A stretch of 64,000 bases of DNA, from contig CBDCNP010000002.1 in the NCBI GenBank assembly GCA_965219415.1, forward strand, positions 768,001-832,000. The letters are read 5' to 3'. A model generated the notes under the pieces. The model made no database searches. It worked only from the letters and a program-made list of their open reading frames with translations, and was not told the origin of the DNA. The position numbers and the translations under genes were made by a program. This document shows positions 1-64,000 of the stretch, one piece after another (the first letter of the stretch is position 1; every line of letters begins with the position of its first letter). The DNA comes from Candidatus Marinacidobacterales bacterium. GTDB taxonomy: Bacteria; Acidobacteriota; Vicinamibacteria; Marinacidobacterales; DATDRI01.

Positions 1-2
1 CT

Positions 3-611
3 GCTGACAATCGCTGGCTGCGCGAAGCGTTCGAGAACCAAAGACCGGTGATATATTTTCTTGGTATCGCGCCCGGCCGCTACCAAGCTATGCTGCCAGC
101 ATTCATTGCGGGGTGGGACGCCGAGGCATTAAAGGCGCGTGTTGCGTTCGGAGTGCTCGATCAAGAAGCGCCGACGCCACCGAAGAACGTCCTGGAACGG
201 CGCTATGCTCTGCGTTCGGTCAAACAACGATTGCACCAGGCATCGTTTCGAGAAGCTGTCATCAGTGCCTATAACGGCCGCTGCGCGCTGTCGAGGATAC
301 CTGAACCACTGCTCCTGGACGCGGCGCATATTGTTGCGGACAAGGATGAACGGCTCGGTCAGCCGGTGGTCCCCAACGGCATCCCACTATCGAAAATCCA
401 TCACGCTGCATTCGACGCGCATCTGATTGGGATTGACGCGGACTACCGCTTGCATGTTTCTGATCGACTGCTCGGCCAGAGTGACGGCCCCATGCTCGAA
501 GCTTTAAAGCGGCTCAACGGTGGAACCATTCACCTACCCAGCCGCATCAAGGACCGACCGGATCGAGACCGGCTTGCGCTGCGCTTCGACCGCTTCAAGG
601 CGGTGGCGTGA
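3..611 (+). CDS. HNH endonuclease (putative modification-dependent restriction enzyme); 5' end lies outside the window
   Basis: Frame is open from base 3 (ADNRWLREAFENQRPVIYFLG). It has RLHQASFREAVISAYNGRCALS..LLDAAHI..NGIPLSKIHHAAFD, an HNH_2/COG3440-type motif set. Confidence 0.8.
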   Translation, partial: ADNRWLREAFENQRPVIYFLGIAPGRYQAMLPAFIAGWDAEALKARVAFGVLDQEAPTPPKNVLERRYALRSVKQRLHQASFREAVISAYNGRCALSRIPEPLLLDAAHIVADKDERLGQPVVPNGIPLSKIHHAAFDAHLIGIDADYRLHVSDRLLGQSDGPMLEALKRLNGGTIHLPSRIKDRPDRDRLALRFDRFKAVA

Positions 612-686
612 GATGCACGCGTTCACTCAATGAGTACGGTCAATTTAAACCAAGGTAAAGATGGTGCGGCGGTTGCCAGTCGACCT

Positions 687-775
687 CGTCGTGTCCAAAA
701 ACACAAACGAACTCAAGACCCGCACGCCGCCGATATCATCATTAGTAAGGGGCGATGCCGATCGCCGACTGATGG
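687..775 (+). repeat. 89-bp direct repeat A, copy 1
   Basis: Matches 1758-1846 with 5 mismatches by manual alignment. Confidence 0.9.
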
Positions 776-941
776 GTGCTTGCGCTGTTTACTGTTGGTG
801 ATGTGTACGCATCCCTTTGCAAAAGAGGCGCTTACGCTCCATTTAGCGCGCAGCGAAGGTCACGAATGCTATTTCGGCTGTAATTCAATGCACCGTAAGG
901 TCTTAGCGTCATCTCACCCACACTTAATGACGGAAGCATCC
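774..941. mobile_element. 168-bp MITE-like element, copy 1
   Basis: Reverse complement of 2031-2198 (about 9 mismatches). It has imperfect ~28-bp terminal inverted repeats (GGGTGCTT..TGTTGGTGA) and no coding capacity. Confidence 0.65.
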
Positions 942-978
942 AACTAGCTGTAATTCCCTGGGTATTAGTGTTTTCAGT

Positions 979-1002
979 TGTGCCTTCTATTTATTCATCC
1001 GC
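979..1002. repeat. 24-bp repeat C, copy 1
   Basis: TGTGCCTTCTATTTATTCATCCGC is the exact reverse complement of 2199-2222. Confidence 0.85.
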
Positions 1003-1105
1003 CAGTCCATGGGCCGGAAGTCAGCCCTGCGGCGCGAAATACCCTGGATTCTGCTCGGATTCCAAGGGCGTCTAAGCTGCTGATTTGTGGTCTATTTCTA
1101 AAGGG

Positions 1106-1125
1106 CCGAGTTTTGGCACAGGACG
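1106..1125. repeat. 20-bp repeat D, copy 1 (possible IS end)
   Basis: CCGAGTTTTGGCACAGGACG is identical at 3000-3019. Confidence 0.75.
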
Positions 1126-1757
1126 CGAACGCCCAGCGGGTCAGCAGTTTGCACCTTTCCAAGGGTCGCTTGAAGCAGCCATCGCGGTCGGATACGTATT
1201 CCAGTTCAGCAGTCCGAGCCCAAGGAGCCCTCCCGTGAACGGCTTGGCGGGTTGCTTCGTTTCTACCCTCGGGAAGCCGCATGAGTATCTTGACCTCACG
1301 GCAATGTAGCGAAAACTCAGAGAAGCCCTGGTGCCAACGTCATGCTATCCTCTTGTTCTACAGTGATTTAAAGCCATCCGTCACGTGCTGGTCCCCGCAC
1401 GCCTCATCGACGGGGGGTCGTTCGAGCTTATTTGCGAATTGACAGTCAATCCGATTTTCTAGACGGCAATCTCAACCTCCTTGACGCCTGAAAGAGGGCC
1501 GTGTCGTAAACTCTCCGACGGAGGCTACACTCGTAAGTCATTGTAGTGAAAAGCTATTACGCCTCATCGATGGACGCGTCGTCGACGGGAACACCTTTCC
1601 GACTATCGCAGTCGTAAGGCTCAAGTGGGGGCAAGTGGAGCTATTCGGGTCTTGGCAGCAAACAAGCAGTAACGGTGCAAAACAGATCATCAAAATGCAA
1701 TTGGAGGCCATTTCGGGGCTGAATCGAGCGCTAATCGCTCAGTTAATGGGAAGACGC

Positions 1758-1846
1758 CGTCGTGTCCAAAAACATAAACGAACTCAAGACTCGCACGCCG
1801 CCGATATCATCATCAGTAAGGGGCGATACCGTTCGCCGACTGATGG
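1758..1846 (+). repeat. 89-bp direct repeat A, copy 2
   Basis: Matches 687-775. Confidence 0.9.
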
Positions 1847-1897
1847 AGACCAAGAGTGAGCGTGGCAGCAGCGGGTTGGCTTACAGCGTGACCTGCC

Positions 1898-2029
1898 TCA
1901 CAGCGTTGCGACGAGGGCACGCTGCTCCTCCCAATCGTCGGGAAGTGGATGATGGAGGAGGTAGCTCGATGTCAGCCTAACGGGCTGGCGGCCTTCCACA
2001 ATGGCACGGACGATGTCGGGTGCCAGGAA
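1898..2029 (-). pseudogene. C-terminal fragment of a large serine recombinase-type protein
   Basis: Manual translation gives FLAPDIVRAIVEGRQPVRLTSSYLLHHPLPDDWEEQRALVATL*, the typical recombinase C-tail (LAPDI..I..GRQP..LP..W.EQ). It is cut exactly at the MITE boundary. Confidence 0.7.
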
Positions 2030-2030
2030 G

Positions 2031-2198
2031 GGGTGCTTCCGCCATTAAGTGTTGGTGAGATGACGCTAAGACCCTACAGTGCATTAAATTATAGCCAAAA
2101 TAGCATTCGTGACCTTCGCTGCGTGCTAAATGGAGCGTAAGCGCCTCTTTTGCAAAGGGATGCGTACACATCACCAACAGTAAACAGCGCAAGCACCC
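2031..2198. mobile_element. 168-bp MITE-like element, copy 2 (inverted)
   Basis: Ends read GGGTGCTTCCGCCATTAAGTGTTGGTGA and (reverse complement) GGGTGCTTGCGCTGTTTACTGTTGGTGA, 23/28 identical. Confidence 0.65.
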
Positions 2199-2224
2199 GC
2201 GGATGAATAAATAGAAGGCACAGG

Positions 2225-2818
2225 TTCTATCGGGAGTCCGAGTACGACCAGACCTCGCCGGTGACGAGCGCGACCGGCGACACTTTCGCGAAGCTTGGCG
2301 GAGAGATCCAGCGCGCCGAGGACCGGATCGGTAGCATCTCGTCGCAGAATGTCTTCGCCAACGTGTACGTCGACTTCCCAGGGCGGACTCGTCTGACACC
2401 GTACGTTGGAGTGGGAGTCGGCATCGGGCTGACCGAGCTGGATTACGGCGACCTGTGGGCGCGGAACCCCGACCCTGACGCCATCGGTACGGCCGCTGGT
2501 CTGCCGAACGAGGAGGAAATCCGCCGCAACCTTGCCGGCACTACCACCAGCAAGCAGACGGAGCTGCGTGATAGGCTAGCCGGGTACCAGTTGCTGGGCG
2601 GCGTCGATTACGCCATGTCGAAAAGGGTGTCACTCGGTATCAAGGCCCGCTGGGTCGGCTTTGGGCGGTTCGCCGCCGTCGGCATTGAGTGGGAGCGTTT
2701 GCGGAGCCACGCATCGGAACTGCGTCGCGACGGCAGCGAGCCCGTGACGTTTCGCATCCGAACCGGCGATCCTCTTTCGTTCGTTAGCGTGAGCCTCTCG
2801 ATGCGGTACGATTTCTAA
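2225..2818 (+). pseudogene. 5'-truncated outer-membrane beta-barrel protein (opacity/OmpA-membrane-like)
   Basis: ANVYVDF..LTPYVGVGVG..GYQLLGGVDY..MRYDF with C-terminal Phe. No signal peptide; the frame begins right after repeat C2. Confidence 0.7.
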
Positions 2819-2999
2819 AACGGTCGTCACGTTGAACGCGTTTCGTTCAGATACCGACCGAATCGGCGGCAACTGGTGCTTCCGCCATCGAGTGGGTGCT
2901 TCCGCAGTCAAGTGTTGGCGGCCGCCGCGTAACCTGTTCGCGTGCTGGAGTCTTAGCCTGATTTCGAGAGGCGCAGTTCTTTCGTCAATGCCGGCTGGA

Positions 3000-3019
3000 C
3001 CGAGTTTTGGCACAGGACG
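3000..3019. repeat. 20-bp repeat D, copy 2
   Basis: Identical to 1106-1125. Further MITE-end-like motifs (GGTGCTTCCGC) occur at 2875 and 2895. Confidence 0.75.
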
Positions 3020-3129
3020 GGGTTGGAACGGGCCACTGTCAGGATGAGATGGGTGCACGGCTGGCAGACCTCCCCGATGACGAGCATCAGGCGTGCGTGG
3101 GCGAGTGATTGGGCTAGGCATGGGAGCGG

Positions 3130-3290
3130 GTCCTCGTCGCTACGATCGCGATTTTCGTGATGCAGCGAGGCGCTCCTGATACCGAAAAACTCGCAACCGA
3201 TCCCGTCCGAGGCACGTTGATCCAGCTCACCTCACATTCTGGTGACGAGCTCTTCCTCAGCTTGTCGCCCGCCGGAAAAACCTTTCGCCG
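3130..3290 (+). pseudogene. Fragment of a TM + PD40/TolB-like beta-propeller protein
   Basis: VLVATIAIFV..TLIQLTSHSGDELFLSLSPAGKTF resembles a first PD40 repeat (QLT..G.E..P..SPDGK). Confidence 0.45.
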
Positions 3291-3357
3291 AAGCGAGCCG
3301 CGCGTCAGAGAACCGGGATGTCTACAACCTCGGCGCACTTCACGGACCGAGACATAT

Positions 3358-4410
3358 CTAACGTTGCGATTCTGACAACCACCTCTGGATCTGAATGGCC
3401 TGATCCTGATATTCGCGGCGAAGCCGTTCGAGAACCCGTTCCATCTCAGGGTGGAGTGGATCATTTACTCTGTCGCGAGGGGTGGCAAAGCTGGCTGGAT
3501 AGACAGACAGGGCGGAGAGATCCCCACCTGCAAGAGCTATTTTCGCTATCTGGAATCCCCGTCCGGCAAACTCGTCGATCATGTCTTCTCCGAGCGCCTT
3601 GGAAGCTCGGGAAGGGTTTCCCCAGTAACCTTGCCAGTCCTCTCCAGGAACCGTCCGCAAGAATTCCTCATCGTTTTTGACCAGAAAAGGCCGATAGTCC
3701 TTGTAATCCGGCTTGACAAGATCGCCTCGCAGAAACAGATTAACCGATGTTTCGGCTGCACCCGCATGCCCCTCATAGCCTAACTGTTCTTGCCAATCCT
3801 GGCCAAAATGCTTCTGATAAATCTCCGGGCTGTAGAATCCTGAGCCGAATATCAAGCTGGAGATATTCACCATCCGTACGTCGTATTCCTCACTCACAAA
3901 AGCAGCGGCTTGATTGAAGGCGGTGTTGCCAAGAGGAAACCCGTAGCTATGCACCAAGAAGACGTTTTTGAAACCCTTTCGGGCAATCGTAGAACCCCAG
4001 TCGATTGCCACGGCCCGAAGCGTCTCAAAACGCAGGGGAAAGGTGCCTATGTGGTTGAACTCTCCCGCATGGACTTCCGGCCCCTCCTCGCCGAGCATTA
4101 TCGGCGGAACCAGCACAAGATCGTAGTCCGGATGGGAGACGCGGAGCCGTTTGATCAGGCCATCGCGTATGCCCATAGCCTGAAAATAATCAGCGCCGAC
4201 GGGAAGATGCGGGCCATGCTGCTCCAAGTTTCCTATCGTCAGGAAGAAGACGGACTTTTTCCGATCCAACCTGTCAATTTCGACGAAAGTCAATTCTTCG
4301 AGTCGCAAAACGCGGCCGACTCCTGCATGTGAAGCCATTACGATTTGCAGCAACAGAACCGTGCTGAATGCAATTACCGTTGCTGCAGCGAATCTCCTCT
4401 TAGCTGGCAT
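3358..4410 (-). CDS. Creatininase-family amidohydrolase with signal peptide
   Basis: GNLEQHGPHLPVGAD and GHAGAAETS motifs; basic + hydrophobic N-terminus. Confidence 0.85.
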   Translation of the reverse strand: MPAKRRFAAATVIAFSTVLLLQIVMASHAGVGRVLRLEELTFVEIDRLDRKKSVFFLTIGNLEQHGPHLPVGADYFQAMGIRDGLIKRLRVSHPDYDLVLVPPIMLGEEGPEVHAGEFNHIGTFPLRFETLRAVAIDWGSTIARKGFKNVFLVHSYGFPLGNTAFNQAAAFVSEEYDVRMVNISSLIFGSGFYSPEIYQKHFGQDWQEQLGYEGHAGAAETSVNLFLRGDLVKPDYKDYRPFLVKNDEEFLRTVPGEDWQGYWGNPSRASKALGEDMIDEFAGRGFQIAKIALAGGDLSALSVYPASFATPRDRVNDPLHPEMERVLERLRREYQDQAIQIQRWLSESQR

Positions 4411-4476
4411 AAGTCTCCTTTTTTGGAGCCATCTAAAACCTCGAGTTTCGAAAATCAGCTAATTGACCGTGAAAGC

Positions 4477-6099
4477 CTAGGCCTCGGTGAGCGCGTAAAG
4501 CAGATCCACGTAGGCTTTCTCGATGTCAGCCAGACTAGCGATCGCCGACGTCTTGGGCTGAATCAGCATGTACTCATTGGGCGCGTGCATGTTTCCTCCA
4601 TGCCCAAGACCCACCAGCACCAGCGGCAGCTGGAGCCTGTCGGTAAACTGATCGAAAGGGGCATTCGCCCCAAACCGAGGCCAGACAGCGGGCGTGATGC
4701 CGTATTTGTTATACACGCTGATCGCCTTGTGCACTAAGGGAGCGTCCACAGAAGTCTGAGAAGGCGGATAGGCAGCCAGTTGTTTGATTTTGACATCCGT
4801 GAAGCCCTTGTTGTCCAAGTGAGTACGAATCATGCTCAAAGCCTCTTCTGGCCGCTGGTTGGGCACCAGCTGCGAATCGACCTTGGCCACCGCTTTGCGA
4901 GGTAAGATGCAATTAGCCCCGGGACCCGTATAGCCGGACGAAATCCCGTCAATGTTGAGCGTGGTATCGAACAGAAACTGGACGAAGGTCTCCTTTCCTT
5001 TGATACCATCAATCCAGCGCTTCACACCCAAGTCAGCAAACTGGGTAAACTCACCCCCCGGACCAAAAAAGCCCGCGAGCTGCGGACTGTTAATGAGTCG
5101 CTGCTGTTCGTCCGTTGGAGGCTGTATGGGATCGTAATAGCCAGGAACCGTAATCGTGTTACCGTCCGGCGTCGTTAGGGTCCCTAGTGCCTGCACCAGG
5201 CGCCACACCGGTGAGTCAACAATCGACTTGTACCACCCTCCAATATCATCAACCGTGGGGCCTCCGTGTTCCGTCCCTGTCGTTTCAAGCTCGAGGTAAA
5301 GCCAGCCCTTCATTCCCAAGCCCAAGGTGGCAGCGCCTTTTGGATTCTGGGAATTGTGAGGACAAATGACCCCGACGGCTTCACGAAGTCGCTCCTCGTA
5401 GCGGTCAATGATCTCCGGGTAGTGGCGAGAGCCGATCTCCTCTTCACCCTCGGCGGCAATCATCAGATTAACTGGCAGCTTCCCCTCGGTGGCAATGATC
5501 GATTCGACCGCGTTCAAGAAGGCCCGCTCCGGCCCTTTCTGGTTCGCCGCCCCTCGAGCCATAACCGCCGTACCCAGCTCCTCAATCTCCACAAGCTCCG
5601 ACGAGTACGGAGGTACTCTCCACTTTTCAGGAACGACCGGAACCACGTCGTACATCAAATAAACACCCAGTGTTTTCTCCGCTCCGGCGTCGTAATAGCC
5701 CCACACTCCAGGATGGCCGGAAGTTGGGACGAGCTCGGCCTCCTTGAAGCCCAGCTGGCGAAAATCGTCCCGGACCATCGTCGCCATCTCCTCAATCCCA
5801 ATCCCCTGGGCACTATCTGATGGCTGCCGCAACCAGCGGCGAATATTTTCCAGGTGATCTTCCAAATGCTGGTCAATGTAGCGATACACACCAGAATGAT
5901 TCCCCTGGTAGGCCGCAATCTCCCGCGCGTCAAAAGCCTCCTCGGTCGTAATCTCAAACTCGGGTCGCTTAATCCCTTCCGTCTCCTCCGCCTCGCATCC
6001 AGCCGCCAAAAGTCCCCAAGCGGCGGCTGAGATCCCTACCAGGCCTCCCTGGGCAAATTCCCGCCGGTTCATTCCGTGGCCTTTCTCTTGTTTTTTCAT
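4477..6099 (-). CDS. M20/M25/M40 metallopeptidase (ArgE/DapE-like), Tat-exported, possible lipoprotein
   Basis: MNRREF Tat motif, LAAGC lipobox, MYDVVP, ARGAANQKG, EGEEEIGS, NMHAPNE. Confidence 0.9.
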   Translation of the reverse strand: MKKQEKGHGMNRREFAQGGLVGISAAAWGLLAAGCEAEETEGIKRPEFEITTEEAFDAREIAAYQGNHSGVYRYIDQHLEDHLENIRRWLRQPSDSAQGIGIEEMATMVRDDFRQLGFKEAELVPTSGHPGVWGYYDAGAEKTLGVYLMYDVVPVVPEKWRVPPYSSELVEIEELGTAVMARGAANQKGPERAFLNAVESIIATEGKLPVNLMIAAEGEEEIGSRHYPEIIDRYEERLREAVGVICPHNSQNPKGAATLGLGMKGWLYLELETTGTEHGGPTVDDIGGWYKSIVDSPVWRLVQALGTLTTPDGNTITVPGYYDPIQPPTDEQQRLINSPQLAGFFGPGGEFTQFADLGVKRWIDGIKGKETFVQFLFDTTLNIDGISSGYTGPGANCILPRKAVAKVDSQLVPNQRPEEALSMIRTHLDNKGFTDVKIKQLAAYPPSQTSVDAPLVHKAISVYNKYGITPAVWPRFGANAPFDQFTDRLQLPLVLVGLGHGGNMHAPNEYMLIQPKTSAIASLADIEKAYVDLLYALTEA

Positions 6100-6501
6100 T
6101 TAAGAGTTGCCTTTCTTTGTTTTATAACAGCTTCCGGTATCGTCGAGTCTTCCCATAAATGGGGAATCGATTCCGAGATCTAGCGACTCTCCCGTGCCAG
6201 ACTGACGAGCTCTGTGGCAAGCTTGTAACCTCGTGACGGTTCCCTGGCTCCGCAGCGGCGCACGAACGTAAACGCTCTCGCCCTTGGCCACTCCGGGACG
6301 AAACGTGCCCCAACAGCTCCGGCGAAGAAGGGTTACACGCACAGCCAGATTTCCATGCCAGGGCGCAGAGCTGTGTGCCCATGCAGTTCACAGGAAACAC
6401 CGGCGCCGAGCGGGTATAGGTACTCCCAGGAACTTGACTCATTTGTAGAGATGCTGCGGAGTCAAGACGTCTCGCGTTTGCATCAGGTTCGTGTAGGCCC
6501 C

Positions 6502-7899
6502 CTAGTTCCAACTCAACGTGTCGTATCTTTTTCCACCTTTCATCACGAGGTGGATCTTATGAAGATTGGTAATGTCCTGTGCCGGGTCCCCGGCAACCGA
6601 AATGATGTCGGCCAGCTTACCGGGAGCCAAAGTGCCGACCTCTTCGGCCACGCCGCTGATCTTTGCCGCGGAGCCAGTGGCCATATGGATGACGTCTCTT
6701 AAAGGAATCCCAGCCTCCACCATCCACTCCATCGTCAGTGTGAGCCCTCCATAGTAGGTGTCCAAGCCCAGTCCTATGGGCACCCCGGCGCGGTAGGCGC
6801 TGAATACAGCGGCCTGTCTCTTTTTCACGCCCGGGAAAAAATCCCGCGCGGCACGATTGGCTTCGTTGTCTTCATATGGACGATCCTCAGTCTCCCACTG
6901 AGGATGTTCTCGCCTCCACTTGAGCATCTCTTCCCGCATGAATCGAATCCACTGTTCTGGTTTCACGACTTCCTGATCGAGAAAGCGCCACCACTCGAGA
7001 CTCGGTCGAAACCCAATGTAGACTAAGGGGGTCAGGCTAATGGCGGTTGCGTGTTTCTTCAGCAGCTGAATGATTTCCTCAGTGAGCGGCCGGGCGTGTT
7101 CGATGGAGTCGACTCCGGCCTCAAGGGCGGTACGGATCGCCGAGCCCCACTTGCCGGTGCAGTGAGCCGTGACAGGAATTCCGGAACCGTGGGCTTCCTC
7201 GACAGCCGCCCGCACCTCTTCAGGACGAAGCTGTGCTCGCTCTGAAGAAAGATCAACCATCGATAACTTGATCAGTCTTGCCCCGCGTCTGAAATTATCT
7301 CGAACGAGGTGAATCACTTCCCATGGTCCGTCCACCTGACTTCCAGGAGTGGTGGTATGGCCTCCACTGGATGTGATAATGATGCCAGCCGGGATGATTC
7401 TTGGTCCTGGGATCATGCCAGATTCTATCGCTCTTTCGAGGTCCAACTGGATATGGGCTAAGCCGGTTTCATCCCCGACCATTCGCATAGTCGTAATGCC
7501 GCACAACAGTTGAGTTCGGGCATTCTTAACCATGCGCATCGCCTGGCTTCCCGGTCCTTGGGCAGCCTGTTCAGCTTGTCCCACGGCGCCTCCTCCCGTG
7601 TAGCGAAGCTGAATATGGCCGTGGGTGTCGATCAGTCCCGGAAGAATCGTATCCCTGCCTAAGTCTATGACTGTGGCGCTGCCAGGGATTTCAACTTCAG
7701 ACGGCGTCCCCACCCGCTCGATTCTCTCGCCCCTGATGACCACAACAGCAGGTGAAACGGGAGCGGCTCCGCTTCCGTCAAAAAGACGTGCAGCCTTCAG
7801 AGCAATACTGGGTGGGGAATTCGTTTGAGCAGACAGAAGTGCAGTTGACAATACAAACGACTGAAGCACCACGGCCTTCAGAGACCCAGGCCGCTTCAT
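6502..7899 (-). CDS. Metal-dependent amidohydrolase (Xaa-Pro dipeptidase/imidazolonepropionase-like) with signal peptide
   Basis: PGLIDTHGH, GITTMR, AHC, IEH, GLD and GKLADII motifs. Confidence 0.9.
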   Translation of the reverse strand: MKRPGSLKAVVLQSFVLSTALLSAQTNSPPSIALKAARLFDGSGAAPVSPAVVVIRGERIERVGTPSEVEIPGSATVIDLGRDTILPGLIDTHGHIQLRYTGGGAVGQAEQAAQGPGSQAMRMVKNARTQLLCGITTMRMVGDETGLAHIQLDLERAIESGMIPGPRIIPAGIIITSSGGHTTTPGSQVDGPWEVIHLVRDNFRRGARLIKLSMVDLSSERAQLRPEEVRAAVEEAHGSGIPVTAHCTGKWGSAIRTALEAGVDSIEHARPLTEEIIQLLKKHATAISLTPLVYIGFRPSLEWWRFLDQEVVKPEQWIRFMREEMLKWRREHPQWETEDRPYEDNEANRAARDFFPGVKKRQAAVFSAYRAGVPIGLGLDTYYGGLTLTMEWMVEAGIPLRDVIHMATGSAAKISGVAEEVGTLAPGKLADIISVAGDPAQDITNLHKIHLVMKGGKRYDTLSWN

Positions 7900-7932
7900 T
7901 CGTGCAGCACCTTTTTGATATTCCTTTATTCG

Positions 7933-10900
7933 CTAGAACTCAAACCGCACGCCAATCTGAACTTCGCGCCCGGGCGACCCGGTAACCGCATCACCGAAAC
8001 TGCCGCCTCCACAGCCAGCTGGATCGGGAAGTCCGTCACCCGTGCTATCTTGGCAAACGTTAAACACCTGAAGCGGGTTCAGCCGGTTGGTCAGGTTGAA
8101 GATCTCCACCAGTCCTAGCAGGCGCGCGTCCTCGCCGAGATGGAATTCCTTCGCGAACCTCACGTCGATATTGAAGAAATGACCCGTAGTAAACCCGCCC
8201 TTCTCTGTACCCAGCAAACGGGTATCAAAGAGACTGTCTCCATCGGAATCGAGGGGAAGGCCGGCAGCGTTAAACGGACGGCCTGACATGGCTCTTAGGA
8301 CTCCGGAGAGATCTATACCGTAAGGCAGTTTAGAGAGACCGCTGAAAACAAAAACGTGTTCGGGAGTGTTCAAGCTCCGCCCTATGTCTCTCTCCGGAAA
8401 GTTGTTCAAAAGGAAGCTACTTTCACCGAACACCGTCGGTATCCTGGGGTTGGTGAGGTTGTCCGTCGCGTCTGTGTACGTATAGTTCGCCGCAAACGCG
8501 TATCCGTCGCTAAAACGCTTGACCAGGCTTAAAACAAACGCGTTGGTGTCCAGAAACCCGATCGGTTCAAGTTGAGCATTGCAGGGACTGCCGTCGACGG
8601 TATTCCCCTTGCAGCTCGCGGCAACCGGCACCTCGAGAAGATTAGTGACCCTCAGCGTCATTAGATCCCTCGTCCTCCTTACGAAAAGCTGCGCTTCGAG
8701 CGATAAATCTTCTCCGAGTGCCTGTTCGATCCCAATGTTGAACGAGTCTGTGTGTGGGAGCTTCTGCTCCCCTAGCGTCTGGATTCGAACGATCTCGGGC
8801 TCGCAGTTACGGAATTTGAATATAAGCGGTCGGCCCAAATTAACGCTGTTTTCGCCCGTCTCTCGGAGGAACTCGAACTGATCGCACTCCGGCCCCGGGA
8901 AAAAGCCGTTGAGAATCGCCAGGGCCTCTTCGGGAGTCAACCGTCCTCCGGTCAGCTCGGGAATACTGGCAAAGTTCAAAACGGGGGGAGTCGCCGGATC
9001 ATTTACCGGGATACCGAGCAGTTCGTACATGATATAAGGCTCTCCCCTTCCCGTGATGGTGAGATTGCCTGAGGTCCGTACGTCACCTTCTGGAATGAGG
9101 TAGCTGTAAAGGTTAGGATTCGACAGCCAGCGGGTTCCCGAATCTTGCAAAACTCCCCAAGCGCCGATGCTCGGATTGTTGTAGAATGCGCCACCCCGAG
9201 GAATGATCTGAAAATCGAATTCCTGGTTTGAAATTCCTCCAAGTTCCGGCGTCCGGGCGATGGCCTCCAGCACATTCGAATCGTAGAAACGACCCAAGGA
9301 TCCACGGATGACTGTTTTCCCCCTGTTTCCCACGTCGTAAGCGAATCCGAGACGTGGACCAAAATTATTCTTGTCATCGCTGAGAAGAGACGAGTAGTCG
9401 TATCGCACGCCCAGATTAAGTGTGAACCCGGGCGTCACCGACCAGGAATCTTGGAGAAACAAAGCCCAATTGTTGACTGTGCCTTGAGCCCGCTTATTGG
9501 GTCCGACGATTTCTTCCAGGCCCTTGTCTGCCCGTTGCATCGAGATATCATATCCAAGCTCCTCATAGCGGCCCTCGACATCGAGTGCGGTATTACCCAG
9601 GATGATGAAATCAGAAAAGACAATGAAGTGGTCCAACTCGTTTCTGAGGTAGTCAATTCCGAGTTTGAAGCTATGGCTACCTAAACTGTCGGTGTCTTTG
9701 AAATAGGACAAACTTTCCATCCACTGAAATTGGTCTGTCGTTCGATCGACCGTTCTTAGTACCGAGGCACCCGAAAGCCACACCACAAAATCGGGCACAT
9801 GAGTTATGGGTGCAAACACCTCCTCACTCTGAATCTTCTCAAGATTCTCTCCGAAGCGAATTCGATTGAACCGAAGAGACGACTCCAAGAAAGCCGTGTC
9901 CCCGAAGAAAGTCGTGTAGCGCCCGTTGACGCTTGTAGAGTCAAGTTCGAGATCCGACGCGCTAGAGGGGAGAAAAATTGGCGGGGGTGGGCCTCCCGAC
10001 CGTTCGCCGGTGCCGGAGGGAATCAGAAAATCATTGATCCCTCGATTCAGGTTGAAAGTTACCGACAACTGATTTTTGCGGTTGAAAGTGTGATCTAATT
10101 TAAAGAAACTCGTGATGCGCCTGTCCAATGGAGTTTCATCGAAAGGCTCCGTGCCAAGAGCTGGTGAAAAATAGCCATCCCTAACAATCTGGGGGAGAAT
10201 AGACTGATCGAAAATGATACCCCGCTTTTCGCGAAAAAGCTGGAACGCCCCGAAGAAGTAGGTCCGGTCTCTGGCGATCGGCCCGCCCAAGGTCCCACCG
10301 AACTCCTGACGCTCGAGTGCAGGGGCCTCTTGGCCTTCGATGTTCGAAGAATCAAGGGCACCATCCCGGAAGTATCCGAAAACACTTCCGTGGAAGTCGT
10401 TGGTACCCGAGCGGGTGACTACGTTGGCAACGGCCCCTGTGGCACGACCAAACTCCGCCTGATATCCTCCCAATAGCACCTCGAATTCCTGGATGGCGTC
10501 CTGGATGAAGAACTCGGCGAAGCTCCTGCTAAACGGATTATTGTTGTCCAGCCCGTCAACCAGGAAAGAGTTGGAAGTGGCCCTCTCACCAAAAACCGTA
10601 ACGTCGGCCCCCTGATCAATCAACGGGTCGCGCGGTGCAGTTCCCGGAACTAATTTCATCAGGTCCAGGAACTGTCGCCCATTCAGGGGTATTGCATTGA
10701 TCGTTCTGTTATCGATGAGTGCTTGCAGATCCGATTGGCTTTCTCGCAAAAGCGACACATCAGCAGTGACAGTAACCGCCTCCTGAACCCCGGCGAGTCG
10801 CAGCGTAATGTCTACTTGCACGTCCGTATTTAGCGCTAGCTCAGTACCCTCTACTAGTTCCCTTTGGAAGCTAGCCAATTCGGCCGTCAATGTGTAGACG

Positions 10901-11127
10901 CCAGGCTGGAGTCCCGCGACTCGGTAGCGCCCTTGGTCATCCGTTGTCACATCGAGGGTGCCCCTCTTTAGTGCAGGGCTTTCCACGGTCACTGTGACAT
11001 TGGGGAGAACGGCACCCTGGGAATCGCGAACGACGCCGTGAATCGTCGCGGTAATCTGCCCAAAGACGACGGGCACCAAACATGTCAAGGCCAGAAAAAG
11101 AACTAACACTCTACCCGTGTGCTTCAT
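7933..11127 (-). CDS. TonB-dependent receptor with carboxypeptidase-regulatory-like N-domain (Oar-like)
   Basis: Start reassigned to ATG 11127 (GGAGG upstream). PLNGRQF, AIQEF..YQAEFG, NLGVRYD and C-terminal GREVQIGVRFEF. Confidence 0.92.
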   Translation of the reverse strand: MKHTGRVLVLFLALTCLVPVVFGQITATIHGVVRDSQGAVLPNVTVTVESPALKRGTLDVTTDDQGRYRVAGLQPGVYTLTAELASFQRELVEGTELALNTDVQVDITLRLAGVQEAVTVTADVSLLRESQSDLQALIDNRTINAIPLNGRQFLDLMKLVPGTAPRDPLIDQGADVTVFGERATSNSFLVDGLDNNNPFSRSFAEFFIQDAIQEFEVLLGGYQAEFGRATGAVANVVTRSGTNDFHGSVFGYFRDGALDSSNIEGQEAPALERQEFGGTLGGPIARDRTYFFGAFQLFREKRGIIFDQSILPQIVRDGYFSPALGTEPFDETPLDRRITSFFKLDHTFNRKNQLSVTFNLNRGINDFLIPSGTGERSGGPPPPIFLPSSASDLELDSTSVNGRYTTFFGDTAFLESSLRFNRIRFGENLEKIQSEEVFAPITHVPDFVVWLSGASVLRTVDRTTDQFQWMESLSYFKDTDSLGSHSFKLGIDYLRNELDHFIVFSDFIILGNTALDVEGRYEELGYDISMQRADKGLEEIVGPNKRAQGTVNNWALFLQDSWSVTPGFTLNLGVRYDYSSLLSDDKNNFGPRLGFAYDVGNRGKTVIRGSLGRFYDSNVLEAIARTPELGGISNQEFDFQIIPRGGAFYNNPSIGAWGVLQDSGTRWLSNPNLYSYLIPEGDVRTSGNLTITGRGEPYIMYELLGIPVNDPATPPVLNFASIPELTGGRLTPEEALAILNGFFPGPECDQFEFLRETGENSVNLGRPLIFKFRNCEPEIVRIQTLGEQKLPHTDSFNIGIEQALGEDLSLEAQLFVRRTRDLMTLRVTNLLEVPVAASCKGNTVDGSPCNAQLEPIGFLDTNAFVLSLVKRFSDGYAFAANYTYTDATDNLTNPRIPTVFGESSFLLNNFPERDIGRSLNTPEHVFVFSGLSKLPYGIDLSGVLRAMSGRPFNAAGLPLDSDGDSLFDTRLLGTEKGGFTTGHFFNIDVRFAKEFHLGEDARLLGLVEIFNLTNRLNPLQVFNVCQDSTGDGLPDPAGCGGGSFGDAVTGSPGREVQIGVRFEF

Positions 11128-11316
11128 AACAACCTCCAAATGTGGTTTGAGGAACACTTTTGGGGGACCGATAAGAAAGGAGCTGCGAAAGCCCGTATCC
11201 GCGCCGGTAGGTTTGGTGCGTTAGGCGTGGCTCAGACGCGGAGGCTTGTGGATACCAGGAATATGTGGCTAGGTGCTCTAGGTCAATAGTGCAAATGGCC
11301 CGGTTTTTGAATTTTG

Positions 11317-11340
11317 ACACTCTACCCGTGTGCTTCATAA
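11317..11340. repeat. Exact 24-bp copy of the TonB receptor start-codon region
   Basis: ACACTCTACCCGTGTGCTTCATAA occurs at 11106-11129 and 11317-11340. Confidence 0.85.
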
Positions 11341-11486
11341 GGCTTGTCACGAGTTCCGGGCCGAGTTGCAGGGATTCGCTCCATTCAGAATCCCAAGGTG
11401 CCAATCGCTCGCCGTTGTTGCTCGAACGGCTGTTGCCAGTCTCGAGGCACTCTATAGCAAGGCACCATCTTTCTGTCAAGGCGTTT

Positions 11487-11967
11487 GGGGATGTCCCGCC
11501 GGATGTTGAATTTGGGGTAGCGGCGGCTCCTTGGCCGGCCTAAGAATAGGTCTGCCAAACAACCGTCTCCAGAGGGGGACAAGGAGCCACCAATGCCTAG
11601 GAAATCAAAGAAGCCAGTAAGAAAGCAAACGCACTCGCCTACGGGCAAGGTAGTTGGCCAAGTCGGTCAGATACTGCTACCGATGATAGCTGGGATCGCG
11701 GCCACGAAGGCGGATCTGACGGAATGGGTGTACGCGCAAGGACTGACAGCTCTGCACCTACTGCTCAGAGAGGACGCCGAGGAGATCGCGGGGCTCAAGG
11801 GCAAGCACGAGAAGGAGCGAACTCATAACCACTGGGGGAGCACGAACGGAGAGCTGAGCTTCGGTGGTCGTCGCATCCAAGTGTCGCGACCTCGAGTTCG
11901 CTCGAAGTCGGGGCGAGGAGGCGTCGCTTCCACACTTCGAAGCCTTCCGCGAAGAAGACCCGCTTCC
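11487..11967 (+). mobile_element. Truncated IS256-family element (left IR + 5' part of transposase, frameshifted)
   Basis: IR GGGATGTCCC..TGTTGAATTTGG is shared with 62927. ORF starts at 11593. 11873-11967 matches the reverse complement of ~63907-64000 except one extra G. Confidence 0.85.
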
Positions 11968-12164
11968 GGGCCCGGTCAGCGCCCGTTCTCCTACTTGGGC
12001 GCAAACGTGGCACTCCTCGAAAATCGGGATTAGAGACGAATCCCGAAAATGAGGCCTTTTCCGCCCTTCTAGCACGTCTCTGGTGCCACCTATCCTTGCA
12101 AAACCCCGCCAACCGCACGGAAAATCTCATCCGTCTCTGCAGTGCCACAATTGGCCAGACTAGG

Positions 12165-12241
12165 TGGCGGGGCCGACGAGATTCGAACTCGCGACCTCCG
12201 GCGTGACAGGCCGGCGTTCTAACCAGCTGAACTACGACCCC
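12165..12241 (-). tRNA. tRNA-Asp (GTC)
   Basis: GGGGTCGTAGTTCAGCTGGTTAGAACGCCGGCCTGTCACGCCGGAGGTCGCGAGTTCGAATCTCGTCGGCCCCGCCA; cloverleaf with encoded CCA. Confidence 0.97.
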
Positions 12242-12305
12242 GCTCGGTCGTTGGCAGGCATTCCTAACGGGTTTTTGGAAACCCCCGCCTTGGAAAGCGA
12301 GAGGG

Positions 12306-12335
12306 AGTATAGCGGTCACCCCACAGCTTTGTCAA
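12306..12335 (-). promoter_or_regulatory. sigma70-type promoter for tRNA-Asp
   Basis: TTGACA-N18-TATACT on the minus strand. Confidence 0.7.
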
Positions 12336-12350
12336 TCTGAGACGCCCTTC

Positions 12351-12383
12351 GGTAGTGTCCTAATTTGAAATTAGGACACTACC
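12351..12383. repeat. Perfect 16-bp-arm palindrome (REP-like)
   Basis: GGTAGTGTCCTAATTT-G-AAATTAGGACACTACC. Confidence 0.75.
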
Positions 12384-12537
12384 CGTCCTTCCTCGTAGGT
12401 CACCCCAATAGCACCAAATCAGCCCCCATTAACAAGCTAAGCCTCATCGGGACAAAGCCCTTAAAACCTCAAGTTTCGCTTGAAGTGTTCGTACTCTCTG
12501 TGATATTTTGCAATGTTTGTACTAATGTTGGGATGAT

Positions 12538-12816
12538 ATGAGGCTGACTCGGAACCAAGTTGAGTTCATCGCCCACCGGATCGCCAAGGATCTTATCGAG
12601 CAGGGGCACATCGAATCCGACGACCCGGCCAAGCTGATCGGTGGATTCGTCGATTTAATTACCCAAGAGCTCATGGTCGAAGACCAGCTGAACGATGAGG
12701 TTCGAGATATCCTGACCCAGCACGCCGAGGAGATGCGGCGCACGAATGTCGAGTATCGCGAGATGTTCAAGATGATCAAGAAGAAGCTGGCTCGAGAGAG
12801 GAAGATTATTCTTTAA
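12538..12816 (+). CDS. DUF507 family protein
   Basis: MRL..Q..IA, EDQLNDEVRDIL, YREMFKMIKKKLARERKIIL. Confidence 0.8.
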   Translation: MRLTRNQVEFIAHRIAKDLIEQGHIESDDPAKLIGGFVDLITQELMVEDQLNDEVRDILTQHAEEMRRTNVEYREMFKMIKKKLARERKIIL

Positions 12817-12827
12817 GGATCAAAAGG

Positions 12828-13112
12828 ATGCGGCTCTCGCACGGGAAAATCAATCACATCACCAACCTTCTGATGGACCACTTGCGCATCAACCCCGAGG
12901 TGGAGTTCTTCAGCGATGACAGCGAGATCCGCCTGGACATCGTCCGCGTTATCAACGGGGAACTGAAGGACGATGAGGTCATCGACATCGAAGTCAGGCG
13001 GAAGATCGAAAGCCAGCAGCGCGACATCCCCGAAGGCAGTGAAGAGTGGGACATCCTTTACCGCCGATATTACGACGAGGAAATGACCAAGCGGCGCAAA
13101 GTTATTCCCTGA
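12828..13112 (+). CDS. DUF507 family protein (second paralog)
   Basis: MRLSHGKINHI..IPEGSEEWDILYRRYYDEE; tandem pair. Confidence 0.8.
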   Translation: MRLSHGKINHITNLLMDHLRINPEVEFFSDDSEIRLDIVRVINGELKDDEVIDIEVRRKIESQQRDIPEGSEEWDILYRRYYDEEMTKRRKVIP

Positions 13113-13118
13113 CCCACC

Positions 13119-13661
13119 TCAATTTATCCTCCACCAAAGCAACAAGCCCGCCGCGAAGCACCCCAGAACCGTTACGTGCTCCCGGTTCTCGATCACTCTT
13201 TTCCAAGAGAACGCGTGTCCTTGAACCGAGCTCCCTTTGCGGCCGGGCACGGGCAACAGCAACGGCACCTCGCGGGCAAAGTCAGCGTAGGCATCAGGAT
13301 GAGCCTCGTGGAGGCTAGCCGCCTCGGCCTTCATCACCGGGACGTAGACCCCCAGCAGGAATGCCGCGAGCAGCAGCCCGACTTCCCACCGCCCGGTGGC
13401 TACCGCGAAGCCGATCCCAACCAAGAAGCTTCCCAGGTAGAGCGGATTGCGCGTCCGTCGGTAGGGCCCGCTCCGAGTGAGCCCCTTCCACTTGACCAGA
13501 TGCCCGGAAGCCCAGATTCGAATCGCTTCGCCGACCACGGTGAGCGCCAACCCGATGGCGAGAAAGGTTGGGGTGGGTCGGGCGAGCCAGACGGCCCCTA
13601 GGCCCAAAACCCAGCCCAAGGGCACTCGCAAGCGGACCAGGGGTCCGGAAAGTTTCTTCAT
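13119..13661 (-). CDS. Isoprenylcysteine carboxyl methyltransferase/PEMT-family membrane protein
   Basis: GEAIRIWASG, LTRSGPY..TRNPLYLG; several TM segments. Confidence 0.85.
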   Translation of the reverse strand: MKKLSGPLVRLRVPLGWVLGLGAVWLARPTPTFLAIGLALTVVGEAIRIWASGHLVKWKGLTRSGPYRRTRNPLYLGSFLVGIGFAVATGRWEVGLLLAAFLLGVYVPVMKAEAASLHEAHPDAYADFAREVPLLLPVPGRKGSSVQGHAFSWKRVIENREHVTVLGCFAAGLLLWWRIN

Positions 13662-13664
13662 TTA

Positions 13665-13684
13665 CAAGTGCCACCCACTTGGTG
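13665..13684. repeat. REP-like 20-bp hairpin element
   Basis: CAAGTGCCACCCACTTGGTG has an exact reverse complement at 47552-47571. Confidence 0.65.
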
Positions 13685-13909
13685 GTGGAGTCTATCACAG
13701 CTCCATTTGGGCTCAGAACAGACGTATTCCAGTGGATTTTCAATGATTTAGCTATTAGTGTAATAATATCAGATTTAAACTCATTAATCTTATTATTAAA
13801 TATCATATTTATTTATTATCTACTAATCATATGCTATTATTACTTCTAGAGATTGAAGAGGAGCGGGCCCCGAAGCCCAATCCCAAACATTCGTGAGGAG
13901 GAGATAGAT

Positions 13910-14341
13910 ATGATAACACTCGTTCGATGGAATCCCTGGAGGGACTTTGGCTCTTTGGCTCGGACGTTCGACCGAAGTTTAGATCGCAGTGAGGATTTCT
14001 TTGGAAGCTGGTCTCCGGCAGTCGACATTTTCGACAACGCCGGCGAGATCGTGTTGAAGGCCGAGTTGCCCGGGCTCAAGAAGGAAGACATCGACATCAA
14101 CGTCGAGGACAACCTTCTGACCGTACGCGGTGAGAGAAAGCGGGAGAAGGAAGTCACTGATAATGACAAGGGCGTCTTCAGGTCCGAAAGAGCCTTTGGC
14201 TCATTCAGCCGGTCCTTTACGTTGCCGACCACGGTGGCGGTGGACAAGATCAACGCCAGCTACAAGGATGGCGTCTTGACCCTCACTCTGCCCAAGGCCG
14301 AAGAGGCCAAGCCGCGACAGATCGCGATCGAGGCTGCGTAA
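13910..14341 (+). CDS. Hsp20/alpha-crystallin small heat-shock protein
   Basis: AELPG, ERAFGSFSRSFTLP, ASYKDGVLTLTLPK; strong SD before ATG 13910. Confidence 0.95.
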   Translation: MITLVRWNPWRDFGSLARTFDRSLDRSEDFFGSWSPAVDIFDNAGEIVLKAELPGLKKEDIDINVEDNLLTVRGERKREKEVTDNDKGVFRSERAFGSFSRSFTLPTTVAVDKINASYKDGVLTLTLPKAEEAKPRQIAIEAA

Positions 14342-14362
14342 GCTTACGGCGCGTTTTTCGAG

Positions 14363-14394
14363 AAGAGCTACCCACGAGGTAGCTCTTTTTTTTT
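14363..14394 (+). terminator. Rho-independent terminator
   Basis: AAGAGCTACC-cacga-GGTAGCTCTT followed by a T run. Confidence 0.85.
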
Positions 14395-14398
14395 GCGC

Positions 14399-15433
14399 TC
14401 AAGCTCCGTTCAAGCGATCGCGGACCGCGTCCATCACCTCCGGGACCGACATCGAGCGCAGACAGACGGTGTCGAACCCTGGGCAGCGCCTCTTGTAACA
14501 AGGACTGCAAGGTACCGATTTCCAAACCACCACGTCCCCTTTCCCAAAGGGACCGTTTCGCGCCGGATCGGTCGGGCCGAAAACTCCGACTACCGAAACT
14601 CCAAGCGCACACGCAATGTGAAGCGGGCCGGTGTCGCCACCCACGAAAAGGCGCGCTCTCTCGAGATAGGGGATCATTTCCTTAAGCCCAGTCGCCGGAG
14701 CGCGTCGCGCCGCTCCCGCGGAAGAAGAAACGATCCGTTCCGCTAAATCCTCTTCACCAGGACCCCAAAGCACGAGACTCGGAAGGTTCCATTCTCGTTG
14801 GGTCTCCTGCGCCAGCTTCCCGTACCTCTCGGGACTCCACCGCTTTGTCGGCCAGCCTCCACCAGGATTGAGCGCCACGTAGTCCGAGATGCCGTAAGAA
14901 GCCAGGTCCTCCTCGGCGCGCCGGCGAACCTCTTCTGGTATCGCGATAGGAAAAATGCGCTCCGACGTTTCGACTCCAACGGCACGAAGTAGATAGAGGT
15001 TCCTGTCGATGACGTGCCGCACATCCTCCGGCGGCGAAAGACGCTGGTTGGTGAAAATACTTGCGCCCGATTCCCGGAGATGCTCGCGAGCGAAGCCAAT
15101 CCGTTTCGGGCTCCGGGCGAGCCGGCTCAACACCCCGGACTTCAGCAACCCTTGGAAGTCGAATACGGCATCGTAGCGCCGCGCCCGCAATGCGCGCAGA
15201 CCTTCTCCGATTTGGCCCCAGGTCGCGGGAGAGTACAGTCGCCTTCTCCAAGCCAGCGTGTCGACTTCCAACAAGCCGTCGAGGAAGGGGTTCCCGACTA
15301 GGATCTCTTTCGTGCGCGACTCCACGAGCCAATCGATGTGAGCTTCGGGGAACACTTGACGAAGCGCCGCCAGGGCGGGAAGTGTGTGAACGATGTCTCC
15401 GATCGAGCCGAGCCGAACGATGAGAAAGTTCAA
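14399..15433 (-). CDS. waaC: Lipopolysaccharide heptosyltransferase I (GT9)
   Basis: LIVRLGSIGDIVHTLP, DFQGLLKS, DTGPLH; LPS operon context. Confidence 0.85.
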   Translation of the reverse strand: MNFLIVRLGSIGDIVHTLPALAALRQVFPEAHIDWLVESRTKEILVGNPFLDGLLEVDTLAWRRRLYSPATWGQIGEGLRALRARRYDAVFDFQGLLKSGVLSRLARSPKRIGFAREHLRESGASIFTNQRLSPPEDVRHVIDRNLYLLRAVGVETSERIFPIAIPEEVRRRAEEDLASYGISDYVALNPGGGWPTKRWSPERYGKLAQETQREWNLPSLVLWGPGEEDLAERIVSSSAGAARRAPATGLKEMIPYLERARLFVGGDTGPLHIACALGVSVVGVFGPTDPARNGPFGKGDVVVWKSVPCSPCYKRRCPGFDTVCLRSMSVPEVMDAVRDRLNGA

Positions 15434-15912
15434 GGTTTCGAGAACCGTTCTCGCAAGAGCGCGATGAGATCCCGTGTCGAATGATCTTTCGGATCACCCA
15501 CGATCTTGGTGCTACCTCCGATCCGCTTCATCTCCTCGCGCTCTGGAACGCTCTCCTCCGTGTAGTCGGTGCCCTTGCAATGGACGTCCGGCCGGAGAGA
15601 ATCGATGAGGGAGGCCACGGTCTCGTCTTCGAAGATCACCACTAAGTCTACCGCGCCGACAGCGGCGAGGAGCTCGGCGCGAGCATCGGCGTTGAGAAAG
15701 GGACGCCCGGGCCCTTTGAGTGTTGCCACCGAACGATCGCCGTTCACCGCCACGATGAGCAGATCGCCTTCGGCCTTGGCACCCTCGAGATAGCGTACGT
15801 GACCTACGTGGATGAGGTCGAAGCAGCCGTTGGCAAGAACGACCCGCTTTCCTGCGTTACGGGCTTCCGCTGCGAGACGACTGGCCGCCTCGAGATCGAC
15901 TCGCTGACCCAA
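15430..15912 (-). CDS. rfaE2: D-glycero-beta-D-manno-heptose 1-phosphate adenylyltransferase (RfaE domain II)
   Basis: NGCFDLIHVGHVRYL, KGPGRP, KGTDY. Confidence 0.9.
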   Translation of the reverse strand: MGQRVDLEAASRLAAEARNAGKRVVLANGCFDLIHVGHVRYLEGAKAEGDLLIVAVNGDRSVATLKGPGRPFLNADARAELLAAVGAVDLVVIFEDETVASLIDSLRPDVHCKGTDYTEESVPEREEMKRIGGSTKIVGDPKDHSTRDLIALLRERFSKP

Positions 15913-15913
15913 G

Positions 15914-16933
15914 TCAGTCCTTTTTGTGGGTGTTTACCGCGGCCGCCAGCTCATCTCGAGAGACCGTCGCGGTCCCCCTCTTCATGACGACGATGCCCCC
16001 GGCGTAGTTAGCTAGTAGTGCGGCTTCATGGAAAGTCGCTCCCGCCCCAACCGCCAAGGTGAAGGTGCTGATGACGGTATCGCCGGCACCGGTTACGTCC
16101 GCGACCTCGTCGGTGCCGAAGACCGAGATGCATTTCGTCTGCCGGCGGGGCTCGAAGAGCATCATGCCCTTGCTTCCCCGGGTCATCAAGATCGCCTGGC
16201 CCCGGAGGCGCCGAAGCATCTGGCGGCCCGACTGCTCAAGGGCTTCCGCGTCGTCACCGATACTCAGGCCGAGGGCCACCTCGACTTCCGGCTCGTTGGG
16301 AGTCGCGGCAGCAAAGCCAGGGTAGTCAAGAATATTGTAGCGGGAGTCGAGAATTGCCAGCTTGCGAAGCGAGTTTGCACGGGTCGCGAGCGAGCGAGCC
16401 ATCTCCGGCGTGAAAAGCCCATACCCATAGTCGGAGGCCATCACCACGTCCGCCCTGGGAAGGAGCTCGGCAATGGCGCGCTGAAGCTCGCGCCGAAAAC
16501 CACCGGCGGAGTTCACGTGACTATCTCGATCGATCCGCACGACTTGCTGCTTGGTCGAATGAACGCCACCGGCGAGGATGCGCGTCTTGGTCGGTGTCTG
16601 GTAGCGAGCCGGAGTCAAGATCGCCGAAGTGTTGATACGAGAGCGGCGGAAACCGGCGAGCAGCTCTTTCCCGGAACCGTCCTTGCCCACCAGCCCCACC
16701 GTCATGGGTCGACCGCCTAAAGAAGCGATGTTGGCAACCGCATTCCCACCGCCACCCGGAACCACCTGGGTGCGATCGTGGTTCAAGATGAGGACGGGAG
16801 CCTCCCGGCTGACGCGGGAGATACGGCCGTAGACGTACTCGTCGGCGACCAGATCGACGACCGCCAGCACTTTGACCCGACCGAATCGATTGACGAGGTC
16901 GAGGAGCCGCCCACGTGTTGGCTCGTACTTCAC
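15914..16933 (-). CDS. rfaE1: D-glycero-beta-D-manno-heptose 7-phosphate kinase (RfaE domain I, PfkB family)
   Basis: RVSREAPVL, SDYGYG, TPNEPE, DVTGAGDTV. Start reassigned to GTG 16933, overlapping the gmhB stop. Confidence 0.9.
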   Translation of the reverse strand: MKYEPTRGRLLDLVNRFGRVKVLAVVDLVADEYVYGRISRVSREAPVLILNHDRTQVVPGGGGNAVANIASLGGRPMTVGLVGKDGSGKELLAGFRRSRINTSAILTPARYQTPTKTRILAGGVHSTKQQVVRIDRDSHVNSAGGFRRELQRAIAELLPRADVVMASDYGYGLFTPEMARSLATRANSLRKLAILDSRYNILDYPGFAAATPNEPEVEVALGLSIGDDAEALEQSGRQMLRRLRGQAILMTRGSKGMMLFEPRRQTKCISVFGTDEVADVTGAGDTVISTFTLAVGAGATFHEAALLANYAGGIVVMKRGTATVSRDELAAAVNTHKKD

Positions 16934-17505
16934 GCTCCGGCCTCCGAGAGATTGTCCGAAAATATATCCATAAGGGCCGAGTAGAGGTTGGGTGCCACCC
17001 AATCGGGTTGGCGCGCCCAGCCGTTTCGCTGATGCTCGTAGTATCCCTGCCCGAAGCCGGTGAGAACCAGCGCGGAGCGTGCTCCGACACTCCAGCCCAA
17101 TTCCAGATCGGAATAGGCATCGCCGATGACGACGGAGCGGGCCAGATCGACATCGAGCTCTGCTTGGGCTCTGTGCAGCATGCCCGGTTTGGGCTTGCGG
17201 CAGTCGCACTCGCTTTGCATGGGCCCATGCGGACAGTAGTAGATAGCGTCGAGATGTACCCCGGCGTCGGACAGGGTTTTCTCGAACCGGCCGTGAACTT
17301 CGTCCAGCAGTTCTTCCGTGTAGAGTCCGCGAGCGACTCCCGACTGGTTGGTCACCACGATTGCCAGATACCCCTCGCGATTGATCAACCGAATCGCGTC
17401 CACCGTCCAGGGAAACAAACGAAACATGCTCACGTGATTGACGAACCCCACTGGTTTATTGAGCGTTCCGTCGCGATCCAGAAAAATTGCGGGCTTGCTA
17501 CTCAT
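16930..17505 (-). CDS. gmhB: D,D-heptose 1,7-bisphosphate phosphatase
   Basis: FLDRDGTLN, TNQSG, CPH..CDCRKPKPGM. Confidence 0.92.
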   Translation of the reverse strand: MSSKPAIFLDRDGTLNKPVGFVNHVSMFRLFPWTVDAIRLINREGYLAIVVTNQSGVARGLYTEELLDEVHGRFEKTLSDAGVHLDAIYYCPHGPMQSECDCRKPKPGMLHRAQAELDVDLARSVVIGDAYSDLELGWSVGARSALVLTGFGQGYYEHQRNGWARQPDWVAPNLYSALMDIFSDNLSEAGA

Positions 17506-17516
17506 TGAACTAGTAC

Positions 17517-18572
17517 TCAGGGGGAACCCACTCGGTCTCTCTCACGAGAACCGGTTCCTTCGAGAAGCTCTGCGGACGCGCCGTAGACGTCTTCGACCGT
17601 GACTCGGTCCATGCACCGGTGGTCGATGGGACATTCTTTGAGCAGGCAGGGGCTACACTCCACATGCTGCCGCACGACTCTTGCTCTCGGGCTCAGCGGG
17701 CCAGTTTCGCGTTCATCGGTCGGACCAAAGACCGCGACTGTGGGTACGCCGAGAGCCGACGCCACGTGCATCGGCCCCGAGTCGTTGCTGATTAAAATGG
17801 AAAGTGAGCCCACGAGTCCCATGAGCTCGCCCAACGAGGTTTTTCCCGCTAGGTTGACGGATGGTGATTTCAAGTGAGATTGAATCTCTTCCGCGATACT
17901 TTGCTCCCCGGGCCCGCCCAACACCACGATGCGCGCGTTGTGGGAAGCCGCTAAACGATCGCAAACCTCGGCGTAACGCTCGGGGATCCATCGCTTCGCT
18001 CGACTGTTGGTGGCACCAGCGTGAATCCCAACCAATGCCCGCCCATCGTGGCCGTTGCGGTTTCCCAAAAGCTCGACGGCCTTGGCTCGCATCGGCTCGG
18101 TCAGGTTCAAGTGGTTATCGGGCTGGCCGGTCTCGACGCCCAGATGACGCAACAAATCCAGGTAGTAGTATGTCTGATGACGCCCGAACGGCCTCGGTGC
18201 CGGAGCGATAGGGTTGGTCAGGAGAAGCCCCCGGCCATCGTGCGCGTATCCCCAACGCTCGGGGATCCCGGCCACCCAAACGATGGCTGCGGCGCGAAAC
18301 GAATTCGGAAACAGGACAGCCAGATCGAACTTGGCGTCGCGAAGCATACGAGCAGTTCTGAGCAAACCGCGGACACCACTTGACTCACCAGGATGGTACT
18401 GCAGCGTGTCATCCACCGCCTCACAACCCTCGTAGAGCTCTTCGACCCAAGGCTTCGCAAACACCGTGAGACGTGACTCGGGATAGGCGCGTTTCAAGCT
18501 CCGCAGAGCGCCTAGCGACATCACGGCGTCCCCGATCCAACTCGGCGCGTACACGAGGATGGAGCGATTCAA
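17517..18572 (-). CDS. waaF: Lipopolysaccharide heptosyltransferase II (GT9)
   Basis: PSWIGDAVM, FPNSF, SNDSGPMH. Start reassigned to TTG 18572. Confidence 0.88.
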   Translation of the reverse strand: MNRSILVYAPSWIGDAVMSLGALRSLKRAYPESRLTVFAKPWVEELYEGCEAVDDTLQYHPGESSGVRGLLRTARMLRDAKFDLAVLFPNSFRAAAIVWVAGIPERWGYAHDGRGLLLTNPIAPAPRPFGRHQTYYYLDLLRHLGVETGQPDNHLNLTEPMRAKAVELLGNRNGHDGRALVGIHAGATNSRAKRWIPERYAEVCDRLAASHNARIVVLGGPGEQSIAEEIQSHLKSPSVNLAGKTSLGELMGLVGSLSILISNDSGPMHVASALGVPTVAVFGPTDERETGPLSPRARVVRQHVECSPCLLKECPIDHRCMDRVTVEDVYGASAELLEGTGSRERDRVGSP

Positions 18573-19522
18573 CTCGCTTCTCCCTCGCGAATCGCCGCCT
18601 CCGCTACCTCTCGCTCTCCCGGCGGCCTGGTCTTCCAACGTCGGTGCATCCAAAGCCAGTACTCGGGGTTTCGGCGCACGTAGCCTTCGAGAACTCCCAC
18701 GCACCGCTGCGTGAGATCCTGGATGACGCGGCGACGTTCGGGACCTCGGTAGGAAACGTAGGGGCTGGAATCGATCGGCGTCTCGTAGATCAACCGGTAC
18801 CGACCGTCCGCAAGAGGCAATGTGAAAACCGGTACCAAGGCGGCTCCGGTCTTGGCCGCGAGCCAGGCAACAACGGGCGTCGTCGCCGCTGGCCGACCGA
18901 AGAAGTCGACAAAGATAGCGTCTTCGGTGGAAACATTTTGATCGACGAGCACCGCAACGGTCTCCCCGTCTTTCAGCATTCGGAGCATCCGGGCCAACGC
19001 CCGCTGTTTGTAGAGCACGGTATTCGAGGAAACGGTTCGGATCTCCTCGAGCCATCGGTTGTAATGAGGGTTGTCTTGTAGCCGCGCTACTACCCCTATC
19101 GGTCGCATGCGGTAGGCGTGCGCGATGGCGTGAATCTCCCAATTCCCGAAGTGAGCCGCTACGAGAAGGACTCCCCTGCCTGCGGAGCGAGCACGTTCGT
19201 AGTTCTCCAGTCCTTCGAACTCGACGATTTTTTCGATCCTGCGCTGGGACGGTTTTCCTAGAGCTAGGAGCTCGAAGAGCATGGCGCCGAAGTGACGGAA
19301 GGTCCCGCGCGCAATCGCGTACGTCTCCTCCGCGGACTTCGTGGAATCGAACGCGGTGTTCAAGTTGTTGATGGTGACCGCTTGGTGCTTCTTGTCGAGG
19401 GAGAAAACGATGCTGCCGAGCGTCCTTCCGAGCGCCAAGCGGGACCGGCGAGGAAGCGGCCGCATCGCGTAGCCGAAAGCAAGCGCGGCCAGGTACTCCG
19501 CGTGGTGCCGAACTGTTGTCAT
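18569..19522 (-). CDS. lpxL: Lipid A biosynthesis acyltransferase (LpxL/HtrB family)
   Basis: HFGNWE, LVDQ, FFGRPA, PEYWLWMHRRWKT. Confidence 0.85.
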   Translation of the reverse strand: MTTVRHHAEYLAALAFGYAMRPLPRRSRLALGRTLGSIVFSLDKKHQAVTINNLNTAFDSTKSAEETYAIARGTFRHFGAMLFELLALGKPSQRRIEKIVEFEGLENYERARSAGRGVLLVAAHFGNWEIHAIAHAYRMRPIGVVARLQDNPHYNRWLEEIRTVSSNTVLYKQRALARMLRMLKDGETVAVLVDQNVSTEDAIFVDFFGRPAATTPVVAWLAAKTGAALVPVFTLPLADGRYRLIYETPIDSSPYVSYRGPERRRVIQDLTQRCVGVLEGYVRRNPEYWLWMHRRWKTRPPGEREVAEAAIREGEAS

Positions 19523-19657
19523 CTATAGGTTTATCCCCAGGACCTTCTCTGGAAGGTGCCACGGGCTTGCCGTCGAACCCGTCAGGCCCGTGAGGGCGCC
19601 TTGATTTTACAACGAGAAAGCTAGAGGTAAAAGCCTAACTTTATGGAGGACACGCCT

Positions 19658-20758
19658 TTACGCGGTGTCGTCGTTTAGGGAGTGGGGGCTTTCGAGCCCC
19701 GGCATCGTATCTAGCAGAACTTCAAAGGCTTCCGACTCGAGGATTCGCGTCTCCAGGCTGGCCTGGTAGAGCGGCAGGACACCATCTCGGACTGCCGACA
19801 TTTTCACGGCGTCCTTCCCGGTCGTCACCATCGCTTTGGCTCCGCTGGATTGCGCGGCTCGGAGAAGCTGCCTGACCTCGTCAGGCCGCCACGCGTGGTG
19901 ATCCCTCTTGGAGCACGACCACACCACACGAGCTCCGCACGTCTCGACATCCTGCCGAAGCCGCTCGGGCCGGGCGATGGCGGCCAATATGCCCACGTCC
20001 TGACCGCGAAGGCTGTCGGGCGGGAGCATCTTCTCCGGATCCCCGAGGCGGTGCAGCGCCGAGATGCTGTTGACCGACCGAAAGATGGGCCGGTCGTAGC
20101 TAAGGGATCGCAGGACCCGCGACTCCAAGGATTTGGAAGGGCTCCCCTCTCGCCAACGCGTCCACACCAAAGCTCCGGCTCTCTCCAGATTGGCGAACGG
20201 CTCGCGCAACCTTCCCGCCGGGAGCATACGGAGTGTCCCCACCGGCTCTTCGGCATCGATACATACGATGTCGAGATTACGAACAAGTCGCCGATGTTGG
20301 AATCCATCGTCGAGAATGAAGATTTGCGGGCCTCGTTTGCGATAGAGCTCCATCCCCACCTCGTAGCGGTTGGCCCCGACGGCGACCGCGAGTCCGGGAA
20401 CTTGCTGGGCCAGCTCCATGGGCTCATCGCCTGCCTCGTCCACCCCGGCGAGAATGGACCGGCCGTCCGACACCACCAAGTGGGTGGCACCTGAAGAGGC
20501 CCTCCGGTAACCCCTCGAGAGAACCGTCACCGGGCGGCCCTGAGAGAGAAAGTGGCGGGCGATGTGCGCCACCAACGGTGTCTTGCCGCTCCCGCCGACG
20601 GTGAGATTCCCCACGCTGATCACCGCCGCGGGAAGCTCTTTCATCGCGAGAACATCTCGCTCGTAGAGCCAGTTCCGCGCTTCTACGACCGCACCATAGG
20701 CCCATGACATGGGCACCGTGGCAGGCAATGCGATCGTCTCCAAAACGGAACCGCTCAT
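19658..20758 (-). CDS. lpxK: Tetraacyldisaccharide 4'-kinase
   Basis: VGNLTVGGSGKTP, SRGY, GDEP, LDDGFQH, LPAGRLRE. Start is ATG 20758. Confidence 0.93.
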   Translation of the reverse strand: MSGSVLETIALPATVPMSWAYGAVVEARNWLYERDVLAMKELPAAVISVGNLTVGGSGKTPLVAHIARHFLSQGRPVTVLSRGYRRASSGATHLVVSDGRSILAGVDEAGDEPMELAQQVPGLAVAVGANRYEVGMELYRKRGPQIFILDDGFQHRRLVRNLDIVCIDAEEPVGTLRMLPAGRLREPFANLERAGALVWTRWREGSPSKSLESRVLRSLSYDRPIFRSVNSISALHRLGDPEKMLPPDSLRGQDVGILAAIARPERLRQDVETCGARVVWSCSKRDHHAWRPDEVRQLLRAAQSSGAKAMVTTGKDAVKMSAVRDGVLPLYQASLETRILESEAFEVLLDTMPGLESPHSLNDDTA

Positions 20759-22029
20759 GCCGCAGTACCGACCGCCCGGCGAGCACTCTCCATTGTCTTG
20801 CGGCCCGCGCCTCGGTTTGCCTCCACGTGCTCGCGCGCCCGAGCGCCCACGCCACAGCGCCATGTCTCGTCTTTCAACAACCGCGACAACTCTTCTCGAA
20901 GCTCATTCTGCCCGCTCACTTGCACCGCTGCGTCCGCCTCGAGGAAGGAGGACGCGATCTCTTGGAAATTACTCATGTGCGGACCGAAGACGACCGGTTT
21001 TCCCTCCGCGGCAGGTTCGATGAGGTTGTGGCCTCCCCACTTGGCGAGGCTTCCGCCAATGAAGACGACATCGGTAGCGCGATAGATAGACGCCAGCTCA
21101 CCCAGCGTATCGAGCACCATGACGTTCGCGTCCGTATCGGCTCGAGCGAGTGAAGTACGCCGGACGACATGGAAACTTCGCGATTCTGCAAGCTTCGCGA
21201 CCTCATCGAACCGCTCCGGATGCCGAGGCGCAATGATCAGAAAAAGGTGAGGATACTCTCCGCGCAATGATTCAAACGTGTCGAGCAGGATCTCTTCTTC
21301 AGGCGCGAGCGTGCTCCCGGCAACCAGCACGACCCGGCCCGGAGGTATCAACTGTGCGGCTTCAGACGGAGGTCCCTCCGCGGGTACGACCGCATCGAAC
21401 TTCAGGCTTCCCGTGACGAGTACCTTCGACGGGTCGGCTCCCAGGTCGACGATGCGCTCCGCGTAACGTGGGGTCTGCATGCAGAAGGCGTCGACGGGCT
21501 TCAGATAGCGGCGCAGAAAAGGTCGGATCAGTCGGTAGCGGCCGTAGGAACGATCGGAGATGCGGCCGTTGACCAACATCGTCGCCGCCCCTGCTTCGTG
21601 ACAAACCTTCAGCATGTGCGGCCAAATCTCGGTCTCGATGACCATCAATGCGCGAGGACGGATCCGAGCAACCACTCGACGGACGGCGAAACGCCAGTCG
21701 AAGGGACAAAAGAATACGCCATCCGCGTCCTGCAGTTGTCGATCGGCGACTTGTTTGCCGGTGAGCGTGGTCACCGATACGAAGACCGGCGTGTCGGGAA
21801 ACGATTCGCGGATCAGCGGGAGAAGCGCTCCCGTGGCGACTACTTCTCCAACCGAGACCGCGTGCACCCAAATCGAAGATCGGCGCTCAGAATTCAAAGA
21901 AGGGGGAAGAAAACCGAGACGTTCCTTGAGTGAAGGCCAGTACTTGCCCGTGACGACGCCGCGATAAAGAAAATACGGCAGGCTGAGTATCGCTCCCGCG
22001 GTCAAGACCAAACTATAGAGAAGGTACAT
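20755..22029 (-). CDS. waaA: 3-deoxy-D-manno-octulosonic acid (Kdo) transferase
   Basis: WVHAVSVGE, ETEIWP, APRHPER, GGHNLIEPA. Confidence 0.95.
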   Translation of the reverse strand: MYLLYSLVLTAGAILSLPYFLYRGVVTGKYWPSLKERLGFLPPSLNSERRSSIWVHAVSVGEVVATGALLPLIRESFPDTPVFVSVTTLTGKQVADRQLQDADGVFFCPFDWRFAVRRVVARIRPRALMVIETEIWPHMLKVCHEAGAATMLVNGRISDRSYGRYRLIRPFLRRYLKPVDAFCMQTPRYAERIVDLGADPSKVLVTGSLKFDAVVPAEGPPSEAAQLIPPGRVVLVAGSTLAPEEEILLDTFESLRGEYPHLFLIIAPRHPERFDEVAKLAESRSFHVVRRTSLARADTDANVMVLDTLGELASIYRATDVVFIGGSLAKWGGHNLIEPAAEGKPVVFGPHMSNFQEIASSFLEADAAVQVSGQNELREELSRLLKDETWRCGVGARAREHVEANRGAGRKTMESARRAVGTAA

Positions 22030-22039
22030 GAAACGGCCG

Positions 22040-22069
22040 ACTATAGCGGCGCTCGCAAGGCCCTGTCAA
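22040..22069 (-). promoter_or_regulatory. sigma70-type promoter for the waaA operon
   Basis: TTGACA-N18-TATAGT, about 10 nt before the ATG. Confidence 0.6.
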
Positions 22070-22089
22070 TGAAGCCTTTTCCACGCACT

Positions 22090-22119
22090 TTGACAGCCCC
22101 CGAGCTCCAATCTTATACT
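22090..22119 (+). promoter_or_regulatory. sigma70-type promoter for gap
   Basis: TTGACA-N18-TATACT. Confidence 0.7.
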
Positions 22120-22151
22120 CTGCCCCTCGACTGGCATATCTGAAGGAGTGA

Positions 22152-23159
<1,008 letters not shown>

Positions 23160-23224
23160 GTTCCGGCAACGCTAAACGCGTTCGCCGGGACAGCTGACCG
23201 AGGAAGGTTTCGAGCGACTTCGAG

Positions 23225-23643
23225 CTACTGGGCAACTTCTGACAGAACGTTCATCAGCACCTTGAGAGCATCTGTCTCGGTGAAGATGCCGACCAACTCT
23301 TGGCCATCCACCACCGGTAACCCGCCGACCGTCTTGTCGACGAGAACCTGAACGGCATCTTTCAGGTCCGTCTCCGCCGTCACGGTGAACGGCTCCCGCG
23401 TCATGATGCGGGAGATGGGAGTGTTGCTCAGGACCTCTTCATACTCGCTCATCTCCACGCCAGACAGAAGCGAGGGTGATGCCTTCGAATGTCCCGATCG
23501 GTCACGATGCCCACTAAGATGGTACCCTCGGTGACGGGTAGATGGCGGATGTGATGCTGCCGCATCAACATAACCACTTCCTTCATGCTGGCGTCTTCGC
23601 GGACGGCGTGGGGGTCTTTGATCATGCAGTCACCGACCTTCAT
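23225..23643 (-). pseudogene. CBS-domain pair protein (AcuB-like), frameshifted
   Basis: IRHLPV..VGIVTDRDIRR continues as ASPSLLSG..GGLPVV..GIFTETD after a 1-nt loss near 23482. Confidence 0.75.
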
Positions 23644-23873
23644 TTTTGTGACCCTCCAGGGCTAAGTTTTTTGGGACAAGTTCATTGTACCTGCAAAACC
23701 CTTCCCATGCCAAGCAGCGGGCGGTGGAGCTCGGCCGGAGCGGATCGGACAGTACAACTATAGTTGAATCAATATTTTACAACTAGTCGCCGAGCGTCGA
23801 TAGACGATGCTACAACTAGGCAACGAATCCGACGTACTGATGTAAGATTGCCCCAATTCGAAGGAGGTCCGAA

Positions 23874-25139
23874 ATGGTCCCAGAGACGTCTCGTCGTTCC
23901 TTCCTCAAGCGCCTCACCAGCGGTGCGGTGTTACTTCCCGCGGCGACTGCCCTCGGCAAACCGGCTTCCCTATGGCCCGCTCCCGATGAGGGCGAAGCCT
24001 TTTGGGATATGGTGCGTCAGCAGTTTCCCTTCCACGAAGAGAAGGTCCCGATGAACGCGGCCAATTTGTGTCCGGCGCCGCGCGTCGTTACCAATCGCGT
24101 CGTCGAGCTCACGTACGACATCAACATCGATTGCTCGTTCAACAACCGGGCGAAGTTCGCCCCGCTTCGAGAAGAATCGCGAAGCAAAGTCGCCCAGCAC
24201 CTCGGCGTGAGCGCCGACGAAATCGCGTTGGTGCGCAATACCAGCGAGGCCAACAACACCATCAACAACGGGCTCCCACTGAAGGAAGGCGACGAGGTGG
24301 TACTCTGGGATCAGAACCATCCCACCAACAACGTCGCCTGGGAAGTGAGAGCGGCGCGCTTCGGCCTGACCACGAAGCGAGTAGCCATACCGCGCCACCC
24401 CTCGAGTGTGGATGAGCTTGTGTCGATTTTCGAAAAAGCCCTGGGACCTCGAACACGGGTGCTCACGATCACTCACATCTCCAACGTCACCGGCGTCCGC
24501 GTTCCAGTCAAGGAGCTCTGTGAGATCGCGCACCGAAGGAGCATCCACGTCCACGTCGACGCGGCACAGGCCTGGGGGGCCCTGAACGTCAATCTTAGCG
24601 AGCTCGGTTGCGACTCCTATGCCGCTAGCGCGCATAAATGGTTGGTCGGCCCCCTGGAAGCCGGCATGCTCTACGTGAGGGAGGACCGTATCGCGGAGAT
24701 CTGGCCCAATGTCGTCGGGTCCGGTTGGGGCGACGACGCCGAGCCCGACGACAAGGGCGCTCGAAAATTCGAGTCACTGGGACAGCGTGACGACCCCTGC
24801 CTGGCGGCGGTCGGCACGGCCGTCGATTTCCATCAGAGAATCGGTCCCGATAGAATCGAAGCCCGCGTGTACGAGCTAGCCAGTAAATTGAAGGCCGGCC
24901 TGCAGGAAATGGGCGCCAGACTCGTCACACCGATGGATCCTGAGCTCAGCGGCGGTGTGTGCATCATCGAAATGGCACAAGACAACCGAAAGAAAGCCTT
25001 CGACGCACTCTACCAAGAGCAAGGTATCGCCGCTGCGCAAACAGGAGGGCTACGCCTTTGCCCTCACATCTACAACACTCGGGCACACATCGACCGCGCG
25101 CTTGCGGGCGTGAAGGCACACCGGGAGCTGCTCGGGTAG
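23874..25139 (+). CDS. Aminotransferase class V PLP enzyme (isopenicillin-N epimerase/cysteine desulfurase-like), Tat signal
   Basis: SRRSFLK, RNTSEA, VDAAQ, SAHKWL. Confidence 0.88.
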   Translation: MVPETSRRSFLKRLTSGAVLLPAATALGKPASLWPAPDEGEAFWDMVRQQFPFHEEKVPMNAANLCPAPRVVTNRVVELTYDINIDCSFNNRAKFAPLREESRSKVAQHLGVSADEIALVRNTSEANNTINNGLPLKEGDEVVLWDQNHPTNNVAWEVRAARFGLTTKRVAIPRHPSSVDELVSIFEKALGPRTRVLTITHISNVTGVRVPVKELCEIAHRRSIHVHVDAAQAWGALNVNLSELGCDSYAASAHKWLVGPLEAGMLYVREDRIAEIWPNVVGSGWGDDAEPDDKGARKFESLGQRDDPCLAAVGTAVDFHQRIGPDRIEARVYELASKLKAGLQEMGARLVTPMDPELSGGVCIIEMAQDNRKKAFDALYQEQGIAAAQTGGLRLCPHIYNTRAHIDRALAGVKAHRELLG

Positions 25140-25152
25140 GTAGCGACGTCGT

Positions 25153-26220
25153 CTACTGCGTGTCGCTATAGATCTCGGTGTCGCGATTGAAGCTGGCCCA
25201 AGCGAACCAAAAAGCCGAGTAAGTAGCGATAGGCTTCAAACGGGCGCTAGGGAGAGCTCCCTCTACCGATTCGCCAGTCAGATTCCAGACGGTGCCGGTC
25301 TCGCGATCCTGAAGCTGGAACGGGAACCCAATGTTGTCGATGATGTCGAAAGTGAGAGTCTGCTCCCGTCCCAATCCCTCGACACGGCGGTCGAACGGTA
25401 GCACCATCTGCGCGTTCTCGTCGAAGACGACGAGAACCGGTCGGCCGTTGACGGTGTCGTTGACGGCTGTTCTTTGGCCCAGCGACGGGTAGGGGTAAGC
25501 TCGCGCAACCTCGCCCTCGACGATGCCGAGCACGTTCTCCTTCAAAGGCCGGCGCGGATCGATGAAGCTCTGAGGAAACCAAATCGCGTTGTTGTTATTG
25601 TAGGCACCGTAAGGGTTTCTTCGATAGTTCCGATCGTGGCCGGTGTTGAAAGTGACCACGGTGGTGTCCGGGTGAAGGCTTTTCCAAGCCTCCCACGTGG
25701 ACTGCACGACGGGCAGCACCCTAAACTCGGTCCCCCGAAAGCTCCCGCAAATGCTCTTCCCCAGCATCTGGTTCCAGAGACTCTTGCTGGTGCGGTCGAA
25801 CAGGACGTTGTTGTTCTCGAACAGAAGCCCTGAGGTACCAAAGTTCTGAAGGCCCAGATTGTTGATGACCGGACTGAAGACCAAGCCGCTCCCAGTTAGC
25901 GGACAGAAAGTCACCAGAACCGGCGAGCCCCCCACGAAATCATTGACCACCTCGTGCCACCAGAGAACGTTATGGGGATAGGCCCTGGCTTCACCGTTCA
26001 ACACGATGCCCAAAACGAGGTCGTCCGCGAACATGAACTCGTCCCCTGCGGCGGCCTCGACCACCTCGGGTGATGTCAGCGACGGGATGCCGTCCGGTCC
26101 GACAGAAGTACCGATGACCTGCTCCTTGGGAACGACGCACTCGGTCGCCTCCTGAGCCGACGCCGAGACAGACCAGAAAAGGTATGCGAGAACAATGCAG
26201 GCTTGCTGTCGGTTAGACAG
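25153..26220 (-). CDS. DUF3179 domain protein with signal peptide
   Basis: DGIPSL, RAYP..HEVVND, FCPLTGS, FGTSGLL, FWFAW. The frame extends to a CTG at 26220 behind GGAGGAGG. Confidence 0.8.
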   Translation of the reverse strand: MSNRQQACIVLAYLFWSVSASAQEATECVVPKEQVIGTSVGPDGIPSLTSPEVVEAAAGDEFMFADDLVLGIVLNGEARAYPHNVLWWHEVVNDFVGGSPVLVTFCPLTGSGLVFSPVINNLGLQNFGTSGLLFENNNVLFDRTSKSLWNQMLGKSICGSFRGTEFRVLPVVQSTWEAWKSLHPDTTVVTFNTGHDRNYRRNPYGAYNNNNAIWFPQSFIDPRRPLKENVLGIVEGEVARAYPYPSLGQRTAVNDTVNGRPVLVVFDENAQMVLPFDRRVEGLGREQTLTFDIIDNIGFPFQLQDRETGTVWNLTGESVEGALPSARLKPIATYSAFWFAWASFNRDTEIYSDTQ

Positions 26221-26400
26221 GATAGGGCCCTCCTCCCCTACCAGCCTATCTCGCGGTCACCGCAGCCGACTATTAGCTCTCCCACAGTTTTCTTCCTGTC
26301 GATTCGGTCCAAGAAGTGCATGTCTAGAAGCCACTTAGACCAGCCGCCCACACCCACTAAGAGGCCCGTCTCGACGTCCGAGGATATATAATCGCCCCCA

Positions 26401-28624
26401 ATGATCCGACCATCCGCCCTGCCCTTGCTAGCTGTGCTCTCCCTCGTTGGATCCGTATCCGCGACCGAGTACGAGGGCGACACCACTAACGTGGTCTACG
26501 ACCCAAGCCTCTTCGAAGCCTTGGAGTACCGCCCCATCGGACCCTATCGCGGAAGACGGGTCACTGCGGTCGCCGGAGTCCCCAAACGTCCGTTCACTTT
26601 TTACATGGGAACCACGGGCGGCGGTGTGTGGAAAACACACGATGCCGGCCAGACATGGGAAAACATCTCCGACGGCTTCTTGGAGGTCGCTTCGATCGGC
26701 GCGATCGATGTATCGCTTTCCGATCCCAACGTCATCTATATAGGGACGGGCTCCGCCTGTCCACGAGGCAACATCTCCGTCGGAGATGGAGTCTACAAAT
26801 CCACCGACGCCGGGAAGACTTGGACTCGCGTGGGTCTTCGCGAAGCAGGACAAATCGGGCGGGTTCGCATCCACCCGAGCAATCCAGACTTGGTTTACGT
26901 GGCTGCGCTCGGACATATCTTTGGACCGAACCGGGAGCGTGGCGTCTTCCGCTCGAAGGACGGGGGCAAGAGCTGGGAGAAGGTGCTCTTTGTCTCCGAG
27001 AAAACCGGCGCAGTCGATCTCTCGATGAATCCGGCGAACCCGCGGCAGGTCTACGCGGCAATGTGGCGAGCCGAGCGGAAGCCTTGGACGTTGATCGACG
27101 AAGCCGAAGAAGGTGGCCTTTACAAGACGACCGACGGCGGAGACGAGTGGGAAAAATTGACCGGGGGACTTCCGGAAGGCCTCATCGGCCGCATCGGGGT
27201 ATCGGTCTCACCGGAGAATCCGAACCGCGTGTGGGCCCTGGTTACCGCGAGAGATGACAAAGGCGGCGTCTATCGGTCCGACGATTCTGGGGAAACGTGG
27301 AAACAAATCAGTACGGATCGAAAGCTCCAGACACGGGGCTGGTACTACTCTCACATCTATGCCCACCCACGCGACGAGAACACGGCCTACGTTTCAGTTC
27401 AATCAACCCACCGCGGAGTTTTGTCGTGTAACCGTGGACAACCGCTTCCCTTACCGCGTCTATGGGGCACAGCAAGACAACTCCACCATTAGCGTGCCGT
27501 CTCGGAACGCGGGAGGGATAACGCCGACGCAGTATTGGTACGACGTCGCCGGTGGCGAGTCGGGACACATCGCGGTCAGCGCCGAAAACCCGGAACTTTC
27601 GTACGCCGGCAATTACATCGGGAGAATCGACCGGTACGATCACCGAACCGGCCATCAACGCAACGTCATCATTTATCCACAACTTGCAGACGGCGTCCCC
27701 GCCAGAGACCTCAAATACCGATTCCAATGGAACGCACCCATCGTATTCTCGCCCCACGATCCGCAAGTGGTTTACCACACCTCGAACTACGTGCACCGCA
27801 CTCGGGACCGTGGCATGAGCTGGGAGACGATTAGCCCCGATCTCACGAGAAACGACCCCACCAAACAGGAGCTACCGGTTGGCAATCGCTTCAACTCAAC
27901 TTGCCGGTGGCCCAGGTCGCCGACATGCAAGTTCACGAGAAGGATCTCGTGGTCGCCACGCATGGTCGCTCGTTTTGGATACTCGACGATCTGACACCGC
28001 TACATCAAATCACCGACCATGTAGCTACCGCACGGACGCACCTGTTCAAACCCCGCGACGCACACCGCGTCAGAACCGGACGCTTCCGCGGCTCCCGAGC
28101 ACCCGAGGCAGCCCCTGCCGGCGCCATCATCTATTACTCCCTGGCAGAAAAATCTGCAGAGGAGGCTTTGAAGCTCCAGATCCTGGATTGCGATGGGAAC
28201 GTGATTCGAACTCACACCAACAAGAAGCACGATTCGCTCCGTGCGGACCCAGCTCGAAGAGGTAGCCGAGCGGGCGGAAGAAGCCGGCTACGAAGGGAAT
28301 TTCAGCGACACGTCGAAGTCCATCGGAGAAAAACTGACTGCGATCGAAGATGAGCTCATCCAAACGAAGAATGAAGTATCACAGGATCCACTCAACTTCC
28401 CGCCCAAGATCGACAACCAGTTCGTGTATCTCTACGGCCACGTGAACAGTGCCTACGGACGGCCGACCGAGGGCTCCTATCGGCGCTTCGAAGACCTAAA
28501 TGACGAGCTTACTCCTCATATGGATGCGCTCAGGCAACTTCTCGAGAGCGAGGTCAATCAATTCAACGACTCCATGCGAGGCAAGGGCGTACCGGGAGTC
28601 ATCCCCCCGAAGGCGACGCGATAA
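26401..28624 (+). pseudogene. BNR/VPS10-repeat glycosyl-hydrolase-like protein with internal deletions
   Basis: Asp-box repeats (S/TxDGGxTW) and QQDN, RFQWNAPI, ATHGRSFWILDD spread over four ORFs in different frames. Confidence 0.8.
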
Positions 28625-28627
28625 GAC

Positions 28628-31271
28628 ATGGCACTAGCGAGCGGTTCCCGTCTCGGAAGCTATGAGATCGTTGCGCCCATCGGCGCGGGTGGGATGGGTG
28701 AAGTCTACCGGGCGCGAGACTCAAAACTCGATCGGGACGTTGCCATCAAAGTCCTTCCGCTGGATCTAGCCAAGAATGAAACCGCTCTCGCACGCTTCGA
28801 GCGCGAGGCCAAAGCCATCGCCGCACTCGCGCACCCTAATATCCTGGCGATCTACGATTTTGGCCAAGAACAGGGTCTTCATTTCGTTGCCGTCGAGCTC
28901 CTGGAGGGAGAAACCCTTCGCGACCGCATGGGTAATGCTCCGCTCCTCCAGCGAAAGGTCCTCGACTACGGCGTCCAGATCGCCCAGGGCCTCGCCGCCG
29001 CGCACGACAAGGGAATTGTCCATCGGGATCTCAAGCCGGAGAACATCTTCGTCACCAGAGACGGCCACATCAAGATTCTCGACTTCGGACTCGCGAAGCA
29101 TGAGAAGCCCGGCCAGGACACCGACTCGGCACCGGAGTCCGAGACACGTGCCCGTCAAACGAAACCGGGCGCCGTCATGGGGACAGTGGGCTATATGTCC
29201 CCTGAGCAGGTGAGGGGCCAGGACGCCGACCATCGGTCGGACATTTTCTCCTTCGGCACCATCCTTTACGAAATGGTCTCCGGCCAAAAGACTTTTCACG
29301 GGGATTCTGCGGTCGAGACGATGAACGCCATCCTCAAGCAAGACCCGTCGGAGCTTTCCCAACTGAAGGGCGATCTCTCACCCGCCTTGGAGCAAATCAT
29401 TAGACGCTGTCTCGAGAAAAGAGTGGAAGAGCGGTTTCAATCGGCGCGGGATCTCGGATCGCCCTCGAGGCGGTCTCAGGATCCGCATCTGGCGTTGCGC
29501 TTCCAATGCAAGAGACCCAGCGGCGATTCCCCTTGAGGATCGTTGGTGTGGGAGCACTGGTTTTGCTCGCAGTAGTCGGATTCTTTTTGCTTTCCCCAAG
29601 AACCGACTCCCCGGCGGGGCCGAAACGGATCGTCGTCTTGCCATTCGAAAACCTCGGCTCGGCCGACGACGCCTATTTCGCAGCCGGCATGACCGAAGAG
29701 ATCACCAGTCGTCTGGGCGTTGTGAGCGGGCTCGGCGTCATATCGAGAAAAAGCGCTCTCCAGTATGAAGGCTCGACAAAAGCGCTAAGCAGATTGGAGA
29801 GGAGCTCGGCGTCGAGTACATCCTCGAAGGAACCGTGCGTTGGCAGCACGAGCAAGAAGGCGTGGGTCGGGTTCGCGTGACTCCGCAGCTCATACGCGTC
29901 GCCGATGACACGCACGTCTGGTCGGAACGCTACGATAGGGTCTTGGACGACATCTTCCAAGTGCAATCAGAGATCGCCGAACAGGTTATCGATCAGCTCG
30001 ACGTCACGTTGCTCGAACCGGAGCGCGAGGCACTGGAAGCTCGACCGACCGAGAATCTAGAAGCTTACCAAGCGTACCTACGGGGCGTGGCGTATATTTT
30101 CGGGCCCGACTGGTCGACACAAGAGAACGCAAGCCTGGGCATCGAGATGTTCGAACGAGCGTTGGAGCTCGATCCCGAGTTCGCCCTGGCCTTTGCGAAT
30201 TTATCCATGGCGCACACTTTGTTCTACCTAGAAGCGCACGACCGCACAGACCAGCGTTTAGCGAAAGCCAAGGAAGCGGTAGACCGGGCACTCGAGCTTC
30301 AACCGGATCTCCCTCAGGCGCATTTGGCTATGGGCTATTACTACTATCACGGCTATCTAGATTACGAGAGGGCACTCGAGGAGCTCGCCATCGCCTCTGC
30401 GGCGCTGCCCCTCAATAGCGACATCGCGGCGGCCATCGGCTATATCCGCCGGCGCCAAGGAAGGTTCGACGAGGCGATCGAATATCAAAAGAAGGCGCTG
30501 AAGCAGAGCCCTCGAGAGGCCGACCTTTGGATGGCGTTGGCAGAAACATATGCGATGGTCGACAAACATGAGGACTCACAGATCGCCTTGGATCGCTCTA
30601 TCTCCTTGGCTCCCGACCAGATCGGGGCTTATCTGGACAAGGCCTGGGGCTTGCTTATCTGGAAAGGTAAGGCCGGAATCGAGAACGCCCGAGCCATACT
30701 CGACGAGATGCCGTCCAAGGATGACGTGTGGATCGCCTGGTACCGTTTCGAGATCGAGAGCCGGGCAGGAGACTATTCCGCGGCACTCGACGCGCTCTCG
30801 TCGATGCGACAGGAGATCTTCCAAAACCAGCTGGTTTTCCTGCCTAAGGCGCTTATGTCGGCCCGCGCTTACGAGCTCCTATCCGACGGGCGAGCGCGCC
30901 AAGACTTCGAACGAGCACGCGTCATTCTGGAGGAAGAGCTCGAGGAGACTCCCACCGACCCTCGTCTCCACGCCTCGCTTGGCGTCGCCTATGCCGGCCT
31001 CGGTCGCAACGAAGATGCCATAAACGAGGGAAAGCGCGCGGTCACGCTCTATCCGGTTTCCAGGGACGCGGTGAACGGTCCTTACTATATCCTGAACCTC
31101 GCTGTCGTTTACGCGATGACTGGAGAGTACGAGGCGGCCTTGGACCAGATCGACTATCTACTGAGCATTCCCGTCGACTTCTCGGTCGCCATGTTGGAGC
31201 TCGATCCGCGATGGGATCCGCTGCGCGATTCGCCACGCTACCAAGAGATCCTCGAGAAGTACGGAGAATGA
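28628..31271 (+). pseudogene. Ser/Thr protein kinase - TM - TolB-N/TPR protein, two frameshifts
   Basis: [37 protein letters not shown] and TPRs. 1-nt losses near 29459 and 29780. Confidence 0.85.
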
Positions 31272-31421
31272 CGAACGGCAATTCCCTCTCTTCGCCTCGC
31301 TTGAACGCCCAGTCATCGATCGGATAGCTCCTATCCTTTTGGATAGCCTTTCTCCGCAACACCAAACCGGACACGGCGCCTATCTACAACGAAGCAAAGC
31401 TATTCGACGAAATGCAAACGA

Positions 31422-31437
31422 TGGAACGTCGCTTGCA
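31422..31437 (+). promoter_or_regulatory. Putative sigma54 (-24/-12) promoter
   Basis: TGGAAC-GTCGC-TTGCA (GG-N10-GC), about 50 bp before the ATG. Confidence 0.55.
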
Positions 31438-31485
31438 ATAGACCTCCTACTGGATGAAAGCAATTTCAGAAAGGAGCATCAACGA

Positions 31486-32121
31486 ATGACAAAAAGGATC
31501 GCAGTTCTTCTGCCGGTACTGATGGTGATGGCTGCTGTTTCACCCGCATCGGCGCAAGAGACGCCCAGGTTCGAGATCGGTGTCAACTATTCGATTCTAA
31601 GTGAACAGACGATCGACCAGACGCTGCCCGTCGGCTGGACCGTTCCCGTCGCCTACAACTTCAACAGTTGGCTCGCCGTGGCCGGCGAAGTCGGGGCCAA
31701 CTACCGGAGCGATCGCATCTTCGGCCAAGGAATCGACATCGATGTGTCGACGTATATGGTTGGTCCCAAGTTCACGAAAAGAGGAAAGAACGTGACGTTC
31801 TTCTTTCAGATGCTGGGTGGAGCCGCCCGAGGTGCTGCTAACCTCGATGTAAACTTACCGAACTTCAACCTACCTAACTTAAACTTACGCAACTCACCCA
31901 ACCTTAATCTCCCGAACCGGGCTCTCGATTTGCTCGACCGCGACTTCAGCCGGTCGGCGACCCAGTTCGCTCTTCAACCGGGTGGTGGCATCGACGTTAG
32001 TGTTTCGGACAACGTAGCCATTCGATTGCAAGGCGATTATCGCGCGATTCTCGCTGACACGACGCTCAACCAGTTTCGGTTGGGTGCGGGAGTCGTCTTC
32101 AAGTTGGGAAGGCACCAGTAA
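31486..32121 (+). CDS. Outer-membrane beta-barrel protein
   Basis: AAGGAG SD, signal peptide ending ASAQ, TYMVGP, QPGGGIDV, FRLGAGVVF. Confidence 0.85.
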   Translation: MTKRIAVLLPVLMVMAAVSPASAQETPRFEIGVNYSILSEQTIDQTLPVGWTVPVAYNFNSWLAVAGEVGANYRSDRIFGQGIDIDVSTYMVGPKFTKRGKNVTFFFQMLGGAARGAANLDVNLPNFNLPNLNLRNSPNLNLPNRALDLLDRDFSRSATQFALQPGGGIDVSVSDNVAIRLQGDYRAILADTTLNQFRLGAGVVFKLGRHQ

Positions 32122-32216
32122 GTCCACTGGCGCCGGCGGAGGTCCGGCGAAGGCTAAAAGGCACCAGTCGTCGTCGGTCCTCCCCCCTTCTCTTTCATCT
32201 AACCGAAGCGAAGCGC

Positions 32217-33341
32217 TCAAACGAGCTCGGTGATGTACTTGTCTTTGGCCAGCCGCCACAACGAAGCGAGGAATGCGGTGAGAGGAATGGCAAGGATCAT
32301 TCCCAAGATGCCACCGAGCGCCGTACCCCAAAAGAAGATAGCGATAATGATGGCGATGGCGGGAAGCCCGGTGCGGTCGCCCATGATTCGTGGCGTAAGG
32401 ACATACCCCTCGATTAGCTGTACGACAACATAAACGACAGCGACGCCGATCAGCATTTGTAGACCTCCCCCGGTCTGGAAGAACGCGAGGGGAATAGTAA
32501 TGCTCAGTCCGATGATGCTGCCCAGATACGGGATGACGTTCAGCAAGCCCAACATCAATCCCAGGATGAAGCCATACTTGAGCCCGACGATGCTGAACCC
32601 GAGTGCGAAAAGCAAGCCCTGAAGGAAGGCGATAAGGAGCTGCCCTCGAAAGAAGGCGACCACGATGTCAACGAACTCCTTGATGAGGTAAACAACGTCT
32701 TTTCGGGTCTCTTCTTTCAAGAGCGGTAGGAGCTGCGCCGCGTCGAAACGGGTCGGCGTCATCAGGAAAAAAGCGAAGTAGACCGGCAATATGGCCCAAC
32801 CGAATAGAGCTCCCAACCCACGGACTATGCCCCGGCCGGCGGTGATGGCTCCCTGGCCGAAGATTTGAAGACCCTCGACAAGGTTCTCCCCTTGCCCCTC
32901 CAGCGTCTGGCGAATCCGCTGTCCCCAGGGATTGTTCTCTAGAAATCCGACCACCCGAGGCCATCGCTCTTTTACGAACACTTGAATTTGCGTCCACCAT
33001 TCCGGTAGTTGCTCCACCAGCCCCACCAGCTGCTCCACGGCGATGGCTCCGAAGAACCACAAAAACGCCCCCACTGGAACGAGCACCGACAAGAGGATGG
33101 CCACCAGGGCGAGGACCCCGGGAAGACGTAAACGCTCCCGTAGCCAATCGTAGTAGGGGCGACACACCAGCGCCGCAACGCCTCCCACCGCTAGGGGAAG
33201 GAAAACGACCGAGAAGGTGTGGAGAAACCAGGATACCAACCAGAAGAAAGCGCCAACCGCGACGAGGATGATGACCACCGAGAGAATCGTGATGGCGGTG
33301 GCAACCGTCTTGGCTTGGCGATCCGTGAGTGTCAGTGCCAT
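32217..33341 (-). CDS. AI-2E family transporter (PerM-like)
   Basis: FFRGQ, IPYLG, QLIEGYVLTPRIMG, GILGMILAIPL. Confidence 0.9.
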   Translation of the reverse strand: MALTLTDRQAKTVATAITILSVVIILVAVGAFFWLVSWFLHTFSVVFLPLAVGGVAALVCRPYYDWLRERLRLPGVLALVAILLSVLVPVGAFLWFFGAIAVEQLVGLVEQLPEWWTQIQVFVKERWPRVVGFLENNPWGQRIRQTLEGQGENLVEGLQIFGQGAITAGRGIVRGLGALFGWAILPVYFAFFLMTPTRFDAAQLLPLLKEETRKDVVYLIKEFVDIVVAFFRGQLLIAFLQGLLFALGFSIVGLKYGFILGLMLGLLNVIPYLGSIIGLSITIPLAFFQTGGGLQMLIGVAVVYVVVQLIEGYVLTPRIMGDRTGLPAIAIIIAIFFWGTALGGILGMILAIPLTAFLASLWRLAKDKYITELV

Positions 33342-33365
33342 GGATGCGAACCGTCACCCTTTTTC

Positions 33366-34181
33366 TTACGAGGCTCCGATCTTGCTGCGCCGCGCGTGTT
33401 CCAACGACGGAAGCCGGTATCGAACGTCCTTCAGGAGATCGAAATCGATATCACAGATGAGGGCCGCCTCTTTGTCTTGACATTGGCCCACAATCTGTCC
33501 CCAAGGGTCGACGATCATCGTCCTCCCGAAGCTGGCGCGGCGTTCATTGTGTTGACCAAACTGAGCGGGGGCGACGACGTAACACTGATTCTCGATGGCT
33601 CGCGCGCGAAGTAGCGTTTCCCAGTGGTCTTTGCCGGTCGGAACGGTGAACGCTGCGGGAACGAAAAGAATCTCCGCGCCGCGCAGTGCGAGTGCCCGAT
33701 AGAGCTCTGGAAATCGGAGGTCGTAACAGATTGATAGCCCCACGACGTGGTTGAACACTTCGACGGTCACGATGGATTTTCCAGGCTCGACGTAGCTGGA
33801 CTCCTTGAAGTTGTGCTGCTTGTCAACGGCCACGTCGAACAGGTGCATCTTGTCGTACCGAGCCACCAGATCCCCCTCCGGGTTATAGACCAGACAGGTA
33901 TTGGTAACTTTCGACCGGCTCTCCGTCCTGAGCGGCACGCTACCCCCGACCACATGGACACGATGCTCGGCCGCGAACACTCTGAGGAACTGAACGCTCG
34001 GACCCGCATCGGTCTCGGCGACGCGAACCTGTTCGGCCTCCCCGCCGAGGAACGAGAAATTCTCCGGAAGGGCGACCACCTGAGCCCCGGCCAGAACGGC
34101 TTCCTCCATGAAGCCACGCGCCTTCTCAATATTCGCGTCCCGATTCTCGGTAGAGCACATTTGGATGGCGGCGATACGCAT
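33366..34181 (-). CDS. Carbon-nitrogen hydrolase (Nit1/YbeM-like amidase)
   Basis: LPE, YDKMHLFD, ICYDLRFPE, RARAIENQ. Confidence 0.9.
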   Translation of the reverse strand: MRIAAIQMCSTENRDANIEKARGFMEEAVLAGAQVVALPENFSFLGGEAEQVRVAETDAGPSVQFLRVFAAEHRVHVVGGSVPLRTESRSKVTNTCLVYNPEGDLVARYDKMHLFDVAVDKQHNFKESSYVEPGKSIVTVEVFNHVVGLSICYDLRFPELYRALALRGAEILFVPAAFTVPTGKDHWETLLRARAIENQCYVVAPAQFGQHNERRASFGRTMIVDPWGQIVGQCQDKEAALICDIDFDLLKDVRYRLPSLEHARRSKIGAS

Positions 34182-34183
34182 GA

Positions 34184-35005
34184 CTAGAGTTTGCTCCCAA
34201 TCCACACTGCCTGGAAGAGGCCTTTTCCGGCATCCTTGGGTTTGTCGGGCTCGAAGTCGATGAAGGAGAACGTTCCGTCACCACCGAAGCCGGTGGTGAT
34301 GTCGATGCCCCGAGCCCCTTGCGAAGAAGCCTCGAAGTAGTGGAAGTTGTCACGGGTCGTTGAAAGCGTGTTCATTCGCCCCGGAGTGAGAATCTCGTTA
34401 TGCGTCTCTCTTATGAGGAAGGTTGTGGGAGAGCCCGAATTGTACGCTGGAGCGTCGCCTTCGATCTCGAAGTTGCGAATCCGCGCTTCGCCCTCGACTG
34501 CAAGAGTGCAAACGGCGGCGTTGGGATGACAATGGGCAGGGAGAATAGCGCCTGGCTCCATTCGCCATTGGACGACGAAGAAAGGAGACCCGCGGTGACT
34601 CACCCCAAACTCTACTTTGGGCTCGAGGTTCCCGAAGGCGCCAAGTTCATGACTCGGAACCTCTGCTATTCGCGCCGCGAAGGACGCGATGCGGTAAAGG
34701 TAGGCATCTTCGTTCACGTCTTCGGTTTCGTAAAGCTCCTTGGCCGCCGGCACACACTCCTTAAGAAACTCCTCCCAAGTGAGACCCGTTTCTTCCTCGC
34801 CGGCCGTCGACTCTCCTCGCGCTATTCCTCGGTTAAACACTATCGCGGCCGCAGCAATCGGCAACCAAAAGAGTCGGCGACGTTCCAGAATCACGCCTGG
34901 AGACAATTCATCATCGCCGCTTTCCAAGCAAACACCTTTAGGTATCCAAGTCACGAGAACTCCCGGCTTTTCTCTGGACTCTCCCCCTCGACGGGGAGAG
35001 TACAT
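34184..35005 (-). CDS. Cupin-fold protein resembling thiol dioxygenases (ADO/PCO-like); start uncertain
   Basis: LPAHCHP and RDNFHYF His motifs; RRR-hydrophobic Tat-like segment near residue 40. Confidence 0.55.
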   Translation of the reverse strand: MYSPRRGGESREKPGVLVTWIPKGVCLESGDDELSPGVILERRRLFWLPIAAAAIVFNRGIARGESTAGEEETGLTWEEFLKECVPAAKELYETEDVNEDAYLYRIASFAARIAEVPSHELGAFGNLEPKVEFGVSHRGSPFFVVQWRMEPGAILPAHCHPNAAVCTLAVEGEARIRNFEIEGDAPAYNSGSPTTFLIRETHNEILTPGRMNTLSTTRDNFHYFEASSQGARGIDITTGFGGDGTFSFIDFEPDKPKDAGKGLFQAVWIGSKL

Positions 35006-35040
35006 CAGTCAAGGGTACAAATCGAGCCGCCGATTGCGGT

Positions 35041-37458
35041 ATGGTAAACGCCGTGAGCGATTTCGAAAGATTGGGGGCGTTCTACCTGGGGCGCCGTTAC
35101 GATGTGGAGGAAAGGGCTTCGAGCGACGAACCCGTCCTCTACGACGCCAAGGATCTAACAACCCACGGCCTTATCGTAGGTATGACCGGGAGCGGCAAGA
35201 CCGGTCTTTCAGTCGTGCTCCTCGAGGAAGCCGCGATCGACGGCATCCCCGCACTAATCATTGACCCCAAGGGCGACATGGGAAACCTCTTACTCAGCTT
35301 CCCGAAGCTTCAGCCTTCCGACTTCAGGCCCTGGATCGACGAGAGCGAGGCAAGCCGCAAGGGAGTCGACCCCGCTACCTACGCCGCACAGACGGCAGAG
35401 AAATGGCAGAGCGGCTTAGCCGACTGGGGACAGAATCGAAAGCGCATCAAGAAATTCCGTGGCTCGGTCGACCTCGCCATCTACACTCCAGGCAGCGAGG
35501 CGGGCCTGCCCCTTTCGATGCTCCGTTCGTTCGCCGCCCCTCCCGCCGACCAAGCGAAGGACTCCGATGCGCTTCGCGAACGCATTCTCACCGCCGTCTC
35601 GGGCCTGCTCGGCTTGCTCGGACTGACGGGCGCCAAAGCCGATCCGATCCGAAGCCGCGAGCACATTCTCCTATCGAAGCTCCTCGAAGAAGCGTGGAGC
35701 GAAGGCCGTGACATGGATATCGCGAGCCTCATTCGCGGCATCCAAGAGCCGCCGTTCGAAAAGTTGGGGGTGATGGATCTGGAATCCTTCTTCCCTTCGA
35801 AAGATCGGCGCGATCTCGCGATGCAGCTCAATAACCTTCTCGCTTCACCGGCCTTCGAGGTCTGGAGGAAGGGCGAGCCTCTCGACGTCCAGCGCTTACT
35901 CTTTACCCCGGAGGGGCGCCCACGGCATTCGATCTTTTCGATCGCCCACTTGTCCGACGCGGAGCGCATGTTTTTCGTGAGTATGTTGCTCAACGAAGTG
36001 ATCGCATGGATGAGGATGCTCCCGGGCACCGGTAGCCTTCGCGCCATCCTCTATATGGACGAGATATATGGCTACTTCCCTCCAATCGCCGTCCCACCCT
36101 CGAAAATCCCCATGCTCACCCTTCTCAAGCAAGCGCGGGCTTACGGCGTCGGTGTGCTGCTCGCAACCCAAAACCCTGTCGATCTGGACTACAAAGGGCT
36201 ATCGAACACTGGAACCTGGTTTCTTGGAAGGCTTCAGACGGAGCGTGACAAAGAGCGCGTCATCGATGGGCTCGGAGGAGCGTCGGGTGGCAAACGATTC
36301 GACCGGCGGAAGACGGAACAGCTTTTGGCGGGGCTAGGAAAGAGGGTGTTCCTCATGCACAACGTGCATGAGGACAAGCCCACGTTGTTTCAGACACGCT
36401 GGGCACTCTCCTATCTGAGAGGGCCCCTGACCAAGTCCCAGATCGAGACCTTGATGGCGCGGCGCAAGAAAGCGTCGCCGGCCGAACCCGAACCGAGAAA
36501 AGAAAGGCCCGGGAGGGTTCGGTCCGAGAGACCCATTGTCCCGCGCGAGATCCCTCAAGGGTTCCTGCCAGTCCGCGATGGCTCCGCCGAGACGAGCCGA
36601 CTCGTGTATCGGCCTGCGTTGCGTGCCACGACGCGTCTCCACTACGTCAGTGTCCGAAGCAAAGTCGACCACTGGGAGACGGTCTCGTTGCTCCTTCCGC
36701 TTTCGAGCAGCAAGTCCGATTTGAATTGGGACCATGCCGCGTTGAAAAAGGGCGAGCAACCCGCCCTTCAGAAGACCGACGCCGAGGGCGTGGGCTTCAC
36801 GAAGCTGCCTCCAGCCGCCACGCAAGCGAAGAACTACAAGAGATGGGGCACTTCCCTTCGCAATTACCTTTACCAAAACCGTCTCCTTACGCTTTGGAAG
36901 AGCGCCGAGCTTCGAACGACCTCGCGGATCGGCGAGGACCAGGCCGCCTTTCGCACCCGACTCACGCAGGCGCTCCGGGAGAAGAGAGACAAGGAGATCG
37001 AGAAGCTGCGGAAGCGCTACGCCCCCAAGCTCGCCCGGCTTCAGAAGAGGATCCAAAAAGCGGAAGAACGCGTGGAGAGAGAGAAAGGGCAATACAACGA
37101 ACGGAAGTACCAGACCGCGATTTCTTTCGGTGCGACGCTTCTAGGAGCTCTCCTTGGGCGCAGAGTGAGCGGCCGCGCCACAACGGCCGCTCGCTCGGCG
37201 GGGCGGGCGGCGCGGGAAAAAGGAGATGTTTCACGAGCCGAGAGACAAGTCGAGCAACACCACGTGGAACTGCAAGAACTCGAGGAAACCTTCGAGGAAG
37301 AGGTGGAGGCTCTTCGTGAGCTCCCCGACCCCGCGACGCTAGAGTTGGAAGAGATTCCGATTCGGCCCCGGAAATCGGATATTACCGTTAGCCGACTCGC
37401 CCTGGCTTGGACCCCTTGGGAGCGAACCGAAGACGACGTGCTCAAGCCGAGGTACTAG
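35041..37458 (+). CDS. HerA/DUF87-like P-loop ATPase with C-terminal coiled coil
   Basis: GMTGSGKT, IDPKGD, YMDE, ATQNPVDLDYK. Confidence 0.85.
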   Translation: MVNAVSDFERLGAFYLGRRYDVEERASSDEPVLYDAKDLTTHGLIVGMTGSGKTGLSVVLLEEAAIDGIPALIIDPKGDMGNLLLSFPKLQPSDFRPWIDESEASRKGVDPATYAAQTAEKWQSGLADWGQNRKRIKKFRGSVDLAIYTPGSEAGLPLSMLRSFAAPPADQAKDSDALRERILTAVSGLLGLLGLTGAKADPIRSREHILLSKLLEEAWSEGRDMDIASLIRGIQEPPFEKLGVMDLESFFPSKDRRDLAMQLNNLLASPAFEVWRKGEPLDVQRLLFTPEGRPRHSIFSIAHLSDAERMFFVSMLLNEVIAWMRMLPGTGSLRAILYMDEIYGYFPPIAVPPSKIPMLTLLKQARAYGVGVLLATQNPVDLDYKGLSNTGTWFLGRLQTERDKERVIDGLGGASGGKRFDRRKTEQLLAGLGKRVFLMHNVHEDKPTLFQTRWALSYLRGPLTKSQIETLMARRKKASPAEPEPRKERPGRVRSERPIVPREIPQGFLPVRDGSAETSRLVYRPALRATTRLHYVSVRSKVDHWETVSLLLPLSSSKSDLNWDHAALKKGEQPALQKTDAEGVGFTKLPPAATQAKNYKRWGTSLRNYLYQNRLLTLWKSAELRTTSRIGEDQAAFRTRLTQALREKRDKEIEKLRKRYAPKLARLQKRIQKAEERVEREKGQYNERKYQTAISFGATLLGALLGRRVSGRATTAARSAGRAAREKGDVSRAERQVEQHHVELQELEETFEEEVEALRELPDPATLELEEIPIRPRKSDITVSRLALAWTPWERTEDDVLKPRY

Positions 37459-37467
37459 CGGAGCACT

Positions 37468-37926
37468 CTATTTCTTGAGCCACTGGAAGACCTCGAGTGT
37501 GTATCCCTCGGGGTCTTTGAATCCAAAGGCGCGCACGTTGACCTTCGTACTGTCCTTGGGTGGATTGGGCACATCGACACCCTGCTTTTTCAAGTAGCTG
37601 TACCAAGCGTCGGCGTCTTCGACGACGAGACTCACCATTACCGGCTTGTCCTTTGACGGGCGGTGCGCCCCTCCGGTAGCGCTGACCAGCCCTACGATAG
37701 AGCCGGGTGACGTTTCATACATCTTGACCCAATCGAGGTCGAGCGTGGCTTTCAAACCAAGCGTCTCGCCATAGAACTTGCTTGCAAGCTCGAGGTCCTC
37801 GAAGTAGAGAAAAGTGACTTGCCCCGAAACAGGCGGCGCCTCACCAGAAAACGACGGGACCGCCGCCATCAAGATACACACCATTGCTAGGATAATCGTT
37901 ACAACAAGAATCTTCACTGCCTTCAC
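37468..37926 (-). CDS. VOC/glyoxalase family protein with signal peptide
   Basis: FYGETLGL, FKDPEGYTLEV. Confidence 0.85.
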   Translation of the reverse strand: MKAVKILVVTIILAMVCILMAAVPSFSGEAPPVSGQVTFLYFEDLELASKFYGETLGLKATLDLDWVKMYETSPGSIVGLVSATGGAHRPSKDKPVMVSLVVEDADAWYSYLKKQGVDVPNPPKDSTKVNVRAFGFKDPEGYTLEVFQWLKK

Positions 37927-37929
37927 TCC

Positions 37930-38685
37930 TTAGAAAGTCTGGCCGAGAAGTGTTTGGAGCTTCTCCCGGTAACTCCGGCTCAAATTCAACCGCGCGCCGT
38001 CCTGTAGTATCACGATGTAGTCCCCATGAAAAGCGGGTTGCATCTCCTTAATCCGATCTACCTGGACAATCGTGGATCGATGTATACGGACGAACTTTTC
38101 AGGGTCCAAACGTGCCTCGAGGCGGCCCATCGTCTCCCGCATGAGGTGCGTCGTCGGTCCAACATGAAGCTGTACGTAGTTGCCCGCCGCTTCGACCCAG
38201 TCGATCTCGTCGGCGCGCAAGAAAAATACCCGGCCCGCCGACTTGATGACGAATCGCTCCGGATGCTTGGACACTTTTTTGACGTCCTTCGGCAGAGCGA
38301 GAAGTCTGTCACCCAATGTTCCTCGTTCCCCGAGCTGGGCGCGTGCCCGTTCGAGCGCCTTCTGGAACCGCTCTCGGTCGAAGGGCTTCAGCAAATAGTC
38401 CAGCGCGTGCACATCGAAGGCGCGGAGAGCGTAACGATCGTAGGCGGTGACGAACACAACCGCCGGCACTCGCTCCGGGCCGACCGCTCGCAGCACCGCG
38501 AATCCGTCCATCTCCGGCATCTGGACGTCCAGGAACAAGAGCTCGGGACTCTTCTCTCTAATCGCGGACACCGCTTCCTTCCCGTCCCCGCACTCCCCGA
38601 CTAGTTCGATGTCGGGTTCGTCGCAAAGCAGCGTTCGGATCCGCTCCCGAGCCAGAGGCTCGTCGTCGACGATGAGGGTGCGCAT
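37930..38685 (-). CDS. LytTR-family response regulator
   Basis: VDDEPLAR, FLDVQMP, FVTAYD, KPF, FVRIHRS. Confidence 0.95.
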   Translation of the reverse strand: MRTLIVDDEPLARERIRTLLCDEPDIELVGECGDGKEAVSAIREKSPELLFLDVQMPEMDGFAVLRAVGPERVPAVVFVTAYDRYALRAFDVHALDYLLKPFDRERFQKALERARAQLGERGTLGDRLLALPKDVKKVSKHPERFVIKSAGRVFFLRADEIDWVEAAGNYVQLHVGPTTHLMRETMGRLEARLDPEKFVRIHRSTIVQVDRIKEMQPAFHGDYIVILQDGARLNLSRSYREKLQTLLGQTF

Positions 38686-38832
38686 ACGGAGATGAATAAT
38701 ATAAGTTAGAGCGGTATCCTGCTAGTGGCGCGTGAGCGCCGCCGGCCGAGAGCCCTCAGCCCGCGCGCAGTCGCTTGCCGACGAAGCGCGAAGGCGTGGG
38801 GGTGGGGCCCCGCGCCACTAGATGATGTCATC

Positions 38833-39582
38833 ATGCACAAACTAGTGCTCATTCGACACGGCCAAAGCACCTGGAACCTGGAGAACCGCTTCACCGGCTG
38901 GACGGATGTCGGATTGACAGAGAAGGGGACCCAGGATGCGATCGAGGCCGGACGGGTCTTGCGGGACGAGGGTTACGTTTTCGATGTCGCCTACACCTCT
39001 CTGCTAAAACGGGCCATCAAGACGTTGTGGCTTGCCCTGGAAGAGATGGATCTCATGTGGATCCCGGTGCACCGCAGCTGGCGCCTCAACGAGCGTCACT
39101 ACGGCGGGCTTCAGGGTCTCAACAAGGCGGAGACTGCAGAAAAACACGGGATCGAGCAAACCAATGTGTGGCGACGCAGCTACGACGTACCCCCTCCGGC
39201 GCTCACTCCTGACGATAAGCGGTTCCCGGGTAAGGATCCGCGGTACGCCGATCTCCCGTCTGATGAGCTCCCCTTGACGGAATGCCTAAAGGATACGGTC
39301 GAGCGGTTTCTTCCCCATTGGCACGAGACCATCGCACCGAGCGTCAAGGACGGCCAGCGCGTCGTGATCTCTGCACACGGCAACAGCATTCGCGCCCTGG
39401 TGAAGTATCTCGACAAGGTCTCGGATCAGGAGATCGCGGGGCTCAATATCCCCACCGGAATTCCGCTCGTTTACGAGCTGGAGGACGATCTGACGGCCAT
39501 CCGCAGTTTCTATCTCGGAGATGCCGAGGCGGTGAAGCGAGCCACCGAAGCGGTGGCCGGCCAGTTGAAACAAAAGAAGTGA
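38833..39582 (+). CDS. gpmA: 2,3-bisphosphoglycerate-dependent phosphoglycerate mutase
   Basis: [26 protein letters not shown]. Confidence 0.96.
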
Positions 39583-39586
39583 ACCC

Positions 39587-40576
39587 TCACTCCTCGCCAC
39601 TTTTGGACAGCGGGATAGCGAGGTTCACCGCCAAACCTCCTCCCACCGCATCGGAAAGCTCGAATCGATGGCGAGCACCATAGAGCTGCTCGAGACGGGC
39701 GCGAGTATTCGCTGGTCCTATCCCACCAGTCCCCTCGCTCCCGTCACTCTCCCCGGGAAGACCCGGGCCGTCGTCTCGAATCTCGAGGTCGAGCATGCCG
39801 CTGTCGCGCCGTGCCTCGATCTCAATCCGACCTCCGGCCGCCCGCGGGGCGATGCCGTGACGGATCGCATTCTCCACCAGCGGCTGCAGTATCAGATTCG
39901 GCACCCGGGCATCGAGCAACTCCGGATCGACGCTGACCTCGACGACCAAGCGATCACCGAATCGAACTTTCTCGATCTCGATATAGCGATCGAGGAACTC
40001 CAACTCTTGCTTCAGAGAAACCTCTTGCACGCCGACGTTCTCGAGCGAGTGCCGGAGCAGATCGCTCAGTCGAGTCAGCATGCGCTCCGCAGCCTCGACG
40101 TCTCGATGCATGAGTGTGGAGATAGCGTGGAGTGTGTTGAACAAGAAGTGTGGGTGGAGCTGCATCTTCAGAACTTGAAGCTGAGCCTCCGCCAAGCGCG
40201 TCTCGAGCTGAGACGCTCGGAGCTCCCGCTCTCGATACTTGCGGTAATAGTTGACGGTCAAGCCGACTCCAAGAATTGCCCAATACGTCAGCACGTTCGA
40301 ATGGAGCTCATAGGCGGAGGAGACCGGTATGTCCAGGCCGGTGACACGAGGGAGGAGCCACGCGTCCATACCGACCTTGACGAGCGAGAAGAGGATGCCC
40401 GCCGGTAGATGGACGACGATCGCGCGTAGCCAGGTTCGGCGTTGAAACGGGAAGCGCCCGCCGAGCCAGAAGATGGCAGGCGCCAATACGCCCCATCCGT
40501 ACCACTTCGTTAGGGACATAAGGAGCGGCAAGCGCCAGTCGAAATCCTCCCCCCGATACGAGTAAATGAGGAAGAC
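39587..40576 (-). pseudogene. LytS-family sensor histidine kinase, 5'-truncated
   Basis: QLHPHFLFNTL, LQPLVENAIRHG, DDGPG. The frame hits a TAA upstream of VFLIYSYRG and lacks the first TM. Confidence 0.75.
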
Positions 40577-40580
40577 TTAG

Positions 40581-43006
40581 ATGGACACACTCATTAAGGA
40601 TTTCAAGTTCGCGGTTCGGATGCTCCTTCGGGAGCCCCGGTTTCACGGCAGTGGCAATCCTTACGCTCGCCCTAGGTATAGGTGCCAATACCGCTCTGTT
40701 CAGCGTGGTCAATTCAGTCCTCTTGAACACCCTGCCCTATGAGGAACCCGACGATCTGGTATGGCTCCACGAAGGCCAGCCAAGCCTCGAAGATATGTCC
40801 ATCTCCTATCCGAATTTCGTGGACTGGCGTGATCAGAATCAATCTTTCGAGGCCATCGCAGCGCATCGTTTCAGCAACTTCAACCTCACCGGCACGGATC
40901 GACCAGAGCGGCTCCTCGCCGCCGAGGTATCGCACACCCTCTTTCCTGTGCTGCGTGTCACGCCCCTGATCGGAAGAAACTTCACCCAAGACGAGGACGA
41001 GCCCGGTTCAGAGCCTGTCGCGATTTTGAGCTATCGACTCTGGCAACGTCGCTTCGGGGCCGATCCCGACATCGCCGGAGGCATCATTTCACTCGACGGT
41101 GTGTCCTACACGGTGGTTGGAGTCATGCCGCACGACTTCCTCTACCCTCCCGACACCAACGATCTCGAGCTCTACCTCCCCATCGGTCACTTTGCCGAGT
41201 ACTGGCTGGAAAGCCGGGGACGTCACCCCGGAATCCAGGCGACCGCACGCCTGAAACCAGGAGTCTCGTTCGAACAAGCGCAGGCCGATATGGAAACGAT
41301 CGCCAGGCGGCTCGAGCAAGAGTACCCCAAGACCAATACCGGCCACCGGGTTGCGCTGCAGTTGCTTCGAGTGGAATTGGTGGAAGACGTGAGACCGGCG
41401 ATTCTCATCGTACTGGCTGCGGTGGGTTTCGTCCTCCTCATCGCGTGCGCCAATGTGGCGAACTTACTCTTGGCGCGGGCCGCCGTTCGAGAGCAAGAGA
41501 TCGCGGTGCGCACGGCTCTCGGCGCCGGCCGTCGTCGTATCGTTCGCCAATTACTAACCGAGAGCGTGCTGCTTTCGTTGCTCGGTGGAGCAGCCGGGGT
41601 GCTGTTGGCCGTTCTCGGCGTCGAGGCCTTGATTCTGGGCATCCCCGAGGATGCCTCACCGATTTTCAGACAGATTCGCATGGATCAAACTGTCCTCGGA
41701 TTCACACTGGCATTGTCGTTCTTCACCGGCCTCGTTTTCGGCACCGTGCCGGCGCTTCTTGTCTCGCGATCCGATCTCAGCGAATCCCTCAAGGAAGGTG
41801 GACGAAGCACCGCCGGCGAAGGCGGGCATCGCCTCCGCAGCCTCCTGGTCGTCTCCGAAATCGCGCTGGCTTTGGTCTTGCTGATCGGAGCCGCCTTGAT
41901 GATGCGGAGCTTCTTCAACGTGACAGAGCAAAATCCCGGCTTCAACACCGGAAATCTCCTGACCATGACAGTATCGTTGCCGCCGGCGAAGTATGAAGAG
42001 GATCACCGACAAGCTGCCTTTTTCGAGGAACTGAACGAGCGCGTCGCAACCTTGCCCGGAGTAGATTCGGTCGCGATGAGCCTACCGCTGCTGGGAGGTT
42101 GGCAAAACGTCTTCGTCATAGAGGGGCGACCGGCACCGCCGGCGGGAGAAGAGTGGCTCACCGAGGTGATGCGGGTTAGCCCGGATTATTTCGAAACCAT
42201 GCAGGTACTCTTGCTCAGGGGTCGCACATTCACCAAGCAGGACCGGGAAGACTCTACGCCGGTTGCCATCGTGGACGAGACTCTCGCCGACAGCTATTGG
42301 CCCGGTGAAGACCCGATCGGCAAACGAGTGAAGTTCGGAAACGATCTCGGCTCCGAGGATCCCTGGATGGAAGTGGTGGGCGTAGTCGGCCATGTCAAAA
42401 ACTACGGGGTGGACGCGGAATCGAGGATCGAGCTCTACGTTCCTCACCGTCAAGCCTTGGAGTGGATGACGGCCATGAGCCTTCTGGTACGGACCTCCGG
42501 CCCCCCGGCACAGCTTGCCAAGTCCGTGACGCAAACGGTTCTTTCCATGGATCCGGATCAGCCGGTTTTCGATGTCATGACCATGGAGCAAAACTTGGGC
42601 AGGAGGCTCACCGCGCGACGGCTGTCCTTGGTGTCGCTCGGAGTTTTCGCGGGAGTCGCCATCCTCCTGGCAGCGGTCGGAATTTATGGCTTGATGGCTT
42701 ACTCCGTCACGCAGAGGACCCACGAGATCGGTATCCGCTTAGCGCTCGGTGCACAAGCTAGGGACGTTCTCAGAATGATGATGGGACAAGGACTGATCCT
42801 CGCCGGCCTAGGCGTCGGGCTCGGGCTTCTGGCTGCGTTCGCGCTTACTCCGCTGATGACGACGGCGGGGCTCTTGTTCGGCCCGGGATCCACTTACCTT
42901 TGGCTCGCTCGCCTTCCTTTTGACGTCGGTCGCGGTCGCGGCTAGTTTTGTTCCGGTGCGTCGGGCCACGAAAGTGGCGCCCATGATTTCCTTGAGATAC
43001 CAGTAA
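40581..43006 (+). pseudogene. ADOP-type duplicated ABC permease (MacB/FtsX), frameshifted at both ends
   Basis: [19 protein letters not shown] then +1 shift to [13 protein letters not shown]; [12 protein letters not shown]. The C-terminus [17 protein letters not shown] is out of frame after ~42882. Confidence 0.85.
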
Positions 43007-43117
43007 ACCGGCCGCCTCCGGCCGCCGTGATAACGAAGGGACTTCGGCGAGCCTCGCCGTAGCTATGCGAAGGCGGGAGGGAGCTTTCTCCGGTAGCGTC
43101 CGCCGCCGCTTTAGGCT

Positions 43118-44245
43118 ATGAATAAAGCGGCCGCCGGCCGCGCAATGATCTGTTCACACACCGACGTTGTCGGGAGTCTCCTTCGCCCTCCGGAGCTTCT
43201 TCGCGCCCGCGAGGATCTCGCCGCGGGTCGCATCAGCTCATCGAGCTTCAAAGATATAGAAAACCTCGCGGTAGATGCGGCCATCGAGCTACAAGAAGAG
43301 GCCGGACTGGAAGTCGTCACCGACGGGGAGATGCGAAGACTCTCCTTTCAAAGCCAAATGACTGAGGCGGTCGAGGGCTTCGCCGAGCACGATATCGACG
43401 CCTTCCTCTGGGGTAAGTGGCACAGCCAGGAGCTCGGTGATTGGTCCGTCGAGCGCCCGCTCATCGGTGTCGAGTCGAAGCTCGAACGCCGCCGCCACTT
43501 CTCCGCGGAGGAGTTCACGTACCTCCGGGACCGCACCAACAGCAACCCTAAGGTGACGCTTCCCAGCCCGACACTCTTTACCAACTTTTGGTCCGAGCAA
43601 TCTGCGAAGGTTTACTCGACCGTCGACGCGTTCCTAGCTGATGTCGTCAAGATTTTGCAGGAAGAGGTCGCCGAGCTCGTTCGGAGGGGAGCTACCTACA
43701 TTCAGCTCGACGCGCCGCACTATACGCAGCTCCTCGACCCAAGAACGAGGCCTTTCTATGAGGAGCGGGGCGGGGGGATAGAGAACTGGATCGATCGAGG
43801 CGTCGAGCTCGAGAACGCCGTGATAGGCGATTTTGCCGATGTCACGTTCGGTTTTCACCTTTGACGAGGCAACCAGAACAGCAGGTGGCTGTCCGAAGGC
43901 GACTACGAGCCCATTGCAAAGCGACTCTTCGGTTCCATCCAAGCGCAGCGGCTTCTTCTCGAGTATGACGATGAGCGCTCCGGCTCCTTTGAGGCCTTGA
44001 GGCACGTTCCGGACGACAAGATGGTGGTGCTCGGTCTCATCAATACCAAACTCCCGGCAATGAAAGAACAGTATGATCTCGAAGCTCGCATTCGCGCGGC
44101 CGGCGAATTCATCTCCGCCGAGCGTCTCGCTATCTCGCCTCAATGCGGATTCTCGACGTCCATCGTGGGAAATCGCATCTCGGCGGAAGACCAGAAATCC
44201 AAACTCAAGCTCCTCGTCGATACCGCGACGAGTTTTTGGGGATAA
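43118..44245 (+). CDS. Cobalamin-independent methionine synthase II-like (core MetE/YxjH family) with in-frame TGA, probable selenocysteine
   Basis: DVVGSLLRP, VTDGEMRR, YIQLDAP, then HL[TGA]RGN continuing in the same frame through LEYD and SPQCGF to TAA 44245. Confidence 0.8.
43878..43892 (+). promoter_or_regulatory. Candidate bacterial SECIS hairpin
   Basis: ACAGC-AGGTG-GCTGT. The G-containing loop begins 19 nt after the UGA. Confidence 0.45.
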
Positions 44246-44250
44246 GCGTG

Positions 44251-45675
44251 ATGTCGAAATACTTGCTCCTGCTGCTCGCCTTGGGCTTGATTTCCGAAGC
44301 CTCTCAGGAAACACCCAGGTTCGATCTCGTGCTCGCGGGAGGCCGGGTGATGGATCCCGAGTCAGGGCTCGATGCGATTCGTTACGTGGGTCTTCATGAT
44401 GGAAAGATCTCTGCGATTTCCGCTCGACCGCTTCAAGGCGACGAAGTCGTAGACGTTGGTGGACTGGTCGTAGCGCCCGGCTTCATCGATCTGCATGCCC
44501 ATGGCCAAAATATCGAGAGCAACCGATTCCAAGCAATGGATGGCGTCACGACGGCATTGGAGATGGAAGGTGGGGCCTTTTCGGTGTCGGAATGGTACCA
44601 AGCGCGCGAAGGCCAGTCCTTGCTCCATTGCGGCGTGACCGTCAGTCACAGCGAGGCGCGAGCGAGCGTTTTGCCTGGCCGGTCCGAAAGCGGCAAGGAC
44701 GTCTCGTATCGAACCGCGACTTCGGACGAGATCGACGAGATCGGAAACCTGATCCAACGGGGCCTGGACGAGGGAGCTCTCGGTGTGGGCTACGGAATCC
44801 AGTACACCCCGGCAGCAAGTCGCGGAGAGATCATTCGAATGTTCCGGATAGCTCAAAACCTTGGCGTGACGAACTTCGTTCACATCCGTTACGCGGGCGC
44901 AGTCGAGCCGGGAAGCAGTGTCGAAGCCGTCCAAGAGATGATCGCGAACGCCGCCTCACTGGGCGCTTCGGTCCATATCGTCCACATCGGGAGCAGTGGT
45001 CTTCGCCAAGTGCCGATCGCGCTCGACATGATCGAGGGAGCTCGAAGTCGCGGCGTCGATGTCACGACTGAGGTTTACCCTTATACCGCGGTTTCGACGG
45101 CCATCGAATCGGCCATTTTCAATGATGGCTGGCGGGAGAGGGTCGAAGCCGATTACGGAGACATCGAGTGGGTTGCGACCGGCGAGCGGCTGAACGAAGA
45201 GAGCTTCGAGCTCTACCGAAGGCGGGGTGGCATGATCATCGGCCATATCATTCCTGAGGAGATGGTCGATTTAGCGGTGGGTCATCCTTTGGTGATGATC
45301 GCAAGCGATGGTGTGCCCTTCGTTAACGGCCGAGCTCACCCGCGGGGTGCCGGCACCTTTGCGCGGGTACTAGGGCGGTACGTCAGGACCAGAAGAACAT
45401 CGACGCTCATGGAGGCTCTGCGGAAGATGAGCCTCATGCCGGCGCGGCGCCTGGAAAGTTCTGTCCCCGAGCTCGAGAACAAGGGCCGGCTTCGGGTGGG
45501 AGCCGACGCCGACCTTGCGATCTTCGACGCCGAACGCGTCCTCGATCGAGCGACGTTCGAAGAACCCGCTCAATACTCCGAGGGGTTCGTGAACGTGTTG
45601 GTGGGGGGAGTGTTCGTTGTCCGCGATTCCGAACTAGTGGACGGCGTCACGCCGGGCCAGCCGATCAAAAGGTAG
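44251..45675 (+). CDS. N-acyl-D-amino-acid deacylase-like amidohydrolase with signal peptide
   Basis: APGFIDLHAH, VHIR, VHI, ASDG, HPRGAGTFARVLG, GADADL. Confidence 0.88.
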   Translation: MSKYLLLLLALGLISEASQETPRFDLVLAGGRVMDPESGLDAIRYVGLHDGKISAISARPLQGDEVVDVGGLVVAPGFIDLHAHGQNIESNRFQAMDGVTTALEMEGGAFSVSEWYQAREGQSLLHCGVTVSHSEARASVLPGRSESGKDVSYRTATSDEIDEIGNLIQRGLDEGALGVGYGIQYTPAASRGEIIRMFRIAQNLGVTNFVHIRYAGAVEPGSSVEAVQEMIANAASLGASVHIVHIGSSGLRQVPIALDMIEGARSRGVDVTTEVYPYTAVSTAIESAIFNDGWRERVEADYGDIEWVATGERLNEESFELYRRRGGMIIGHIIPEEMVDLAVGHPLVMIASDGVPFVNGRAHPRGAGTFARVLGRYVRTRRTSTLMEALRKMSLMPARRLESSVPELENKGRLRVGADADLAIFDAERVLDRATFEEPAQYSEGFVNVLVGGVFVVRDSELVDGVTPGQPIKR

Positions 45676-45700
45676 GAGGGAGGAGGCAGCCTCCTCCCTC
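45676..45700. terminator. Hairpin between convergent genes
   Basis: GAGGGAGGAGG-cag-CCTCCTCCCTC. Confidence 0.55.
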
Positions 45701-45711
45701 TCATCTGGCCA

Positions 45712-46509
45712 CTAGTCGGTCGTGGACCCAGAGGCCTTCAGGCGGCTGAGGTCCGGACGAACTCTGAGCACGAAAGTCTCGGCCCGCTTGACCGCACGCC
45801 TCACCGTATCGAGAAGCTCTCTCGCCTCTGCCTCGCTATGCGCCTTGCCCATCATCTCCATGAAGTTGGGGACCTCATCGCGCTCCGACCACTGGTTGAA
45901 AGGCGTTGCGGTCGAATAGATGTTTCTCGGTCCCATAACTGACAGGCGGCGGATCGATCGACGCCCATTCGATGTCCCTTCCTGAGCCTCCTTGACCTTC
46001 GCGATAAAGAGTTGGTAGTCGGAAACCATCTCGCGCTCTACTTCCACACGCCGGACAAAGATGAACTTGCTCGGTTCAACGGCGCCTTGGAGACCGGTCG
46101 TCAGGTCCTCGAGCAGCACGTGCGCGGCGGTCTCCACGCTCTCGGTCGCGACGTTTCCAGACCGGATGATGTTCGCAGCTTCCTTGTCGCCGAAGGCCTT
46201 CGAGAGAATCTCCGGGTAGAGGGTCCAACCATCCCGATCTCCCCACTTCTCGAACGGAAGCCAGAAAATGTAGGTCGTGCCCTGATTCCCGAGCTCGACA
46301 TTGCCGGCACCCCAAGTTTGCTGGGCTCCGATCTTGTTGGCGCCCTCCACAATCTTCTTCACGAAGTCTTCGAATTGAGGGGCCGCGCCCGGTCTCGTCT
46401 TGACCGTGATAACTTCAAGGTACTTGGACGGCCGATCCTGAGAGATGGCGAACGGAGTGAGAACAAAGAGAAATGCTAGAGCTAAAGCCAGGAATTTAAG
46501 GCCTTTCAT
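45712..46509 (-). CDS. Exported hypothetical protein with two internally repeated dimeric alpha/beta-barrel-like domains
   Basis: Signal peptide, AAGGAGG SD; repeated PFxxWxxRD motif in both halves. Confidence 0.7.
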   Translation of the reverse strand: MKGLKFLALALAFLFVLTPFAISQDRPSKYLEVITVKTRPGAAPQFEDFVKKIVEGANKIGAQQTWGAGNVELGNQGTTYIFWLPFEKWGDRDGWTLYPEILSKAFGDKEAANIIRSGNVATESVETAAHVLLEDLTTGLQGAVEPSKFIFVRRVEVEREMVSDYQLFIAKVKEAQEGTSNGRRSIRRLSVMGPRNIYSTATPFNQWSERDEVPNFMEMMGKAHSEAEARELLDTVRRAVKRAETFVLRVRPDLSRLKASGSTTD

Positions 46510-46600
46510 GAGGCCTCCTTTCGTTTATTGAAGAACTGGTGGCGGCATCCTAGAGCGACGCAGGCGATATTGTCAAATGGAAATCACATAGAATAGGGAC

Positions 46601-47510
46601 ATGCGGATCTGCTCTTTCCTTCCCTCCGCCACCGAGATCCTCTACGCCCTGGGACTCGGGGATTCGGTCGCGGGCGTCACGTTCGAGTGCGACTACCCTG
46701 CCGAGGTTCGGAAAAAGCCGGTGCTGGTCACCTCGAGCCTGTCTCATGAAACGGACGCGGCTGCGATCGATCGGCAGGTGAGCGCCGCCGCCGCGCGGGG
46801 CGAAAGTCTTTATCGCATCGACGCCGAGGCGCTAAAGCAGATCGAACCGGACATCATCCTTACTCAGGAGCTCTGCCACGTGTGCGCCGTGACGCCGGGC
46901 GAGCTCGGCTCCGCGCTCGCAAACTTGTCGCGTGCCCCGCGCGTGATCTCCCTCCATTCCCACAGGCTCGAAGGAGTGTGGCAGGACATCTTGACGGTGG
47001 CCGAAGCCACAGACCGCAGCGCGGCGGGTGAGGCCTTAGTAAAAGAGATTGAAGGACGGCTAGCCGCAGTCGATCAAGCGGTAGGAGCGGTCACCGAGCG
47101 CCCGCGCGTTCTTTGTCTCGAGTGGCTCGACCCGCCTTTCATCGCCGGACACTGGGTTCCAGAGATGGTCCGTCTGGCCGGCGGGGACAGATGCTCTCGG
47201 CCGACCCGGTGAACGTTCGGGGGCGACCTGGGAGGAGCTTCTCGAAACAAAGCCGGACGTGATCGTCGTGATGCCCTGTGGCTACGCGCTCGCGCAAACA
47301 TTGAAGGAATTCCGATCCACCCGACTCCCTGACCGCTGGAAATCTCTGCCGGCGGTCCGAAACGGTCGGGTCTACGCCGTCGACGCCAACAGCTACTTCT
47401 CGCGTCCGGCCCCTCGGTTGGTCGCCGGAGTCGAGATTTTGGCGCAACTGTTTCACCCCGGGCTCGACGCTAAAGCCCTCCCTCCCAGCGCCTTCGCCCC
47501 TCTCATGTGA
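46601..47510 (+). pseudogene. Cobalamin-binding/BtuF-like ABC substrate-binding protein, frameshifted
   Basis: MRICSFLPSATE, ECDYP, TQELCHVCA, GHWVPEM; one extra G near 47185; FSRPAPRL in the next frame. Confidence 0.8.
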
Positions 47511-47551
47511 GAGGGCGAACAAAAGGGTGGTACTTGTTCACCGTACTTGTT

Positions 47552-47571
47552 CACCAAGTGGGTGGCACTTG
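47552..47571. repeat. REP-like 20-bp hairpin element, copy 2
   Basis: Reverse complement of 13665-13684; preceded by tandem GTACTTGTTCACC x2. Confidence 0.65.
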
Positions 47572-47704
47572 GTGTGAAAGGAGGTCACGAGGAGAGAATC
47601 TCGTCTCTCTTTGAAGATACGGAGTTTCAGGCGACCTCGAGCCTCGCTAATATCAACTAGTTGAATAAGGATTCTCATGAGCCTTGAGGTCGACGCTTCC
47701 TCGA

Positions 47705-48898
47705 TTACGGCTCGTAAGGGCTTTTTAGGTACTTCGTCGCGGTCTGGTGAGAATCCTCGTACTGGGGGAATCCTTGAACTACCTCATATTGTGTGACCGC
47801 TTCTTCGCGTTTGCCCAGGAGATCTAGAAGCTCGCCCGCCCTGAGATGGGACAAGGCTCTTTCACGCTCCGGCGTCGCGGCGTCTCGAGTGGCACCGACG
47901 AAAAGCTGGAGCGCCCGTTCCTTGGCGCCTAGCTCGACCAGCCTATTCCCTACGGTGTAGCGAAACGTTCCCAGCGGCACCTTTTGGTAGTTTTTCCGTC
48001 CTTCTTCGGCGAGTCGCACGACATCCAGGTAGGTTTCTATCGCACGTTCCCGTTCGTTCATCCGTTCCAGAAGTTGCGCCTCGTTTAAGTGGAGCAAGAA
48101 GTTCTCCGGATACTTCGTTCGAAGATGCCCGACCACTTCGAGCGCATAGGCGTAAGATTTTTCCCTCACGTAGAGGACGGTGAGCAATACGCGCGCTTCG
48201 TTGTGAACGAACATCCCTTTGTCGGCGGCCATGATCAAATACTCGAAACCACGCTCGGCGCTACCTTGATAGCCGGCGATGGTCGTGATCCATTTGAGAT
48301 ACCACGGAATGTTTCCCAAAACGTATTCGTAAGTGCCGACCGTCATGTAAGAGTCCCAAAACTCTGGATCCTCGTTCACCAGTTCACGCTGAATCTGATA
48401 CGCCTTCTTGCCGTGACGCAGCGCGCTCAAGTAGCTGCGCTCAATCGTAAGGGCGAAACCTCCTCGGGCACCTTCGCAAGCACCCAGATAGTAACGGGAG
48501 TCTTGGTCTCCAGGATGCTCGGCCAAGTACTTCGCCGCGAGTTCTTGGCTTTTTGCGATGCCGTCCAAGAACGCCTGACGATCGGCCTCCGGCATTTTTC
48601 TCTTGGAGGGGCGCGTGAAATATCCGGGAGAGATGAACTCGTCCAAGTCGAGCTCTTGGCGCGCGAAGAGCTCACGGAGCCAGACGGCGACAGCGCCCGC
48701 CAGCAGCGGACCGGGATGATCGGGTCGCTCCTCGGCTATGTCAGAGAAGAACTGAATGGCCTTATCGTGCTCCAACTGAAAGAGATGGTCGACGCCCTGC
48801 TCGGTGGCCGCCTGATACTCCTCGGTCCGGAAGCTCTGCGCAGAAACAGGACTTGAAAGAGCGAATAGCAGGGACGAGACGACCGCTACCCTGCGCAT
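47705..48898 (-). CDS. Exported tetratricopeptide-repeat protein
   Basis: Signal peptide ending VSAQ; helical TPR-like repeats. Confidence 0.7.
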   Translation of the reverse strand: MRRVAVVSSLLFALSSPVSAQSFRTEEYQAATEQGVDHLFQLEHDKAIQFFSDIAEERPDHPGPLLAGAVAVWLRELFARQELDLDEFISPGYFTRPSKRKMPEADRQAFLDGIAKSQELAAKYLAEHPGDQDSRYYLGACEGARGGFALTIERSYLSALRHGKKAYQIQRELVNEDPEFWDSYMTVGTYEYVLGNIPWYLKWITTIAGYQGSAERGFEYLIMAADKGMFVHNEARVLLTVLYVREKSYAYALEVVGHLRTKYPENFLLHLNEAQLLERMNERERAIETYLDVVRLAEEGRKNYQKVPLGTFRYTVGNRLVELGAKERALQLFVGATRDAATPERERALSHLRAGELLDLLGKREEAVTQYEVVQGFPQYEDSHQTATKYLKSPYEP

Positions 48899-49054
48899 AC
48901 TTCTACCAACCATCAGACCAAACTGCCTGGAACTCACTCGAGAATCCCTCTTCCTACTGTCGGCTCAGGCAACTCCAACCGCCCCAAATTTGAATAGTGC
49001 CCGGCTTCCAAATCGAAGCCGCCCGCAACTGACCTCTTTGGCGAAGGACCTATT

Positions 49055-49603
49055 CTAGCCCAGGAGCGAACCTGAGCGTCCGTCCTTGAGGATAAGGGGT
49101 AGACCGGACACCATGAGGACAACGTGCACCGCCTCCTGTGCAAGTTGCTGGTTGGCGGCGCCCTGTAAATCGCGGAAGTGACGTCCGGCAGGATGTTCCG
49201 GCACGATCCCGCTTCCCACCTCGTTACTGACCGCCACAACCTTGCGCTCCTTAGCAACCTCTGCCAACGACGACACCTCTTCGATCACGAGACTTTGGAG
49301 CTCGCTTGCCGAGACCGACCGGTGCTCCCACGCGAGATTCGCAACCCACGTGGTAACGCAGTCCAGAAGTATGGTGGCCGATGGCTCCGACTCACGCACG
49401 ACGCGGACGACCGCCAGCGGCTCTTCAATCGTTTTTCACTCATCGGGCCGTTCGGCACGGTGTCGATCAATGCGAGCGCGCATCTCGGGGTCGTTTTGCT
49501 CGCGGGCGGTGGCGAGGAAGGCGACGTCCAGGGCATCGGCGCATAGGGACTGAGCGTAGCGACTCTTGCCGCTCCTCGCTCCCCCTAGAACAAGAGTCAA
49601 CAT
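49055..49603 (-). pseudogene. cobU: Adenosylcobinamide kinase/guanylyltransferase with internal nonsense codon
   Basis: GGARSGKS, RIDRHRAERP; TGA at the conserved Trp (49436-49438); then KTIEEP, LLDC, VSNEVGSG in frame. Confidence 0.85.
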
Positions 49604-50255
49604 TCTGCCAGCTGCACGAACTTTGCGAGATCGAGGTTGACGAACCGAACGAGCGGCGTGTCGTGGTAGTAGTCGATCAGACTTACAGCCGCGTAGGATT
49701 GGCCCAAACGAAAAATGCTTTGTTTGGGCATCTGAAGCGCATCGCGGAGCAAGATCCGGTTCACCCCGCCGTGAGCCACGATAGCCACGACTTGCTCTCG
49801 ATGGCGCAACCGCAATTCTGCAGCAGCAGAGAGGACACGCCCTTCCATCATGTCGAAACTCTCGCCTCCGGGGAAGGTTACTTCGGTCGGCTGCTCCATC
49901 CACGCCCGATAGAGCTCTGGATAGGTCGCGGCCGCTTCCTCATAAGGCATCCCCTCGAGCTGGCCGAAATCAATTTCTGCAAGCCGCTCGTCCACTAGCG
50001 GTGAAAGCTGATGTGACCGGGCAACGATCTCCGCGCTCTCGCGCGCCCGGCGACGAGGGCTCGTGTACACAAAGCCAAGCGGTGTCTGCCCCAGGCAACG
50101 GCAACCACACCGATCTGCTCCCTACCTGACTCGGAGAGCCCCACGTCGAGCCTTCCGTAACAGCGCCCGCGCGCCGAGGCTTCGGGTTCGCCATGCCGTA
50201 CCAACACGAAACGCGCACTAACACCGGCGGGTGTTTCCCAGAGGTTATGGGTCAT
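49597..50255 (-). pseudogene. cobC: Alpha-ribazole phosphatase (histidine phosphatase), frameshifted
   Basis: VRHGE in one frame; YTSP, EIDFG, PGGES, VAHGG in another; shift near 50100. Confidence 0.8.
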
Positions 50256-50274
50256 CGACGGATGATCCACACGT

Positions 50275-51057
50275 TCAGGCGCCCATCCCCACCGCGACAA
50301 CCAGCACTAGCGCTTCGCTCAATTCGGTGTTCGCACCCAGGGTGTCACCGGTGATTCCACCGATTCGCCGGCGAAACCATCGACCCATCAACAAGGTTAG
50401 AGCTGCGACGGCGATCCAACATTTGGCGCCAACCACGCCGCCCACAGAAAGAGTGATGCCCCCCGCGATAACAGTTGCACCGACGAGCTCCAGCCACCCT
50501 ACATGCTCAGTCACCGCCATTCCCAGTCCGCCACGCGGTTCCCGGGCGTAAGGGAGAAATCGCCCCAGCGCTACCGTGGCCCAGCGCGCGAGGGTTGGTG
50601 AAAGGATCAGGAAGAGTACCGCAGCTTCGCTTGCGATCAGGACACTCAGCGCCGTTACTTTGATCGCGAGCAAGAAAATCAGGGCAACGACGCCGTAGGA
50701 GCCCAACGTGGGGTCTCTCATAATCTTCAGACGATCCTCGCGCGTTTGTCCGCCGCCGAGTCCGTCAGCGGTGTCCGCCAGCCCGTCGAGATGGATGGCG
50801 CCGGTCAGCCATGCGGAAAACGCGGTAACGAGAAGCGCGGTGAGCGGCGCTGGCAACCAGGGCGCGCCGAAGTGCAAATCACCTCCATCGATGTGAACGG
50901 ACAATAGCTTCAACACCGCCACCGCGGCAGCACCGATCCCCGCACCGACGAGTGGAAAGAAGAGAGTCGCCCGGCCCACGTCGACCGACTGGAATTCCCC
51001 AGCCCCCGGAACCGGAACTCGGGTCAGAAAAGAAACCGCGGCCGCGACCCGCCTCAT
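50275..51057 (-). CDS. cobS: Adenosylcobinamide-GDP ribazoletransferase
   Basis: FLTRVP, TGAIHLDGLADTADG, IMRD, GGITGDTLGA. Confidence 0.95.
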   Translation of the reverse strand: MRRVAAAVSFLTRVPVPGAGEFQSVDVGRATLFFPLVGAGIGAAAVAVLKLLSVHIDGGDLHFGAPWLPAPLTALLVTAFSAWLTGAIHLDGLADTADGLGGGQTREDRLKIMRDPTLGSYGVVALIFLLAIKVTALSVLIASEAAVLFLILSPTLARWATVALGRFLPYAREPRGGLGMAVTEHVGWLELVGATVIAGGITLSVGGVVGAKCWIAVAALTLLMGRWFRRRIGGITGDTLGANTELSEALVLVVAVGMGA

Positions 51058-51061
51058 TGCC

Positions 51062-52591
51062 TCACTGGTCCAACTCGAGCCAACCGAGAACAGCGTTCAC
51101 GTCCATCACTTCACGGACACAGCCGGCGAGACGGTCGAAGCGGGATTCTCGCTCGGCGGAGAAGAACACGAGCTCGGACGGCGAAGTGAGCCCGCAGGCG
51201 GCGCGGCCCGCGCATACGAACGCATGCCGAAAACGATCGGAGTCAAACAGACCGTGGAGGTAGGTGCCGATGGTCAGTCCGTCGGAGCTCACCACCCCGT
51301 CGCGTCGTTCTTCCGATTGGCCCTCACGACGGAGAGCGAAGATAGGAGTGGCCCCCTCATGGTACTTAGTCCGTCCTAGATGGATCTCATAACCTTCGAG
51401 CTCGCAGCCATCCATGACCTTTCCGAAGAGGTTCGGCTCCATCAGGCGGGCATATGACCTCACCGTGATCTTTTCCGGCGCTAAGAAGGTTTCGACCGGC
51501 AGAAGCCCGAGCCCCCTCACCCTCCCGCCTCCCTCCATGCCCTCCGGATCACGAAGCTCCTCTCCTAGAATCTGCATGCCGCCGCAGATCCCGACGGTGA
51601 TCCCGCCGCGGCTCGCGTGTGTGCGAACGGCGGCGTCCCAACCATGGCGTCTAAGCCACGCCAGATCGCCACTCGTTTGTTTGGACCCCGGCAGGATGAT
51701 GATATCGGCGCGGTCGGTATCTCTGGGTTGAGTCAAGTAGGCCAAAGCAACGGCAGGCTCGGCGGCGAGCGCATCGAAATCCGTAAAGTTTGACATAAAC
51801 GGATACGCGACGACGCCGATCTTGAGTCGGCGCTCCGTGCCCCCTGTTTCCAACCAGTCATCAGGCAAGCCGCTCCGATCTTCGACCGCCACACTGTCTT
51901 CTTCTTCCAAGCCCACGTCTTTCAAGTAAGGCACAACGCCCATGCACGGTTTTCCAATACGCTTCTCGATGAAGTCGATCCCCGGCTGCAAGAGCGCCCG
52001 GTCGCCGCGAAACTTGTTGATCAGAAAACCTCGCACCCGGAGTCGTTCGTCTGCATCGAGTAATTCGAGTGTACCTAGGAGTGCTGCGAAAACCCCCCCG
52101 CGATCAATGTCCCCCACCAGCAGACACGCGGCATCGGCTAGCTCCGCCATCCGAAGGTTGACGATGTCGTGCTCCTTAAGGTTGATCTCAACCGGAGAGC
52201 CTGCGCCTTCGAGCACGATGACGTCATGGTCGCTGGCGAGACGCCGGTAAGATTCGACCACCGTCGGGTACAGCGCCTCCACGCGCCCCTGATGATAATC
52301 CGCTGCAGAAACCTGGCCCCATACTCGCCCGCGGACGATCACCTGTGCCGACGTATCGGAGGACGGCTTGATGAGAACCGGATTCATGTCCACACTCGCC
52401 GGCACGCCTGCGGCATCGGCCTGCATGGCCTGCGCCCGTCCGATCTCGAGACCTTCTGGCGTGGCGGCCGAATTGAGTGACATGTTCTGAGCCTTGAACG
52501 GCGCCACCCGGTACCCCTCCTGTGCCACGATCCGGCACAGAGTCGCGGTCATTAATGATTTACCCGCGTGGGATCCCGTCCCCAGTACCAT
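51062..52591 (-). CDS. cobQ: Cobyric acid synthase
   Basis: GTGSHAGKS, PFKAQNMSLNS, EGAGSP, GICGG, GYEIH, GTYLHG. Confidence 0.93.
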   Translation of the reverse strand: MVLGTGSHAGKSLMTATLCRIVAQEGYRVAPFKAQNMSLNSAATPEGLEIGRAQAMQADAAGVPASVDMNPVLIKPSSDTSAQVIVRGRVWGQVSAADYHQGRVEALYPTVVESYRRLASDHDVIVLEGAGSPVEINLKEHDIVNLRMAELADAACLLVGDIDRGGVFAALLGTLELLDADERLRVRGFLINKFRGDRALLQPGIDFIEKRIGKPCMGVVPYLKDVGLEEEDSVAVEDRSGLPDDWLETGGTERRLKIGVVAYPFMSNFTDFDALAAEPAVALAYLTQPRDTDRADIIILPGSKQTSGDLAWLRRHGWDAAVRTHASRGGITVGICGGMQILGEELRDPEGMEGGGRVRGLGLLPVETFLAPEKITVRSYARLMEPNLFGKVMDGCELEGYEIHLGRTKYHEGATPIFALRREGQSEERRDGVVSSDGLTIGTYLHGLFDSDRFRHAFVCAGRAACGLTSPSELVFFSAERESRFDRLAGCVREVMDVNAVLGWLELDQ

Positions 52592-52624
52592 TCACGCCTT
52601 CGCCATTTCGGCTTCTTCTCCGAA

Positions 52625-53203
52625 TCACCAGGCTCGCGACCAGCGGGGCCCCGGGTGTTTCTCGTCACGCAGCCGCCCGTCGACCCCCGCCTCCTTTTCC
52701 AGCCGTCGCCCGAACAACCAAAGGAGATCGGAGAGCCGGTTGAGGTAGGGAACGACTTGGGGATCGACCTCCTCGCCGGACTCCACCAACCGAACCACTC
52801 CGCGTTCTGCACGGCGACAAATGGTGCGAGCCATATCGAAAGCCGCAGCTGCGGCGTGCTCTCCCGGAAGTGCCCAATCGTCGAGGAGGCCCTCGAGCTT
52901 CTCGATGCGGTTGACATCCCGCGTCAATGCCTCGACGTTCTCCTTTGTTGTCGCAGGTATCTCTTTCGTCTTCGTCTCCGGACTCGTCGCGACGGACGAG
53001 CTCACCACGAACAACTCACGTTGGATCTCCTTCGTCCGCTCGCGCACTTCGGAGTTCTCGCAAATCGCACGCGCGAATCCCATCGTCGATATCAACTCAT
53101 CGATGGCGCCGTACGCTTCCACACGAACCGCGCCCTTCGACACACGCCGACCGTCGATCAAACTCGTCTGCCCGTCGTCACCACGCTTCGTCGAGATACT
53201 CAT
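52625..53203 (-). CDS. pduO: ATP:cob(I)alamin adenosyltransferase, PduO type
   Basis: TKRGDDGQT, AYGAIDE, RTICRRAER, YLNRLSD. Confidence 0.92.
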   Translation of the reverse strand: MSISTKRGDDGQTSLIDGRRVSKGAVRVEAYGAIDELISTMGFARAICENSEVRERTKEIQRELFVVSSSVATSPETKTKEIPATTKENVEALTRDVNRIEKLEGLLDDWALPGEHAAAAAFDMARTICRRAERGVVRLVESGEEVDPQVVPYLNRLSDLLWLFGRRLEKEAGVDGRLRDEKHPGPRWSRAW

Positions 53204-53226
53204 AGCATCCTCACATCGTTACATCC

Positions 53227-54267
53227 TTACAGGGCTGAGTAGCGCTGCCGGCGCCTCAGCAGCCACAGAAAAGTCGGTCCTCCAACGAGCGCCGTCACCG
53301 CTCCCACCGGGAGCTCGCTCCCGCCGAGCACTGTGCGCGCCACGGCATCGGCCAACACGAGAAAGGACGCGCCAAGGAGTAAGGAACAAGGCACGACGAT
53401 GCGTACGTCCTCTCCAAACATGACCCGCGCTGCATGAGGAACAATCAATCCAACGAATCCGATGGGGCCTGCCACGGCAACGGTTGCTCCCACGATCAAG
53501 GAAGAGGCGGCGTAAACGATCTTCTCTACGCGGCGCACGTCGACGCCTAGACTGATCGCGGTTTCCTCGTCCACTGCCAACAGATGGAGGTCGCGGGCCG
53601 AAACCACCAGCATGACCAGGCCCGGGAGAACGAAGAGAGCCAATCGCCACACCAAGCTGAATCCGACCACGTCCAGACTGCCGATCATCCACCGAAGGAT
53701 CTGCAGGGCTCGGGTATAGTCCGCAAGGAACTGGATCACCAGTACGCCAGCGGCGGCGATTAGGTTCAGCACTATCCCGGCGAGAAGTAACGCACCAGGT
53801 AGAACGATGGCCCCCGTCGAAGCCAACCGATAGACAACGAAGACCGCCGCTCCCGCTCCAATGAAGGCGGCGACGAAGACCAGCGGGATGCCGCCGACCC
53901 GCGCACCGAGATCCAGCGCGATCGCCACGCTGGCGCCGAACGCGCCGCCGCCCGAGACTCCGAGCGTGAACGGATCGGCCAGTGGATTACGAAACAGCGC
54001 TTGTAGAGCAGCGCCAACCACGGCTAGAGACGCCCCGACCAGAACGCCAAGTGCAACACGAGGAAGTCGTATTTGGAAGAAGATCATCCGTGTCGTTTCA
54101 TCTAGGCGAAGTGCCGTCCAATCGACTCGCTGATAACCCGACAAGAGGGCGATCCATATCGCTAGACCGAGAACTCCAAACAAGAGGATGAGAGGCCCCT
54201 TGAAGCTCCGGGAGGCGGGCCGGGTTGCAACCGGCGTCGATGCAAGACCTGTCGCTTGTTGAAGCAT
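53227..54267 (-). CDS. btuC: Cobalamin ABC transporter permease (FecCD family)
   Basis: IRLPR, RNPLADP, IGFVGLIVPH; B12 operon context. Confidence 0.88.
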   Translation of the reverse strand: MLQQATGLASTPVATRPASRSFKGPLILLFGVLGLAIWIALLSGYQRVDWTALRLDETTRMIFFQIRLPRVALGVLVGASLAVVGAALQALFRNPLADPFTLGVSGGGAFGASVAIALDLGARVGGIPLVFVAAFIGAGAAVFVVYRLASTGAIVLPGALLLAGIVLNLIAAAGVLVIQFLADYTRALQILRWMIGSLDVVGFSLVWRLALFVLPGLVMLVVSARDLHLLAVDEETAISLGVDVRRVEKIVYAASSLIVGATVAVAGPIGFVGLIVPHAARVMFGEDVRIVVPCSLLLGASFLVLADAVARTVLGGSELPVGAVTALVGGPTFLWLLRRRQRYSAL

Positions 54268-55049
54268 CACCACTCCGACCATACGAATGTGCGTCCGTCC
54301 ATCTGCCGGGAGCGGACATTCGGGTCCCCATAGATCTCCACTAACTTGTTCTGGCGCAATACCGCCGAAGGGCTGCCCTCCGCCACGATCTCGCCAGCAC
54401 GCATGGCGAATGCGTAGTCGAGTCCCGGGTCGAGCAGTTGAAGGTCGTGAGTGACCATCACCGTCGTTAAACCTCGCTGGTCGCGGAGGCGCCGCAGCGT
54501 GCTGATGAGCCGTGCGCGGTGTTTCAGATCCAGCGACGCGGACGGCTCATCGAGTAGCATGCAATCGGCGTCTTGTGCGAGGACCCGCGCCACCGCCACC
54601 AGTTGACGCTCTCCGGCCGAAAGCTCCGTTACTGGACGCGACTCCAGGCTCAGAGCATCCACCGTGGCCAGTGCTCGACGGGCCACTTCTCGGTCAGTCT
54701 CGTTCTCGAAACGGAAACGAGGTGTGTAAGGGCTGCGCCCGGTCAGCACGACTTCGAGCGCGGTAAAAGGAAAGACCGTGCTGTGCGTTTGGGAGACGTA
54801 CCCGACGCGGGTTGCCAGACGACGTCGATCGAGTGCCGCAAGAGATCTTCCTTCGAAGCGGATCTCGCCCTCGAGAGGCGCCAAGATGCCGGCCAGCAAA
54901 CGTAACAGGGTCGATTTTCCCGACCCGTTGGGTCCGATGACTGCACAAAAGCTCCCCTGCCGGATTGAGAGGGAAACACCACGCACCGCCTCGACGCTTC
55001 GCGAGTAGTCGAAACGGACGTTGCAAGCTTCTAACAATGGCGAGTTCAC
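54267..55049 (-). CDS. btuD: Cobalamin ABC transporter ATPase
   Basis: GPNGSGKST, LSAGE, LLDEP, THD. Confidence 0.88.
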   Translation of the reverse strand: MNSPLLEACNVRFDYSRSVEAVRGVSLSIRQGSFCAVIGPNGSGKSTLLRLLAGILAPLEGEIRFEGRSLAALDRRRLATRVGYVSQTHSTVFPFTALEVVLTGRSPYTPRFRFENETDREVARRALATVDALSLESRPVTELSAGERQLVAVARVLAQDADCMLLDEPSASLDLKHRARLISTLRRLRDQRGLTTVMVTHDLQLLDPGLDYAFAMRAGEIVAEGSPSAVLRQNKLVEIYGDPNVRSRQMDGRTFVWSEW

Positions 55050-55057
55050 GCTACCGC

Positions 55058-55966
55058 TCAGTCCTCGAACGCTTCAAGGTGGAGAAACTCGGCAATCTGG
55101 CGCGCTGTCTTTCCGACAAACTGGGAGGGATGGATCAGTTGCGTATCCCGCAGCGGATAGACTCGGCCCTCTTCCACAGCGCGGACATTGTCGAGGTCGC
55201 GCCACACGCCGCTCGGATCTTCTGCGAGCTTCGTATTCCCCGCGATGAGGGTCACCGGAGCCGCCACTGCTTGCACCATGTCGAGAATCACGTCGGGGTT
55301 TAGCGACACCACGGCTTCGGCGGTTATCTTGACGTAGTTGTGGGTCGCGGGCGGCAGCAGCGGCTGACCGCCCGCAATCTCGATAAGATCGGCGAAATAG
55401 CTTCCTTTTGTCGCCACATAAAGATCCCGGAGCGTCCCCGGCAGGCGATCGACGACACAGAGCACGCGCGGTCGCGGTAGATCGGCGGTCCGACGACGAA
55501 CGTCTTCGAACTCGGCTCGAACCCGCTGCGCAAGTCGCCTACTTTCCGCGCCCCGCCCCACCGCACGACCGATGTCAATGATGGACGAAAAAACGTCGTC
55601 GAGAGACTGACTGCCAACGACCAAGCTCCGGATGCCAAGCGCCTGGAGGCGGTCTTGGATGAACGGCGCTTGGGCATCGGTCATGACAACCAAATCCGGC
55701 TCGAGCGATAGGACGCGCTCCAAACTCGTGTTCTGCCAACCCCCGACCCTAGGCAGGGCTTTTGCCTGGGGAGGGTACTCGCAAAACGTGGAAACGGCTA
55801 CGACCCGGTCGAAGGCGCCGACGCCAAAGAGAATCTCCGTGACGCTGGGCGAGAGCGAAATGATGGCTCGGGGGATTCTCGGCTCGCCACCAGCCCGGAT
55901 CTCTCCGGCGAACAGCAACAACGCGACCGCGGCCGCGATGGGGTGCGTTCGAAAGCGCAACATCAT
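55058..55966 (-). CDS. btuF: Cobalamin-binding periplasmic protein
   Basis: ISLSPSVTE, FCEYP, LEPDLV; start reassigned to ATG 55966. Confidence 0.85.
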   Translation of the reverse strand: MMLRFRTHPIAAAVALLLFAGEIRAGGEPRIPRAIISLSPSVTEILFGVGAFDRVVAVSTFCEYPPQAKALPRVGGWQNTSLERVLSLEPDLVVMTDAQAPFIQDRLQALGIRSLVVGSQSLDDVFSSIIDIGRAVGRGAESRRLAQRVRAEFEDVRRRTADLPRPRVLCVVDRLPGTLRDLYVATKGSYFADLIEIAGGQPLLPPATHNYVKITAEAVVSLNPDVILDMVQAVAAPVTLIAGNTKLAEDPSGVWRDLDNVRAVEEGRVYPLRDTQLIHPSQFVGKTARQIAEFLHLEAFED

Positions 55967-55980
55967 CTGTTCGGTTCTGA

Positions 55981-58407
55981 TTAGAACTGGAACGCCGCCC
56001 CGGCCACCGCGGTTCGGCCGGGCATGCGAAAACCATTCTCGAAGTTCTCCCGGTCGAACAAGTTCTCGACCTTGCCGAAGAAACGCACACCCTTGGCTCC
56101 GGCGAGCGGCCAAGTGTAGCTCGCCCCGAGATCCGCCTTCACAATGCCACCGAATCGATAGGTCCGGCTCACGAACGTGACCGGATCGAAAACCGGCGCG
56201 AAGTAACTATCCGACGCGTTGAGCTCGAAGTTCACGTAGAAATCCCGGGCCAGATACTGCGTCGCCACCAACGAGAACTGGTGCTTCGGAATGACGAAAG
56301 CTTGCGTTAGCGCCTCGTCACCCGCGGCGGGCGGCTCGGTGTCGGTGTAGGTATAGGCGACAGCAACATGCAAAGATTCGGTGGGCGTCGCGGCAGAGCT
56401 CAATTCCAGACCCCGGGCGCCTCCCCCCTCGACTCTGCGGTAGCCACCGAAGCGTCCGAACGGATCGGTAGCCGGATCAATAGCACCGGTGAAGTCGAAA
56501 ACGATGACCTCCTTGAGGCGGGTGTCGAAGAAGGTTGCCGAAAGGCTCAACCGTTGGCTAAGCAGTACCTGGTCCACGCCGATATCGTAGCCAAGCGAGC
56601 GCTCCGGCTTGAGCCGCGGATCCCCGAATACCGAATACCCGAACGTGCTGAAAAAAGTACCGAAACGCTCGAACAGCGACGGGGCACGGTACGCGTTCCC
56701 CAAGTGGGCTCGCAGCTTGGTGCCAGAGCTCCGAAAGAAGTAGGCCACCGAACCATCTCCGGTAAGCGCACGCGGCGGATCTTCCACTTGAACCCCCGCG
56801 TAGGGCGCATTCTCGACCGGTGCGAAGATAGGATCGGCCAGGGAGAAAAACTGGGCCCGAAAGGCCCCGGAGACTTGTAATGAGCCGTCAAGAAAGGTCA
56901 GCTGATCTTGAATAAAAAACGTATTGCTGCTTTGTGTCACATCCACCGAAGAGTTCTCCGCGGTATTCTCAGGGAACGAGAAATTGATAAAGGTCTCGGT
57001 TTCGAACTCGTACCCGGCAGTGAAAAAATTCCAGGAAACGAGCTCGAAATCAGCCAGTGCGTAGAACGTGTGGACGCGGCCGTCGAACTCCGACAATGTC
57101 TCGCGACCCGGCTCGAACGATACGCCTTGAGGCCCGTCTTTGAACGCGCGGTCGGTTATCAAGCCGTGATATGCAAGGGTGTATCCAAAAGTCTCCGATG
57201 GTTTTTGCTCGAAACTGACCGCTGCGGAGACCAAGCGGGTGTCTCGGGTGCTATCCGGATCATTAGCCGAGGGAATGAGATTTGCCGCGCCGAGATCGAG
57301 CTCTGACACGGGAGCCCCTTCCTCGAAGCGCCTCACCTCCGATTGCGAGAGAGGCACCGCCTCAATGATTCCCGTAGCGGGAATCGATCCAACCGATTGC
57401 GGCGTTTCGTTGACCTTCGAGAAGGTGTCTGCGGTATAGAGCCTCGCCGACAGCGTCGTCGTGGCGGAGGGGCGCCAGCGAATCTGCCCTTGCACGCTGG
57501 TGTTCTTCGCTTCATCGTCGCCGTCCAATCCCTCGCCGACGTTCACGTGCGACAGACCGATGCTATAGGTCACGCGATCTTCGCTGAGTCCTCCCGCAAT
57601 ACGCGCCCGCCCGCGAAAGAAATCGAGCGAGCCACCCTCGAGCAGCAAGCTACCCCGGGGAGGCCCTCCGCCCTGGGCGGTGACGATATTGATGACTCCG
57701 CCTACCGCGTTTGTCCCGTAGAGCGACGAGCCGGAGCCACGCAAGATTTCGATTCGGTCGAGATCGTTTACCACCAAGCTCTCCATCAACGCGGAGGCAT
57801 CTCCCTGCGTCGATGCGGCGTCCCGAAGCCGGAAACCATCCAACAAAACCGCGGTGTCTTCGCTGCGCAGCCCCCGAATCTTGATGGAAACGAAGGCTCC
57901 GGGGCCGCCCAGCTGCTGAACCCGTAACCCGGGGACCGGGCGGAGAGCCTCCGCAATCGAAAACTCGTTGCGAGCTTCGATTTCCTTATCGTCTACGACG
58001 GTGATGGCCTTCGACACTTGGTCGACGGTTTGTGCGCTACCGGAAGCGGTCACCACGACGTTCTCGTGAACCGCGGCCAACTCCAGTTTAAAGTCCGCGA
58101 CCAAAGAGCCCCCCTGGGCCAACGTAACGGTTCGCACTTCGGCTCGCGAAAAGCCGGGTGCTTCGGTGTTGATCAAGTATTCACCGCCGCCGAGGCGCTC
58201 GAATCGATGCGTACCCGACTCATCGGTGAGCACAGAAAGTCGCACCCGGTTGTCGCGAGTGAAAAGCGATACCTTGGCACGAGCGATCATCGCGCCCTGT
58301 GGATCCTGGATGCGCACCGTGATAGTGCCGGTGGTTTCCTGTGCAGCGGATGAAGTTGCAACCCCCAAAGCCCAGAGCACAACTGCAAGCAAGAGCTTCG
58401 TCCTCAT
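55981..58407 (-). CDS. btuB: TonB-dependent cobalamin receptor
   Basis: Signal peptide, IEILRGSGSSLYG..GGVINI, LKPE, C-terminal FQF; directly downstream of a B12 riboswitch. Confidence 0.88.
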   Translation of the reverse strand: MRTKLLLAVVLWALGVATSSAAQETTGTITVRIQDPQGAMIARAKVSLFTRDNRVRLSVLTDESGTHRFERLGGGEYLINTEAPGFSRAEVRTVTLAQGGSLVADFKLELAAVHENVVVTASGSAQTVDQVSKAITVVDDKEIEARNEFSIAEALRPVPGLRVQQLGGPGAFVSIKIRGLRSEDTAVLLDGFRLRDAASTQGDASALMESLVVNDLDRIEILRGSGSSLYGTNAVGGVINIVTAQGGGPPRGSLLLEGGSLDFFRGRARIAGGLSEDRVTYSIGLSHVNVGEGLDGDDEAKNTSVQGQIRWRPSATTTLSARLYTADTFSKVNETPQSVGSIPATGIIEAVPLSQSEVRRFEEGAPVSELDLGAANLIPSANDPDSTRDTRLVSAAVSFEQKPSETFGYTLAYHGLITDRAFKDGPQGVSFEPGRETLSEFDGRVHTFYALADFELVSWNFFTAGYEFETETFINFSFPENTAENSSVDVTQSSNTFFIQDQLTFLDGSLQVSGAFRAQFFSLADPIFAPVENAPYAGVQVEDPPRALTGDGSVAYFFRSSGTKLRAHLGNAYRAPSLFERFGTFFSTFGYSVFGDPRLKPERSLGYDIGVDQVLLSQRLSLSATFFDTRLKEVIVFDFTGAIDPATDPFGRFGGYRRVEGGGARGLELSSAATPTESLHVAVAYTYTDTEPPAAGDEALTQAFVIPKHQFSLVATQYLARDFYVNFELNASDSYFAPVFDPVTFVSRTYRFGGIVKADLGASYTWPLAGAKGVRFFGKVENLFDRENFENGFRMPGRTAVAGAAFQF

Positions 58408-58500
58408 CAGTAGACCTCCCACTCTGACGCCCTTCGGCGTCGTTGAAGATCCGGACGAGCGGAGTGGGGTCTCGGCGGCAGGCTGGGAGAGCGAGGACGC

Positions 58501-58543
58501 AAAAAGAAAAAGCTCCTCACTCTTCCAGGGAAGAACGAGGAGC
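58501..58543 (-). terminator. Riboswitch expression-platform terminator
   Basis: GCTCCTCGTTCTTCCCTGGAAGAGTGAGGAGC followed by TTTTTCTTTTT. Confidence 0.7.
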
Positions 58544-58600
58544 CTGATGTTTCCTGCCCTCGAAACCGGACTCTTCCCATCGAAGAGTCACCCGACTTCT

Positions 58601-58792
58601 GGGCTCAGGCAGGTTTCCTGACTTGAGGATCGGTCGCCGCCGCCTGCCTTCCCTCCCTTACGGAAGTGGCTGTCCACCCCTTATCAATAAGGTTCGAACC
58701 AAGGCGGCCGGCTCTCCTACTCACAGTGGCGTGGGCCGTTGGGGCATCTCACCCCATTCCCTATTACCCCGCGATTCGGGCACCTGAGCCTG
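58601..58792 (-). ncRNA. Cobalamin riboswitch
   Basis: AGGTGC..TAATAGGGAA..GGTGAGAT..GCCACTGTG..GCCACT..GGGAAGGC..AGTCAGGAAACCTGCC (B12 box). Confidence 0.93.
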
Positions 58793-59020
58793 TCCGTATT
58801 CAGTTGTCGCCGGAAGTATAGGTGGTGCCATTCAGGGAAAGCAAGGTCGACGACAAGAAAAAGGATCTTGGCGATTTGCGCCTCCGAGCCGTCGAGCGCC
58901 AAAGCTCGTTGCATCAACAGATACAGTGGATGCTTCGTCCCGCGCTATACTTGGATGGTGGGAAAGAAGGCGTCCGTAGTTCTCGGAGCTTTCGACCGCC
59001 GTTCCGTCAGGAGGTGCTCG

Positions 59021-59539
59021 ATGAACAGGCGAGATTTCTTCAAGGCCGGACTGGGGCTCGCAGTCCCCGCGTGGTTGGCTCTAACGAAGGAAGGCATACC
59101 CATGGGAACTACACAGGAGGAAATCAAGAAACTCGAGAAATCGAAGAAAGAGTGGCGCGAGCTCCTCGACGAGGATGCCTATCGAGTGCTCTTCAAAGAC
59201 GGGACGGAACGCGCCTATACGAGCCCGTTAAACAATGAGAAGCGCAAGGGAACCTTCGTCTGCGCCGCGTGCTATCTGCCTCTATTCAAGTCGGAGACGA
59301 AATACGATAGTCGTACCGGCTGGCCCAGTTTCTTCCGTCCGATCGACGGCCGCACCGGCACGAAGAGAGATTTCAAACTCGTTGTGCCGAGGACCGAATA
59401 TCACTGCATCCGCTGCGGTGGTCATCAGGGTCATATATTCAAGGATGGCCCCCGACCGACCGGCCAAAGATGGTGCAATAACGGCGTGGCGCTGAAGTTC
59501 GTCCCCGAGAGCGACGAGCTTCCGTCGCTTCGGCAGTAA
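59021..59539 (+). CDS. msrB: Peptide-methionine (R)-S-oxide reductase, Tat-exported
   Basis: MNRRDFFK, GTERAY, GWPSF, HQGHIFKDGP, RWCNNG. Confidence 0.95.
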   Translation: MNRRDFFKAGLGLAVPAWLALTKEGIPMGTTQEEIKKLEKSKKEWRELLDEDAYRVLFKDGTERAYTSPLNNEKRKGTFVCAACYLPLFKSETKYDSRTGWPSFFRPIDGRTGTKRDFKLVVPRTEYHCIRCGGHQGHIFKDGPRPTGQRWCNNGVALKFVPESDELPSLRQ

Positions 59540-59617
59540 AGCTCCCACCCATCTCGTACGTCTGGCCATCAGCCCAGTTCCACATCGGAGCCGTTGCGGT
59601 CTCCACAGGGCCAAACG

Positions 59618-59647
59618 TTGACAGCACAGTAGATACGCCCTTATACT
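59618..59647 (+). promoter_or_regulatory. sigma70-type promoter for pgk-tpiA-secG
   Basis: TTGACA-N18-TATACT. Confidence 0.7.
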
Positions 59648-59663
59648 GGCGTGTTTTCGCTTT

Positions 59664-60836
59664 ATGAGGAAGCTTTCTATTAAAGACCTGGACCTGAAGG
59701 ACCGTCGCGTGTTCATGCGAGTCGATTTCAACGTTCCCCTCGAGGACGGTAAAGTCGCCGACGACACCCGGATCCGCGCAACGCTGCCTTCGCTGCGGCA
59801 TGCCTGCGGAGCCGGTGCGCGGCTGGTGCTCGGTTCGCACCTGGGGCGCCCCAAAGGGGAGCCGAACCCGGCCATGAGCTTGACGCCGGTGGCCGCCCGC
59901 TTGTCGGAACTTTTGGAAATGCCGGTTGGCTTTGCGTCACAGACGCCGGGTCCGGGGACGAAAAAGCAGGTCGACGACCTTCCGGAACGCGTCGTCCTTC
60001 TCGAGAACTTGCGTTTCTCGCCAGGCGAGGAGAGAAACGATTCGACTCTTGCGAGCCAGCTGTCCGCCCTGGGAGAGCTCTATGTAAACGACGCGTTCGG
60101 CACCGCGCACCGTGCACACGCTTCAACGGTCGGGATGGTAAAGCACTTCGATAAGGCGGCGGCCGGTTTCCTGATGGAGAGCGAGCTTCATTACCTCGAC
60201 ATGTGTCTGACTTCGGCACCCCGACCGTTCATCGCACTCATGGGGGGGGCCAAGGTTTCGGACAAGATCGAAGTAGTGAAGAACTTGCTCACCAAGGTCG
60301 ACCGACTTCTTATTGGCGGAGGTATGGCGTACACGTTCCTGAGAGCCAAAGGCCTCGCCACCGGCAACTCTCTCGTCGAAGAAGACAAGATCGGGCTGGC
60401 TGAAGAGTTGTTGCGGCAAGCGGGAGAGAAACTGGAGCTTCCGCGCGATCACGTGGTAGCCGAGTCATTTGATACGGCGACGTCGGTGAAGATCGTTCCA
60501 ACCGGGGAGATTCCCGACGGCTGGATGGGCCTCGACATCGGTCCGGAAACCGTGAGCGCCTACCAGCGAATCCTCGGCGACGCGAAAATGATCGTCTGGA
60601 ACGGTCCGATGGGAGTGTTCGAGAAAGAGCCCTTTGCGACAGGAACGCTCCAGATAGCCGAGGCGGTGGCGTCGAGCGACGCAATGAGCCTCGTTGGCGG
60701 CGGTGACTCTATTCTGGCCGTGCATCGTGCGGGTGTCGCGGACCGAATCACTCACATCTCCACGGGAGGCGGCGCATCGTTGGAGTTCTTGGCGGGCGAC
60801 AAGCTACCCGGTGTCGAGGTCCTGAGCGATGCGTAA
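59664..60836 (+). CDS. pgk: Phosphoglycerate kinase
   Basis: [34 protein letters not shown]. Confidence 0.98.
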
Positions 60837-61587
60837 GCCATTCATCGCGGGCAACTGGAAGATGCACATGAAGACGTCCGAAGCATCGGGGCTGGCCTCG
60901 GAGTTGGTCGCATCTTGTCGCGAGATCGATGGCGTGGATATGGCGGTGGCGCCACCGTTCACCGCGCTCGCCGAAGTAGGAAAAGCGTTAGCCGGCAGCT
61001 CGATCGCATTGGGCGCCCAAAACATGCATTGGGAGGACAAAGGAGCCTTTACCGGTGAGATCGCTCCTTCCATGCTGACCGACGTTGGTTGTCGCTATGT
61101 CATCCTCGGCCACTCCGAGCGCCGACAGTTCTTCGGAGAGACCGACGAGGGCGTCAACCGCAAGGTCCTCGCTGCGTTCAAGCATAAACTTGTTCCGATC
61201 GTGTGCGTGGGAGAATCGGAAGAAGAAAGAGACCGAGGAGTGACTTTCGTTATTGTCGACCGCCAGGTGACCGGCGCGCTGAAAGACGTGGCGGCAAGTC
61301 AGATGGCGAACGTCGTCGTGGCGTATGAACCCCTCTGGGCCATCGGGACTGGGCGCACCGCGACTCCCGCGCAAGCGCAAGAAGTCCATCAAACCATTAG
61401 GGCCAAGTTGGCAGTGCTTTTCGGAAGCGAGACGGCCGACGCGGTACGCATCCTCTACGGCGGCAGCGTCAAGCCCGATAACATTGATTCACTCGTGGCC
61501 GAGGCAGACATCGACGGCGCCCTGGTAGGTGGGGCAAGCCTCAAGGCTGCTTCGTACGTGCGGATCTGCAGATTCGAGAGTAGTTAG
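60829..61587 (+). CDS. tpiA: Triosephosphate isomerase
   Basis: [28 protein letters not shown]. Confidence 0.98.
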
Positions 61588-61598
61588 AAAGGAAGAAC

Positions 61599-62021
61599 AT
61601 GATCATTCTGCTCACCATTCTTCATATTGCTGTCAGCGGGCTTCTGATCCTGGTTGTCCTCGCCCAGCAAGGTAAGGGCCAGGATCTGGCCAGCGCTTTC
61701 GGTGGCGGCGGATCCTCCGCGGCCTTCGGCGCCCGGGGTGCGGCTACATTCCTTGCAAAAATAACGACCATCTGTGCGGTCCTCTTCATGTTGACCTCGC
61801 TGGGGCTCTCGTATCTACGGCCGGCTGTATCCGGAGGGTCCGTCGTTCCATTGGACTCGCCCCCCGGGGAAACCGTGCCGACCGACGTTGGCCCCGAAGA
61901 GACGCCTCCTCCCCAAGGCACCGGCGCACCCGAGGAAGGCGTCGCGTCACCCGAGGGCGAGGCCGAATCGAGTACCGAGCCGACCGCAGGGCCAACTGAA
62001 CCACCCCCAAACCCGGAGTGA
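61599..62021 (+). CDS. secG: Preprotein translocase subunit SecG with Pro/Glu-rich tail
   Basis: VLAQQGKG..AFGGG..FLAKIT; located between tpiA and tRNA-Leu. Confidence 0.93.
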   Translation: MIILLTILHIAVSGLLILVVLAQQGKGQDLASAFGGGGSSAAFGARGAATFLAKITTICAVLFMLTSLGLSYLRPAVSGGSVVPLDSPPGETVPTDVGPEETPPPQGTGAPEEGVASPEGEAESSTEPTAGPTEPPPNPE

Positions 62022-62024
62022 AGT

Positions 62025-62096
62025 TTCCCTCTCCCCGCTGGGAGAGCTTGGAGTGTATTCCCTCTCCCCTTCAGGGGGAGAGGGTAGGGTGAGGGG
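62025..62096. repeat. Extragenic palindromic element (CCCTCTCCC..GGGAGAGGG..GGGTGAGGGG), one partial plus one full copy
   Basis: Visible hairpin CCCTCTCCCC-ttcag-GGGGAGAGGG followed by TAGGGTGAGGGG. Confidence 0.65.
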
Positions 62097-62162
62097 TTCT
62101 CCTTCTGCTATAATTCACATCTTTCGGAGCCCTCTCCGGGCAGCCGAAGACCCACCCAAGTT

Positions 62163-62247
62163 GCCGAAGTGGTGGAACTGGCAGACACGTGCGCTTGAGG
62201 GGCGTATGGGGCGACCCGTGGGGGTTCGAATCCCCCCTTCGGCACCA
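62163..62247 (+). tRNA. tRNA-Leu (GAG)
   Basis: GCCGAAGTGGTGGAACTGGCAGACACG..TT-GAG-GG loop, variable arm, GGTTCGAATCC, ends CTTCGGCACCA. Confidence 0.96.
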
Positions 62248-62416
62248 AGTTTCGGTTTTCTCTTATGACTCAACGAGTTGCGCGAAGCCGTTGTTAGTGA
62301 TTGCTAACGATTTGCTAACGGCGACGTTCAGATCTGCGTGTGCTTTACAAGAGAACTTTTTTCACCTAGATCGTTAACCCACTCAGAAGATAAAATATTC
62401 ACTAGAGGTTAGGGCG

Positions 62417-62650
62417 ATGGCCGACGCGTTCGACGTGCTTGACGCACCGATGTACTCTCCCGTATTCGTCGCGAGGCTTGTGGGACTCCGGCCGGAAAGA
62501 GTACGTCGCTGGTTGCGTGGGTATGAGTACACCTACGCACCATCGCCATCAACTCACGCGCAGAGAAGGAAGAAAGGGCCCGTCGTGAGTCGATCCGGTG
62601 CAGAAGGATCACGGTACGCTTCCTTTCTAGATCTGATCGACCTCCTCTTT
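62417..62650 (+). pseudogene. N-terminal HTH fragment of a DUF433/VapB45-like antitoxin
   Basis: MYS..VARLVG..VRRWLRGY..ASFLDLIDL; resemblance ends near 62650. Confidence 0.55.
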
Positions 62651-62926
62651 TGTTCCAGTAAGTTTTTAATTGACACAGAGCAAACGATCAGATACGTAAC
62701 AGCTAAGTTTGCGCCAGTGCCACTCGCGAGCGACTCTCATCTAAAGCGCGAAAATCCGGAGGTGTGGTATGCCTTCTCCTCGGGTGTTCCGCTCATCCTT
62801 CCTAGTCCACCTTGTAATCGACAGAAGCGTGCCGGCTTCCTGTCGCTCCACCCATGCCGCGATCGCGGTCAGGAAGATTGAAAGTAACCTCGGACTTATT
62901 CAACTAAGAACAAATCTCCTCCACTG

Positions 62927-64000
62927 GGGGATGTCCCGGCCGCTGTTGAATTTGGTCGGGTAGCGGCGGCACCTGTGAATACTCTTAGGCAGCAAACTCA
63001 TCGCTGTCAAGAGATTTCTGTTTGCTTCTAAGCGCGTGAACGAAAGCGCCCATATGGCGATAGCCTTTGATACGCCGGAACTTTTTCTGCGCGGTGACGA
63101 CGCCAAGAGCGGTCCATCGGCGAACCATGGAAGGACTCTTCCAACGCTTGACGTTTCTCGATACTCTGCGAATGGTTCCGTTGAGATTCTCAATGGCGTT
63201 CGTCGTGGCAAGAGACTGGCGAAGTAAGGCGGGCAGCGCGAGCTTCACGACCGTGAGTGTCTCTTCCATCCCTTCACGAAGGCTTCCGGCAGCTTCGTCG
63301 TAGCCGTTTCGCTCGAGCCACGACACCAATGCCTGAAGTCGCTTGCGCGCCTTGTCGGCACTCTTGCACTTGTAGGCTTCCTTCATCGTCTGGAGTACGT
63401 AGGCGTGACGAGACTTGGGAAGGTACGAGCGAAGATTCCGGAGTTTATGGATCTGGCACCTTTGGATGACCGCGAGGTCCCCCAAAACGTCGACGAGTGC
63501 CTTGCGGATGCCTTTGCCTCCGTCCACTACGCAGAGAATCGACTCATCGACGCGCAAGCCCCGCTCGAGAAGGTCCTGCAACATCGCGGTGCACACCCGA
63601 GAGTTCTCCGTCGAGCCCAGCCATATACCCAGGGGCACCTTCGTTCCATCTATTGTGATACCTAGAGTTACGACGACGGTCTGTCCGGCCACCTCAAGGC
63701 CATCCAGCATCAGTGCCGCAAGCTCGAACTCCTCTAGCCGCCGAGACAGGTATTCCTCGAGCTTCTTAGTCGTCTGGCTCACGAGGTGACGGCTGGCGGC
63801 ACTCTTACTCGTGCCACGAGACTTCAACTTGGCCGCGGGTTTGTTCAGACTCGATTCGTAATTTCGGGTCGATACCCCCACCAAGATCTGATTCAACACT
63901 CGCTCTGGAAGCGGGTCTTCTTCGCGGAAGGCTTCGAAGTGTGGAAGCGACGCCTCCTCGCCCGACTTCGAGCGAACTCGAGGTCGCGACACTTGGATGC
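62927..64000 (-). mobile_element. IS256-family element (right IR + transposase 62985->64000, 5' end outside the window)
   Basis: GVSTR, LDG, DGGKG, QRCQIHK, TTNAIENLN; IR shared with 11487. Confidence 0.93.

Follow-up and report, generated by a model that had tools for sequence, protein, structure and literature searches.

A putative selenocysteine-encoding MetE-like gene with an in-frame UGA at a predicted zinc-ligand codon

The stretch of Candidatus Marinacidobacterales DNA analysed here (64,000 nt in all, hereafter the window) very probably carries one intact MetE-like gene in which a UGA codon is decoded as selenocysteine (Sec), its product being a putative selenoprotein. The Sec residue, U249, is likely to act as a zinc ligand, and homocysteine methylation is a reasoned and somewhat favoured suggestion for the function. 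Comparison across genomes strongly supports that the in-frame UGA is kept by selection at the codon of the first zinc-ligand cysteine of its homologues, that purifying selection is the same downstream of it as upstream, and that the window's genome encodes the full selenocysteine machinery. The family is apparently uncatalogued in the published lists covered. The features are collected in Table 1.

Table 1. Positions in the window of the putative selenoprotein gene, its predicted zinc-site codons and the candidate SECIS
Feature	Position	Strand	Basis
MetE-like selenoprotein gene, putative, single domain (PF01717)	43118..44245	+	frame; Pfam match; fold match to 1YPX and MetE C-terminal barrels
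UGA predicted to be read as selenocysteine (U249), at the E. coli MetE Cys643 position, the first zinc-ligand Cys of H-x-C	43862..43864	+	profile alignment; conserved TGA
Codon for His247; aligned MetE residue: zinc ligand His641	43856..43858	+	the same residue in all 22 aligned sequences
Codon for Glu282 (in LLEYD); aligned MetE residue: zinc ligand Glu665	43961..43963	+	invariant in the same 22-sequence alignment
Codon for Cys343 (in SPQCGF); aligned MetE residue: zinc ligand Cys726	44144..44146	+	also on PDCGL of Candida MetE
Candidate bacterial SECIS	43876..43894	+	stem 43878-43882 with 43888-43892; loop AGGUG 43883-43887; outer G-C pair 43876/43894

A MetE-like frame interrupted by a single TGA

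Read from its first ATG, the frame holds 375 sense codons and is closed by a TAA at 44243-44245. The original prediction had described a single interruption, placed at the cysteine of an HxCRGN motif and followed by intact LEYD and SPQCGF motifs, and each of these statements agrees with the sequence: the only internal stop is the TGA at 43862-43864, its context CAC CTT TGA CGA GGC AAC corresponds to H-L-U-R-G-N and aligns with Cys643 of MetE, and both LLEYD (E282) and SPQCGF (C343) lie in frame 3′ of it. The ATG at 43145 is the likelier true start, giving 366 residues, because the N-terminus M-I-C-S-H encoded there fits the M-I-T-x-H consensus of 21 full-length homologues.

Translation table 11 yields a product of 248 aa (43118-43864) and small remnants, and the public protein collection contains exactly this truncated call (entry P0002, 100% identity, 66% coverage), so gene callers do split the frame, as had been anticipated. 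TGA is an ordinary stop codon in the window, where it closes 13 of the 32 open frames that are 300 codons or longer. In two other studies, contigs span 43118-43891 with one or two differences, none of them listed at the TGA, which argues that the codon is not an assembly error. One 218-nt contig from an RNA library covers 43118-43303 with seven differences; a relative or library DNA could be its source.

Conservation of the codon and selection downstream of it

Among 401 genomes of the class, orthologues above 60% identity were found in 12, of which ten carry one TGA and two, both of genus g26, carry cysteine. The ten TGA forms come from three genomes of genus g1 (the window's genome included), five of g9 and one each of g11 and g28, that is, from four genera in three families (f1, f2 and f8), at 64-87% identity. 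All ten TGAs fall on the H-x-U-R-G-N codon, flanked by H-L and R-G-N. A sample of 401 genomes from across the phylum added two TGA forms and one Cys form from other families, bringing the TGA form to 12 genomes of six genera in the two samples together. In other phyla (Pseudomonadota, Chloroflexota, Actinomycetota and others) the orthologues use TGC or TGT at this codon, and cysteine is also carried by paralogues of no more than 49% identity, among them a 47% paralogue in the window's genome; the tally of paralogue matches (64 of 401 genomes) takes in the unpublished genome G383, of which the statements on Sec forms are independent. The homologue comparison called for by the original prediction thus found the TGA kept in other genera and families, with TGC or TGT in more distant relatives.

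Metagenomes were scanned with the pattern H-x-TGA-R-G-N-Q-x-x-R-W, which matched at least 120 stretches, making the family frequent in the sampled soil and sediment contigs. Of 80 loci fetched from these, 79 encode the same protein and have TGA at that codon, the remaining one being spurious; the count is biased to TGA by the design of the pattern, and it shows breadth rather than proportion. Taken together, the aligned codon is TGA in 89 Sec forms among the matches listed and TGC or TGT in 12 Cys-form orthologues. The compared sequences are kin, and such counts overstate the independent support.

The frame could instead have been hit by a recent nonsense mutation, leaving a pseudogene cut after residue 248 with a decaying downstream part. 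Several observations would suit such a history. The table 11 reading splits the frame, one orthologue (in genome G018) has a second in-frame stop, a TAG 24 codons 5′ of the UGA, and the periplasmic-binding-protein gene at 46601-47704 in the window is frameshifted. The original prediction had itself cautioned that nearby genes carry nonsense mutations; damage is indeed present at 46601, but the lesion is a frameshift and has no bearing on the TGA in question. Against decay, the same codon recurs across the four genera and three families of the class sample, in the two further genomes of other families and in at least 79 metagenome loci, and the downstream catalytic residues are all intact. Across nine pairs of Sec forms, dN/dS (Nei-Gojobori) is 0.10-0.26 downstream of the TGA vs 0.12-0.22 upstream, the set including close pairs with unsaturated dS (0.17-0.49), and the relatives show no frame-breaking indels. 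Purifying selection past the TGA, another check that had been proposed, is thus as strong as before it, which excludes a decaying 3′ remnant. We consider a pseudogene extremely unlikely, and the reading of an intact gene with a decoded UGA is retained below.

Selenocysteine machinery and the candidate SECIS

The window's genome (8.05 Mb in three contigs, 96% complete) was searched for the Sec machinery, whose absence from a complete genome would have refuted the original prediction; all components sought scored over their curated cut-offs, namely selA (569.7 bits), selB (375.8 bits), selD (328.3 bits) and a tRNA-Sec with anticodon TCA (69.7 bits). The selD gene is of the Sec type, with a single in-frame TGA of its own. 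In the other genomes with the TGA form, selA exceeded the cut-off in all nine and selB in eight; selB was not found in G002 (91% complete) at E <= 1e-70.

A hairpin with a G-containing loop had been described 14 nt after the UGA. It is present there, formed by ACAGC and GCTGT around AGGTG (43878-43892), with 18 nt between the TGA and the loop. The bacterial SECIS model, as outlined in passages of PMC13188914, has an apical loop of 3-9 nt and an upper stem of 4-16 bp (Fig. 2 legend), G in the first two loop positions followed by G or U, a UGA-to-loop distance of 16-37 nt and a minimum free energy of -7.5 kcal/mol or lower. The window's hairpin, with its 5-bp stem, 5-nt loop AGGUG, 18-nt spacing and -8.1 kcal/mol, falls within all four constraints, and most relatives have a stem of 6-8 bp, a GGU or GUU loop and a spacing of 19 nt. 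The energy constraint does not discriminate here: for the 45 nt from the TGA the value of -8.1 kcal/mol corresponds to z = +0.65, and 145 of 200 dinucleotide shuffles fold as well or better. Folding energy was dropped as support, since z ranged from -1.04 to +0.65 over the 45-nt and 23-nt segments of the window and three relatives. A search of the window at Rfam gathering thresholds returned no SECIS family and only a cobalamin riboswitch and two tRNAs. The signal beyond chance is thus the conservation of the TGA and of the hairpin sequence across genomes, not the hairpin alone.

Stem and loop are spelled by a conserved Ser-Arg-Trp-Leu (AGC CGG UGG CUG), and codon choice is the informative signal for the candidate SECIS. 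In the 89 Sec forms among the matches listed, the loop Arg codon is CGG in 76, CGT in nine and AGG in four, with no CGC or CGA; the Arg codon just after the UGA in the same 89 is CGC in 53, CGG in 16, CGA in nine, CGT in seven, AGA in three and AGG in one. The loop Arg codon of the 12 Cys forms is likewise mixed (CGC 6, CGT 3, CGG 2, CGA 1). Synonymous identity over codons +1 to +11 is 0.78 vs a gene mean of 0.59 (sd 0.06), a value not attained in any of the other 332 windows of 11 codons; when each genus is represented by a single sequence, the peak is weaker and is reached by four of 321 windows. In a proposed helix of eight pairs, 86.9% of cells are paired vs 22-71% in slid registers, and three pairs have changed on both sides; its covariation score of 0.127 is reached by none of 500 shuffles, a value that kin can yield without structure. 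RNAalifold kept 11 pairs on nine sequences and three pairs on 83, and no compensatory double change in the hairpin core was seen in these two alignments.

These data also bear on a second alternative, in which the UGA is read through without Sec, either by near-cognate insertion of Trp or Cys or by insertion of Cys via the Sec machinery at low selenium, leaving an ordinary residue at the zinc site. UGA followed by C is a weak termination context, and C follows the UGA in 85 of the 89 Sec forms among the matches listed; cysteine, moreover, is functionally acceptable at the site and present in most homologues. Nevertheless, a lineage content with cysteine would keep TGY, like its relatives, and selA occurs in every tested genome with the TGA form. 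All of the 89 Sec forms among the matches listed also have a SelB-type loop (G-G/U-U), as opposed to the mixed codons of the Cys forms. Read-through of this kind is therefore very unlikely. In the favoured reading, insertion of selenocysteine, the hairpin 18-19 nt downstream would recruit SelB with Sec-tRNA(Sec) through its G-G/U-U apical loop, and the ribosome would then insert Sec at the UGA rather than terminate.

The Cys forms carry a similar hairpin encoded by the peptide S-R-W-L, so a weaker version was already present in them. We infer that the peptide-encoded hairpin came first and was later recruited as a SECIS; a switch from Cys to Sec would then require little beyond a change of TGY to TGA and an Arg codon ending in G or U.

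Protein family, predicted fold and zinc site

The protein matches Pfam PF01717 (Meth_synt_2) with E 1.2e-16 and 61.4 bits, over a cut-off of 21. Its AlphaFold model (pLDDT 82.6, pTM 0.86) is predicted to be a (beta-alpha)8 barrel of the MetE catalytic-domain type; in a Foldseek search of the model the best hit was 1YPX (E 4.4e-19), followed by MetE barrels with zinc and homocysteine (1e-18 to 1e-11). 1YPX is also the closest solved relative by sequence (E 2.7e-51, residues 14-375).

Aligned by hhalign with E. coli MetE, the 22-sequence family alignment reached a probability of 97.9% over 297 columns. The zinc ligands correspond one by one (H247 to His641, U249 to Cys643, E282 to Glu665 and C343 to Cys726), which bears out the proposal that the His-x-Cys pair and the later Glu and Cys make up the zinc-ligand set, and so do the homocysteine-binding residues (S20 to Ser433, E71 to Glu484 and D198 to Asp599). 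The roles of these residues in E. coli MetE are taken from passages of PMC7857596, and the HXCXnC zinc motif is described as essential in part of PMC7005905.

The label of core methionine synthase fared less evenly. The resemblance stands, in both the MetE-type fold and the aligned sites; the function is less well served, since the protein scores below the curated cut-off of every NCBIfam methionine-synthase model and the genome has a full-length MetH (1696 bits). The best NCBIfam matches were PRK06520 (236.6 vs a cut-off of 313) and PRK06233 (211.7 vs 576), so that the protein is a relative rather than a member of these families, and the canonical MetE model TIGR01371 gave 43 bits vs 929.95, over the C-terminal half only. 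None of the selenoprotein-specific models in NCBIfam matched the protein, and the genome has no two-domain MetE above the cut-off.

The nearest named group is the 'cobalamin-independent methionine synthase II family' (1YPX of Listeria monocytogenes; PRK06520/PRK06233), which we presume to be linked to YxjG/YxjH of B. subtilis. Its proteins have the same length and fold as the window protein and share the H-x-C-R-G-N, LEYD and SPQCGF motifs, but in the window protein Sec takes the place of the zinc motif's first Cys. The family name is borne by thousands of Cys forms at 64-68% identity, and in the literature covered the methyl donor has been demonstrated for no member of the 1YPX-type subfamily.

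Canonical MetE (E. coli b3829; structures from T. maritima, Candida and Arabidopsis) aligns with the window protein in its barrel, in its zinc His/Cys/Glu/Cys and in its homocysteine Ser/Glu/Asp, and the Glu-to-Cys spacing is 61 residues in both. [quoted passage not shown] MesA, MesB (core-MetE), MesC and MesD are single-domain MetE-like proteins that keep the zinc and homocysteine residues and, in the passages available from PMC7857596 and PMC7005905, receive their methyl group from a source other than methylfolate; those passages do not describe them with Sec, unlike the window protein. The MesD structure 3RPD shows weak similarity to the window protein (E 4.1e-07), which scores 100 bits or less with the NCBIfam short-synthase models (cut-offs 258-406). 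MesX (DUF1852, PF08908) had no match in the window's genome, in a search that also matched none of 14 control genomes.

Evolution and gene neighbourhood

In a tree of 65 rows (L033 and L055 left out), families f1 and f2 contribute eight Sec forms, which group in a single clade (SH-aLRT 100) lying within the Cys forms, and the Sec form of G060 stands apart, its placement lacking resolution. A FastTree of 121 rows (72 Sec, 49 Cys), which leaves out incomplete metagenome genes, L157 and six distant outgroup rows, requires ten label changes by parsimony, at least five of them forced by well-supported branches; one clade of 41 metagenome sequences among the matches listed is all Sec. Repeated exchange of Cys and Sec is typical of selenoprotein families, and here it fits a ready-made hairpin. 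Such switching may even be unusually easy in this family, because the conserved Ser-Arg-Trp-Leu already encodes the SECIS stem.

In the window, the gene lies between a MacB/FtsX-type permease upstream and an amidohydrolase with a signal-peptide-like N-terminus 6 nt downstream. These neighbours are common to the same genus only, and therefore neither a functional link nor a methyl donor is drawn from the context. Across the 89 Sec-form loci among the matches listed, a convergent TauE/SafE permease lies near 31, a PEMT/ICMT-like methyltransferase ORF near 20, a UbiD near nine, and a PLP-dependent enzyme and a SAM methyltransferase near seven each, with an isochorismatase-family hydrolase gene upstream in 13; these counts are rough, as six-frame ORFs in GC-rich DNA include shadows. 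Among the recurrent neighbour clusters compared with Pfam, no selenoneine-type gene turned up. The ORF at 46601 was considered as a BtuF-type selenoprotein and rejected: reading its TGA as U gives nonsense sequence, of which the frameshift is the cause.

Proposed role of the selenocysteine

The U249 selenolate, together with His247, Glu282 and Cys343, would bind the catalytic zinc, which in turn would activate the thiol of homocysteine, held by the conserved S20, E71 and D198, for methyl transfer. The likeliest grounds for a preference for selenium would be either that a softer ligand, richer in electrons, tunes the zinc-bound nucleophile or that the metal site can recover after oxidation.

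On the other hand, the protein could be a real selenoprotein but no methionine synthase, with Sec as a reactive centre (through a transient Se-methyl or Se-S species) or with another metal or a selenium substrate. Sec is in general a better nucleophile and leaving group than Cys. The MetH of the genome means that a second methionine synthase is not required, the protein has no folate domain and the gene no conserved corrinoid-protein neighbour, and the TauE/SafE, isochorismatase-family and PLP-enzyme neighbours point to the metabolism of small sulphur or selenium molecules. Two observations weigh against this and make it unlikely: the four zinc-ligand and three homocysteine-binding positions of MetE are all conserved, and Cys forms at 62-68% identity interleave with the Sec forms in the tree and presumably perform the same chemistry. 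A zinc-bound Sec thus remains our preferred reading.

A bolder extension of that reading, to which we give a low probability, is a natural catalytic zinc-selenolate site in a non-redox group-transfer enzyme, with selenium possibly active in methyl transfer and with easy Cys/Sec switching. Selenium may tune or relay the methyl transfer, for example via a transient Se-methyl selenocysteine; such a relay, if true, would allow a MetE-like barrel that works without folate or corrinoid to accept poor methyl donors.

Significance

The 119 prokaryotic selenoprotein families or subfamilies tabulated with domain identifiers in Table 1 of a 2026 review (PMC13188914) include neither PF01717 nor a methionine synthase, and term searches of the review's text had no hit. 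Neither methionine synthase nor MetE is mentioned in the main text of BSepDB (PMC13326102) or SelCysML (PMC13745706), whose supplementary lists might include it, and our literature search returned no paper describing a selenocysteine MetE/PF01717 family or Sec as its zinc ligand. In the passages of PMC13188914 on FdhA (Mo/W-Se) and [NiFeSe] hydrogenases, Sec stands in for a Cys that ligates the metal, Cys homologues exist and the SECIS lies within the ORF. Those, however, are redox enzymes with redox-active metals, whereas the window protein is predicted to hold zinc and to catalyse group transfer.

The gene callers' systematic truncation at the UGA means that members of the family are annotated as fragments or pseudogenes. 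If the assignment is true, the family would provide a natural Sec/Cys pair for studying how the ligand atom tunes a zinc-thiolate nucleophile, and it would be an example of a protein-driven coding hairpin being recruited as a SECIS. The catalogued bacterial selenoproteins are nearly all redox enzymes or thiol-oxidoreductase look-alikes, and Sec at the zinc site of an enzyme that transfers methyl groups would, if true, widen the known roles of selenium in proteins.

Relatives and genomic context of the selenoprotein gene

The genome that carries the window also encodes two MetE-like paralogues with cysteine, together with a full-length MetH (see the table below). In the orthologue from genome G018, the additional stop codon upstream of the Sec codon may mean that the gene is a pseudogene there, or it may stem from a sequencing error. 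In about one-third of the Sec-form loci sampled from metagenomes, a gene for a TauE/SafE-family permease is convergent with the selenoprotein gene and lies no more than about 10 nt from its 3′ end, and an isochorismatase-family gene is often found upstream.

Surroundings of the UGA codon

A possible 4-bp mini-hairpin (CCUY UGAM GAGG; window 43858-43869, + strand), with the UGA in its loop, was seen in the window's clade, because the Arg codon following the UGA is CGA or AGA there. This codon is CGC in most of the metagenome Sec forms (53/89), in which the mini-hairpin is lost. Separately, X2 and X6, two public runs independent of each other, have contigs that both end within the same 30 nt (window 43862-43891); these breaks may reflect branching of the assembly graph at a conserved SECIS region common to co-occurring relatives.

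Other features of the window and its genome

Immediately upstream of an 813-codon ORF (55981-58422, − strand) lies a cobalamin riboswitch. For the Peripla_BP_2 gene, a selenocysteine reading was rejected in favor of a frameshift: the orthologue in genome G002 is intact, with 302 aa, and its residues 1-195 and 195-302 correspond to two separate frames in the window, the frame changing near 47185, inside a GGCGGGG run. Either the assembly contains an indel at this point or the gene is a genuine pseudogene.

Locations of features in the window, its genome and related loci
Feature	Location	Strand	Remark
Cobalamin riboswitch	window 58591-58802	−	98.6 bits
Peripla_BP_2 (BtuF-like) gene	window 46601-47704	+	frameshifted; compared with intact G002 orthologue
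Cys-containing MetE-like paralogue (L025)	G000:C1:166659-167741		47% identity
Cys-containing MetE-like paralogue (L026)	G000:C3:613923-614975		30% identity
MetH, full-length	G000:C1:1527354-1530896		
selD (L011)	G000:C3:3889655-3890587		one in-frame TGA
Orthologue (L033)	G018:C1:5539862-5540965		additional in-frame TAG 24 codons upstream of Sec codon
TauE/SafE-family permease, metagenome example	L092 11278-12030	+	same arrangement in 30 other metagenome loci

Given its in-frame TGA, the selD of the window's genome is itself of the selenoprotein type, and this TGA is a second Sec codon in the genome.
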